Assembly (NCBI GenBank): GCA_018238625.1
Contig: JABCSY010000017.1
Coordinates: forward strand, 1-51,797
Direction: 5' to 3'
DNA length: 51,797 nucleotides
Source: Promethearchaeota archaeon
GTDB lineage: Archaea; Asgardarchaeota; Lokiarchaeia; Sigyniarchaeales; SOKP01
Each line of letters begins with the position of its first letter. Positions within the stretch are counted from its first letter, which is position 1. The translations under genes and the position numbers were made by a program. The notes under the pieces are model-generated. The model did not search any database, was not told where the DNA came from, and saw nothing but the letters and a program-made list of their open reading frames with translations. This document shows, piece after piece, positions 1-51,797 of this stretch.

Positions 1-59
1 ACTAATTCGTCGTCCATAATTTAAAACAATAAAAATGAGTTAATAAGCAAAATTAAAGG

Positions 60-590
60 TTAATATGTTCTTTTTTTCATCAGTTCTTCAACTAGAATAT
101 CAAATACAAGATCTATATTATCGCCTGTTTTTGAGGAAGTTTTCACGAATTGGATCATATTAAACGCATTTTTTATGCTATTGGCAGATTCGTCGTCGAC
201 AGCAATAACCTCCTCAAGATCGCGTTTAGTCCCAACGAGAACTATGGGAAGGTCTAAATCGTGCATTCTTATAATATTTACCCAATTCAGAATATCGTTT
301 ATTTTTGGCATTTTGGTTAAGTCAAAGAGCAAAAGCGCTCCTTTTGCGCCCATAATAAAGCTTTCGAGCAAGTGCCTAAAGCGTTGCTGACCTCCTAGAT
401 CCCACAATTGAAGCGTACAATTCCCTATATTTTCGTAGATCACTTGTTTAATGAAGAAATCGACTCCTACTGTTGCTATTGTAGACTCATCGAAATGACC
501 ATCTACAAATCTTCGGAGTAGCGTAGTTTTGCCGACTCCGCCATTTCCTCCCACGATTATCTTAAAAACATAGTTCCTCAAAAATTTCAC
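60..590 (-). CDS. Rab/Ras-superfamily small GTPase
   Basis: G1 GNGGVGKT, G2 TVGVDF, G3 WDLGGQ, G4 GTKRD, G5 TSSK. No C-terminal Cys. The true start may be TTG at 581, 5 nt after GGTGA. Confidence 0.95.
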   Translation of the reverse strand: MKFLRNYVFKIIVGGNGGVGKTTLLRRFVDGHFDESTIATVGVDFFIKQVIYENIGNCTLQLWDLGGQQRFRHLLESFIMGAKGALLLFDLTKMPKINDILNWVNIIRMHDLDLPIVLVGTKRDLEEVIAVDDESANSIKNAFNMIQFVKTSSKTGDNIDLVFDILVEELMKKRTY

Positions 591-695
591 CGAGTAACTC
601 GCAATTTTGCATCTGGTATTAAAAATAAACCATATTATTATAAATAAATAATAGCAATTTGTACTTTTATTTTATTATATCACATTTACAATTGT

Positions 696-2921
696 TCAAG
701 ATTTCAATTCGTAATTTAGGATATCGTCGATTTGTTTTAGTATTAGAGACAAGTTATTGGAAAGGGACTTTTGTATTTTAATTTTAGAAACGTTATTGTT
801 GTTTTTTTTCAGCATACCAATAGTTACGGTTTTGGAGATTTGTTGAGCTTTTTTCGCTAATTCCGCTAGTTTTAAATGATTTTTGTCGTTGATATCAAAC
901 TTTTTTATCGGAACTTCGAAAGGGATTTTAAAAATGTGTCTTGAGCTTTTTTTTATTTTAACTTGTTTCGTCATTAACGGCGAGTTTAGAACTGCTGATA
1001 AGTAATAAGCCTCGTTTAGGTCGTCTGTTGAGTAAAAACTTAAATCTCCGGTTACAATGAAGTCCCCTTGAACGACTGCCGCGTTAACAACCGAGCCCGA
1101 ATTGTTGTAAACTACTTTAATTTTGGATGTTTGTCGTTTATTTGTTAACTTAGACCATCTATTAAGGTTATCCATCAAAGATTCGTTTTTGGTCGTTTCT
1201 TTTTTATAGTTCAAATAGATTTCGTTTATCTTATCGTAGAAAATCTTGGCGTTCTTTTCTAACGAGGAGTAATCAAATCTCAAGTCCTCTCTGATTAGCG
1301 GTAAAAAGACGTCGTAATTGTCGTAAACAAAGAATTTCACCAGCTCTGTGCTTTTGATTACTTTAAATATATATTCTTTCTCTACTAACTCGTCTTTGAA
1401 TTCAATTTTATTCCAAGGTTCTTTTGCTCTCTTAAAAATTCGGATGTCCGGACTGATTTTTACCAGAGTGGTATTATATTTTTCGCAATTTATAAATGTT
1501 AAATTCCTAGGGTTTAAATCTGCCCCTTTATGGAAAAGCTTTTTGTATTCGCTAACTTTAATTGGAATTAGGTTTTTATAATCGTCTTCTGTGATCAGTT
1601 TGTTAGTGTAAGTTTTGTCTCCTTTCGTTTCGACAAAATACGGAACCAAGATTTCAGTTTTTTCTAATTTTAGATCTATTAATTCAAAATAAGTTAGTTT
1701 TTTTCTTTTTTCCTTTATTGAAAATAAGTGTACAGGGATTTCTATATTATAATTTTGTAAACTCTCAGCAGACTTTTGAGCAAAGATACAAATAAAATCC
1801 ACGTTGAATACTTTAGTAATTTCGCGAGTAAACTTCCAGATTTTAATGTTATTGAAGCCCTTAAAATTACGGAAACGAGACGCATGAGAGCCATTTATAA
1901 CTCCTTCGGTGATAACAAAGAATATTTTTGAGTCATTTTTCATGTTTGATGTCTTAGCCTTATAGAAAAACAGCGAGGCAATCTCAATATTTAAGACGTT
2001 TTTAGGTCGCGGCTTTATCTCTAGCCTTTCCGATAGATCTTTTATCTTTTTCTGGTAATTTGGAGAATCTACGTCTCTCAAAGTGAACCAAGGAGGATTT
2101 CCAATTATTAAATCAAAACCCTCGTTTACGCTTACTTCTTCCTCGAATAAATAATCGGTTACGTAGAGGTTCAAATCGACTTTGGATGCTTTTTCCTTGA
2201 GTAAGAACAAAAAATTGATTTTAGTTATAAAAATCGAAATCGGATTGATATCGTATCCATGGATGTTATTAAAAGCCGCAATCTTTTCTTTCTCTGAGTT
2301 AGGAGAGTTTAAAATAGTTTTTACAATTTCTACTAAAAAGTTTCCAGAGCCACAGCAAGGGTCGAGGACTTTCGAACCAAATTTATACGATTCTTCAACC
2401 ATTTTTTTGACTAAGAACGGTGGAGTGAAAAACTCTCCAGATTTATGCCTAATGTAAGTGGATAAAAAGCTTTGGATTACGCTATCAAACATATACTCAG
2501 GATTATCGTCTAAAGAAAATATCTCATCAGTAATTAAATTGATCAGGTTATCGAAAGCGAGTGGCTCTAATTCTTCTAAAACATCAAAAATCGGGATGAA
2601 ATAACTAATTTCGTTTCCGATCGCAAAATTAAACTTTTTTTTAATGTCATTCTTCAAATTTTTAAAGAAATTATTTGAAAATTGAGTGGATTGAAATGTT
2701 ATCTCTTGATTTAAGACGTATTTTACCATAAATAATTGTGCTATAAAAAAAATAAGCGAAAAGACTACGTAGAGATGGATGTTAGTGTGCTTTTTTCCGT
2801 AAATTTTAACGAAATAATCAAACCACTCTTTATAATTATCAGACCGCTGGATATCTTTTTTCAGCAAAATTGCTTCAATATATTGTAAATCCTTTTCAAA
2901 CTTAAACAAATCAACAGTCAT
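696..2921 (-). CDS. N6-adenine DNA methyltransferase (type IIG/Eco57I-like MTase plus target-recognition region)
   Basis: GEFFTP, motif I VLDPCCGSGNFL, GYDINP, motif IV IIGNPPW, long C-terminal TRD-like region with YYLSAVLNS. Confidence 0.88.
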   Translation of the reverse strand: MTVDLFKFEKDLQYIEAILLKKDIQRSDNYKEWFDYFVKIYGKKHTNIHLYVVFSLIFFIAQLFMVKYVLNQEITFQSTQFSNNFFKNLKNDIKKKFNFAIGNEISYFIPIFDVLEELEPLAFDNLINLITDEIFSLDDNPEYMFDSVIQSFLSTYIRHKSGEFFTPPFLVKKMVEESYKFGSKVLDPCCGSGNFLVEIVKTILNSPNSEKEKIAAFNNIHGYDINPISIFITKINFLFLLKEKASKVDLNLYVTDYLFEEEVSVNEGFDLIIGNPPWFTLRDVDSPNYQKKIKDLSERLEIKPRPKNVLNIEIASLFFYKAKTSNMKNDSKIFFVITEGVINGSHASRFRNFKGFNNIKIWKFTREITKVFNVDFICIFAQKSAESLQNYNIEIPVHLFSIKEKRKKLTYFELIDLKLEKTEILVPYFVETKGDKTYTNKLITEDDYKNLIPIKVSEYKKLFHKGADLNPRNLTFINCEKYNTTLVKISPDIRIFKRAKEPWNKIEFKDELVEKEYIFKVIKSTELVKFFVYDNYDVFLPLIREDLRFDYSSLEKNAKIFYDKINEIYLNYKKETTKNESLMDNLNRWSKLTNKRQTSKIKVVYNNSGSVVNAAVVQGDFIVTGDLSFYSTDDLNEAYYLSAVLNSPLMTKQVKIKKSSRHIFKIPFEVPIKKFDINDKNHLKLAELAKKAQQISKTVTIGMLKKNNNNVSKIKIQKSLSNNLSLILKQIDDILNYELKS

Positions 2922-3065
2922 AGTTTTATTAGAATTTATAAATTCTACATTATATAATTGAACAGCTTTTCTTTCTTAAAAGAATCAATGAATTAATATT
3001 TAAATATAAATTTAACAGACTAATATTATTAAATTAATAGCATATATTTTCGCTTTTGTCAATAA

Positions 3066-3677
3066 GTGAACGATTTGGCTTCGCATACAATCCAGTTAGC
3101 AAAAAAGTTCGAGAACGGCGTTTATTTTACGTGCGAAATGTGTGGTTCTTGCTGTCAGGGTTTTAAAGAAGGAGAGGTATATTTATACCAAGACGATATA
3201 AAAAAATTAGCAAAACACTTAAATGTAAAAGGAAATTCAGAATTGAGGGAGTTTGCTAAAAAATACCTTAAAGTAGTTAGCGATTCGTTCTTTTGGAAAG
3301 AACCCGGCGCAACAAGAGCAAAAACTTATAGATATAAAACTCTAGGATTTAAATTTATCGGGGACGACGAGCATTGTCAATTCTTAAAGGACAACGAGTG
3401 CACCGTTCACGAAGCGAGACCCTTCCAATGTCGCGCTTTTCCAATAGGGTGGAACATGTTAATTAATAGCGTCAAAAATTTTATTGATTATTCGAAAAAA
3501 TGTCCCGCGCTTCACAATTCGCTCGAAAATAAAGGGAAATATTATTCAAAAGAAGAAATATTAAAATGGGCAAGCGAAGAATACGAAATCGAGAAAACTT
3601 TTTTTTTTACGATGAAAAAAAACGATTTTAATATTTTTAAAGTGTATTCTTTTTTACCAAAAGATATGGTTTCATAA
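3066..3677 (+). CDS. YkgJ-family CxxCxxCC cysteine-cluster protein
   Basis: FTCEMCGSCC ... CQFL...CTVHEARPFQCRAFP signature. Confidence 0.88.
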   Translation: MNDLASHTIQLAKKFENGVYFTCEMCGSCCQGFKEGEVYLYQDDIKKLAKHLNVKGNSELREFAKKYLKVVSDSFFWKEPGATRAKTYRYKTLGFKFIGDDEHCQFLKDNECTVHEARPFQCRAFPIGWNMLINSVKNFIDYSKKCPALHNSLENKGKYYSKEEILKWASEEYEIEKTFFFTMKKNDFNIFKVYSFLPKDMVS

Positions 3678-3766
3678 TCGATTTTAATATTACTTTCGCT
3701 ATTGTTGCTAAATATTAAAATATCCATAAACAATATAAATATAAATGCTAATTAAATTAAGTATTA

Positions 3767-3878
3767 ACTAAAGAAGTCAAAAAAGTAAATAATTAGAGAA
3801 GCGAATAAAATTTTAGATTTCGTTGAGAGCGAAATTAATTATTTCAAACAAGAAACTAAGGTGAAAAAAAATAAGTAA
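3767..3878 (+). pseudogene. Remnant of the 3' end of a HEPN-domain gene
   Basis: TKEVKK then, after a frameshift, IIREANKILDFVESEINYF (3789-3878). This resembles the HEPN C-terminal helix and overlaps the RBS of the downstream MNT gene. Confidence 0.55.
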
Positions 3879-4296
3879 TAATAAAGAGATCATTGATTAC
3901 CTTACTGAATTAGTGAATGAGTTGAATGGTGTTCTTTCCTTAGAATGCATAATATTGTTTGGTTCAAGAGCAAGGAAGGATTTTATGTCTCATAGTGATG
4001 TTGATTTAATATTTGTAGGCGATTTTAAAGAACCATTTGTCAAAAGGGGAGCCGTTATTTACGAGAAATTTGATTTTCGTGTTGGATTGGATGCATTTTG
4101 CTATACTCCTAAAGAGTTTGAAAAAATGTTTCAAGAAGGTATTGTTTCTATATTAGATGCTATAGACGAAGGGATTTGTTTATTGGGTCGTGAATTTTTT
4201 AAGATATATAAAAAGAAAATTAATACTTTAAAGAGTAAAGGACTTCGAAAAGAGCCACCAGTATGGATTTTACCCAAATCTATGGCTATAGATTAG
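3871..4296 (+). CDS. Minimal nucleotidyltransferase (MNT) domain protein
   Basis: ILFGSRAR..SDVDL motif. The frame is open upstream of the track start (GTG 3913); ATA at 3871 lies 6 nt after GGTGA. Confidence 0.88.
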   Translation: MSNNKEIIDYLTELVNELNGVLSLECIILFGSRARKDFMSHSDVDLIFVGDFKEPFVKRGAVIYEKFDFRVGLDAFCYTPKEFEKMFQEGIVSILDAIDEGICLLGREFFKIYKKKINTLKSKGLRKEPPVWILPKSMAID

Positions 4297-4460
4297 ATGT
4301 AAATTATATAAATCCCTTTTTTCATCAATAGACAACTAATTTCTAAATTTTTACAATGGTTAAAATTAATTTTAATCAATTATTAGGAACAATTAATATT
4401 GACATTAGATAATATTAATCATAGATTCGCGAAAATTTAAAGTTAAAGAGTGGTTTCAAA

Positions 4461-6857
4461 TTGAAAGTTGGATTGTTTATATGCGATTGTGGTAAAAACA
4501 TTAGCGGTGTAATCGATAACGGTAAATTGATAGAACATTTTGGCTCTTATCTAGACGTTCATGTAATAGGAGATCAATATTTATGCGCAGAATTGGGTTT
4601 AAACAAAATAATTGAGGAAATTAAAGAAAATAAGATCGACCGGGTAGTTATTGCCGCGTGTTCTTTTAAATTACATGGATTGTTGTTCAGAAAAACCATA
4701 GAAAAGGCGGGCATCAATAGATTTCTTATATCCTTCGCAAACATTAGAGAGCAAAATTCTTGGGTTCATAATGACGAGCCTGAGAAAGCTACGAGAAAGG
4801 CAATCGACCAAATCAATATGGCAATTGAACAAGTTAAGCTTCTCATGCCTTTGGAGGTTCAGTATGCTAAAGTTAATCCAGCAACTTTGGTAATTGGGGG
4901 CGGAATTGCCGGTATTAAAGCGGCTATAGTCATTGCAGATGCGGGATATAAAGTATATTTAGTTGAAAGAGACTTAACAATAGGAGGTCACATGGCTCTA
5001 TTTGACAAAACTTTTCCTACGTTAGACTGTTCGATCTGTATATTAGGTCCTCTTATGGTAGAAGTAAAAGATCACCCCAATATTGAGTTGCTTACTTATT
5101 CTGAAATTGAAAATGTAGGGGGTTATGTTGGAAACTTTGATGTAAGAGTAAAAAAACACCCGCGATTTATTAACGAGGAGACTTGCGTAGGTTGCTTTGA
5201 TCTTTGTCGAGATGTTTGTCCAATTGACGTAGAGGATACATTTTTTCCCAGAAAAGCAATTGATGTGGTTTATCCTCAAGCTATACCGCTTTATCCAAAC
5301 ATTATAGAAGAGTTTTGCATCGGTTGTAAGGCGTGCGAGCAAGCGTGTGATCGCGACGCAATCGATTTCGATCAAAAAGCAGAGACAATCGAATTTCAAG
5401 TTGGTACAATTATAGTTGCAACAGGGTTTAAAACATTTGATCCCAGTTTGTTAGGCGAATTGAATTACCAAAGATATGCTGATGTAATCACCACTATGCA
5501 ATTGGAGCGATTACTTAACAACGATGGACCTACTCGTGGAAAATTTGCGAGACCTTCTAACGGAAAAGTGCCTAAGAAAGTATCGTTTGTATTGTGCGTA
5601 GGTTCAAGAAATAAAGTTATTCACCACGATTATTGTAGCCAAGTTTGTTGTAATGTGGCAATTAAACAAGCAGTTCTATTAAAGAAGGAATATCCTGAGA
5701 TTAAAATTAATGTGTATTATACTGATATTCGAGCTATGGGAAAGAATTGCGAGGAATTCTACAATAGATCCCAAGAAACTTTTGGGATTAGGTTTATAAA
5801 AAGCAATATTTCAGCAATTTTAAAAGACGATTTATCAGAAAGCGGAGAATTATTAATTCGGGGCGAGGATGTTATTGAGGACGCGATTTTCGAAAATAGG
5901 ACCGATGTCGTAGTGTTAGCCGTTGGCATCGAACCTGCAGAGGGCACAAAAGAATTAAGTCAATTGTTAAACATATCGCAAGACCCCTATGGTTTTTTAC
6001 TAGAAAAGCATCTGAAAATAAAACCTTCTGAGACCTCTGTGAACGGAATATATATAGCAGGCGTGATACAAGGACCTAAGGACATCCCTAACAGTATAGC
6101 TCAGGCAGAAAGCGCTGCTGCGAAAGCTATCGCTTTAACTTCAAAAAAAGAGGTCGAGTTAGACCCTCATATCGTCTATTTTAATCCAGATGAATGCGAT
6201 CTATGTCGATTATGCGAAAACATCTGCAACTATAACGCTCTAAAAATTGAGAATAATAAATTAATCATCACTCAAGCTAACTGCACAGGATGCGGAGCTT
6301 GTGCCGCAATGTGCCACTCCGACGCGCTGTACATTCCAGGTTTTACTAAAGCGCAATTGAATGCTCAAATCAAAACGGTATTAAAGAAGAAAAGCGAATC
6401 CCCCTTAATAATCGCGTTTCTATGTAATTGGTGCTCTTATATGGGTGCTGACCTTGCTGGTACAAGTAAAATAAATTATCCAAGTAATGTAAGATCTGTG
6501 CACGTAATGTGTACAGCAATGTTGAATCCTTCGCAAGTGTTTGAGGCTTTCTTTAACGGCGCGGACGGCGTATTAATCGCAGGGTGTCACCCACAAGATT
6601 GCCATTACGATACTGGTTTTATGAAGACAACGATTAGATACGAAAGCATAAGAGAAATGCTTGGGGAAGCTGGGATAAACGAAGATCGCATCAAAATAGT
6701 AAGCATATCTGCTGGCGAAGGCGAAAAATTCGCTCAAGTTATTTCCGAATTCAAATCTGAGCTTGGAAAACTGGGTCCAATAAAACCTGGAGAATATGTA
6801 AAACCTGTAATCGCAGAAGAAAAAAAGAAAGAAAAAGTAAAACTGGATGAAATATAA
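4461..6857 (+). CDS. hdrA: Heterodisulfide reductase subunit A fused to a C-terminal MvhD/FlpD domain
   Basis: VGLFICDCG, IAACS, GGGIAG FAD site, KTFPTLDCSIC, several ferredoxin CxxCxxCxxxC motifs, CVGSR..CSQVCC, and C-terminal FLCNWCSYMGADLAG...GCHPQDCHY (MvhD). Confidence 0.93.
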   Translation: MKVGLFICDCGKNISGVIDNGKLIEHFGSYLDVHVIGDQYLCAELGLNKIIEEIKENKIDRVVIAACSFKLHGLLFRKTIEKAGINRFLISFANIREQNSWVHNDEPEKATRKAIDQINMAIEQVKLLMPLEVQYAKVNPATLVIGGGIAGIKAAIVIADAGYKVYLVERDLTIGGHMALFDKTFPTLDCSICILGPLMVEVKDHPNIELLTYSEIENVGGYVGNFDVRVKKHPRFINEETCVGCFDLCRDVCPIDVEDTFFPRKAIDVVYPQAIPLYPNIIEEFCIGCKACEQACDRDAIDFDQKAETIEFQVGTIIVATGFKTFDPSLLGELNYQRYADVITTMQLERLLNNDGPTRGKFARPSNGKVPKKVSFVLCVGSRNKVIHHDYCSQVCCNVAIKQAVLLKKEYPEIKINVYYTDIRAMGKNCEEFYNRSQETFGIRFIKSNISAILKDDLSESGELLIRGEDVIEDAIFENRTDVVVLAVGIEPAEGTKELSQLLNISQDPYGFLLEKHLKIKPSETSVNGIYIAGVIQGPKDIPNSIAQAESAAAKAIALTSKKEVELDPHIVYFNPDECDLCRLCENICNYNALKIENNKLIITQANCTGCGACAAMCHSDALYIPGFTKAQLNAQIKTVLKKKSESPLIIAFLCNWCSYMGADLAGTSKINYPSNVRSVHVMCTAMLNPSQVFEAFFNGADGVLIAGCHPQDCHYDTGFMKTTIRYESIREMLGEAGINEDRIKIVSISAGEGEKFAQVISEFKSELGKLGPIKPGEYVKPVIAEEKKKEKVKLDEI

Positions 6858-6977
6858 AAAATAATAACGATTGACTTCAATTATAAAATACTTTTATATT
6901 TCTAATGTAAATCTTATTAATGATTTTTCTTTTATCAACTAAGATATAAAACAATAAACCTTCCCAATGAAAACGTT

Positions 6978-8261
6978 ATGAAAATTCGAGCTATTACAAT
7001 TGGACAAAAAATACCATATTTAATCGAGGATAAAGAATTCGAAAGTGTAATGGAGCAGAGTCTTAGCAAGTTCAATGCATTCAATAGGGACCTAACGCAA
7101 CAATTTAGCGATGTAGCTATTGAAGTCCAGAGTAAAAGGTTGTGCTCTCAACCGATATTATCTTACGACCAACAGTTGTATGCGAGAAATTTAAATGAAA
7201 CGTTAACGAGGATTCACGAGCAATTAGCTATCTTAGAACGAATCGTATCAAAATACGAGTTTGATTACTTTGCTTCTTGTGCTGTATTAGCGGACGAACA
7301 AATTCAGAAATATGGGATTTACGAAAAATTATTGTTGAATGAAATACCTGCGTTCATTAAAAGAAAAGAAAAATTTTTTAGTTCTTTACAAGTAGCGTCA
7401 ACGGAAAACGGAATCAACTTATCTGCTCTTCGATCAGGGGCTAAAATTATAAAAAAATTATCCGAACCAGATCCTTTTAAAAATCTAAACTTTTGCGTGA
7501 GCTCTAACGTGTCTCCCGATACGCCGTTCTTTCCCGCAGCATATCACGTTTCAGAAAGACCTTCTTTTAGCTTAGCGTTGGAGATGGCAGATGAAGTTGT
7601 GAAAGCTTTTGAAAACTCTAAGAACTTAGAAGAGGCACAAAATAACTTGAGGACAAGGTTTAACGAAATTTACGACAATTTGATGAGAATTTGTGAAGGT
7701 GTGGCTAACAAGCACGACATTGAATTTAACGGAATCGATTTCTCTCCTGCGCCTTATCCTACTGTAGAAAAAAGCATAGGTACGGCCTTCGAAAAACTAA
7801 ACTTCGAATATTTTGGTGCTCACGGCTCTCTTATCGGAGTAGCAATAATAAAAAATGCAATACCCAAAAGAAAAAAAGTTATAGGCTTTTCTGGATTTAT
7901 GCCTTCTGTGCTTGAAGACTATACAATCTCTAAAAGCTTATCAGAAAATAGATTCAATTTAGATACGCTATTGCTGTATGCTACTATTTGTGGAACTGGA
8001 TTAGATTGTGTTCCATTACCAGGTGATATTACCGAAAGAGAACTCTTTTATATTTTATTAGATATATGTACTATTTCATTAAGATTGAAAAAACCACTAA
8101 CAGCTAGACTTATGCCGATTCCGGGTAGAAACGCGGGCGATGTTGTTGATTTTGATTTTGAGTACTTCGCCTCTTCAAAAGTTATGGACATTCGAAGATT
8201 ATCTGATTTGAATGAAAACGATCTTTTTTCTAGTAAAGAAAAGAGCTTCAACTTTTTGTAA
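6978..8261 (+). CDS. DUF711-family protein
   Basis: MKIRAIT start, PFFPAAYH, GIDFSPAP, GFSGFM..VLED, ICGTGLDCVPLPGD, KPLTARLMPIPG. Confidence 0.85.
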   Translation: MKIRAITIGQKIPYLIEDKEFESVMEQSLSKFNAFNRDLTQQFSDVAIEVQSKRLCSQPILSYDQQLYARNLNETLTRIHEQLAILERIVSKYEFDYFASCAVLADEQIQKYGIYEKLLLNEIPAFIKRKEKFFSSLQVASTENGINLSALRSGAKIIKKLSEPDPFKNLNFCVSSNVSPDTPFFPAAYHVSERPSFSLALEMADEVVKAFENSKNLEEAQNNLRTRFNEIYDNLMRICEGVANKHDIEFNGIDFSPAPYPTVEKSIGTAFEKLNFEYFGAHGSLIGVAIIKNAIPKRKKVIGFSGFMPSVLEDYTISKSLSENRFNLDTLLLYATICGTGLDCVPLPGDITERELFYILLDICTISLRLKKPLTARLMPIPGRNAGDVVDFDFEYFASSKVMDIRRLSDLNENDLFSSKEKSFNFL

Positions 8262-8329
8262 TATTTTAAGAATGAATCTATCCTAAGATTTATTGTTAAA
8301 AATAAATTTAAGAATCTCGAAAAAAAAAT

Positions 8330-8803
8330 ATGGAAAATCTTGTGGATAACACAAAAAAAAGCAAGAAATTAATATTTTCTAACGAAACTTTAGAATATTT
8401 TGATATTGAAATTGATTTTAAACCTGATATAGATCCCAGTGCTAATCATCTTAATAATTTTAGAAAAAACTCAAATTTTCTTAGAGATGAGATGTTAACC
8501 GAACTTAGTCACCTAAAAACACTTATCCTTAACAATCCAGATTTGAAATTAAAAGCCCTCGATGAAGAGGAAAGAGTTATCTTTTTTAATTTTATAAATC
8601 ATTATTCGAGATGTCCTATATGTGGCGCTGCCAATCACTACTCGCATTTAAAAAAAATGTATTTTACTGATGAAAATATAGAACTGAGAGACATTTTAAT
8701 CAATTTTATGCATTCAGAAATAAAAAAACTACAACATCTTAATATTAATATAGGAATTCCTTGTTGTACTTGTTTTAAAAAATATTTGGAAAAAAATAAA
8801 TAA
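8330..8803 (+). CDS. Hypothetical protein with putative Zn site (CPIC ... CCTC)
   Basis: Intact 157-aa ORF with paired Cys motifs. Confidence 0.6.
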   Translation: MENLVDNTKKSKKLIFSNETLEYFDIEIDFKPDIDPSANHLNNFRKNSNFLRDEMLTELSHLKTLILNNPDLKLKALDEEERVIFFNFINHYSRCPICGAANHYSHLKKMYFTDENIELRDILINFMHSEIKKLQHLNINIGIPCCTCFKKYLEKNK

Positions 8804-8814
8804 AAAAATAAGTT

Positions 8815-9078
8815 TTAGTACTTTTCGATTACTTTTCCAGCTTGTAAAATCTCGAAATTGATTTTGTTTCCATCTTCCTCGATTTTCTTAACGCAATCTG
8901 CTTGAATTAAGTAATCTATGTTGTATTTAAAAACACCTTCTTTATCCAAGATATTGTTGGCTTTTAGTTTTTCAAAGAAATCTTCTTGAGATGTTTTTCC
9001 CACCTCATTTAAAACACGTAACATCTCTCGTCTTATTGGATTGTTTACTGCTTTCAAATAAAATGCGTGATCTACCAT
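8815..9078 (-). CDS. Small ArsR-like winged-helix protein
   Basis: LKAVNNPIRREML ... YNIDYL ... ILQAGK; paralogue of the adjacent gene. Confidence 0.75.
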   Translation of the reverse strand: MVDHAFYLKAVNNPIRREMLRVLNEVGKTSQEDFFEKLKANNILDKEGVFKYNIDYLIQADCVKKIEEDGNKINFEILQAGKVIEKY

Positions 9079-9127
9079 TTTTAGCGTTCCTCTTTAGATA
9101 TATAGCTTTTTTGTTTTCATTTTGTCT

Positions 9128-9469
9128 TTATTTTAAATAATCAACAACCTTGCCAGCTTGAGTGATTACGTAGTAAGTTCTGTCTCGTCTCTCTATCTTT
9201 TCGATGCATAATGCTTTTATTAAAAAATTAATGTTGTACTCTAAGATAGAAGGGTCTTTTAATATCTCTTTTTTGGATAACTGGTTAAATAATTTCTTTT
9301 CTAAAATTTCATTAGAATCATTTACAATTTTCAGAATTTCGCGCCTAATAGGATGGTTTACAGCTTTGAGATATAAATCGTGATAATATTTACTACTCTC
9401 AACCGTTTTGCTAAAATCTTCGATCGTTTTGAAGTTGCTGTAATTTTCAAATTCAAACTCATCTGGCAT
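9128..9469 (-). CDS. ArsR-like winged-helix protein
   Basis: LKAVNHPIRREIL ... YNINFL ... YVITQAGK. Confidence 0.75.
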   Translation of the reverse strand: MPDEFEFENYSNFKTIEDFSKTVESSKYYHDLYLKAVNHPIRREILKIVNDSNEILEKKLFNQLSKKEILKDPSILEYNINFLIKALCIEKIERRDRTYYVITQAGKVVDYLK

Positions 9470-9577
9470 GGATACTTTTTTAAAAATTTTAAAAAGTAAA
9501 AACTTTTACTCTATATTCAATAAACATTTAATATTTAAGTTGAATATTTAAAACTAAATTAAAATCTTGATATTATT

Positions 9578-10657
9578 ATGTCAGAAAAAAAACCTATGAG
9601 TTATGACGAAATTAAAAGTTTACTTGGCGCAGATGCTGACAAACTTCTGAATCACACATGTACTGGAATTCCAAAAGAAATGATTCACGAACCAGGTCCA
9701 GATTTTATCGAAAGAGTGTGGGAGCATTCTGATCGAAACAATTTGGTATTAAACAATATGGAAAGGTTGTATAACCAACGTGGTAGATTAGCGGGTACAG
9801 GTTATGTCTCTATTCTCCCTGTAGATCAAGGCATTGAACATACTGCTTCTGCTAGTTTTGCTATAAATCCTAGATATTTTGATCCCGAGAACATTATTAA
9901 ATTAGCAATAGAAGGCGGCTCAAATGGCGTAGCGTCAACTCTTGGAGTTTTAGGCTCAATAAGTAGAAGGTATGCGCACAAAGTTCCATTTATAGTCAAA
10001 ATAAATCATAACGAATTACTTACAAAACCTAACTTGTCTGATCAAACGATGTTCGCCAGCGTAGATCAAGCATTTGATATGGGTGCAGTAGCAATTGGTT
10101 CAACTATATATTTTGGCTCTCAAAATTCGCGGCGGCAAATTCAAGAAACTTCTGATGCGTTTAAATACGCTCACGAGCTTGGACTTGTTTGCGTTTTATG
10201 GACCTATCTTAGAAATACGGAAGAATTCATTAAAGATGGAAAAGACTACCACACTGCAAACGACTTAGAAAGTCAAGCTAATCATTTAGGCGTAACTATT
10301 GAAGCCGATATTATAAAACAGAAAATTTCTACTACTAGTAGAGGTTTCGTTGAGTTGAGTTTTGGAAAAACCGACAAACTTGTTTACGATAAACTGGCAA
10401 CCGATCACCCTCTTGAGTGGAACAGATATCAAGTAGCGAACTGCTATATGGGTAGAGTTGGTTTAATAAATTCGGGTGGAGAATCTGGTGGAAACGATCT
10501 TGTCGATGCCGTTAAGGCAGCTGTAATCAACAAAAGATCTGGTGGAATGGGTCTTATTTTAGGAAGAAAAGCCTTTAAAAAACCAACACCGGAAGGAATT
10601 AAGATATTAAACGCTGTGCAAGATGTTTATCTAAACAAGGACATCACTATTGCCTAA
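9578..10657 (+). CDS. fbaB: Class I fructose-bisphosphate aldolase (DhnA/FbaB type)
   Basis: [28 protein letters not shown], Schiff-base Lys in [25 protein letters not shown]. Confidence 0.95.
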
Positions 10658-10786
10658 ATCTTTATAAAATTAAATATTTTTTTTATAGTTTTTTGTTTTA
10701 TTAAAAATTGGTCTACATTATCTTAATTAAAGTTAAAATGTATATTTATCATAAGTTAAAATGATTAATTAACTGAATTAAAAACT

Positions 10787-11491
10787 GTGAGTAAATCAAT
10801 GGGAAAACCTACAAACTATCCAGATCCTAATAAAAACCCTTATAGAGTAAATAAAGAGCAAGTACGAGAACCTAGTCAAACAAGGTTTACAAAACCATCT
10901 GTTGATTTTGAAAATCAACGCGTTTGTCCCTCGTGTGGGAAAGCAATCAAAATTAGTCACAATTTTTGTAAATTTTGTGGAACAGATTTAGTTGGAATAC
11001 AACCTCTTGGATATTCGGATAGAACGCTAAAGGAGTTAGCTAATACAGCACTAACTGACCCTGATCCTGGCGTTAGAAAGGACGCGGTGGATACCTTAGG
11101 GGAGCTCGGTGATAACGAAATCCTAGGTGTTTTAGCCTATGTTTTACTAAACGATGCCCACGAATTAGTTCGAAAAGAAGCTGCGAATGAATTAGGCGAT
11201 ATACATCACCCACACTCTCTTGATGTTTTAGCTAAAGCTTTAAAAGATCGTAGCCCTTCCGTGCGGAAAGAAGCGATTGAAGGTTTAAAGAAAATTAAAC
11301 AGATGAATAAACCCAAAAAAATCGATAAAGAAGATAAAAACGTTGAACCCGGCTCTAAGGTACAAGATAACGAAGAATCTAACACAACTGAAAATAACAA
11401 GTTGAACGACGAAAAAGAAGGAGAAGAAGAAATAGAAGAAGGTCCGTTTGAAGAAATTGAACCGCGAGACGATGATCTTTATGAGTTATAG
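10787..11491 (+). CDS. Zinc-ribbon + HEAT/PBS-lyase repeat protein with acidic tail
   Basis: CPSCG..FCKFCG, three D...VRK.A...L repeats, Glu/Asp-rich C-terminus. Confidence 0.85.
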   Translation: MSKSMGKPTNYPDPNKNPYRVNKEQVREPSQTRFTKPSVDFENQRVCPSCGKAIKISHNFCKFCGTDLVGIQPLGYSDRTLKELANTALTDPDPGVRKDAVDTLGELGDNEILGVLAYVLLNDAHELVRKEAANELGDIHHPHSLDVLAKALKDRSPSVRKEAIEGLKKIKQMNKPKKIDKEDKNVEPGSKVQDNEESNTTENNKLNDEKEGEEEIEEGPFEEIEPRDDDLYEL

Positions 11492-11692
11492 AGCAAATGA
11501 ATTGCTCAAAAATAAGGTTTAATCCATTTTTCTTTAGGTTCAAATTAAGATTTATATTTATGTACTAATCTTTATTATCATACATCACCAGGTTGCGCTA
11601 AATTCAACTGGTTTCATAATTTGAAAGGATTTATATAAAATTATAGATATTATTAAAAATATAATATTTTTATCTGTGAAATCCCATTTGAT

Positions 11693-12307
11693 ATGATACA
11701 ATTGCATCGTAGTATTGCAATTGCACTCTCTTTACTAGTTATTTTAATAGGTATTTATACAATTATCAGGACTAAGAAGGATTATGAGTGTAATCAAAAG
11801 CGCTCGAAGTTAACATCAGCCTTATGTTTATTATATCACGATTGTTTTGTAGCGATTGCTTCTTATAGCGCTTGGTTCAGTACTTGGCCGTTTTTTAGTA
11901 GCATTCCTTTTTATGGAATGCATTTATTCTTTTTTACTCTTGGAGCTTCTATCGCACTAGTAAGCATAATTATATACATAATGTATATGTTTAAAATTGA
12001 ATCAACTCCTAGAGCACTAGGTTTCACGCACGATAAACTTGTGACAGATGGTATTTTTAGTAAAACCAGGAATCCACAGTCTTTAGCACGAAATATTGGA
12101 ATGATCTCATTAGGATTGTGGGGGCGATCTTTTCATTCATTATTATTGGCAATTATATGGATAGTTATCAATCATTGTTACATTCTTATTGAGGAGGATT
12201 ACTTAGAAAAGATTTTTGGAAAGATTTATCTAACCTATTGCTCTCTAACTCCACGCTATTGTGGTATACTAACTCTTTTTAAAAAAACAACAAGACAAAA
12301 AGTTTGA
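11693..12307 (+). CDS. ICMT/PEMT-family membrane methyltransferase
   Basis: Hydrophobic helices, LVTDGIFSKTRNP, EEDYL..IFG..Y..Y...TPRY. Confidence 0.85.
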   Translation: MIQLHRSIAIALSLLVILIGIYTIIRTKKDYECNQKRSKLTSALCLLYHDCFVAIASYSAWFSTWPFFSSIPFYGMHLFFFTLGASIALVSIIIYIMYMFKIESTPRALGFTHDKLVTDGIFSKTRNPQSLARNIGMISLGLWGRSFHSLLLAIIWIVINHCYILIEEDYLEKIFGKIYLTYCSLTPRYCGILTLFKKTTRQKV

Positions 12308-12324
12308 ATTAGAAATAAGATTTT

Positions 12325-13248
12325 TTAATCTTTATTACTTGGAATTTTTGGTAGTTCTCTTCGAGTTGATACAGGTTTTTCAGCTTTGTTTTTTGGAGGC
12401 GTGCTTACTTTCTTTAAAACTTCTACAGCTTCCACAATTCCTTTTTTATCGTCAAAATAAACTCTAAATAAATTATTATCTAATTCCATTACCCCTTTTG
12501 GAAGCTTTTTAACCTCTTCCCAAGCGATATCTACAACATTTTTTCCAAATACTTCCGTTACTTTAGATACGGCACCGTATAAGGAATGTCCAAGAATCAA
12601 ATTTTGGCGTTCGCAATTCTCAGGAATTTCTATACTTAATATCTTTTCCTTAATTTTTTCTTTCTCTTCCTCTAATAATCCAAGAGTTCCTTTTACTTTA
12701 GATGGAGAAATAAGGCGTTCTTTCCCTTTAAATTGTGGGGTTCCAACAGCAAACGAGGACATCACTATGTTATCGGTTTTATCATCTAAGATAGGCGAAT
12801 AGTACTCCTCCTCTACTTCTCTTTTGGTAGTTTTACCCGTTTTAGATTGACGTTCTGCTTCTAATAATCTATCGCGTTCGATGTTTCGGACATAGCGCAT
12901 ATCTGGTAATTTTTCCGTTACCTCCATAGATTCCAATCTAAATGCGTTTAAGAATTCCCCTAATTCGTCCCCTTGATCTATGGATACAATTTTACAGCGA
13001 TGGTAACGAGAATCTTCCATCAATTCTCGCTGTAATTCTTGAGCTACACGGGAGCTTATGAACCTTTTCCTAACGGGAGATTTTGCCCCTTTCCAAATGT
13101 AAATTCTTCTAAGGTCTTCTCGAATAATAATAAATACTTGTTCCGGATTTAAACGATTTTTAAGCTCTTCTTGTTTAATATCTACTTTATTTCGTTCTCC
13201 GGAATTATCAAGCTCATATACTATGAATTCTTCGTAAACTTCGGTCAT
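12325..13248 (-). CDS. Single-gelsolin-domain protein with C-terminal extra domain (1DGelX-like)
   Basis: VFII..EDLRRIYIWKGAKSPVRKRFISSRVAQEL ... IDQGDELGEFLNAF matches the gelsolin repeat consensus. Confidence 0.82.
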   Translation of the reverse strand: MTEVYEEFIVYELDNSGERNKVDIKQEELKNRLNPEQVFIIIREDLRRIYIWKGAKSPVRKRFISSRVAQELQRELMEDSRYHRCKIVSIDQGDELGEFLNAFRLESMEVTEKLPDMRYVRNIERDRLLEAERQSKTGKTTKREVEEEYYSPILDDKTDNIVMSSFAVGTPQFKGKERLISPSKVKGTLGLLEEEKEKIKEKILSIEIPENCERQNLILGHSLYGAVSKVTEVFGKNVVDIAWEEVKKLPKGVMELDNNLFRVYFDDKKGIVEAVEVLKKVSTPPKNKAEKPVSTRRELPKIPSNKD

Positions 13249-13566
13249 ATTATATTCTCAACTTCACATTTGAATTTAGTTTTTAGAATTAATATTTATT
13301 TAACGAGTTAATCTCAACCAAAATATAAAATTTCTTTAATAAAAATTTATTTAAAAACGAGAATCGGATTTATAAAAGAAAGAAGAATCACAAAAAAAAA
13401 AGCTAATTTTTTAGTTGTAGCACCATTTTGATTACCGTTGATCGTGTAATGTGCTCTCTATTGAAAGAATAAACCCTGATATATTTTTTTAAGTTTAAGC
13501 CAAAGAAATTGAGAAAAAAAAAATAGGTAAAAAACAAAAAAAGGGGTTTAATGAATATTTTAAAAT

Positions 13567-14115
13567 TTATCTACGCTTTTTTTGTTCTTCTTTTTCGTGA
13601 TGAAGCATTAGTACAATTCCTAATATTAACATAGCGGAGTCGTCGTCTAAATCGGGCGACATGCTTACTCCGTAATGCCCTCTTAGTAGACTCTTCCATA
13701 ATTTTTTACTAATTTCGGCAACTTCTTTTCCATCTTTTATAATCTTGAACTTCAAGGTGAATATATTACCTTTCATTGTAAAGACAGTATTTTCGTTTGG
13801 ATCCTCAAACCAATAGCTCGGTTTAATTGAAACAAGTTTTCTTTTTAGTTTTCCGACAAATTGATCGTCCACTTTTTCACCACCTTTAAAGAACTTATAA
13901 CTTGAACGCAAAGAAATTATTTTTTCTTGAACAGTTAACACCGGAACATCGCCAAGGTCTCTTATACGGTACGTATTACCGATCTTTATGAGACTTCCTC
14001 GAAAGCTACCGACTTCTTCTTCGTTCATATTAAATATTTTGCCTTTATCGGTTAAAGAAATCATTTTTTCTTTAAGGATAAAGTCTCTTGTATTTAGCAA
14101 CGACATTTTTTTCAC
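13567..14115 (-). CDS. LURP-one-related/scramblase (Tubby-C-like barrel) protein
   Basis: FILKEKMISL, repeated beta-hairpins, KGNIF...F.I...GKEVAEISKK, terminal hydrophobic helix LILGIVLMLH. Likely ATG at 14106. Confidence 0.85.
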   Translation of the reverse strand: MKKMSLLNTRDFILKEKMISLTDKGKIFNMNEEEVGSFRGSLIKIGNTYRIRDLGDVPVLTVQEKIISLRSSYKFFKGGEKVDDQFVGKLKRKLVSIKPSYWFEDPNENTVFTMKGNIFTLKFKIIKDGKEVAEISKKLWKSLLRGHYGVSMSPDLDDDSAMLILGIVLMLHHEKEEQKKRR

Positions 14116-14291
14116 TCTGTTAGATTTTCAAATATAGTTATTTAATGATTTTAATGTAATAATCAAAGTTCAGCTTTAAAAATTTTAGCAACTATTATAT
14201 ATAATATCAATCGATTATATTCACAAATAAATAAAAAAATAAAGGATTGAATTTATTTAATTTATAATAAAAAAAATGAATTAATGTTATT

Positions 14292-14783
14292 ATGTCGATA
14301 ATTTTTGTCTCTGAAGGATATTTTTGTGAAGGCGAAGTGGAAAAGAAGTGGCAATTTAAAATGGAATTTGGAAAAATCCTATTGACCGAAAAGGAGTTGT
14401 CACTAGTAAAAAAATCAAATATAAGCCTAACTGAAATCGGTTCTTCAATTGATAATTTCAAGGATGGTTTTATAATTCCTTTAGAGAATATCAACAAAGC
14501 GTATAGCGCGAAAATCCAAAAAATATTTGTTGTAGTAGTAGAAACCAGAGACGATCATACGTTCTCCATAACAATGGCTAATAATAGGAGCATAGGTAAG
14601 CAACAGAGCATTAATTTGAGTGAATTGATAAACGCAACTATTATAAAAACCATTAATATCAAAAATATGGCGTCCGCTACAAACGATACGGAAATCGAAC
14701 GCGTTTCTAATAAATGCGAATATTGCGGAGAAATTAATGATATTAGTTTTAAATTTTGTAAAAAATGCGGAAAGGAATTATAA
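14292..14783 (+). CDS. PH/GRAM-like domain protein with C-terminal zinc ribbon
   Basis: GKILLTEKELSL and IIPLENI motifs followed by beta strands and a helix; CEYCG..FCKKCG. Confidence 0.6.
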   Translation: MSIIFVSEGYFCEGEVEKKWQFKMEFGKILLTEKELSLVKKSNISLTEIGSSIDNFKDGFIIPLENINKAYSAKIQKIFVVVVETRDDHTFSITMANNRSIGKQQSINLSELINATIIKTINIKNMASATNDTEIERVSNKCEYCGEINDISFKFCKKCGKEL

Positions 14784-14833
14784 ATTGTTTTAAACTGTAT
14801 AAGAAAAGAATAAGAAAAGAAAATATTAGTTAT

Positions 14834-15622
14834 TTAGCGATGACGTGGAGCTCCAAATGAACCGGGAAATCTTCCACGACGGTGAGATCCACGACCGATC
14901 ATTGGTCCACTACCCGAAGAGTCATGCATTACGTTATCTATTGAAAGAACAAATCCCAAGAGTATCCTTCTGTCTGTTTCGTTATCTAAAATCTTCAAAG
15001 CGTACGTATCTTTAAAATCAAATAATCCTCCCCCTAAGAAAATATCTCTCCATCGATCAGCTTTTTCTATTTCCGCTACCAATTTTCCTGAAGCAACTTC
15101 ATAGATTTTAAACGACCAGCCAAAAAAGTTCCCTTCGGCCTCGTACCATCTATTTCCCACCTCATCTTCTAAAAAGAATTTTGATTTAAAAAAGGTTAAT
15201 ATTTTCTTCTTAATTCTTGCGATTAATTCTCCCTCTGGAGTTTTTAAATCCTGAGCGCCTCTTGCTGAAATAATTTTACTATGAATCGTAGCAACAACGG
15301 TACCATCAAGTTCTTGGAGTTCAACTCGTCGTCTTATGCTAAAGATTATTCTATGCATTTTTCCGATCATTTGATTGTTTTCATCGAGGATATCGCCCGA
15401 ACCCCAATCCCAATACTTCTCGCTCAAGATGTAAAAGTTTCGATTAATGTCGAATAAACTACCTTTTTTCTGAGGTGTTGGGGTCGGAGCTGAAGAAGGG
15501 GCGCCTTCTACTCCTTTTTCTGGTGCTTTCTTAATTGAAGACAATTCTGTACCGCATTTCTCACAGAACTTTTGTGCTGGATCAGATTCATCTCCACAAT
15601 TTGGGCAAAATTTCACATTCAT
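14834..15622 (-). CDS. Zinc-ribbon + LURP-one-related/scramblase domain protein
   Basis: FCPNCG..FCEKCG, then a barrel with EGNFFGWSFKI, VAEIEK, DTYAL, ILLGFVLSID; Gly/Arg-rich tail. Confidence 0.85.
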   Translation of the reverse strand: MNVKFCPNCGDESDPAQKFCEKCGTELSSIKKAPEKGVEGAPSSAPTPTPQKKGSLFDINRNFYILSEKYWDWGSGDILDENNQMIGKMHRIIFSIRRRVELQELDGTVVATIHSKIISARGAQDLKTPEGELIARIKKKILTFFKSKFFLEDEVGNRWYEAEGNFFGWSFKIYEVASGKLVAEIEKADRWRDIFLGGGLFDFKDTYALKILDNETDRRILLGFVLSIDNVMHDSSGSGPMIGRGSHRRGRFPGSFGAPRHR

Positions 15623-15803
15623 AATATCAGCCTTAATATTTGCTTTAGAAATAAACTTCAGTTTTTAATCATCAATAGTCAATATAGTCTAATAAATTTA
15701 AGGATGAGAAAGAATTTTTACTTAGATTTTAAAGAAATTTTTTAACTAAACTAAACTTTTAACTTTTAAATATATAATAAAATTACAAAGAAGTGAGAAA
15801 AAA

Positions 15804-16577
15804 ATGTCAACAATACCAAGTTTGCTTAAACTAAAAGATTACATTACTCTAACTGGGACGACTATAGGTTTGATTGCTTTAATGTTTGGTTCATTTGGAA
15901 CCCGAGACGCCATCTCTTTAGGTTTTTTTTTAATCTCACTAACTTTTGGAACGGATTTAATTGATGGGTACATCGCGAGAAAGACAGGAACAGTAAACGA
16001 TATCGGTAGAGAACTCGATTCTTTGAGCGATTCTCTCACATTTGGTATAGTGCCCGCCGTACTATGTTTTCAAGCGTTTAAAACAGGGACGCTTTACGAT
16101 TGGATTTTAGCAATTGGGTGTATTTGCTTCGCACTAGGGGCTATCTTAAGATTGGCTCGGTTTAATATTTCAACAAGTGCCGGGTATACAGGTGTGCCAA
16201 CCCCAGTAAGCAGTTTATTAATCCTCGTCTACTTTTACGCTAATTATTTTTACGCGTTTGCGTTTGGTGGTTTGACTTATCCATTCCTTGAATTTGTTTA
16301 TTTTATTACTCCATTCCTTTTAATTTTCTCTGGATGGTTAAACATTACTACTTACATTAAATTTGGCGAAAAAGGTAAAAGCGTTTATTACTTATTCATC
16401 ATTTTAGCACCCTGTTCTCCGATATTTGGTATTATAGGTGTTTTAAACCCTAATTTTATAGTATCCATAACCATTTCTCTGATATTTTTAGGTTTTTTCA
16501 TAATTTCGCTTAGTTGGGTGCTTCTTAACTCTGTTATTACCCAAATATCGATGAAAAAGGAAAAGGGCACAAGCTAA
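15804..16577 (+). CDS. pssA: CDP-alcohol phosphatidyltransferase, PssA/archaetidylserine synthase type
   Basis: DLIDGYIARK....DIGRELDSLSD signature plus the PssA-typical ILRLARFN and GVPTP. Confidence 0.85.
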   Translation: MSTIPSLLKLKDYITLTGTTIGLIALMFGSFGTRDAISLGFFLISLTFGTDLIDGYIARKTGTVNDIGRELDSLSDSLTFGIVPAVLCFQAFKTGTLYDWILAIGCICFALGAILRLARFNISTSAGYTGVPTPVSSLLILVYFYANYFYAFAFGGLTYPFLEFVYFITPFLLIFSGWLNITTYIKFGEKGKSVYYLFIILAPCSPIFGIIGVLNPNFIVSITISLIFLGFFIISLSWVLLNSVITQISMKKEKGTS

Positions 16578-16632
16578 CAAGTTAAAGAAAAAGAGTTAGA
16601 TTTACTTTAAACTGTACAATTATTTTGATAAT

Positions 16633-18654
16633 CTAGTTTATTAGATGTTTTTTCCATTCTTCTATGCTTTCAACGATATGATTAATATCCACTTCGCTTA
16701 AATGACCCAAATGGGTTTTATATTGGTTGATTTTACTTCTTAACTTGTGGAGAGTAACGCTAAATCCTTTTTTCTCTAAAATTAAGTCCGCAATATTTTC
16801 TAATTCGGTACTAAATTCCTCTCCACTAATGTTTTGTAGCTTTTGTACTAACGATTTAAAAGCAGTATCGATTAACATTCCTACCTCATCGCCAGCCTTT
16901 GGAATCTGTTTTGATGTTTTAGGAGTTTGTTTTGATGCTTTAAGAGCTTGTTTTGATGCCTTAAGAGCTTGTTTTGATGTTTTAGGAGCTTGTTTTGATG
17001 TTTTAGGAGTTTGTTTTAAAGTTTTCTGTTGTGAAGTTTCTTTAACCTTGTCTTGAATCTTTTGAGTTAATTCCGTAACTATATTTTGTGTCTGAGCGAT
17101 ACCTGTTTTCTTTTGGGACGCTTTAAAACGACTAGGCGTAATTGGTTTAGTGGTTTCTACTGTTTTGAAAGTAGTAGTTTCTCTTGGTGTTGACATTATC
17201 CCAAGAGATCTTGGTTTTTCGTGTAGACTCGAACTTGCTTTATCCCACACTGTATTGATAACCGAAAGAATAAGTTTAATTAAAGGTGCGTAATCAGTAG
17301 CAAATCCAACAAAATCTTTTAACGAATCCGGTGAATTTTTCTGGATTATTCCTATAAGTATGTAATTATCGTCGCATTTGATAACGATAACGCTCTCATT
17401 TTTGAGCGTTCTATATTCCAAGTTTTTGATTTCTTTAAATTGTTTAGCATTGCTGTTAGTGTGTGCCTCAGAGGAAGCAATTTTAATTTTAAGAGTTCCC
17501 GAGATATCTTTAAATTCTTCTATCGATAAATAATCTTCAAGATTAGGAACAACTAATAACAAATTCTCTTTAGCATGGGTAATTTTACTTAATATTTCTT
17601 CGTTAACTCTAGAAACACTACTAATGTGCCAAAAATTATCCAGTTTCGTCTTTTCAGAAGATGTAATAATTTTATAAAAACTCACCATTGCTTTGTTAAT
17701 AGGATTATTTAGAGCCGCCACGGAATCGACTGAACTACTAATTATCGCGTTAAAACTGTCAATAATAATGTTTTCGAAGTTTTTAAGATCGCTAGATAAA
17801 TCTTTGTGCTTTTTTTTTACCAATTCTATTGTTTTATTGATTTTAGATTCGTAACTATTTAGCATGTTTAACAATATCATCTGAAAGTCGTCCCGAAATC
17901 GAAAGGTTGATTCAATAATATTATTAAGCGATTCAATTGTGTTATCAAATTCGTCTTTAATTAATTTATGTAAGTTAACAGTAAAATCTTTAAGTATTTT
18001 TTCAAAGCTTTCTTGAAACACAGCTTCAATTACGCTCTTAATCGCTTTTTCAGATTTTTTCAATTCTAAAGATTCGATTTTTACATTTAGATCCTTCTTA
18101 ATTGTGGTAATTAGCTTAATTAAATAAGAAAATTGATTTTGGGTTACACCTTTAATTGTTTTATGTAGTTCATCCAAAACATCTTTTACTATTTTTAAGT
18201 TCTCCATTCCCTGAACAACATCATCTATATCCTGCTTTTGGATAATTACGTCTTCTTCGATGTCTTTTCTTAATTCTTGGGTTGCGTTAAAAGTGGTTTC
18301 TAATTCGATTATCGTATTTTCTTGAAATATTTTCTTTAGAGAGGTTGAAAGTAATTGGTGTATTTGATTTTTAATGCCGTCTAAGTTGGCATTTATATTT
18401 TCGTAATAATTTATAATCGGGTTAATTGGAGGAATGGCTAGGTATTGAAGTAATAAATCAGGGCTTTGAGGATTGACAGGCATTAACAAACCAGCATCTA
18501 TAAGTTCATTTAAAGATTTTGCATATTCTTCCTGAGAGATATTAGGTAAAATAGAATATAGTTCGAACGATGACAAAGGTTTTCTACCAACGCTTTGTAA
18601 ATAAAGTTTCATCGCATTATCTGAAATTTGTATTTTTTTTAAAAATTCTTCCAT
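16633..18654 (-). CDS. TrmB-like wHTH + long helical/coiled-coil region + TrmB/PLD-like domain protein
   Basis: N-terminal LYL...ELY...LNELIDAGLL...YLAIPP, about 250 aa heptad-rich, then ITHAKENLLLVVP effector-like domain, repeats and a C-terminal helical domain. Confidence 0.65.
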   Translation of the reverse strand: MEEFLKKIQISDNAMKLYLQSVGRKPLSSFELYSILPNISQEEYAKSLNELIDAGLLMPVNPQSPDLLLQYLAIPPINPIINYYENINANLDGIKNQIHQLLSTSLKKIFQENTIIELETTFNATQELRKDIEEDVIIQKQDIDDVVQGMENLKIVKDVLDELHKTIKGVTQNQFSYLIKLITTIKKDLNVKIESLELKKSEKAIKSVIEAVFQESFEKILKDFTVNLHKLIKDEFDNTIESLNNIIESTFRFRDDFQMILLNMLNSYESKINKTIELVKKKHKDLSSDLKNFENIIIDSFNAIISSSVDSVAALNNPINKAMVSFYKIITSSEKTKLDNFWHISSVSRVNEEILSKITHAKENLLLVVPNLEDYLSIEEFKDISGTLKIKIASSEAHTNSNAKQFKEIKNLEYRTLKNESVIVIKCDDNYILIGIIQKNSPDSLKDFVGFATDYAPLIKLILSVINTVWDKASSSLHEKPRSLGIMSTPRETTTFKTVETTKPITPSRFKASQKKTGIAQTQNIVTELTQKIQDKVKETSQQKTLKQTPKTSKQAPKTSKQALKASKQALKASKQTPKTSKQIPKAGDEVGMLIDTAFKSLVQKLQNISGEEFSTELENIADLILEKKGFSVTLHKLRSKINQYKTHLGHLSEVDINHIVESIEEWKKHLIN
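16907..17011. repeat. Five tandem 21-bp coding repeats (consensus TGTTTTGATGYYTTARGAGYT)
   Basis: Units start at 16907, 16928, 16949, 16970 and 16991 and encode KQTPKTS/KQALKAS heptads. Confidence 0.92.
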
Positions 18655-18806
18655 ATTGGTTCACCATCTAATCTGTACTACTATTTTACTTTTAATAATA
18701 AGTAATATAAGTATTTATTTTTTAAATTTTGTTAGATAAAAAATTATATAAAGTATATTTTTCTTTAACTTAATTAACTTAATTATAAAACATTAAGGTT
18801 ATTAGT

Positions 18807-20204
18807 ATGAGCTCTTATGAGGATGTTTTCTTTTATTTGGATCTAACTAAGGACTTCCTAAAAGCGAAAGAAGTAATTAAAGCAATTAAATATTATATCG
18901 CTGAAAAAAATAAGATTAACATTAGAGGACACTATGGATTATTGATTTTCCAAGAAGAGGGCAACCCTATCTTTATTACGGATAAAAAGGACTCAGACAT
19001 TATAGAAAATACTATCCAAGAAAATTGGAAAACTCGTCCTAAGAAGCGATCTTTTTTCGAAAATGGATTGTTTTATATATTTTCGTACATAGCGGAGACT
19101 ATTAAAAAAAAGTCAAAATACAATCGAATAATCATTATAACAGATACTCCTAGCGATCTATCTGAAGACTATACCGAAGCTTTGTTTAGTTTAGTTTCGA
19201 AAATAAAAGCTTTTCCTACTTTTATAGATATTTTAAGAGTTTCAGAAAAAGAAGAGCGATTTTTTAAAGACGATGTTAAACTAAACATTTTAGCAAGCGA
19301 TACTAAAGGCGGGATCTTTTACATTCACGACCGCGGCGATTTTATGCCTACTATTAAAAGATTAGTTAAGAGCAAGCAATTGGTAAGCACTTTTGAAAAT
19401 CAACACGATAGAATAAAAATTAAGAAAGACGATTACTACTTCTATTCTCATCTAGCAAAAAGTTTAAAACCCGCTCCCCTCAGCGATGTAGGGATAAAAT
19501 GCCACTTCTGTCAAGAAGAAATCTGTCCTTGTTGCGCCGATGTAAGTGATAAACTGTTAATTTGCGAGGAATGTGGTACTAAGTTTCATAGATGTTGCGT
19601 TACAAATTATACAATTCAACATAATATAGGAATACCGCACATTTTTCGATGTCCTAAATGCGATATCCTACTAAAAATAAATCAAGACGATATAGTTTCT
19701 CCTTTCGACGAGAAGATGGAATCTGTTGAAGATTATATAGAAACAAAAGAAATACAACCAGACCAATTAGAAGAAGAAAGTATCACGGCTTCTGATTACT
19801 TAGAAATTGAAGAACCGCTTGAAGAAAAAAAAGAGATACCTGATGTCATAAAAATAGAAGAGTCAGAAACAGAACAGAAAGCAATTAGGATAGGTGGTTT
19901 TTTTGGAACTTACTATAAAGTTAAAAAAGATGGAGATAAACTAGTCTACCAAAAAACAGCTAAACCCAATAACTCAATGAAAGATAGTCAGAAAGTTACA
20001 AAAAACTTAAAAACTATTACAGAACCCAAACTTAAAAAGGCTGAAATACCGCAATATTGGAAACCAGTAGAAGGACGGGATAGAAATAGTACTAATAAAG
20101 GAAAGCCTATCTTTTTTGTTTGCCCCGGATGCGGAACACAAATTAGCGATAAGGATAAAGATCGACATTCATGTCCATTTTGTGGATTTAAATTAGTTGA
20201 TTGA
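18807..20204 (+). CDS. vWA domain + C4HC3 (PHD/RING-like) zinc finger + acidic linker + zinc ribbon protein
   Basis: FFYLDLT, YGLLIF, IIIITD, LASDTKGGIFY (vWA); CHFC..CPCC..CEEC-x4-H-x2-C..FRCPKC; terminal CPGCG..CPFCG. Confidence 0.75.
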   Translation: MSSYEDVFFYLDLTKDFLKAKEVIKAIKYYIAEKNKINIRGHYGLLIFQEEGNPIFITDKKDSDIIENTIQENWKTRPKKRSFFENGLFYIFSYIAETIKKKSKYNRIIIITDTPSDLSEDYTEALFSLVSKIKAFPTFIDILRVSEKEERFFKDDVKLNILASDTKGGIFYIHDRGDFMPTIKRLVKSKQLVSTFENQHDRIKIKKDDYYFYSHLAKSLKPAPLSDVGIKCHFCQEEICPCCADVSDKLLICEECGTKFHRCCVTNYTIQHNIGIPHIFRCPKCDILLKINQDDIVSPFDEKMESVEDYIETKEIQPDQLEEESITASDYLEIEEPLEEKKEIPDVIKIEESETEQKAIRIGGFFGTYYKVKKDGDKLVYQKTAKPNNSMKDSQKVTKNLKTITEPKLKKAEIPQYWKPVEGRDRNSTNKGKPIFFVCPGCGTQISDKDKDRHSCPFCGFKLVD

Positions 20205-20311
20205 ATTTTTAAATTGAGAAATAACAATAAAAATAAATAAAAACTCTAATATTATTTTATAAAACTTTACTTTAATTTAGGATAAAATACAGACTATATT
20301 TTAATATCAAT

Positions 20312-21700
20312 ATGTTTCGCAAAACATCGGTGAACTCAGAGGAATTTATCTTTTATATTGATCTTACGACAGAGTTTTTGAAGAAAAAAAACCTTAGTAA
20401 GAGCATTGGTAGTTTTATTAAAGACAAGGAGAAATTTAACACTTTAAGTTCATATGGTATTTTGCTTTTTCAAGAAGACGATAACCCTATAACTATCTAC
20501 GACGCGAAAGACTTTGAGGCTCTCTCTGATGTTATAGATGAAAAATGGGAAACTAGAGAAACCGAGAAAAGCCTTTTCGAGAATGGTTTATTTGAGATAC
20601 TGGCTTATATTTTTAGAAGAAGTAGAGAAGCCAGAAAGAATTATCGAGTAATAATAATTTCAGACACGCCCAGTTTATTGTCTGAAGATTATCATAACGC
20701 CCTTTACGATCTTTTAATTAAAGCTAAAAAATTTGACGCTTTTATCGATATAATTCGTATAGGTGATCAGAAATTTTATGCTGATGATGTAAAGCTAAAA
20801 GTAGTCGCAAGCGAAACGCACGGAGGTGTGTTTTATTGTACAGAGGCAAAACTATTCTTAAATATTTTAGGGTCTTTAATTCAGAGTAAATCTGAATTTA
20901 TTGTGGTACAACCTGAAGAAGACGATCAAATTTTCGAAGAAGACAAGATATTCTACGAAAAACTCGCTGTGGATTTAATATCTTTAGATTCTGACGAGGA
21001 GGAAAAGTGTGACATTTGCGAAAGAGAGGTCTGTCCCATCTGTGACGCTCATTCAGACGAGATTCACAAATGTTTTAATTGTAACGCAAAATACCACGCT
21101 TGCTGCGCCGCGAGTTATGCGATTGCTAACCCTATCGGATTCAATCATTTGTTTAGATGCGTTCAATGCGATACATTATTGAAGTTAGACGAAGAATACG
21201 TAGAAATGATATATAGGGAAGAACACGAAGAAGAAGGAGAAGCTGAATTGACGGAAATCGGACCTACGGATGAGATCATTATAGAAGAAGAATTTGAAGA
21301 GGAACAAATTGAAGAACAATCATTTGATGAGGATGAAGAAGAATTAGTAATTGGAAAAGAGATATTGGGTCCAGAAAAGCTTAAATCTCCTCCCGGATTG
21401 GTTAAACCTCCTCCTATATTAATTAAACCTCAACCTAATTTGCCCCCTACTAAAAAGGTTAAAGTTGGAGGCTATTTTGGTCAAGAAATAGCTATAAAAA
21501 ATAATAGTTTAAATAATGATCTCGTTCCGCCAGCGACAGAAACCATCGTACGCGATTCTGAAGGAACCACACAAGTAAAAGAAAAAATCTCGATTACCAC
21601 GTTGAAACCCCCTAGAAGGAGTACAATTAAATTGTGTCAAATTTGCGGATTTACTCTAAAAGCTACTTCTCTCTGTCCTAAATGTGGATTTAAGAATTGA
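20312..21700 (+). CDS. Paralogous vWA + C4HC3 zinc finger + acidic/Pro-rich linker + zinc ribbon protein
   Basis: Collinear with the upstream gene: FENGLF, IIISDTPS, ASETHGGVFY, CDIC..CPIC..CFNC-x4-H-x2-C..FRCVQC, CQICG..CPKCG. Confidence 0.75.
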   Translation: MFRKTSVNSEEFIFYIDLTTEFLKKKNLSKSIGSFIKDKEKFNTLSSYGILLFQEDDNPITIYDAKDFEALSDVIDEKWETRETEKSLFENGLFEILAYIFRRSREARKNYRVIIISDTPSLLSEDYHNALYDLLIKAKKFDAFIDIIRIGDQKFYADDVKLKVVASETHGGVFYCTEAKLFLNILGSLIQSKSEFIVVQPEEDDQIFEEDKIFYEKLAVDLISLDSDEEEKCDICEREVCPICDAHSDEIHKCFNCNAKYHACCAASYAIANPIGFNHLFRCVQCDTLLKLDEEYVEMIYREEHEEEGEAELTEIGPTDEIIIEEEFEEEQIEEQSFDEDEEELVIGKEILGPEKLKSPPGLVKPPPILIKPQPNLPPTKKVKVGGYFGQEIAIKNNSLNNDLVPPATETIVRDSEGTTQVKEKISITTLKPPRRSTIKLCQICGFTLKATSLCPKCGFKN

Positions 21701-21778
21701 TCAAATAATTTACACCAATTTTGTTTGTAAATTATACAATTCCAATAAAATTAAAACAATGATAACTTCTACAATTCA

Positions 21779-22702
21779 ATGACCGTAGAGAAATTGATTG
21801 AAGCTCCTTTTAATCCAACAGTTTCCAAAATAAGCATGTTCTTATCAGGTATTTTTATGGGTAATGTAGGGATATTTATTTCTTTATTAAGCGGGTTTCC
21901 AATTTATTCAATAGTCTTATTCAGAGGGATTTTTGGAGCTGTTTTTCTAACTTTATTTATGCTAATAACAAAATCTTTTTCTATTAGTTTTTTTAAAGAG
22001 TGTTTCAAGATGCACTGGAAATATTTAATTATAATTGCAATTTCTAACCCATTAGTAGTATTTCTTTACTTTTGGAATATAACGCTTACTGGTTATGCTT
22101 TTGCAGCTTTTTTATTATATACTAGTGGAGTTTTTCTCTTAATTTTTCTAGTAATAACGAAAGAAGAAAAAGTATCAAAAATCAATTTTATTAGTTTCAT
22201 TTTAGCAATCTTGGGAATATCCATCATAATGGAATTTTGGACCGGTCAAATTTTAATATTGGGAATAGTTGTCGGGATTTTTTCAGGTTTTTGCTTAGGT
22301 ATATTGATTTTTTCCAAAAAGAAAATTTATAAAGTTCGAGGAAAAGCTCAGTCAATAATTCATACAAATGGAAATTTTGATGCATTTTTAACTTTATGGT
22401 CAACTTTATTCTTAATTTTTCCATTTCTACCATTAAGTATTACAGATTTATTTCGAATCACAATTTTAGATTTAATATTTGCTTTAATGCTGGGGCTTAT
22501 CCCTACTGCTTTAGCGTTTACCTTGTATAATGTTGGAGTGAAAAAAGATAGAGGAGGCAACATTATAATTTTATCGTATTTTGAACCTGTTATGGCGACT
22601 ATTAATACAGCAATTTTCTTAAAGAATCTCTCTATTTTCACCATCATAGGAGGTTTTTTTGTTCTATTAGCTAATTATATTACGCTAAAATATTCAAAGT
22701 AA
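21779..22702 (+). CDS. DMT/EamA-family transporter
   Basis: About 10 TM helices, PTALAFTLY, YFEPVMA, IIGGFFVL. Confidence 0.88.
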   Translation: MTVEKLIEAPFNPTVSKISMFLSGIFMGNVGIFISLLSGFPIYSIVLFRGIFGAVFLTLFMLITKSFSISFFKECFKMHWKYLIIIAISNPLVVFLYFWNITLTGYAFAAFLLYTSGVFLLIFLVITKEEKVSKINFISFILAILGISIIMEFWTGQILILGIVVGIFSGFCLGILIFSKKKIYKVRGKAQSIIHTNGNFDAFLTLWSTLFLIFPFLPLSITDLFRITILDLIFALMLGLIPTALAFTLYNVGVKKDRGGNIIILSYFEPVMATINTAIFLKNLSIFTIIGGFFVLLANYITLKYSK

Positions 22703-22792
22703 GAGAAGATAGTTATTTAGAAATACTTTTTTGGTAAGGAATTATCGAAAAATTGAAATTATTTCGAATATTAATAATACAAAAACAAACAC

Positions 22793-23518
22793 ATGTTCTC
22801 CATGTCAGATAAGGAAGAAAGGGAAATCTCAAGAATTAAAGAAGTCGAGAGTACCAATTTAGCTCGAGATGATATAAGAGAGTTAGTAATTGAAACTAAA
22901 AAAGCGGTTGAAAAAGATAATGATTTATTAGCTAATAGAGTTCATCGTAATTTTTTAGACAATAACATCAAGTCTTTCGATATTGTAGGAGCTATAGGGG
23001 CAGGAAAGACAGCTCTGTTAGAAAAGATAGCAGAAAAGTTAACTGCAAAATTTCGAATGTTGGTTATATGTGGTGATATTACCACACGAGTTGATGCCGA
23101 TCGCATAGAAAAGTATAACGCTGAAACTATTCAGATTAACACGGGCCGAGAATGCGCATTAAACGCGTATCACATATACCAAATAATTAAAAACAAGGAT
23201 TTGCAGAATTACGATGTTATATTTATCGAAAATGTAGGAAATTTAATTTGCCCATCGGAGTTTGTCTTAGGAACTGATAAAAGAATAATTGTAGTATCCA
23301 TCACAGAGGGCGAGTGGGTGGTTGAAAAACATCCTATGCTATTTAAAATGTCAGATATCGCGGTAATTAATAAGATCGATCTAAAAGAACGCTTAGGAAC
23401 CAATGTCGAGAAAATGATTGCTGACGCTAAAAAAATTAACCCGGAAATAGAGGTCATTACGACCAGTGCGAAAACGGGGGAGAATATTAATAAATTAATG
23501 GAATTAATGGGATTTTAA
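22793..23518 (+). CDS. hypB: Hydrogenase nickel-incorporation GTPase HypB
   Basis: GAIGAGKT, QINTG.EC, IENVGNLICP, VSITEG..KHP, INKID, SAKTG. Confidence 0.92.
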   Translation: MFSMSDKEEREISRIKEVESTNLARDDIRELVIETKKAVEKDNDLLANRVHRNFLDNNIKSFDIVGAIGAGKTALLEKIAEKLTAKFRMLVICGDITTRVDADRIEKYNAETIQINTGRECALNAYHIYQIIKNKDLQNYDVIFIENVGNLICPSEFVLGTDKRIIVVSITEGEWVVEKHPMLFKMSDIAVINKIDLKERLGTNVEKMIADAKKINPEIEVITTSAKTGENINKLMELMGF

Positions 23519-23565
23519 AGTTTAAAAGTTAAATATATTAAAAGTAAAACCTTAGATGAAGGAAT

Positions 23566-23985
23566 ATGAAGGAAGAATTGACTAAGATTGAAGAAATTAT
23601 TGTAAATCCTAACAAAATCAAAAAATCAAACGTTCAAGAATTAATGGAAACGTTCTTTGTTAAATTAAAGAATCAGGTTGACAACTATATTGGAGATTAC
23701 CCAACTTTTATTGAGCCCGTTTACTTAGAAGACAACGTTAAAATTGGTGACGATGTTCTTTTAGGGCCAAATGTATATGTCGGCGCCAATTCAGAAATCC
23801 CAGATTACGTTGAAATATCAAATACTATCATTTTTGATAATGTAAAAATTGGAGAGAACTTTAAATTGGAAAATTGCATCGTTGCTAAAAACAGCTCTTT
23901 TAATTTTAAAAATCTTAATATGAAAAATAGCGTATTAATTGGAGTTGCCAATTTAAAAAACGAATTACAGAATATTGAATTTTAA
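23566..23985 (+). CDS. Stand-alone left-handed beta-helix (hexapeptide repeat) protein
   Basis: PVYLEDNVKIGDDVLLGPNVYVG ... NTIIFDNVKIG repeats; no nucleotidyltransferase domain. Confidence 0.8.
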   Translation: MKEELTKIEEIIVNPNKIKKSNVQELMETFFVKLKNQVDNYIGDYPTFIEPVYLEDNVKIGDDVLLGPNVYVGANSEIPDYVEISNTIIFDNVKIGENFKLENCIVAKNSSFNFKNLNMKNSVLIGVANLKNELQNIEF

Positions 23986-24053
23986 ATAATATCGCTATTG
24001 TTATTACTAATAAACTCTATACTAATTGTTAGAATATAAATTGGCGCTGTTAT

Positions 24054-24896
24054 ATGAAAGATAATGAAAAATATTTTAAAACAAATCTAAGAAGATGGAA
24101 CGAATTAGTTGAGATTAATGCAAAATCCAAATTTTACGACTTAAATGGATTCAAATCGGGTAAATCTTCTCTCTTTCCAATCGAAAGAGATGAAATAGGA
24201 AATGTGGACGGTAAAACGCTCTTACACCTACAATGCCATTTTGGAATGGACACCCTTTCTTTCGCGCGACTCGGGGCGAAGGTCACCGGCGTTGATTTCT
24301 CAGATAAAGCCATTAAGCTTGCTCGTCAATTAAGCGAAGAATTAAATATCCCTACTAAGTTTATTAATGCAAATATTTACGATATACCAGACATATTAAA
24401 CGAAAAATTTGATATAGTTTTCACATCTAATGGTGCTATTGGTTGGTTGCCGGATTTATATAAATGGGCTGAAATAATCGATTATTGTCTGAAACCCGGT
24501 GGTACTTTTTATATTACTGAGAATCATCCTTTCGGTAATTTAATTGACGAAAAGTACGAGGGAGCTTTTCAAGTTGGTTACGGTTACTTTAACGAAGGAA
24601 AACCTTATCGTTTTGACGAAGATAATGTATCATACGCCGATCCAAATATTAAATTACAAAATTTTGAAACTTACGATTGGTTTCATCCAATGGGAGATGT
24701 TATTAATTCGTTATTAAAAGTTAATTTTGAGTTAGAATTTCTCCATGAATTTCCATTTAGTTTTTTTCAGATTCATCCCGATATGAAACAAAACAACGAG
24801 ACGAAATATTGGGAATTTCAGACTTTAAAGCATTCAGTTCCGATGATCTTTTCGATAAAAGCTCATAAAAAAAACAAATTTGCTTCCATGCCGTAG
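24054..24896 (+). CDS. Class I SAM-dependent methyltransferase
   Basis: LLHLQCHFGMDT, VTGVDFS, FDIVFTS.G...WLPDL..W, LKPGG. Confidence 0.9.
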   Translation: MKDNEKYFKTNLRRWNELVEINAKSKFYDLNGFKSGKSSLFPIERDEIGNVDGKTLLHLQCHFGMDTLSFARLGAKVTGVDFSDKAIKLARQLSEELNIPTKFINANIYDIPDILNEKFDIVFTSNGAIGWLPDLYKWAEIIDYCLKPGGTFYITENHPFGNLIDEKYEGAFQVGYGYFNEGKPYRFDEDNVSYADPNIKLQNFETYDWFHPMGDVINSLLKVNFELEFLHEFPFSFFQIHPDMKQNNETKYWEFQTLKHSVPMIFSIKAHKKNKFASMP

Positions 24897-24941
24897 CAAA
24901 ACAATCTAGTTCAATGAAAAAAAAAAGAATTTTAGTATAAC

Positions 24942-25673
24942 CTAAGCTTTAATTAGCCAATTTGCCATCTTTTCGGGAAGAAAGAACCCGAAATAATATG
25001 CAAATGAACTTATTATCAATAAAAGTCTTATCATAACAACTATAATAGGATTTGTCCAACTAATTGCATCAAGTCCTGCCCCTAAAGTAAAAAACATAAA
25101 TGCTATTAATAAGAATCTTCCCTTCCATCTAATTTTGGGATCATCAGACTTCATCGAGTTAATAGCAAAAACCATACCCGTGATAAAAGCAACTACTATA
25201 GCAAATATAGCAAATCCTAACGTAAGTGGGGTTCTTGAGATTACTCCAGGTATTATTTCAACTCCTATTAAGTCAGGATAAGTGAATATTAAAATAACAA
25301 GAAGAATTTCGTATGAAATGCTAATTACTCCGAATATAACTACAAGTATTTTGTTCCCATTTTTGAAATTCAACGAACTGAAAGAATAAATCCAAAATAA
25401 TATTGCTAATGGTATGAAAAAATTAGCAAGAATTAAATAGGATAAATTGCTAAGGCGAAAACCGAAGAAACCCATAGTTAGAAAATTAAAACTTGGCCAC
25501 CACCAAGTAGTAACTAAGAATATCCAGGTCAAACTGACGCTTATAAAAACTTTATTTTTGAATTCAAAGTATTTTAACAGTATTCTTATCCCTATTATTA
25601 GTGAGATTATAATAAATGCCAAACTTAGGCTTCCACGTAGTAAGTCAAGATAGCTTAAATCTGTAAATGCCAT
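24942..25673 (-). CDS. Hypothetical seven-TM membrane protein
   Basis: Seven hydrophobic segments and no cytoplasmic output domain. Confidence 0.7.
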   Translation of the reverse strand: MAFTDLSYLDLLRGSLSLAFIIISLIIGIRILLKYFEFKNKVFISVSLTWIFLVTTWWWPSFNFLTMGFFGFRLSNLSYLILANFFIPLAILFWIYSFSSLNFKNGNKILVVIFGVISISYEILLVILIFTYPDLIGVEIIPGVISRTPLTLGFAIFAIVVAFITGMVFAINSMKSDDPKIRWKGRFLLIAFMFFTLGAGLDAISWTNPIIVVMIRLLLIISSFAYYFGFFLPEKMANWLIKA

Positions 25674-25892
25674 TCTTAATCATTTTGTAATATGTTTTAT
25701 TATTAATTCTTCTCAAGATAATTTAAACTTTATTAATTTGATTTTAAGAAGAAATCTTAGTGCTTATTTCTAATTTTAGTGAAAAATCATTAAAGATATT
25801 GCTAAATGGGAAACCAATGGGAGGGTGTTTAGAGAAATATTTTTCAAGGTCAATATATTTCTAGATCTAAGAAAGAAAGTTTTAGTGAATAA

Positions 25893-27272
<1,380 letters not shown>

Positions 27273-27351
27273 AGAAGGGATTTACAATATTTTTCTAATT
27301 TTTTAAAATACAATATGTTTAAATTTTCCTCAATTTTAAAAAAAGATTTTA

Positions 27352-28032
27352 TTATAACAACAGAGAAATGCCAAAAATTATATTAAATCCCAATACTGCT
27401 AGAATTTGAAACCACAATAAGAGTTTTTTCTTAAACCTTTTCTCATAAGCTCTTAATTCCTCATTCATTTTCTGAATTTCCTCTGGGTTTCTATCTTGCC
27501 AATATTGTCTATTTTTATCAAGCTTATCAAGCTCTTTTATACTATAATATGCTCCGTAATCCAACGCAAGTCCACCACGAATTCCAGTTCCACGAGTAGT
27601 TGCATATCCATATTGTTTACGGAAATAACTAATGTATTTATTGTATCTAACTTCCATTATGAGAATTAAAATATATAAAACCTCAAAACCAAAGGCAAGA
27701 AGAACGAAGAATTTGAATGGTTCAAGGAGAGAGGACCATCTCTTGGACCCAATAAAAATGATCATCGAAAATGCGGATGGATAGACGGTTATACAAGCTA
27801 ATCCCGCGCTGGATATGTAATAAAATGGATTTTTGAAGATGATCGAATATTCCAAAACGGAAAGCAATCCACTGATGATAACGATACTTACAATTAATAG
27901 AGCAATATTTGTAACATAAACAAAGATGGTTATTAAAATGAGGGCGTATTCTATGATTCCAAAAAATCCATGAATAATGGCAGAATTTCTAAAATTGGGT
28001 ATGTTTTTTTCCTGAGAATTTTGACTAGTCAT
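27352..28032 (-). CDS. Hypothetical membrane protein
   Basis: Four N-terminal TM segments, a soluble loop and a C-terminal TM. Confidence 0.65.
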   Translation of the reverse strand: MTSQNSQEKNIPNFRNSAIIHGFFGIIEYALILITIFVYVTNIALLIVSIVIISGLLSVLEYSIIFKNPFYYISSAGLACITVYPSAFSMIIFIGSKRWSSLLEPFKFFVLLAFGFEVLYILILIMEVRYNKYISYFRKQYGYATTRGTGIRGGLALDYGAYYSIKELDKLDKNRQYWQDRNPEEIQKMNEELRAYEKRFKKKLLLWFQILAVLGFNIIFGISLLL

Positions 28033-28272
28033 TTTATTAAATGTTGTTATGTAATTAATTAATTTTTGTCATCAACATACAATATTATTCATCCCCTATT
28101 TAAATCTACCTATCTCCTTGTTTGAGTGATTACTTCATTAAAAACCATTTTTTCCTTATTATGGAAGGAATATCAATTATCTGAATTTCTTTAAGGACCT
28201 TAAAAAAGGGTTCTAGATCTTCAGAAGAATTAAATAATAGTCCATCATAATCTAATGTAATAATAAATTTAA

Positions 28273-29160
28273 GTGTGCAAAATAGGTAAAGATATACAAA
28301 GTATTTATATTCATCCTGAGGAACACATCCACACCATAGATAAAATACCCAATAATCCAGAAAGGTTTTTCAAATATTTTATAAAACAATTAGAAGCAAA
28401 AGTAATTACTATTCAAGGGGACAAATTTGAAATTAGCGAAATTGGACCTCAGAGTGATTTGTCCACTACATTTCAATTGGTTGGTATGAACCAGGCAACT
28501 TTAGAATTTACAATAAGAATTGAAATAGCATCAGATAAGACTGAAATACATTTTGGATCAAAAATGGAGCTTTTTTGGCAGAACATGCATAAGAAAATCG
28601 TGCAGAAAGTAATGAAAGGAGCCTTTAAAAAAAGCGATCTACTATATTCCTCTATCTTAATTTCCTATATAAAAAATGTGACTACAAAATCTTTAGATTA
28701 TATAAATAGTCTCCCGGATGTAAGCTCTAAACCTACAGAAATAGCTCAAACAGGAGTAGATAATGGAATTTTAGTGTTTATGAGTTATGCAACTAAAGAT
28801 GCACCATTATTTAGAGTAAAAGAAATTGCTGAGGAGCTAACAAAATTCCCAGAGATATTCGATGTTCTCTATTGGCAAGAAGATATGCAAGATAATATCA
28901 TTGAATATATGAATGATAATTTAGGGAGATGTCATGTTGTTCTCCTATTTACTTCTCCTAATGCATTAGATTCTAAACCAGTCAAAAAAGAATGGACTGC
29001 AGCAGATGCTATGGGTAAACCAATTCTACCTATTTTCTTAAAACCCGACCATATTCCACCTCTTTTAAGATCAAGATTGGGTGTTGAATTTGATCAATTT
29101 GATTTTAAAAAGAATATAACTACTATATATGAATTGATTATAAAGAAATCTCAATCTTAA
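28273..29160 (+). CDS. TIR-domain protein with uncharacterised N-terminal domain
   Basis: LVFMSYATKD ... CHVVLLFTSPNALDSKPVKKEW ... ILPIF; the catalytic-position Glu is retained. Confidence 0.88.
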   Translation: MCKIGKDIQSIYIHPEEHIHTIDKIPNNPERFFKYFIKQLEAKVITIQGDKFEISEIGPQSDLSTTFQLVGMNQATLEFTIRIEIASDKTEIHFGSKMELFWQNMHKKIVQKVMKGAFKKSDLLYSSILISYIKNVTTKSLDYINSLPDVSSKPTEIAQTGVDNGILVFMSYATKDAPLFRVKEIAEELTKFPEIFDVLYWQEDMQDNIIEYMNDNLGRCHVVLLFTSPNALDSKPVKKEWTAADAMGKPILPIFLKPDHIPPLLRSRLGVEFDQFDFKKNITTIYELIIKKSQS

Positions 29161-29172
29161 ATTTATTAATCT

Positions 29173-29871
29173 TTAATTGTTAATTTTTCGAATTAGATAA
29201 AAGACATCGTAAGAGAACAATCGTGGAAGAAATTTAAAAGGATATTTTCTTTCATAAATTATTTTTAAATTCTTTTGTTGTAGGACTTTAAAGAATTCTT
29301 TTTCTGAACTAATCAACCCGCGCCAATGTGGATTCACTTCTATATTTTTTATAGTTCCTATAAGAAATCTAACCATTCTTAGCAAAATACTTTCGGTAGG
29401 AACGGAAATAAAAAGAAGGCCATTCTTTTTTAGAATTCGTAATATCTCATCAATGGCAACCGAAGGATTATCAACGTGTTCTAATATATCAAGAGCAAAA
29501 ATCAAATCGAAACTATCATCATCAAAACTAGTTTTTTTTTGAATATCTCCTTGAATGTAATCATTAATTCTTATAGTGGCGTTCTTTGTTAAAGGCGCTT
29601 TAATTCCATCATACAGGATCTCATCTAAAATAAAAACATTGCTTTTTGGAAAATTCAGCTTAAAGTTCAAAGAAAATAACCCCAATCCACCTCCGATATC
29701 AAGAACTTTAGGGAATTTTTTACGAAACCGAAGAAATATTTTAATTATGTTTTTAATTCTCCCAAAATACATTCTGCCAAATAGCGGAATAAAATACGGA
29801 CCGAAACTCGAATAATTTCGATACTCTTTTGGAATATGTATTTGCAGATCTTGGGGTTTGATAAATTTTAT
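29173..29871 (-). CDS. Class I SAM-dependent methyltransferase (type 11-like)
   Basis: VLDIGGGLG, FDLIFALDILEHV, LKKNGLLFISVP. The frame is open 35 codons above ATG 29772; ATA 29871 lies 6 nt after GTGA. Confidence 0.85.
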   Translation of the reverse strand: MKFIKPQDLQIHIPKEYRNYSSFGPYFIPLFGRMYFGRIKNIIKIFLRFRKKFPKVLDIGGGLGLFSLNFKLNFPKSNVFILDEILYDGIKAPLTKNATIRINDYIQGDIQKKTSFDDDSFDLIFALDILEHVDNPSVAIDEILRILKKNGLLFISVPTESILLRMVRFLIGTIKNIEVNPHWRGLISSEKEFFKVLQQKNLKIIYERKYPFKFLPRLFSYDVFYLIRKINN

Positions 29872-29895
29872 TGAGATTCACTTCAGAAATATAAG

Positions 29896-30891
29896 TTATA
29901 TTAGAAGATTTATTGGAAAGTATAGAATAATCGAAAGAATTGCTGCAATTGGAAAGGTCAATAACCAAATTGCGATGATTTTCCATAATCCTTTCTTCAT
30001 TGGTGTATTGTTTGCTTTTGAGAGCCCTACTAATGATGCTACGAGCAAATGAGAGCCCGAAAGAGGGATTTTCTGAATGGTCCCAATAAGCATGACGACT
30101 GCTGTTGGTACTTGCACTGCAAATGCCGTACTCGGCCGAAGTTCCGTCATTTTCCCTAAGCTTTTAATAACAATTCTTCCTAAAACCGTTACACCAACTG
30201 CTAAACCAACACCAGTCATAAATAATAATAAAGTTAGATTGATCTCATCTCCAACTCCAGCCACAATTCCAACTGCGTTAGAACAATCATTTCCTGCTCT
30301 AGAGAAGGCTGTAATACATATTATAATTAAGATTATATAGGAATATTTGTTCTCTGATCTTTCAAAGTCTTTGAATCCCTTTAAATGCTTGAGTTTACGC
30401 TTATTTAGTACCTTTACAACGCCATAGGTTACTGTATAACCTACTATCGGAGATGCTAACCACCACACACTCATTTCTAGTATTGTGCTCCAATTTACAC
30501 CACCTCCATCTCCTAATAACAACCCAAGTCCTATAATCCCACCTATTGTTGCGTGAGTTGACGAAATTGGAAGCCCAAAAGCGCTAGATAATATTAATAT
30601 AATAGCAGTAGATATCAAAATGGTCATAACAACAGCATGCTGGTTAATGCCAGGAGCTTCATAATCTAATAAAAGGATCTTGTCACCTACTGATTTAGAA
30701 ACACCCTCCCCTAATAATAATGCTCCAGCGATCGCAAAAATCGCTGCTAAGATGAGAATTTGTTTCATATTAAGAATTCGTGATCCATAAAGCGGGGCCA
30801 TCGTTTCATCGTTTCCGCCAATCCCGAAACTAATAATTAGACTTATGATTAAAAATATGATTAAGATGTATTCTAACGCCATTTTACACAT
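29896..30891 (-). CDS. PiT-family inorganic phosphate transporter
   Basis: GGNDE and AGNDCSN signatures, GLPISSTH, IPLSGSH. Confidence 0.92.
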   Translation of the reverse strand: MCKMALEYILIIFLIISLIISFGIGGNDETMAPLYGSRILNMKQILILAAIFAIAGALLLGEGVSKSVGDKILLLDYEAPGINQHAVVMTILISTAIILILSSAFGLPISSTHATIGGIIGLGLLLGDGGGVNWSTILEMSVWWLASPIVGYTVTYGVVKVLNKRKLKHLKGFKDFERSENKYSYIILIIICITAFSRAGNDCSNAVGIVAGVGDEINLTLLLFMTGVGLAVGVTVLGRIVIKSLGKMTELRPSTAFAVQVPTAVVMLIGTIQKIPLSGSHLLVASLVGLSKANNTPMKKGLWKIIAIWLLTFPIAAILSIILYFPINLLI

Positions 30892-30901
30892 CCCTCCATT
30901 T

Positions 30902-31546
30902 CTATTTACTTGGGTATTTTATAATTAATCCTCTCAGATAATCTGACGTTTCCTCAACCCACGATATAATATCGTACATATATGTTACAAGTTTTGAAGT
31001 TAAGTATACTTTGGTGGGATCATCAGTCATTTTGTATACTTTTTTGAGTAAGTTAAACTTAGCAGTTCTCGCCTCTCTCTTTCTCTCCTCAATTTCAAAG
31101 GTTATCTTGTAGGCACCGTTAAAATCAGTTTCAATTAAAATAGCACAATTCACTAACTCTTCGACAGCTTGACTGCATGCGCTATATAAATTTGCGAATT
31201 CGTCTTTGATTTCCTTGTAAAGCTTGAAGGGGTATACTCTTAGAAACCTCGAAAAGAACTCCATCTTATCGTTTACACTATCTATCATCATTAGAATGTT
31301 GTACCTGTCTTCAACCAAAAAAGGAAGCGCTCTTTTATCCCTGTAAAGAACCTGAACATATTTCTCTTTAAGCACATCGCACTTTTTTTCTACTTTAATG
31401 ACACCTTCCAATGATTCAATCTTTAATTTTCCATCTACAAAAGTTGAAAGCGCTTCATGTAAGAGTGCTGAGCCATTTAAAGTTTCGGCTAAGAATTCCT
31501 TGTTAATCTCGTCTAACTCGTTTATCTTTTCTTTAAACAATTTCAT
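30902..31546 (-). CDS. DUF47/PhoU-like phosphate transport regulator
   Basis: EKKCD...LPF..EDRY helical bundle, directly upstream of the PiT gene. Confidence 0.85.
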   Translation of the reverse strand: MKLFKEKINELDEINKEFLAETLNGSALLHEALSTFVDGKLKIESLEGVIKVEKKCDVLKEKYVQVLYRDKRALPFLVEDRYNILMMIDSVNDKMEFFSRFLRVYPFKLYKEIKDEFANLYSACSQAVEELVNCAILIETDFNGAYKITFEIEERKREARTAKFNLLKKVYKMTDDPTKVYLTSKLVTYMYDIISWVEETSDYLRGLIIKYPSK

Positions 31547-31760
31547 TTATTTCACATCCAAAATTTAACGAATCTCTTCTTAAGAAATAATTATTTGATT
31601 TTATATTCTATTTATTTTTTATTCAATAAAAAAGCTTATACCTTTCGATAAAGTTGAAATTATGTGTGATTGTGAAAGATAAAAATAAGCCTTTTTATAT
31701 TTAAACAATTCCTTCAAATTAAGATTGAACGAGTTTTTATAAATTTTAAAGTGAGTATGA

Positions 31761-32318
31761 GTGCCAGCTGTCGAAATCAATTTGGAAGATATTATATTTG
31801 ACCCAAAAGTTCAATCTTATTGTAATAACGCCAAATTTAAGTGTCCTAACTATGGGCATTCGTGGACTTGCCCACCAGAGGCCCCTTATTTTGAAGAAGA
31901 GGTTTCCCAGTACGAAGAATTCTTTCTAATATATTATGAATTCAATCTAAAAGAGTATGTAGAAAGATTAAAATTAGAGTTTCCAAAACGCAGCGAAGAA
32001 AAGATAAGAAATTCATTTTACCGTAAAGATATTGTTAGAGATTATTTAGGAAAAGAGGTTAACACTTTTCTGCAAAATTATGGTAATTCCTACAACGAAA
32101 AGCTTATTTTATGGGACGGATATTGCAGAATTTGCTTTAAAGAAGGGAAAAACTGTACTTATGATGACGGCGTACCTTGTCGTTATCCAGATAAAAAAAG
32201 GTTTTCGATGGAAGCAGTAGGAATAGATGTCGACAAAACAGTTAAAAGCGTCGATATTGAAATAGAATGGCCTCCCGTTAATTTTGCTTACCGATTTGGA
32301 TTAATTTGCTTTAAATAA
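31761..32318 (+). CDS. DUF2284 predicted metal-binding protein
   Basis: C..C..YG..WTCPP, G.CRIC...C....CRYP...R.SMEAVGIDV. Confidence 0.88.
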   Translation: MPAVEINLEDIIFDPKVQSYCNNAKFKCPNYGHSWTCPPEAPYFEEEVSQYEEFFLIYYEFNLKEYVERLKLEFPKRSEEKIRNSFYRKDIVRDYLGKEVNTFLQNYGNSYNEKLILWDGYCRICFKEGKNCTYDDGVPCRYPDKKRFSMEAVGIDVDKTVKSVDIEIEWPPVNFAYRFGLICFK

Positions 32319-32321
32319 CTT

Positions 32322-32572
32322 ATGACAACACAAGATAAGTCTATTGTTGGAAAAAAAGGAGAAATCCTTTCTAAAAAATCACTAAGAGAGATATCAAGTA
32401 TTAAAGCTGGAGATGAGGTTTTAATAGAAGCTTACCCTGGCAAATTAATAGTTAAAAAATTTATTCAGTTGACGATTTATTAGAGATGCCTATTATTGCT
32501 GAAGGAACAGGGGAAGAAATAGAAAGAGAGATTGAAGAAGAAGGTAAGCAACAAGAAAAGATGATGGATTAA
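32322..32572 (+). pseudogene. Frameshifted AbrB/MazE/SpoVT-family antitoxin
   Basis: MTTQDKSIVGKKGEILSKKSLRE...IKAGDEVLIEAYPGKLIVKK, then a frameshift at the A-run near 32455 to IYSVDDLLEMP...QEKMMD*. Confidence 0.75.
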
Positions 32573-32691
32573 TGAAAACCCAGAGACTTATTTTGAATCA
32601 AACGATATTGAAATACGAGACGAAATAGAACTAGAAATAACTCTATAATCCTAATCAACATTTAAAAAAAGTAAAAAAAATAAATATTTGT

Positions 32692-34005
<1,314 letters not shown>

Positions 34006-34064
34006 TCACATTCCGTTAAGTGTGTTAACCATTCTTTTTCTTTTTTTGATTAATAAAGTATTAT

Positions 34065-34086
34065 TTTTAGATATTTATATCTAAAA
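34065..34086. promoter_or_regulatory. Perfect 10-2-10 palindrome in the divergent purA/GIFT intergenic region (candidate operator)
   Basis: TTTTAGATAT-TT-ATATCTAAAA. Confidence 0.35.
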
Positions 34087-34191
34087 TATGTTCCAAAAAG
34101 GATTATTCATTAATAGTTATAAAATTTTTCTGTTAAAGATTTTTTATACAATAATTTTTATAGGCTTATTTTTATCACATTTATAGTAAAA

Positions 34192-35076
34192 ATGCTTCTG
34201 AGAAAAACGATTCTTTTCGATTTAAATCATAACGAGATGCTCGATATTGATTTTTCAGATTTTTCAGATTTTTCAAAACTTCTTCAAAATCTAAATCTCA
34301 AGATTAAAAAAAACGAGAATAAAGATTTAACGAAAAAGGTTTTGGAAAATGTTGATGTTTTAGTTCTGGGCAATCCTATTGACGATTACTTTTCAAACAT
34401 TGAGATCAAGGACATTGTTAATTACGTTAGAACTGGAGGGAATTTAATTCTTATAAGTGAATATGGAGCTGATTATCTTCAAAAAACTAATTTGAATGAT
34501 ATAGCTCCTAATTTTGGTATCCTATTTGAGAAGAATCTCATAAAAGAACAAAATTCCAATAATCATAATCGTTCAAGTATATTACACATTCAAAATTTTC
34601 CTAAAAATAATATTATTAATGGATTAAGAGAAGTTGTAATAGGTGGAACTTGTTCTCTATTCTTAAATAAAGGTGCAAAACCACTTTTACAAACAGATAA
34701 AAGTAATTTCTGGTCAGAACTTTTTAATAGCTCTTCTGAAGAATGGATAAAGGATAAAGAACAACAACACACAATAGCCGCTTATTCTGAATTTGGGCAA
34801 GGCAAGGTCGTTGCTTTTGGCGATATCGACATCTTTTGTAGTGATGATAATATAGGTATTAATTCTCTTGATAATCAGAAGTTCCTACACAATATTTTTA
34901 CCTGGTTGACTGATCCTGTAAAAAGATCAGACGTAATGTCTTTCATCTTAGATCAAATTGGGCAAGTTCAAAACAACGTCAAAGAAATCCATAAAACAAT
35001 GAATAATGTAATTGAAACAATGAGTATTTTGGAAAAAAGGCTACGTCATTTAGAACAGAATCAAAATAGTCATTAA
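34192..35076 (+). CDS. GIFT (GldG/IFT52)/DUF4350-like domain protein with C-terminal coiled coil
   Basis: ILFDLNHNE, DVLVLGNP...F...EI..I..YV..GGNLIL, TNLN......FGI, GKVVAFGDIDIF...DNQKF..NIF.WL. Confidence 0.75.
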   Translation: MLLRKTILFDLNHNEMLDIDFSDFSDFSKLLQNLNLKIKKNENKDLTKKVLENVDVLVLGNPIDDYFSNIEIKDIVNYVRTGGNLILISEYGADYLQKTNLNDIAPNFGILFEKNLIKEQNSNNHNRSSILHIQNFPKNNIINGLREVVIGGTCSLFLNKGAKPLLQTDKSNFWSELFNSSSEEWIKDKEQQHTIAAYSEFGQGKVVAFGDIDIFCSDDNIGINSLDNQKFLHNIFTWLTDPVKRSDVMSFILDQIGQVQNNVKEIHKTMNNVIETMSILEKRLRHLEQNQNSH

Positions 35077-35210
35077 TTCCATCAAAAATAACATTTGATT
35101 TAAAAACCCAATTTTTTCATTTTGTAGTTTTAGAGATATTAAAGTAATTTTTAATTGCATTACAAATTTTATTTAAATTAATAAATATAAACATCTAATA
35201 GATCAGAAAA

Positions 35211-36656
35211 ATGCCTTTAAAAACCCCAGAACAGTATTTAGAAAGCATAAAACGACCTGTAGATTTGTATCTTTTTGGTGAAAAAGTTAAGGAATTTTGG
35301 AATCATCCTATTATAAGACCCTCAATCAACACGGTTATGAAGATTTACGAATTAGCTCAGATGGACGAGCATAAAGATCTTATGACTACCACATCACATT
35401 TAACGGGTGAAACTATTAACAGATTTACGCATATTCACCAATCTGCTGACGATTTAGTTAAAAAGGTTAAGATGCAGAGGTTATTGGGTCAACAAACGGC
35501 GTGTTGTTTCCAAAGGTGCGTAGGATTTGATACCGCTAACGCTTTATATAGCGTAACCTATGAAATGGACAAAAAAAATGGAACTGATTATCATAACCGC
35601 TTCAAAAAGTATTGGACTGAAGTACAGTCTCAAGATTTGATGGTAGGCGGTGCCATGACAGATAATAAAGGAGATAGAAGCAAAAGACCTAAAGACCAAC
35701 CTGATCCAGACGCTTATTTACATATAGTCGAAGAAAATGATGACGGAATAATTATTCGCGGAGCAAAAATCCACCAAACAGGATATTTAAACTCACATAG
35801 AGCAATTGTTATGCCCACTCTTTCTTTACGACCCGGTGAAGAACAATACGCTGTAAGTTTTGGTGTTAATACGAGTGAAAAGGGGATAACCTTAGTATAT
35901 GGAAGGCAGTCGTGTGACACTAGAAAAATGGAACACGGTAAATTGGATATTGGAAACTTCAAGTATGGCGGCCAAGAAATATTTGTAATATTTGATAATG
36001 TGTTTATACCAAATGATCATATATTTATGAAGGGAGAAATAGAGTTTGCCGGTAAATTAGTTAATAGGTTTGCTGGTTTCCATCGGCAGTCTTATGGCGG
36101 ATGCAAAGTTGGTGTAGGTGATGTACTCATCGGTGCGTCATCGTTAATTACTGAATACAATGGAACCGAAAAATCATCTCATATACGAGATAAACTCGTG
36201 GAAATGGTTCATTTAAACGAAACACTATATTGTTGTGGTATTGCTTGCAGTTCGTTAGGGTTTCAACGGGAAGCAGGAAACTTTGAAATGGATATGCTTT
36301 TGGCAAATGTATGCAAACTAAATGTTACTCGTTTTCCATACGAAATAGGGCGCCTTGCTGAGGATTTAGCTGGAGGGCTAATTTGTACAATGCCTTCTGA
36401 AGCAGACTTAAAATCGGAAGAAATTGGGCATTTAATTGAAAAATATCTTAGTACATGTGAAGAAACATGCGCTGAGGATAGATATAAAGTTCTGAGATTC
36501 ATTGAAAATTTAACGATGGGCGTAGCTTCTGTTAGCTATCGGACGGAATCGATGCACGGAGCCGGAAGCCCACAAGCACAAAGGATTATGATATCAAGAC
36601 AAGCTGATTTGGATAGTAAGAAAGAGTTAATCAAAGATATTTTGGATATTGAATGA
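35211..36656 (+). CDS. abfD: 4-hydroxybutyryl-CoA dehydratase
   Basis: Fe-S ligand motifs CFQRC and HRQSYGGC, GAMTD.KGDR, GAKIHQTG, ESMHGAGSPQAQ. Confidence 0.93.
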   Translation: MPLKTPEQYLESIKRPVDLYLFGEKVKEFWNHPIIRPSINTVMKIYELAQMDEHKDLMTTTSHLTGETINRFTHIHQSADDLVKKVKMQRLLGQQTACCFQRCVGFDTANALYSVTYEMDKKNGTDYHNRFKKYWTEVQSQDLMVGGAMTDNKGDRSKRPKDQPDPDAYLHIVEENDDGIIIRGAKIHQTGYLNSHRAIVMPTLSLRPGEEQYAVSFGVNTSEKGITLVYGRQSCDTRKMEHGKLDIGNFKYGGQEIFVIFDNVFIPNDHIFMKGEIEFAGKLVNRFAGFHRQSYGGCKVGVGDVLIGASSLITEYNGTEKSSHIRDKLVEMVHLNETLYCCGIACSSLGFQREAGNFEMDMLLANVCKLNVTRFPYEIGRLAEDLAGGLICTMPSEADLKSEEIGHLIEKYLSTCEETCAEDRYKVLRFIENLTMGVASVSYRTESMHGAGSPQAQRIMISRQADLDSKKELIKDILDIE

Positions 36657-36763
36657 GATAACACTAATGGAATATAACATCTAAACCTATATATTATCAG
36701 ACATATTATTTTACTATAATTTTTTTATAAAATTAACTTAGTTCTAACTTAAATTTTAAAACT

Positions 36764-38158
36764 TTGGTGAAATATGTGAGTGACAAATCTTACGAAGAAA
36801 TTTTTTCTGAATTTGAAGAAATAACGAACCACTATAATCGTAGCGACCAATATTTTGACATTTTGTACGATTCAGTTTCGTCCACAACCATAGTAAAGAC
36901 ACCTTCCTCGGAAAATCTTTCAGTCAATACTAAAAAATCGGGCATCGTTGCACGTACATTTTCAGGAATATGGGAAGAAGCAGCAATTGAAGAGAGTTCT
37001 GATATTGGCGTTATTAAAAATAAGATCCCAAAATTGACCAAAAAGGGAGATGCAATAGCTGAATTCGAAGGTTGGGTATTAAACAAAGAAATTAAACCTA
37101 AAATCGATCCTTCGAACATACCCATAGAGGATAAAATCAAGAAAGTAAGGGAAATTTATGATTATGTCAAAAATTACGATGAGAGAATTTTTAACGTTCA
37201 AGTAAAGTACATGGAATTCTTAATTGAGCGAATTTTCGTCAATAATGAAGGATGTAAATTAAGACAAGTAATTCCGCGCATGCGATTAATGGTTTTACCT
37301 ATTGCTAAAGAAGGATCTGTTGTTGATTATGATTATTCGGTTATTACTGGAGAGATGGGATATGAAATTTGTGATTTATTTGATCATGCATTATTGGAAA
37401 AAACGGTTAAAAACTCTCTTGAAATGTTGAAAGCTGAATTACCCCCAGCAGGACGGCGAACCATTATTTTGGATCCCCCAATGGCGGGACTGATCGCTCA
37501 TGAAAGCTTTGGACATGGTTTGGAAGCAGATCAAATATTAAGAGATCGAAGCTATTTAAAACAACACTTAAATAAGCAAGTCGCTTCCGAGATCTGCTCG
37601 ATCTACGACACACCATCATTAGAGAAAAAATTCGGTTCTTACTTTTTCGATGACGAAGGAATAAAAGCTGCTAACAATGTTTTGGTAGAAAATGGTATAT
37701 TAAAAGATTTCATATATGACCGGAGATCTGCCTCAGATTTAAGTGCCATCCCTCAAGGAAATGGAAGGCGAGAAAGTTTCGCCCACCCTATCAATGTTAG
37801 AATGACAAATACTTATTTCGGTTCTGGTAATTATGATCTGAATGAAATGATCTCAGAAACCAACGATGGCATAATGTTGGTTCATGGATTCTTTGGAATG
37901 GAGGACCCCTTAGGTGGGGGCATGCAATGCACATCAAAAAAAGCATATCTAATTGAAAATGGAGAAAAAACAAAAATTTTGAAGGCTACAGCTCTGAGTG
38001 GAGATGTTCTTGAATTATTAAAGAATATCGATGCTGTAAGTAATGACCCTACGAGACTTGATGGTGGGACATGTGGAAAAGGTACTGAAGATTTCGTTCC
38101 CGTTACTTCGGGTGGTAGTTATATTAGAGTTAAAAACGTATTAGTGAGTCCAGGGTGA
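36764..38158 (+). CDS. tldD: TldD-family metalloprotease subunit
   Basis: HESFGHGLEAD, DDEG, GNGRRES, RMTNTY, CGKG...VPV..G. Likely start GTG at 36776. Confidence 0.92.
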   Translation: MVKYVSDKSYEEIFSEFEEITNHYNRSDQYFDILYDSVSSTTIVKTPSSENLSVNTKKSGIVARTFSGIWEEAAIEESSDIGVIKNKIPKLTKKGDAIAEFEGWVLNKEIKPKIDPSNIPIEDKIKKVREIYDYVKNYDERIFNVQVKYMEFLIERIFVNNEGCKLRQVIPRMRLMVLPIAKEGSVVDYDYSVITGEMGYEICDLFDHALLEKTVKNSLEMLKAELPPAGRRTIILDPPMAGLIAHESFGHGLEADQILRDRSYLKQHLNKQVASEICSIYDTPSLEKKFGSYFFDDEGIKAANNVLVENGILKDFIYDRRSASDLSAIPQGNGRRESFAHPINVRMTNTYFGSGNYDLNEMISETNDGIMLVHGFFGMEDPLGGGMQCTSKKAYLIENGEKTKILKATALSGDVLELLKNIDAVSNDPTRLDGGTCGKGTEDFVPVTSGGSYIRVKNVLVSPG

Positions 38159-39495
38159 GAGAAAAAATGTCAAACGAAAGATTAGATTTAATTGAAAAAG
38201 GATTGAATTCAAAGAATATCGAAGAATACGAAATATATCTTGTGGAAAGGAACATGTACGAAACAATTTTCTTGAAAAATCAAGCAGACAATGAACGAGA
38301 AATAAGAGACTTTGAATACTTTATACGGATTCTTTCCCAAAAAAAAGATGAAACTGGTATAGGCGTAATTAAGGGAAATTCTCTGGATAAAGGACAAATT
38401 GATAAAAATATTGATATTTGTGCTACATTATCAAAATTTAATTCAAGCACCAAGTATTTTTTTCCAGAAAAGACACACATATCAGATCTTAATACGGCAG
38501 ATAAAAAAATCTTAAATGATCCCATAGCAATTAAGAAAGATTTAGCGGAGGAGTTAATATCAGAGGCGTCCCAGCAAAAAGATGTAAAGACTACTTTTGG
38601 ACGCTTTAGAATTCATAGCTATCATAGCTTCTTGAGGAATAGCAATGCCTTGAATTTAGATTCTAAGAAAACATTCTTCTTTATTGAATTTGCGTTAAAA
38701 GCACAAGAAAATGGGAAGTTATCTGAGTTTTGGGAAGCTGGATATTATAAAGAGAAAGAACATCTAAAATTTAACGAAAGAGTAAACGATTGGGCAAGGA
38801 GAGCAAAAGATACATTAAGAGCAGAAGAACCTAAACCAGCCAATGACGCTATTGTAATATTTTCACCATCCGTATTAAGAGCGGCGATAAATCCCGTAAT
38901 TGGATTCCATGCGCTCGCAATAGCTCATTTTGAAAAAATTTCTCGCTATAATATTGGTGACAAAGTAGCAAGCGATAACATCACACTAATCGACGATGGG
39001 TTGCTAGATGGAGGTCTAAGTTCGAATTCATGGGATTCAGAAGGAAACCCTCAACAAGAAACAGAAGTTTTAAAGAACGGAGTCTTTCAAAACAGGTTGT
39101 ACAATCAGAAATATGCAATTTTAGATGATGTGCTATCAACAGGAAATGCCAAAAGAGCAGAAAATGGCACTGTAGTTAATGGCATCAGTAATTTAAAAAT
39201 ATTACCAGGAGATATTTCCTTAAAGGAGATGATCTCAAACGTTAAGGAGGGTTATTACATCGAACAGTTTTCTTGGCTACATCCGGACGATATATCAGGT
39301 AATTTTGGAGCGGAAATTAGAAATGGATATTTCATCAAAAACGGCGAGTTTCAAAACCCAATTAAACTAGGAAATGTTAGTGGCAATGTACTTGAAATGG
39401 TAAAAAATTGCTTATACATATCTAAAGAGCGAGAGTTTTCCGAAAATGTTCTCTTTCCATATATGGCGTTTAATAATTTGAATGTTTCTTCTTAA
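38155..39495 (+). CDS. pmbA: PmbA/TldE-family subunit
   Basis: Lacks HExxxH; has DSEG.P, STGNA.R, SGNF, VSGN; coupled to tldD. Likely ATG at 38167. Confidence 0.88.
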   Translation: MREKMSNERLDLIEKGLNSKNIEEYEIYLVERNMYETIFLKNQADNEREIRDFEYFIRILSQKKDETGIGVIKGNSLDKGQIDKNIDICATLSKFNSSTKYFFPEKTHISDLNTADKKILNDPIAIKKDLAEELISEASQQKDVKTTFGRFRIHSYHSFLRNSNALNLDSKKTFFFIEFALKAQENGKLSEFWEAGYYKEKEHLKFNERVNDWARRAKDTLRAEEPKPANDAIVIFSPSVLRAAINPVIGFHALAIAHFEKISRYNIGDKVASDNITLIDDGLLDGGLSSNSWDSEGNPQQETEVLKNGVFQNRLYNQKYAILDDVLSTGNAKRAENGTVVNGISNLKILPGDISLKEMISNVKEGYYIEQFSWLHPDDISGNFGAEIRNGYFIKNGEFQNPIKLGNVSGNVLEMVKNCLYISKEREFSENVLFPYMAFNNLNVSS

Positions 39496-39528
39496 AAACA
39501 AAAAATAAAATTTTTATTATTGCTTTTT

Positions 39529-40428
39529 TTATAATCCTAGCACTTTAGCAGCGTTTATTCCTAGAATTTTGTCTTTGTCTTCTTCAGTGAAGTCTGTTAA
39601 TCCCATTAGTTTGAGAGCAGGAGGTACTTTTAATTTTCTAATACCTTTTACCCAATCTTTAAGAGATAAGATTGAAACAAAAAGAGGCCAATCTGAACCG
39701 AAAAGAATTTTATCAATACCACACGCTAATTTCGCTTGAAAAAGCGTTTGAATAAAGGCGGCAGGAACCATTTTTAAAACTGGTTCCCAAGCAGAGATGT
39801 CAAGATAAACGTTAAAGTTCTTACTAGCAACTGATATAGCTTGATTTGTAAAAGGATCTCCCATATGAGCCATAATTATTTTCATATCGGGAAAATCTAT
39901 AGCAACTTTATCAACATAAATTGGTTGGCAATATTTTATGTATGTATTTGGCGGCCCTGACCCTGTATGCATCAGAACAGGGAGCTCCAATTCTTGTACA
40001 CGCTTATAAAAGGGATAGTATTTTAGATCGTCTGGATAAAATCCAGTTAATGGCCAAAGCTTTACACCTTTCAATCCCAATTCTACACACCTTTCAAGTT
40101 CTTGAATAGCTTCTTTACCTCTTCTAGGATCAATTCCAGCAAATCCTATAAATTTATCTGGATATTCATTAACAATATTTGCAACGTAATCGTTGTAATC
40201 TTTATAAGTTAAATTAGCCGTAAAAGCAATATGCCCATCTAATGCTAAAATAACCGTTTTATCAATTCCTGCTTCTTCCATCTCTCTAATCAATCGTTCC
40301 GCTGATCCATCATATAAAGTTGATGGATCTGATAAACCCATTTGCTTAGCTCCGTCATCAATTAACTTCTTAAAACTTCCACTTATGATGGATTTATCCC
40401 AAATATGACAGTGTGAATCTATAATCAA
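39529..40428 (-). CDS. Amidohydrolase_2-family metal-dependent hydrolase
   Basis: IIDSHCH, GLKGVKL, MHTG, AHMG, LFGSDWP. Confidence 0.9.
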   Translation of the reverse strand: MIIDSHCHIWDKSIISGSFKKLIDDGAKQMGLSDPSTLYDGSAERLIREMEEAGIDKTVILALDGHIAFTANLTYKDYNDYVANIVNEYPDKFIGFAGIDPRRGKEAIQELERCVELGLKGVKLWPLTGFYPDDLKYYPFYKRVQELELPVLMHTGSGPPNTYIKYCQPIYVDKVAIDFPDMKIIMAHMGDPFTNQAISVASKNFNVYLDISAWEPVLKMVPAAFIQTLFQAKLACGIDKILFGSDWPLFVSILSLKDWVKGIRKLKVPPALKLMGLTDFTEEDKDKILGINAAKVLGL

Positions 40429-40518
40429 TTTTTTTTAACCTGTTATCTTTTTTGGTTTTCGATATAATTGTTTAATAATTATACTAAGATAAGGCTTTTT
40501 TTAAATGATATAGATATT

Positions 40519-41034
40519 TTAGCCAGATTCTTTAACATTCAATAAGAAATATAAAACAACGGGAATCATTAATTCGACCAAACCCTCTCCGAATTCTGTT
40601 AATTTATAAGAAATACGTACTGGGCGAGTATTGTGAATATTTCTTGTTACAAATCCTTTCATCTCTAATAATTTCAATCGATCTGTGAGAATACGTGAAC
40701 TAATTCCCGTTAAAACCTTTTTGATTCCATTATAATTTATTTCCCCCATTATATTTAATATGTGTAATATATCAAAAGTCCATTTTCCTTGAATCAAATT
40801 GAAAAATAATTTAAGATGCTCTCTTTCCTCAGTAATTAGATTAATGTCATGGTTTAATGCTCCTCTTTCCAATTTGATGCTTTCTTTTGTAGTTTTTTGA
40901 ATTATGGGAATTAGGCTATAAAGATCCTTATAATGTTTGAAATAGAATCCCTTTTTTCTATTATTTCTATTCATTGAATAAATCACAATATTAGTGTAAA
41001 TTTTTTTACTTACAGTAAAAACAATATCTTTCAT
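40519..41034 (-). CDS. HxlR-family transcriptional regulator
   Basis: GKWTFDIL, ISSRILTDRLKLLE..G.V.R......P..ISYKLTEFG. Likely ATG at 40974. Confidence 0.9.
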   Translation of the reverse strand: MKDIVFTVSKKIYTNIVIYSMNRNNRKKGFYFKHYKDLYSLIPIIQKTTKESIKLERGALNHDINLITEEREHLKLFFNLIQGKWTFDILHILNIMGEINYNGIKKVLTGISSRILTDRLKLLEMKGFVTRNIHNTRPVRISYKLTEFGEGLVELMIPVVLYFLLNVKESG

Positions 41035-41156
41035 ATTTATTAAGAATATAATCCTATTTAATGTTGAATTTCAAACTTAAATTAAAAGAATAACAAAACG
41101 ATTTATTGAAGTGATGAAAAATATTAAATAATTCAGAAGAATTTACTAACGATGAT

Positions 41157-41669
41157 TTGATGGAAGTTCTTAAAGCACAAACAGAAGTTGGTAATAAACA
41201 TAAAAACCATTTCTTTGCAATGTTTTCTCAAATATTCTGTACTATTACTGAAGAAGTAATTAAACAATTTGGTGAAAAGGGCAAAGCTACAATAGAAAAA
41301 GCAGTTGAAAAGTATGGGATAGAAAGAGGTAAACGAATAGCACTATTAGTGGAATCTTTGGGGAAAAAACTTACTCTAAAGAATTTCTTCATTTATGGAG
41401 ACTTAGATAGTAGAAGTATTTTAAAATATAAGCCTAAAATTGTTGATGGAAATGTTGAAATTGTAATTAGAGATTGTGTCTTTTGTAATGGTTGTAAAGA
41501 GTGGGAAAAACTAAACAATGGGAAAATATACTGTGAATTCATAGATACAGCAGTATTAAAAGGATACAATCCCGAGTTAGCTATCGAAGTTCCCTCTATT
41601 ATGACAAAAGGGGATAAAAAATGTGTTCTCCGATATCTTGCGAAAAAAAATGAAAAATTTTCGAATTAG
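41157..41669 (+). CDS. L-2-amino-thiazoline-4-carboxylate hydrolase (ATC_hydrolase)/V4R-like protein
   Basis: FGEKG......AVEKYG.ERG, C.F...C..W, YCEFID......GYNP, GDKKC. Confidence 0.8.
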   Translation: MMEVLKAQTEVGNKHKNHFFAMFSQIFCTITEEVIKQFGEKGKATIEKAVEKYGIERGKRIALLVESLGKKLTLKNFFIYGDLDSRSILKYKPKIVDGNVEIVIRDCVFCNGCKEWEKLNNGKIYCEFIDTAVLKGYNPELAIEVPSIMTKGDKKCVLRYLAKKNEKFSN

Positions 41670-41698
41670 AGCTAAGAAAATTAGGGAGTTAAAAAAAA

Positions 41699-43534
41699 AT
41701 GAGTGAAGTTGAAAATCTATGTGATAAAGTCCTTAAAACAGATCTTTTAATTATAGGTAGTGAAGGTGCTGGAGGGCATGCCGCTATTGAAGCAGCTAAA
41801 AGTGGCGTTAATATATTGATTGTCACAAAAGGTAAAATAGGACAATGTGGTGCCTCACAAATGGCGGGGGCGGACTTTAATGTTGATGGGAAGGCAGCTA
41901 AAACCTTGGGTTTTCCTGGGGATGATAGGGATAATCCAGAATTATTCTTCGAGACCTTAGTAAGAGAAAGCTTGTATCTGGGTAATCAAAAAATGGTAGA
42001 AAAATATGTAGAGTATGCTCCAAAAGCCATGAAAGACCTATTAGATTGGGGAATGCGCATCTATAGTTATGAATCTGCCCATTCGGAAGAAATGGCTCGT
42101 GGAATAATAACTTCAGGTACATTATGGGTGGCAGCAATTCGGAAAAAAATAAGAGAATTGAATATCCCTCTTATTGAGGATACTATTGTAATTGATTTAT
42201 TAATCTCTGAAGGGAGAATAGCGGGAGCAATAGCTTTAGATATATTAACAGGGGAAACAATTATCATTAAATGTAAAGCTCTAATTTTAGCAACAGGAGG
42301 GTGGCATGTAGCTTATCCATTTAATACGGGGCCCTATGATCTTACCGGTGATGGTGTTGCGATGGCTTACAGAGCAGGATTAGAATTAACTAGTATGGAA
42401 ATGGTTCAATTTTGCCCGATAACAATGGTATGGCCCCCTAAGGATCGTGGGAGTATTGTCTTATATATGACTAGTGAGATTGATCCGTTTAACAAAACAG
42501 TTCGCCTTCTAAATAATAAAGGCGAAAGATTCATGGAAAAATATGACCCCGAAAATTTGGAACAAAGCACAAAAGAAATCGTTTCAATAGCGTCTCAACT
42601 TGAAATTGAAGAAGGCCGTGGAGGACCTCATGGAGGGATTTATTATTCATTGAAACATTCAAGAACAAGATTTATCGATATGCTTATAAAAGTTGCAGGG
42701 CATCGAATAAAAAACGAATATAAAGATTCTAGATACGAATTGAACATATTATTTCCTGAATTACTAGAAAAATGTAAAACCGAAGATGTTGAAGTTGGTA
42801 ATGCGGCTCATTACATGAGTGGAGGAATTAAAGTTAATGAAAATACAGAAACATCTATTCCTGGTCTTTATGCCGCTGGGGAATGCTCAGGTGGTTTATG
42901 GGGATCAGTTAGAGTAGCTTCTGCCTGTACTGAAGTAGGCGTCCAAGGAAAAATCGCTGGAGAAGTTGTTCCGAATTATATTAAAAAAGTAGAACATGCT
43001 GAAATTAAAACGGAACGAGTGAAAGAGATATTAGAAAGAATAAACAAACCATTAAAGAATATCACTGGGATAACACCAAACGAGCTTCAAAGAAAAATGC
43101 ATGAAATCTCGGGAAAAAATCTTGGTCTGATAAGAAACGAAAAACAATTAAAAGAAGCAATTAAGGATTTAGAGAAATTATTAAGAGATGATGTTGAAAA
43201 GTTGTATATTTCTTCCACTAAAAGTAAAGCGTTGAATTACGAATGGATAAGATCAATTGAATTACGAAATATGTTAATATGTTTATACTTATCAGCTAAA
43301 ACATCGTTGATTCGCGAAGAAAGTCGAGGTGAATTCTATCGCAGCGATTTCACTATTACTAACAACGATGAATGGTTAAAAACAATAATTTTAAAGAAAA
43401 AAAATGGAGATTGTGAAATTAAATTTGAAAAACCAGTAATTACTAAAATTTCTTTACCAAAAGGGAAATTAACATATCAAGAAGCTATTGGTGTGGCTAC
43501 AGCTTCTTTGAAAAAAGAGGAGAGGGGCGCTTAA
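41699..43534 (+). CDS. SdhA/FrdA/NadB-family FAD flavoprotein with atypical active site
   Basis: IIGSEGAG, LATGG, TGDG.AMAYRAG, MEMVQF, HYMSGG, GLYAAGE, REESRG..YR.DF. Confidence 0.88.
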   Translation: MSEVENLCDKVLKTDLLIIGSEGAGGHAAIEAAKSGVNILIVTKGKIGQCGASQMAGADFNVDGKAAKTLGFPGDDRDNPELFFETLVRESLYLGNQKMVEKYVEYAPKAMKDLLDWGMRIYSYESAHSEEMARGIITSGTLWVAAIRKKIRELNIPLIEDTIVIDLLISEGRIAGAIALDILTGETIIIKCKALILATGGWHVAYPFNTGPYDLTGDGVAMAYRAGLELTSMEMVQFCPITMVWPPKDRGSIVLYMTSEIDPFNKTVRLLNNKGERFMEKYDPENLEQSTKEIVSIASQLEIEEGRGGPHGGIYYSLKHSRTRFIDMLIKVAGHRIKNEYKDSRYELNILFPELLEKCKTEDVEVGNAAHYMSGGIKVNENTETSIPGLYAAGECSGGLWGSVRVASACTEVGVQGKIAGEVVPNYIKKVEHAEIKTERVKEILERINKPLKNITGITPNELQRKMHEISGKNLGLIRNEKQLKEAIKDLEKLLRDDVEKLYISSTKSKALNYEWIRSIELRNMLICLYLSAKTSLIREESRGEFYRSDFTITNNDEWLKTIILKKKNGDCEIKFEKPVITKISLPKGKLTYQEAIGVATASLKKEERGA

Positions 43535-43852
43535 ATGGAAGAAAAAAAAATGATTAAGGTAAAATGTTTTCGATTTGACCCTAAAAAAGATGAGTCTCCT
43601 TATTATGATACTTTTGAAGTTCCTTTAAATGGATTATTAAGCGTTCAAGATTGTTTGCTCTATATAAGGGAGAACTTAGATCCTAGTCTTGCTTTTTTTA
43701 TTAATTGCAGATTAGGATTTTGTAGACGATGTCTTGTTAGAGTGAATGGAAAATCTTGTTTGGCATGTTTAACTGACGTGGAAGATGATTTTACTGTTGA
43801 GCCTCTCCTTAAAGATAAAATAATACGAGATCTTTGGAGTAAAGGGCTTTAA
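43535..43852 (+). CDS. [2Fe-2S] protein, SdhB/FrdB N-terminal domain only
   Basis: RFDP, DPSLAF...CRLGFCRRC...VNG...LAC, VEPL....IRDL; no 4Fe-4S/3Fe-4S domain. Confidence 0.88.
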   Translation: MEEKKMIKVKCFRFDPKKDESPYYDTFEVPLNGLLSVQDCLLYIRENLDPSLAFFINCRLGFCRRCLVRVNGKSCLACLTDVEDDFTVEPLLKDKIIRDLWSKGL

Positions 43853-44280
43853 ATTTCTTTAGGTAAAATGAAAAAATATAACAAAGGCATTAATAGTTCA
43901 TATACTCCATTTCCAAAATTGGTTGTTTCATAACTTACACGGTAAGGACGAGTATTATGTATATTGCGTTCGACTATACCTTTTTTTTCTAATAAACGTA
44001 GACAATCAGTAAGAATTCTTGAATTAATTTTTGGAATAGATTTTTTAATCTCGTTAAAATATGGGGTTTCTAAGTGTCTTATTGTATAAATAATATCAAG
44101 TAGCCATTTCTTCCTAAAAAGATTAAACCCTCTTTTTAGTACCTTCCTTTCTACTTGAATTCGTTTAGCGTCGTGAACGTGGTCAATCAAATCTCTCTCT
44201 AAACCTGTTCTCACAGCTTTTTGCATCGCAGGAATCAGAGAAATCATTTCTTTAAAATTTTCAAATTCGTTAAGTGACAT
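43849..44280 (-). CDS. HxlR-family transcriptional regulator
   Basis: KKWLLDII, FNEIKK, INSRILTD.LR.LE..G.V.RNIHNTRPYRVSY; paralogue of 40519..41034. Confidence 0.9.
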   Translation of the reverse strand: MSLNEFENFKEMISLIPAMQKAVRTGLERDLIDHVHDAKRIQVERKVLKRGFNLFRKKWLLDIIYTIRHLETPYFNEIKKSIPKINSRILTDCLRLLEKKGIVERNIHNTRPYRVSYETTNFGNGVYELLMPLLYFFILPKEI

Positions 44281-44308
44281 AAAATCAAATTTTTTTATGG
44301 CTAAAGTA

Positions 44309-44326
44309 AAACAGATGTATCTGTTT
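44309..44326. promoter_or_regulatory. 8-2-8 palindrome upstream of the HxlR gene (candidate operator)
   Basis: AAACAGAT-GT-ATCTGTTT, 29 bp from the start codon at 44280. Confidence 0.4.
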
Positions 44327-44475
44327 AGGAAAGTATTATTTTTAAGATTAAAAAATTATTTTACAAATAATAGATGAAAAAATTTTCACTTAATATAAGA
44401 AAAGTTTCTTTTTGATTTAATAAGAATGTAGAAATCTTATGTAGTGATAGAAATTAGTTATCTAAAAATTGAAAG

Positions 44476-44943
44476 GTGTTTTTTTGTATGAGTGAAGAGG
44501 AAAAAAAGAAATTGGAAGAAAATAAGGCTGTATATAGACGTTTTCTCTATGAACTTTATAACGAAGCTAAATTAGATGTTGCAGACGAGATTATTGACGA
44601 TGATTACGAATATCACGATGTTATCTTTAAAGCTAGTCAATATCATACTAAGGGACCCGCAGGCGTAAAGAGAAGGGTCCAAGGATATAAAATAGGTTTA
44701 CCAGATTTAGTATTTAAAGATGAGTTAATGATAGCTGAAGGCGATTTAGTAGTATGTTATTGGAAAGGAACGGGAACACATACAGGCCCTATGTTTGGCG
44801 TAAAAGGAACGGGAAAAAAAGTAAATTTCAAAGGAGTCGACATTCTTAAAATCGTAAATGGAAAAATAGTCGATGGATGGGATTGTTCTGACTTTTTAAC
44901 AGCATTTCGCCAAGTTGGCGTAATTAAATTGCCATGGGAATAA
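44476..44943 (+). CDS. SnoaL-like ester cyclase (NTF2-like)
   Basis: ENKAVYRRF, PDL.......IAEGDLV, GTHTG..FG...TGK, GKIV..W. Likely ATG at 44488. Confidence 0.9.
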   Translation: MFFCMSEEEKKKLEENKAVYRRFLYELYNEAKLDVADEIIDDDYEYHDVIFKASQYHTKGPAGVKRRVQGYKIGLPDLVFKDELMIAEGDLVVCYWKGTGTHTGPMFGVKGTGKKVNFKGVDILKIVNGKIVDGWDCSDFLTAFRQVGVIKLPWE

Positions 44944-44961
44944 ATTTTTTTATTTTTTTAT

Positions 44962-46689
44962 TTATTTATTTAAATGAATAAAATTAAACCATCTTAGTTC
45001 TTCGACCTCAGAATCATCAAACTGACGATATTTAACTTCATCTCCGAGTGTTTTAGCAAGTTTTCTAGCATCTTTCAAATATTTTGTAAATTCTAAGTCT
45101 CGATCAATAAATTCCTCGTCAAAGCAATCTCTTAATTTTGTTGCAAATACTGATTTAATGTCTGGTTTGTTGTATGAGAGAATATCTTTGAAATTGAGAT
45201 GCGTCCATACTCCTGAATTAATGTTAAAAGAATATTTTGGAAGAAATAGATGGCCATAATCTGCGATAAATTCAATCGCCTGACAGATAAATTTGAACTC
45301 TATTTCGGAAAATAAATAGTGAAAATTAACGCGGCACCACCCTGGTCTAATTCCGAGTTTTCCTTGTTGATTAATTATCCGGAATTTTTGAGATTGTTCT
45401 TCGTCAATGTTGAGCAATAAATGTCCGTAAGGTCCAGCACACATGCAGCCCGCACGACTTTGAATTCCAAACAAATCGTTGAGCAGTTTAGTGATGAATT
45501 TTGGGTGTAAATACTTATCTCCTTGTTTAATCAAAAATGACACAATAGAGATGCGATTTTTGGGGTCGATTGGACCGAGGATTTTGATTTTTGAATGTTT
45601 AGATAATCGCTTCAGAGCTCGGGTTGTATATTCTAATTCTTTGATTTCAATATTATTAATTCCAATAGCATCCTTTAAATCTATAGCTAATGCGGCTTTA
45701 ATAGTTTGCAAGACTCCGGGAGTACCCGATTTTTCTCTAGTTTCAATATTTTTTGAATAATCCACTGTGGTTAAGCTAACAAAATCAACGGTTCCACCTC
45801 CCGCAGAAGTTGGAGAGAGTTCAATATTATATACTCGCTCGTTAAAAACTAAGATTCCTGACGACCCCGGACCTCCCACGAATTTGTGAGGTGATATAAA
45901 AACTGCGTCAAAAAACGTATCAGAATCATTGTTCATATTAATTTTTACATAGGGAGCACTAGCGGCGAAATCAAAACAAACTAAAGCATCGTACTTATGC
46001 ATTATACGAGCAATTTCATAAACGGGCGATTTTAAGCCAGTAACATTCGATGCTGCTGAAAAAGACCCGATTTTTAGTCTGTTTTTATACTTTGCATCTG
46101 AAACTTGACTTTCTAAATCCGATAAGTCAATGTAACCATCGGGAGTAAGTTGAATTGTTACAACTTCCGCAATAGCTTCTCGCCACATTATATCGTTAGA
46201 ATGGTGTTCATAAGGACCAATAAAAACAACGGGTTTCAATCGATCTATTTCTAGTTCAAGTTTCTTTCTCAAGTTTTGATCTATAACGTTTTCCTCAGAC
46301 GATTTGTCCAAAATTGATCGAATAAGATTTCTCGTTGCTGGAGGTAGACGTATACCTATAATTTCATGGAATTTGGATATAGCTCCCGTTGCTCCTGTAC
46401 CCGTGGCTATAATTCTGCAATTTTTCTCTGCATTAAAAGCTTTTTTTATTATAGCTTCCGCTTGGTGTAAGATTTCCGTCATATGACGACCGGTTACATC
46501 GTCTTCTGTATGAGTATTGGCATATTCCCGCTGGATTTTGATTAGAAATTGTTCTATAAATTTAATAGACCTACCAGATGCAGTATAATCCGCATATGTG
46601 AGTAAACGCATTCCATAAGGAGTCCGGAAAATAAAATTCTGTCCTATAATAGCATTTCTTACTTCTTCAAGGGTTAAAAAGGGTTTCAT
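44962..46689 (-). CDS. Class V PLP-dependent enzyme (cysteine desulfurase-like)
   Basis: YADYTASG, YEHHSN, SAASNVTG, DFAA, SPHKF.GGPG, RAGCMCAGPY. Confidence 0.88.
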   Translation of the reverse strand: MKPFLTLEEVRNAIIGQNFIFRTPYGMRLLTYADYTASGRSIKFIEQFLIKIQREYANTHTEDDVTGRHMTEILHQAEAIIKKAFNAEKNCRIIATGTGATGAISKFHEIIGIRLPPATRNLIRSILDKSSEENVIDQNLRKKLELEIDRLKPVVFIGPYEHHSNDIMWREAIAEVVTIQLTPDGYIDLSDLESQVSDAKYKNRLKIGSFSAASNVTGLKSPVYEIARIMHKYDALVCFDFAASAPYVKINMNNDSDTFFDAVFISPHKFVGGPGSSGILVFNERVYNIELSPTSAGGGTVDFVSLTTVDYSKNIETREKSGTPGVLQTIKAALAIDLKDAIGINNIEIKELEYTTRALKRLSKHSKIKILGPIDPKNRISIVSFLIKQGDKYLHPKFITKLLNDLFGIQSRAGCMCAGPYGHLLLNIDEEQSQKFRIINQQGKLGIRPGWCRVNFHYLFSEIEFKFICQAIEFIADYGHLFLPKYSFNINSGVWTHLNFKDILSYNKPDIKSVFATKLRDCFDEEFIDRDLEFTKYLKDARKLAKTLGDEVKYRQFDDSEVEELRWFNFIHLNK

Positions 46690-46811
46690 AATTTCACCTT
46701 TAAATTTAACGAGAAAGTTTGATAATATCCTTAATTTAATTTAACCTAATTAATGATAAAAAAGTTTTTAAATCGGAATTTGTAAATTCCTATTACTAAC
46801 AAAAGTATCAG

Positions 46812-47139
46812 CTAAAGCTTCTGGAGCAACTCCAATTTTTTACCAATTTTGTTAATTGCAAGAAAAACCATTTTCTTTACATTATCATTCTTATCATTTT
46901 TTGCTATTAATAATTCTCTGGGCACACAAAGCAAAAATAGCTTTTTCAGATTTTCTTTGTCCTAATATTGTTGCAGACGAAGTTCGCTCTTTGGGATTAT
47001 TAGATTTTAAAAGAGGTATAAGTTCAATATCTGATTTGCTTATAAAAAGATTATTTTCAACTTCTGTTGTAAATCCTCTTTTTTCTTTTGCTATTTGGTT
47101 TTCATTTTTCATTTGCTTCCACAAGTAAACAAATTTCAA
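46812..47139 (-). pseudogene. HEAT-repeat protein pseudogene (frameshift or internal deletion)
   Basis: LIPLLKS.NPKERTSSATILG..KSEKAI.AL continues in another frame as ELLIAKNDKNDNVKKMVFLAINKI. Confidence 0.6.
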
Positions 47140-47146
47140 TGATCTA

Positions 47147-47776
47147 TTAAAAAAATTTTCTGGATTTACCTTGTAGATTAAAGTCTGCTATTGCACCACT
47201 TCTATTTGTAAATTCCCAATTTCTTCCAAAATCATTGTATTTCCAAGAGTGAGTGTTACAAATCTTAATATCAGAAAACATCATACTAAACAAAGAGTTT
47301 TCTATACGTTGAGGATTCTTTCCGTCCCCTCCTGGTGCCAACGAGAGATTCATTTCTCCAAAGGGCATCTTAATTTTATAAATTTTACCTTCCTGTTCTA
47401 AAGTTATATCGACATATTTAATTCCCAAAACTTTTCTCACTAATAAGCCACTAGGAATATTCTTAACAAAAAAAGGTTCTAAATACTTTCTTTGTTCTTC
47501 AGATGCATCTTTACTGATGTATATTCCTCCTTCGCCACCTTTCGCCATTAAATCGGCAGCCTTTGGGGAATATAAATCAATTACATTAATTACTAATACT
47601 CCCCCGACATCAACATCTTGAAATTTACCTTCAGTAATTTGAAATAATTGAAACGATTTACAAGGAGATTCCATGTTTCTACCGAAATACATCGGACAAT
47701 GTCCTTCCGCGGCACATGCTTCGTACCAAACACCTTTTATATTCCAATTTATCCTTTCTTTAGTTTGTTTAGACGT
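47147..47776 (-). CDS. DUF1326-family protein
   Basis: The frame extends above ATG 47692 through WNIKGVWYEACAAEGHCP (family-like N-terminus) up to ACG 47776, 6 nt after GGTGA. Confidence 0.75.
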   Translation of the reverse strand, partial: TSKQTKERINWNIKGVWYEACAAEGHCPMYFGRNMESPCKSFQLFQITEGKFQDVDVGGVLVINVIDLYSPKAADLMAKGGEGGIYISKDASEEQRKYLEPFFVKNIPSGLLVRKVLGIKYVDITLEQEGKIYKIKMPFGEMNLSLAPGGDGKNPQRIENSLFSMMFSDIKICNTHSWKYNDFGRNWEFTNRSGAIADFNLQGKSRKFF

Positions 47777-47862
47777 TTAATTTCACCCATTTGTTATCTA
47801 CATTAATTTTAAGATAATTCTATTAATGATTAAATTATAGAATGCTTATAATAAAAATAATT

Positions 47863-49107
47863 TTAATTCTTCTTCTTACTTTCTACTTTCACTTCAACTA
47901 AATTATAGCCCTTAGACCCTAATCCAATATCTTCTGCTGCTTTCAATTGTAATTCCCAGTGTTTAGATTCTTTTCCATTAAGATTTAAGTCCAGTTTATG
48001 TGTTTCCGGGTCAAATCGAGGGACATAAGAAAACCATTCATGTGTGCTATCTTTAGATATGTTTTTAACATCACCTAAAATTGAATGAGGGTTCATCAAA
48101 GAAGAATGAATTAAGTCAATGGCAGCCTGATCTATAGCAACGGGATCCAGTGAGGATAAAACACCAATATCGCTCACAAATGGAATATCGGAACCACCTG
48201 TGCAATCGCATTGCCACGTTACGTCTATAACGTAATTGATATAAAATATCTTATCCTTTCCAAAATAATCAACAACACCCGCAGCGTTATCTACCATCTG
48301 AGTTATAAATTCTTCCCGTGTTGATGCTCCAGTATCTATTACGTTATTTTTACAGACTGATTTGCACATATAACAATATCTACATTTATTCTCGTCGCGC
48401 TTTAATTTACCGTCTTTTCCTTCCGTTAAGGCATTTGTAGGACAAATTTTCAAACAATCTTCGTAATCCGAAATTGGTGCGTCGTAATTAAACTCAAATT
48501 TTTTGCCAACGTGTGCTTGAACTTTACCACCTTTACTTACGCACCCAATTCCTAAATTCTTTATAGCACCACCAAACCCAGCTCCAGCGTGCCCTTTAAA
48601 ATGTGTAGCTAATATCATGTGGTCAAATTCTCTCAATCTGCCCGCAACTAATATTTCTTTAAATTGCTTACCATTAATTCTTTGAATCGCTACATCGGTA
48701 CCAACGCTTCCATCTAACATTAAGATAGGTGCGCCCATAGTTTCTGGAGTGAAGCCATGCATTTTAGCTATTTCTAAATATTCCTTTTCTGTTGCACGCC
48801 CACTGTATTCCGTATGGATTCCTGTAAACGATTCTGGAGCACCCCAACCGCACGATTCTGCTACAGATGGAACTGCTTTTAAACCCTTTACATAATCGCA
48901 TAGAAATCTTAAATAACTAGGTCGTAAATATCTAACGTTCTCTAAAGCTCCGAAGTGTGTTTTTATTACAACTTTATCTCCTTTATTAACTTTGTTCCTA
49001 AAGCCTATTTTATCTAGTGCTAAAGGCCCTTTAACTTTACTTAAGCTTTCCTCATGAGTGTGTGTTCGTGCTGTAAGATAATAGACATCTGATTTCAAAA
49101 ATACCAC
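47863..49107 (-). CDS. DUF362-domain Fe-S protein with inserted ferredoxin domain
   Basis: VIKTHFG, THFKGH..AGFGGAIKNLG.GC, CxxCxxCxxxC, CDC, DIG...S.DPVAIDQA. Confidence 0.9.
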   Translation of the reverse strand: MVFLKSDVYYLTARTHTHEESLSKVKGPLALDKIGFRNKVNKGDKVVIKTHFGALENVRYLRPSYLRFLCDYVKGLKAVPSVAESCGWGAPESFTGIHTEYSGRATEKEYLEIAKMHGFTPETMGAPILMLDGSVGTDVAIQRINGKQFKEILVAGRLREFDHMILATHFKGHAGAGFGGAIKNLGIGCVSKGGKVQAHVGKKFEFNYDAPISDYEDCLKICPTNALTEGKDGKLKRDENKCRYCYMCKSVCKNNVIDTGASTREEFITQMVDNAAGVVDYFGKDKIFYINYVIDVTWQCDCTGGSDIPFVSDIGVLSSLDPVAIDQAAIDLIHSSLMNPHSILGDVKNISKDSTHEWFSYVPRFDPETHKLDLNLNGKESKHWELQLKAAEDIGLGSKGYNLVEVKVESKKKN

Positions 49108-49262
49108 TTTTACAAATATTAGGTTAATAAATAACTAAATTAAAGAATTTTATTAGATTAATACAACATTTAAAATAAATTTGGAGTTTAAGGTTAACAA
49201 TAATTATTTTAACGGTGTTTAATTCTATATTGCAAGAGTAAAAAAAATAGAATGAAAATATT

Positions 49263-49493
49263 ATGGCTCGTTGTCCAGAATGCGCTGGTAACATGAAATA
49301 CAATCCCGACAATCGTCTTATGGTATGTAGTTCATGTGGATTATCATTATCTCGTTACGAATTAGATCAATTTTGGAACAAGATCAGAAATGAACGGGGA
49401 TTAGAAAATGATGACGCACAGAAAGCAAAAAACCGACGCAAGGATTGGTTGGATTGGTACTCAAAGTCAAAGGAAGAAAAGAAAACCCATTAA
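49263..49493 (+). CDS. Small zinc-ribbon protein (TFIIB-ribbon-like)
   Basis: CPECAG ... VCSSCGL followed by a charged helical tail. Confidence 0.7.
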   Translation: MARCPECAGNMKYNPDNRLMVCSSCGLSLSRYELDQFWNKIRNERGLENDDAQKAKNRRKDWLDWYSKSKEEKKTH

Positions 49494-49753
49494 TTAATTG
49501 ATTAATTTAACCCATATCAAAAATCCTTTGAGTAAGTTCAAATTCTCCAAGATTACTATTTCTTATTTAATTATTTCTTAAGTACATTTTTTAGCTCAAA
49601 TAATCGAAAGGATTTATCAAAATTGTCCAACTATTACAAATAAAAAGATTTTTTAGTTATCAATTAAAAATATTAGATATCATACGAGTTTTAGTTGTTT
49701 TAGCTTGGCATGTTACCATAAATTAGGAAATATTGAAATTAAAAAAAGATTTA

Positions 49754-50944
49754 TTATTCAAACTTTCTGTTAAAAATATCTATTAAAAATTCTTCTAATT
49801 TAACTGCTGGAATATCTAGTAAAGTAATTTCAAGATGTCGACCTCTCTCTGCTTCCTCAATTCTTACAGTTTTCGAAGAAATAATTTCTAATTGATTCAG
49901 TTGCCGTATATATTTCCTAAAACTCATTTTTACATGTGGTTCTATTGAATAAGTTTCGCATATTATTTGATATTCTTCGAAAGCATCATCAACTAAAGTA
50001 AATGGTTCCTTATAGTTAATTAGAGATCTAGCTATCCCATATAGCGCCAGAAGTTCTTGATCGTTTAATTGATCAATAATATCTCCTCTAAATGTGGGGT
50101 AAACTTCATTTGAAGCTTCTCTAATAATCTCAGCATTTACGCTAGATAAACTATTTTTATCCGCGTAGAGCCCACTCTTTCTCAAAATCTCAATTCCATG
50201 ACGCATATTCTCGTGATCAGCAACAATTTGACTTGTCATATTCAAAATGTCGTCGCTGATAACATACTCTTTAAACGCCTCCTCGCTTCTATATTCTAAA
50301 ATTTGTTTTGCATCGTCAAACTTGTAGGGTTTAAGAGTAATCTTTTCGTTTAATCGGCTTAAAATCCTTTCTGTCTCAATCCTCATCCAGTCTCTGTTAC
50401 GAGATATTAACAAAATCGAGAGTTTAGCATTTTGATGACCGTATGTTTCGGCAATATCTAAAAAAGCTAAAATTTCGTCGGGTTTTAATAAGTGAATTTC
50501 GTCGATAACTAATAACATATAGCCTTTTTCTCTTATTAATTGCGTTAATATTAATTTGATAGCTTCGTCGTCGCTAAAACCCCGCCCAGATCCGTGAGTG
50601 TATTTAGCCAAAAGTTCTCGTACAATTTTACTTTTTGAGCGAAAATTTATACAATTAAAATATTCAACGAAAATATTAACATCTTTTTCTAAGGCAATAC
50701 TCTTAAAATTTTTACCGAAGTATCTTGCTGTAACAGTTTTTCCAACCCCTCCTTTCCCTAAAATTAAGCAACTGATCGTAGGTTGCTCTTTTTCTTCGAG
50801 AATTCTTCTAAAGTTAAATATTAGGCTTTTGATCGCCTCGTCTCGACAATATAACTTTTCCGGTACATAACTCATATCAAGCGAGCTTGCTTTCTTAAAA
50901 ACTGATTTCGTCATGAATTGTTTTCGAAATTCATCCTCGTCCAT
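49754..50944 (-). CDS. cdc6: Orc1/Cdc6-family AAA+ replication initiator
   Basis: YVPEKL.CR, Walker A GKGGVGKT, Walker B VIDEIH, ILSRL, PY, C-terminal winged helix with RGR. Confidence 0.9.
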   Translation of the reverse strand: MDEDEFRKQFMTKSVFKKASSLDMSYVPEKLYCRDEAIKSLIFNFRRILEEKEQPTISCLILGKGGVGKTVTARYFGKNFKSIALEKDVNIFVEYFNCINFRSKSKIVRELLAKYTHGSGRGFSDDEAIKLILTQLIREKGYMLLVIDEIHLLKPDEILAFLDIAETYGHQNAKLSILLISRNRDWMRIETERILSRLNEKITLKPYKFDDAKQILEYRSEEAFKEYVISDDILNMTSQIVADHENMRHGIEILRKSGLYADKNSLSSVNAEIIREASNEVYPTFRGDIIDQLNDQELLALYGIARSLINYKEPFTLVDDAFEEYQIICETYSIEPHVKMSFRKYIRQLNQLEIISSKTVRIEEAERGRHLEITLLDIPAVKLEEFLIDIFNRKFE

Positions 50945-50958
50945 GATTAACTAACCTT

Positions 50959-51073
50959 GTCTATGATAAACTATTAATAATGTATAAGTAAATATAGAAC
51001 AAATTAAGTTTAAACTTTCTTATACTTTAAAGTTTTTATTAAAAGATTATTAGATAGTCAAGTCTATGATAAA
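50959..51073. repeat. Pair of 12-bp direct repeats GTCTATGATAAA between xerA and cdc6
   Basis: Exact copies at 50959-50970 and 51062-51073. Confidence 0.7.
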
Positions 51074-51100
51074 AAAATATACTTACTAAAGACTTGGCTT

Positions 51101-51796
51101 TTATAGTTCAAAATCGTTATTATTTAATGGATGCATTGTTGAATACGATTGCTTTAATTTAGTAATATCGTTCTTAGCATAGATTCGGGTAGTATTTGGA
51201 GAACTATGGCCTAAAATGTCCTGCAATTCGCTAATATCCATCCCAGAACGCCTAAGATGGGTTGCTCCGGTGTGTCTAAATATGTGAGGCGTTATAATTT
51301 TAGAATCTGGAAATCCACATTTCTCTTTTATCGATTTTATATCAGCCTGAATAACGCGAGGATTTAATTTTTGATTTCTTGTATTAACCATTAAATAATC
51401 TTCAGAACTATAAGATATCCGATTTTTCAAATGTTCTTTAAAAAGCTCTAAAGTCTTTTGATCGACGGGAACAATCCTTTCTTTACTCCCTTTCCCTTTT
51501 AACCTTATATATCCGTTCTTGAAATCGATATCCCTAATTTTAATGTCACACAGTTCGCTTACACGAGCCATAGTAGAATATAACAACCTCACAGTTAAGT
51601 AATATCTTAAGCTCTTTCTTGAATTAAATAGCCTCCGATCGTTCAGCTTGTTAAAAATAACTTCTATGTCAGAAACATCCAGAAATTTAGGGAGACTCTC
51701 TTCTAGTTTGATCTTTGGGGATTTAATTGTTGCCATAGGATTTTTAGTAATAAATTCATTTAAAGTTAAAAACTTAAAAAACGACCTTAACGAAGC
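51101..51796 (-). CDS. xerA: XerA/XerC-like tyrosine recombinase (5' end outside window)
   Basis: RVSEL, KGKGSKER, HIFRH, LGH, TTRIY. The frame stays open to the window edge (ASLRSFFKFL...KNPM). Confidence 0.9.
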   Translation of the reverse strand, partial: ASLRSFFKFLTLNEFITKNPMATIKSPKIKLEESLPKFLDVSDIEVIFNKLNDRRLFNSRKSLRYYLTVRLLYSTMARVSELCDIKIRDIDFKNGYIRLKGKGSKERIVPVDQKTLELFKEHLKNRISYSSEDYLMVNTRNQKLNPRVIQADIKSIKEKCGFPDSKIITPHIFRHTGATHLRRSGMDISELQDILGHSSPNTTRIYAKNDITKLKQSYSTMHPLNNNDFEL

Positions 51797-51797
51797 G

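Follow-up and report, generated by a model that had tools for sequence, protein, structure and literature searches.

Tandem paralogues of a Lokiarchaeia-restricted vWA-RING-type family as possible ubiquitin-ligase-like docking adaptors

Introduction

Two adjacent genes of a Promethearchaeota archaeon, here called A and B, each encode a vWA domain followed by a zinc finger, and the question that they raise is whether this layout marks kinship with eukaryotic TFIIH or ubiquitin-system scaffolds, or a docking protein of another kind. The genes lie on contig JABCSY010000017.1 (assembly GCA_018238625.1) within a window of 51,797 nucleotides, the whole stretch of DNA that was analysed. The original prediction, made from the letters alone, was that the pair may be a heterodimeric module related to the TFIIH core or to ubiquitin-system scaffolds, or else a PHD/RINGv E3-like adaptor. 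The proteins were compared by sequence profiles, predicted structures and genome context, and the reading tentatively preferred here is that A and B are putative docking adaptors of a family confined to one archaeal class.

Results

Two neighbouring genes of one architecture

Gene A occupies positions 18807 to 20204 of the forward strand and encodes 465 residues. Gene B, on the same strand at 20312 to 21700, encodes 462 residues, and the gap between the two co-oriented ORFs is 107 bases. On the basis of the ORFs, their homologues and AF2 models, A consists of a vWA-like domain, a C4HC3 finger, an acidic linker, a GGFFG segment and a zinc ribbon; B has the same architecture and is more conserved. 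The expected pair of genes of about 465 residues with a shared architecture was thus found, and a BLASTP alignment (35% identity over 482 columns, E 2e-80) identifies A and B as paralogues. By region, the vWA domain is 45% identical, the finger 44% and the zinc ribbon 45%; the linkers reach 31-34%.

The search with A gave 377 homologues at E<=1e-20; that with B gave 425 homologues. The orthologues are 56-89% identical for A and 59-96% identical for B, and both sets show strong purifying conservation. Taken alone, A and B gave no match in Pfam, NCBIfam or PADLOC. The mean pLDDT of the full-length AF2 models was 63.8 for A and 58.6 for B.

The vWA domain has lost its metal site

The N-terminal parts, residues 1-195 of A (18807 to 19391, forward strand) and residues 1-200 of B (20312 to 20911, forward strand), carry a Rossmann-like alpha/beta vWA fold, as confirmed by the AF2 models, in which the pLDDT of the vWA core is mostly 70-95. 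The assignment is also based on hhalign and on structural matches, to p44 in the case of A. Neither protein retains the MIDAS motif DxSxS...T...D. DLTKD in A and DLTTE in B stand in place of DxSxS, an ENG motif replaces the loop-2 Thr, and only the strand-4 Asp (D113) is kept.

The genome holds two further paralogues of the family, C and D, which keep the MIDAS motif and have two fingers each. In hhalign alignments, DLTKDF of A and DLTTEF of B fell on the DxSRSM motif of C and D, and the degenerate MIDAS that had been read in both genes was borne out by this alignment to DxSRS-bearing relatives. The match to the C/D profile had a probability of 99.5% and an E value of 1.9e-22 for A, and a probability of 99.7% and an E value of 8.5e-27 over 290 columns for B. 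Because the MIDAS metal site is lost, the vWA domain of A and B is most likely a protein-docking surface and not a metal-dependent ligand binder.

When profiles were built from the orthologues of A only or of B only, the PDB yielded no significant relative and no vWA match. The profile of the whole family, compared with the PDB by sequence, matched the vWA domain of Rpn10 (E 8.5e-6), BABAM1 (1e-3, first 90 positions) and p44 (4.5e-3), and the C/D profile matched Rpn10 at E 3.4e-20 and p44 at E 8.7e-16. The original prediction had singled out two segments as resembling the helix 1-strand 2 region of the Rpn10/p44/BABAM1 group. These segments form the end of helix 1 and strand 2 in the AF2 vWA models and lie at the same place in the alignment of the family profile to Rpn10, in agreement with that proposal.

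Structural matches of the vWA domain

The Foldseek comparison proposed for the vWA domains placed TFIIH entries first for both models: the best 26-27 matches were such entries, with E values from 3.8e-9 to about 1e-6, and the top matches of A and of B were p44 and p34 chains, with alignments of 300-368 columns. In VIA-align, the vWA chains with Z >= 8 numbered over 100, with Z values of 13-19 across alignments of about 170-185 residues. For A, p44 headed the ranking (Z 19.3, rmsd 2.6 A, 177 residues aligned); the next non-TFIIH chain had a Z of 17.5. The Z scores of A were 19.3-18.0 for p44, 17.8-17.1 for Ssl1, 17.5 for ArnB, 17.1-15.7 for Rpn10, 16.6-15.8 for p34, 16.1 for BABAM1 and 15.7 for an integrin I domain.

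For B, Rpn10 (16.7), ArnB (16.0) and p44 (15.9) were tied within 1 Z unit, and the lead of Rpn10 and p44 over generic vWA domains was within 1-2 Z units. Generic vWA domains ranked closely behind p44, ArnB, Rpn10, p34 and BABAM1. Among the ESM-Atlas neighbours were clusters of eukaryotic TF2H2 (0.89) and Tfb4 (0.84), which serve as leads only. The proposed resemblance to the Rpn10/p44/BABAM1 vWA group therefore stands, on the profile matches given above and on the Z of p44 for A.

The finger and its extra ligands

The finger of A (residues 229-292; 19491 to 19682, forward strand) has the pattern C232-x2-C235 ... C253-x2-C256-x4-H261-x2-C264 ... F280-R-C282-x2-C285, and that of B (residues 230-293; 20999 to 21190, forward strand) shares this pattern. 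The positions C232, C235, C253, C256, H261, R281, C282 and C285 (A numbering) are invariant in 56 diverse members of the family. The eight ligands expected of a RING cross-brace are all present in the sequences of A and B, as seven invariant ligands and C264. The features of a PHD finger, C4HC3 and an aromatic residue two places ahead of C7, are present as well, and F280-R-C282 is nearly invariant. Its ligands place the finger in the RING/PHD superfamily, as a binuclear finger of the C4HC3 type. A review describes the C4HC3 arrangement as that of prokaryotic RING domains (PMC11354881).

Searches with profiles did not favour either type. Of the 56 family members, 21 matched Prok-RING_1 and 14 matched PHD, with best E values of 1.9e-6 for the RING-type family of Pfam and 5.3e-6 for PHD. 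In the PDB, the finger of the family profile matched the PHD of MTF2 (6e-4), the RING of Arkadia (1.7e-3), NSE1 (4.5e-3) and the RING-CH of Doa10 (0.011), and the profile of A orthologues matched the PHD of JARID1D (E 0.011). A and B themselves gave no match at all to the RING-type Pfam family and thus did not pass its cut-off. Paralogue D scored 28.8 bits against that cut-off of 29.1, and the zf-RING_2 cut-off was passed only by the second finger of D (27.7 against 27.3). PHD matches equal RING matches, and for the A/B finger the two types are indistinguishable at the level of sequence.

Candidate E2-contact positions of the finger are hydrophobic, with I/L/V or F between C1 and C2 and a Tyr four residues after C6. 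The residue after C7 is Pro in A and Val/Ile in B. The I/L/V/F, Tyr and Pro sites are what we take to be the E2-contacting positions of RING domains.

An additional conserved CxxC, Cys and His had been noted in both fingers, and these residues were recovered in 29 orthologues of each protein. They are C240-P-x-C243, C263 and H278 in A and C241-P-x-C244, C264 and H279 in B, all invariant or nearly so. The finger of B carries one more extra His besides, and across B orthologues the invariant residues are C233, C236, C241, P242, C244, H252, C254, C257, H262, C264, C265, H279, C283 and C286. Of the 49 family members that have the core finger, 17 have both the loop CxxC and the extra Cys, 30 have neither, two have the Cys alone and none has the CxxC alone; the rows are related, and these counts do not amount to a statistical test. 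The four extra Cys/His residues co-vary and suggest a putative third zinc; four zinc ions per chain are predicted.

The linker and the C-terminal part

The finger of A is followed by an acidic linker (residues 293-355; 19683 to 19871, forward strand) that is poorly conserved and predicted to be disordered, with 27% Glu, 11% Asp and a pLDDT of 23-54. The linker of B (residues 294-380; 21191 to 21451, forward strand) is Glu-rich and then Pro-rich (30% Glu, 12% Pro, pLDDT 28-44) and has many length variants among orthologues. In both proteins, then, Glu makes up 27-30% of the linker and the pLDDT is below about 50.

The linker of A leads to a conserved segment, IRIGGFFG...VKKEGDKLVY (residues 356-385; 19872 to 19961, forward strand), modelled as low-confidence beta strands (E358-362, E368-375 and E378-384, pLDDT below 50). 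A C-terminal zinc ribbon of the form CPxCG...CPxCG (residues 436-465; 20112 to 20201, forward strand) was assigned from the conserved cysteines, C439-x2-C442 ... C456-x2-C459, all four of which are invariant in orthologues, and from Pfam matches in the family, where 10-11 of the 56 members match a zinc-ribbon family. In B the corresponding region (residues 381-462; 21452 to 21697, forward strand) comprises a KKVxVGGYFG segment, an SITxLKPP motif and the terminal ribbon C442-x2-C445 ... C455-x2-C458. Its invariant residues are K381, V383, G386, G387, F389, G390, S427, L431, P433, P434, C442, C445, C455 and C458.

The motif thus reads IRIGGFFG in A and VKVGGYFG in B, and the A, B and g4-type subfamilies are the only ones with its strict form. 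The divergent acidic linker, the GG(F/Y)FG motif and the terminal ribbon are all present in both proteins, as the original prediction had described. Nothing usable came from an ESM Atlas search with the last 91 residues of B. The possibility was also considered that the GGFFG module is a mobile domain in this genome. It was rejected because the other proteins matched by the C-terminal part of the profile share no more than a zinc ribbon at their end and are otherwise unrelated.

A family of one class and a recent duplication

C and D passed the cut-off of Pfam Ssl1 (PF04056, 27 bits) with scores of 38.6-40.3 and 36-37.8, respectively, and they were the only ones to do so among the 11 VWA_2-positive ORFs of the genome. 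The cut-off was passed in none of the 14 genomes used as controls, of which 12 encode VWA_2 proteins. A and B had no Ssl1, Tfb4 or C1_4 match in Pfam. By their profile alignments A and B are diverged members of the vWA-finger family that contains C and D.

The family was found in 121 of 121 genomes of the class Lokiarchaeia, with 3 to 13 matches per genome, and in none of 123 sampled genomes from 25 other families of the phylum. It includes long fused relatives of 1088-1118 residues, whose extensions belong to no recognisable family. The searched literature on Asgard vWA, RING and ubiquitin proteins or on Ssl1, Rpn10 and TFIIH yielded no description of the family, nor of a RING-type finger fused to a vWA domain; supplementary tables of Asgard genome papers may list the genes.

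In the gene tree the A/B split falls inside one family-level group, with support of 99/99 for the A clade and 97/99 for the B clade. The A/B gene is single-copy in three genera, and the tandem order A-B is kept in four of the seven sampled genera. The tree and the copy numbers identify the duplication as recent and lineage-specific, which is one of the outcomes that had been named beforehand as speaking against the original prediction. A heterodimer ancestral to that of eukaryotes is not supported, since the duplication occurred within one family-level group and the family was not found in any of the 123 sampled genomes outside the class.

The neighbouring gene and the genome

A gene of 673 residues at 16633 to 18654 on the reverse strand is transcribed divergently from A. 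A homologue of it adjoins the vWA-finger gene or genes at each of the nine loci that come from the family-level group of the window; it was not found at the single sister-family locus (0/1), which stops at a contig end. The neighbour is possibly linked in function to A and B. It gave a weak match to the TrmB wHTH (2 of 10 members, E 0.0044), no PDB match and no other recognisable domain, and was classed as a wHTH/coiled-coil protein, not a ubiquitin-system gene.

In this genome a RING-like gene follows a Ub-E1-E2-JAB operon, and there are three UQ_con E2 genes. The operon lies on another contig, away from A and B. In favour of a ubiquitin adaptor are these ubiquitin genes, the RING-type matches of the finger and its hydrophobic candidate E2-contact positions. 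Against it speak the unlinked operon, the conserved neighbour that is not a ubiquitin-system gene, the Val/Ile after C7 in B and the finger type, which sequence does not resolve.

Discussion

A and B are read here as tandem paralogues of a Lokiarchaeia-restricted vWA-RING-type family and as putative non-enzymatic, ubiquitin-ligase-like docking adaptors, a reading that is favoured tentatively and has somewhat less than an even chance of being right. The two proteins would act as adaptors in the eukaryote-like ubiquitin system of the organism. In this scheme a partner or substrate would be held by the vWA domain, and the finger would either bring in a ubiquitin-charged E2 or contact a second vWA domain; TFIIH offers a precedent for the latter, the binding of the p34 vWA domain by the RING of p44 (PMC5737387). 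The disordered acidic linker tethers the small conserved segment and the zinc ribbon, and the ribbon would dock in cis or in trans, in the way that the zinc ribbon of ArnA docks on the vWA-containing ArnB (PMC12852372). After the duplication A and B probably act side by side, possibly as a hetero-oligomer that arose from a homo-oligomeric single-copy ancestor.

A regulatory docking module unrelated to ubiquitin is a less probable explanation, though the best placed of the alternatives. A and B, together with the wHTH/coiled-coil neighbour, would form an ArnA-ArnB-like switch linked to signalling or transcription, in which the finger is a PHD-like reader or a protein-protein module. The neighbour's presence at all nine loci of the family-level group, its weak wHTH signal, the place of ArnB among the best structural matches, the ribbon docking described for ArnAB and PHD matches as good as those to RING are consistent with it. 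However, adjacency alone does not imply interaction, the TrmB match is weak in a protein with no other recognisable domain, the neighbour was not found at the sister-family locus, where the contig ends, and the neighbourhood of A and B contains no FHA domain, kinase or phosphatase.

An Rpn10-like receptor or assembly factor is improbable. On this view the proteasome or some other large machine would be the docking site of the MIDAS-less vWA domain, with the zinc modules as ubiquitin or Ubl binders in place of UIMs. Rpn10 is the top sequence match of both the family and the C/D profiles and the best VIA-align match for B, and Ub, E1, E2 and JAB genes are present in the genome; for A, however, p44 outranks Rpn10. 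Neither A nor B, nor the Pfam families listed for 56 members, includes a UIM or another known ubiquitin-binding module, the only trace being a zf_UBZ match at E 0.27, which is noise, and no proteasome genes lie near A and B within the window.

A TFIIH-core-like p44/p34 heterodimer that bridges XPD/XPB-type helicases in transcription or repair and descends from the ancestor of the eukaryotic pair would account for the Foldseek matches of both models, the lead of p44 for A, the ESM-Atlas leads and an XPD-like helicase gene in the genome, but it is very improbable and not supported, given the class-restricted family, the duplication within one family-level group, a domain order unlike that of p44 with no C1_4 match, an XPD-like gene that lies on another contig and is linked to neither A nor B, and the lack of a Tfb2/p52 (PF03849) match in the genome in a search run without a positive control.

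If the preferred reading of A and B as ubiquitin adaptors is correct and they work with the Asgard ubiquitin machinery, the known archaeal E3-like set would grow beyond the small RING proteins of ubiquitin operons, of which it has consisted so far. The coupling of a metal-free vWA domain to zinc fingers, of the p44, p34 and Rpn10 type, would then exist in a prokaryote. The family is a concrete target that can be cloned to learn what Asgard ubiquitylation acts upon.

A further proposal concerns the family as a whole, in which C and D have an intact MIDAS and A and B are derived. It is a long shot that the eukaryotic p44/p34/Rpn10 vWA lineage has its archaeal sister in this Lokiarchaeial family. 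Were it so, the vWA-zinc finger scaffolds of TFIIH and the proteasome lid would descend from an Asgard ubiquitin-system adaptor, pairs of the A-B type would have repeated the p44-p34 solution independently, and other Asgard lineages would have lost the family, which would explain its restricted distribution. Transfer the other way, from an early eukaryote, would be interesting as well.

Comparison with known systems

A and B look most like eukaryotic p44 and Rpn10. In p44 (GTF2H2, Ssl1) and p34 (GTF2H3, Tfb4) of TFIIH, zinc modules likewise come after a vWA domain, and a single organism has paralogous proteins of this vWA-zinc kind. The p44 and p34 chains are the top Foldseek matches of A and B, p44 has the highest VIA-align Z for A, and C and D exceed the Ssl1 cut-off. 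The p44-like layout that had been proposed holds in part: a vWA domain with a RING/PHD-type finger and a p44-like fold are present, but the order in p44 is vWA, zinc ribbon and C1_4, whereas in A and B it is vWA, C4HC3 finger, linker and zinc ribbon, and C1_4 (PF07975) appears neither in A and B nor in the list of 25 families for 56 family members. Moreover, the long acidic linker and GGFFG segment of A and B have no counterpart in p44 and p34, the MIDAS of A and B is lost, and their duplication is recent and limited to one lineage.

Rpn10/PSMD4 shares a vWA docking domain, which heads the sequence matches of the family profiles and has a Z of 17.1 for A and 16.7 for B, but in Rpn10 the vWA domain is followed by UIMs and there are no zinc fingers, whereas no UIM matched A or B or stood among the families listed for the 56 members. 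BABAM1/MERIT40 resembles A and B as a vWA protein with an incomplete metal site that serves as a scaffold of ubiquitin-handling complexes (BRISC and BRCA1-A); it ranks below p44, ArnB and Rpn10 for A and B, and to our knowledge it has no finger and no zinc ribbon. The fingers of Prok-RING_1 and of RING-CH/PHD share the C4HC3 ligand pattern and spacing with A and B, which differ in giving no match at the Pfam cut-offs and in their extra CPxC/Cys/His set.

ArnA-ArnB of Sulfolobus is likewise an archaeal vWA regulatory module, and ArnB matched A with a Z of 17.5 and B with a Z of 16.0. ArnB differs in that it lacks a RING-type finger and carries a beta-sandwich together with a helical domain at its C-terminus. 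The Sulfolobus module is controlled by phosphorylation and its zinc ribbon sits on a separate FHA protein, whereas in A and B the vWA domain and the zinc ribbon are parts of one polypeptide.

Organization of the gene pair

Gene A (18807..20204, + strand, 465 aa) and gene B (20312..21700, + strand, 462 aa) are open reading frames of the same orientation separated by 107 bases. BLASTP aligned the two proteins over their full length with 35% identity (E 2e-80). By region, they share 45% of residues in both the N-terminal domain and the terminal zinc ribbon, 44% in the finger and 31-34% across the linkers, and by sequence A and B are clearly paralogues. The two co-oriented genes of one architecture that had been noted were located exactly in place, with each listed feature present.

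Taken singly, neither A nor B matched any Pfam, NCBIfam or PADLOC model, and profiles of the A orthologues alone or the B orthologues alone gave no vWA match in the PDB. The domain assignment was therefore based on three other lines of evidence: a profile of 56 family members, hhalign comparison with two further paralogues, C and D, and AlphaFold2 models. In each protein, a vWA domain that lacks its metal site and a RING/PHD-type finger are joined by a disordered tether to a zinc ribbon.

Paralogues C and D

The genome to which the window belongs, G000 (4.29 Mb, 201 contigs), encodes four family members. C (391 aa; L003:1495-2670, G000:C156) and D (397 aa; L004:1489-2682, G000:C58) retain the MIDAS motif (DxSRSM) and have two C4HC3 fingers each. 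Both exceeded the Pfam cut-offs for VWA_2, VWA and Ssl1 (Ssl1: 38.6 and 36 bits vs. 27), and the Tfb4 score of D was 26.6 bits against a cut-off of 27. The C/D profile matched Rpn10 (3.4e-20), p44 (8.7e-16) and a bacterial vWA protein (4rck, 1.5e-13), and more weakly yeast Ssl1 (about 1e-11), BABAM1 (1.5e-7) and integrins (from 9e-5).

Only C and D exceeded the Ssl1 cut-off among the 11 VWA_2-positive ORFs of G000. None of the 14 control genomes had a passing match to this HMM, and VWA_2 proteins are encoded in 12 of them. In the phylum sample 28 of the 151 genomes had one; the matches listed there were all ORFs of about 400 aa, at the C/D sites wherever compared. The Ssl1 evidence speaks against the view that these vWA domains stand no nearer to p44 than ordinary prokaryotic ones do; it bears on C and D directly and on A and B only by descent. 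Nearly every sampled genome of the order has one copy each of C and D. The gene directly upstream of D (L004:78-1286, - strand) encodes a 402-aa GTPase of Gtr1/RagA- and Arf-like type that is extended at its N-terminus, and the downstream neighbor is MtrH-like.

Fold of the vWA domain

Hhalign matched B (E 8.5e-27) and A (E 1.9e-22) to C/D over 280-290 columns, with DLTTEF of B and DLTKDF of A falling on the DxSRSM motif, which confirms the degenerate MIDAS noted before. Among solved proteins, the vWA part of the 56-member profile matched Rpn10 (8.5e-6), BABAM1 (1e-3) and TFIIH p44 (4.5e-3).

The mean pLDDT of the AlphaFold2 models was 63.8 (A) and 58.6 (B), and the vWA core was confident (70-95). 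When both models were submitted to Foldseek, the first 26-27 matches were TFIIH entries, matched through their p44/Ssl1 chains and also their p34/Tfb4 chains, with E values of 3.8e-9 to about 1e-6 and alignments often spanning 300-368 columns. Next, from about 1e-6, stood complement C2 in the search with B and Rpn10 in that with A; other generic vWA domains came after them. VIA-align of A placed human p44 first (Z 19.3-18.0, rmsd 2.6-3.0 Å, 177-183 residues), ahead of Ssl1 (17.8-17.1), ArnB (17.5), Rpn10 (17.1-15.7), p34 (16.6-15.8), BABAM1 (16.1) and an integrin I domain (15.7). For B, the values for Rpn10 (16.7), ArnB (16.0), p44 (15.9) and Ssl1 (15.7) formed a tie, lying no more than 1 Z unit apart, and generic vWA domains scored 13-15. 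From the Foldseek and VIA-align results, therefore, the modeled vWA fold is certain, whereas the special likeness to p44 is clear in the model of A and marginal in that of B. The resemblance to p44, Rpn10 and BABAM1 originally proposed is thus upheld by the profile and Foldseek matches, but a clear p44 lead is confined to A.

Finger, linker and terminal ribbon

The core finger of A reads C232-x2-C235 ... C253-x2-C256-x4-H261-x2-C264 ... F-R-C282-x2-C285; seven finger ligands and R281 were invariant in 56 diverse family members. Members of this set matched Prok-RING_1 (21/56), PHD (14/56), VWA_2 (3/56) and Ssl1 (2/56), and the finger part of their profile matched the MTF2 PHD (6e-4), Arkadia RING (1.7e-3), NSE1 (4.5e-3) and Doa10 RING-CH (0.011) among solved proteins. 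The finger blocks of both models were of moderate confidence (pLDDT 60-86).

The extra CPxC, Cys and His noted earlier in both fingers proved invariant or nearly so within the A orthologues and within the B orthologues. Of 49 members with the core finger, which are related rows, 17 have both the CxxC of the loop and the additional Cys, 30 have neither, 2 have the Cys without the CxxC, and none has the CxxC without the Cys. A third zinc site may be present in the finger, as it would fit this co-variation among related sequences.

The linker is rich in Glu (27-30%). Like the GG(F/Y)FG segment (IRIGGFFG in A, VKVGGYFG in B), it had a pLDDT below 50 in both models. The C-terminus of each protein is a CxxC...CxxC ribbon. 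Many unrelated G000 proteins likewise carry a disordered linker and then a zinc ribbon at their end, and they made up 30 of the 34 genome matches to the family profile; examples are L006:1498-3249 (- strand, G000:C24), a 583-aa protein with an N-terminus that appears small-GTPase-like by eye, and a 575-aa membrane-anchored repeat protein.

Distribution and duplication

At E <= 1e-10, the family profile matched 28 of the 151 phylum genomes. These comprise the complete set of 25 from the window's family-level group, the two genomes of a sister family and the genome of the window itself. There were no matches in the 123 genomes of 25 other families, and D as query gave the same split. Every one of the 121 genomes in the class sample had a match; for those beyond the window's order, the best E values were no stronger than 1e-41 to 1e-49, with 9.8e-6 in one genome. 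Close relatives are labeled Lokiarchaeota or Promethearchaeota by their sources (e.g. Loki_b31, 85% identical to A), and some are named "VWA domain-containing," "RING finger protein," "E3 ubiquitin-protein ligase" or "DC1 domain-containing." A few proteins 56-62% identical to A or B carry the names Thor-, Hermod-, Hod- or Odinarchaeota, in conflict with the phylum sample, and these submitter labels may be at fault.

The pair is strongly conserved and co-retained. Of 13 genomes in the window's genus, 12 have retained the tandem order, and it was likewise retained in two more genera (5/7 sampled genomes, four checked gene by gene). It was also found in a fourth genus, where A is interrupted by a stop; three genera have a single A/B-type gene. 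A tree of 35 rows was computed with IQ-TREE, leaving aside fragments shorter than 380 aa and one duplicate locus, and was rooted on C/D. In this tree A formed a clade of 10 rows (99/99) and B one of 18 rows (97/99) that included the single-copy genus g6. The single-copy lineages g4 and g7 were unplaced beside these clades, and the shorter E-type subfamily was sister to all these lineages. From these clades and the spread of tandem and single-copy genera, the duplication is old within one family-level group, yet lineage-specific, which was one of the outcomes named at the outset as refuting the proposed eukaryote-related module.

Fused relatives were seen in metagenomes (P0234, P0211, P0223, P0230, P0246). 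In one, of 519 aa, a patatin-like phospholipase is fused to a vWA domain of the family type; others are E-type members of 1088-1118 aa with extensions of about 650 aa that match no named family.

Possible function

A and B are tentatively regarded as docking adaptors, most likely ones that would serve the organism's ubiquitin system. This reading draws on the presence of the enzymes and on the C4HC3 pattern, by which one account characterizes prokaryotic RINGs (PMC11354881). On another contig, at about 4888..9090 of L062 (G000:C50:12000-26000), an operon encodes a Ub-like protein (111 aa), a ThiF-type E1 (416 aa), a UQ_con E2 (175 aa), a JAB protease (262 aa) and a protein of 372 aa that contains a RING-like stretch and matched no Pfam model; G000 has three UQ_con genes. 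The finger keeps hydrophobic residues at what we take to be the positions contacting E2 in RING domains.

The possibility was also considered that A and B act independently of ubiquitin, as a regulatory module with the product of the one conserved neighbor of note, a 673-aa protein encoded divergently from A (16633..18654, - strand). Its homologue is adjacent in 9/9 loci of the family-level group, with 25-26% identity and one intervening gene in genus g4, and was not found at the single sister-family locus, which stops at the contig end. Domain searches with the neighbor gave no more than weak TrmB matches to a wHTH and noise of coiled-coil type, and such a module is unlikely. An N-terminal stretch of the protein resembles a wHTH; a long helical region makes up its middle, and it also has a repeat rich in Lys, Gln and Thr (TSKQAPKTSKQ...) and a C-terminal domain of about 90 aa, which is strongly conserved and belongs to no known family.

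The window is otherwise ordinary chromosome, with metabolic genes, transporters and HypB downstream. It also encodes a 294-aa protein (34192..35076, +) that matched the IFT52 GIFT domain (E 1.4e-10, 41 bits vs. a cut-off of 27.2) and, more weakly, ABC_transp_aux, a 295-aa protein (28273..29160, +) with a C-terminal TIR_2 domain (E 2.6e-13), and two LURP-one-related (LOR) proteins (13567..14115 and 14834..15622, both -), the second with an N-terminal zinc ribbon. A Cdc6/Orc1-type gene beside a phage-integrase-family gene (49754..50944 and 51101..51736, both -) lies at one end and an N6 DNA methylase gene (Eco57I/MmeI-like; 696..2921, -) at the other.

An Rpn10-like receptor is improbable; Rpn10 heads the profile matches and, within the tie, those of B, and stands below p44 for A. 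Least probable is a TFIIH-core-like pair, which the Foldseek matches would suggest: the duplication is lineage-specific, an XPD-like helicase gene lies on yet another contig, and a search of G000 for Tfb2/p52, run without a positive control, gave no match.

A and B might act together. The p44 RING is described as contacting the p34 vWA domain (PMC5737387) and the ArnA zinc ribbon as contacting ArnB (PMC12852372); because these contacts show module-module binding, an A-B hetero-oligomer is, by analogy, plausible but unproven. Searches of the literature turned up no description of the vWA-finger family. The family can be regarded as a variant of vWA-plus-RING-type scaffolds, which are themselves already known.
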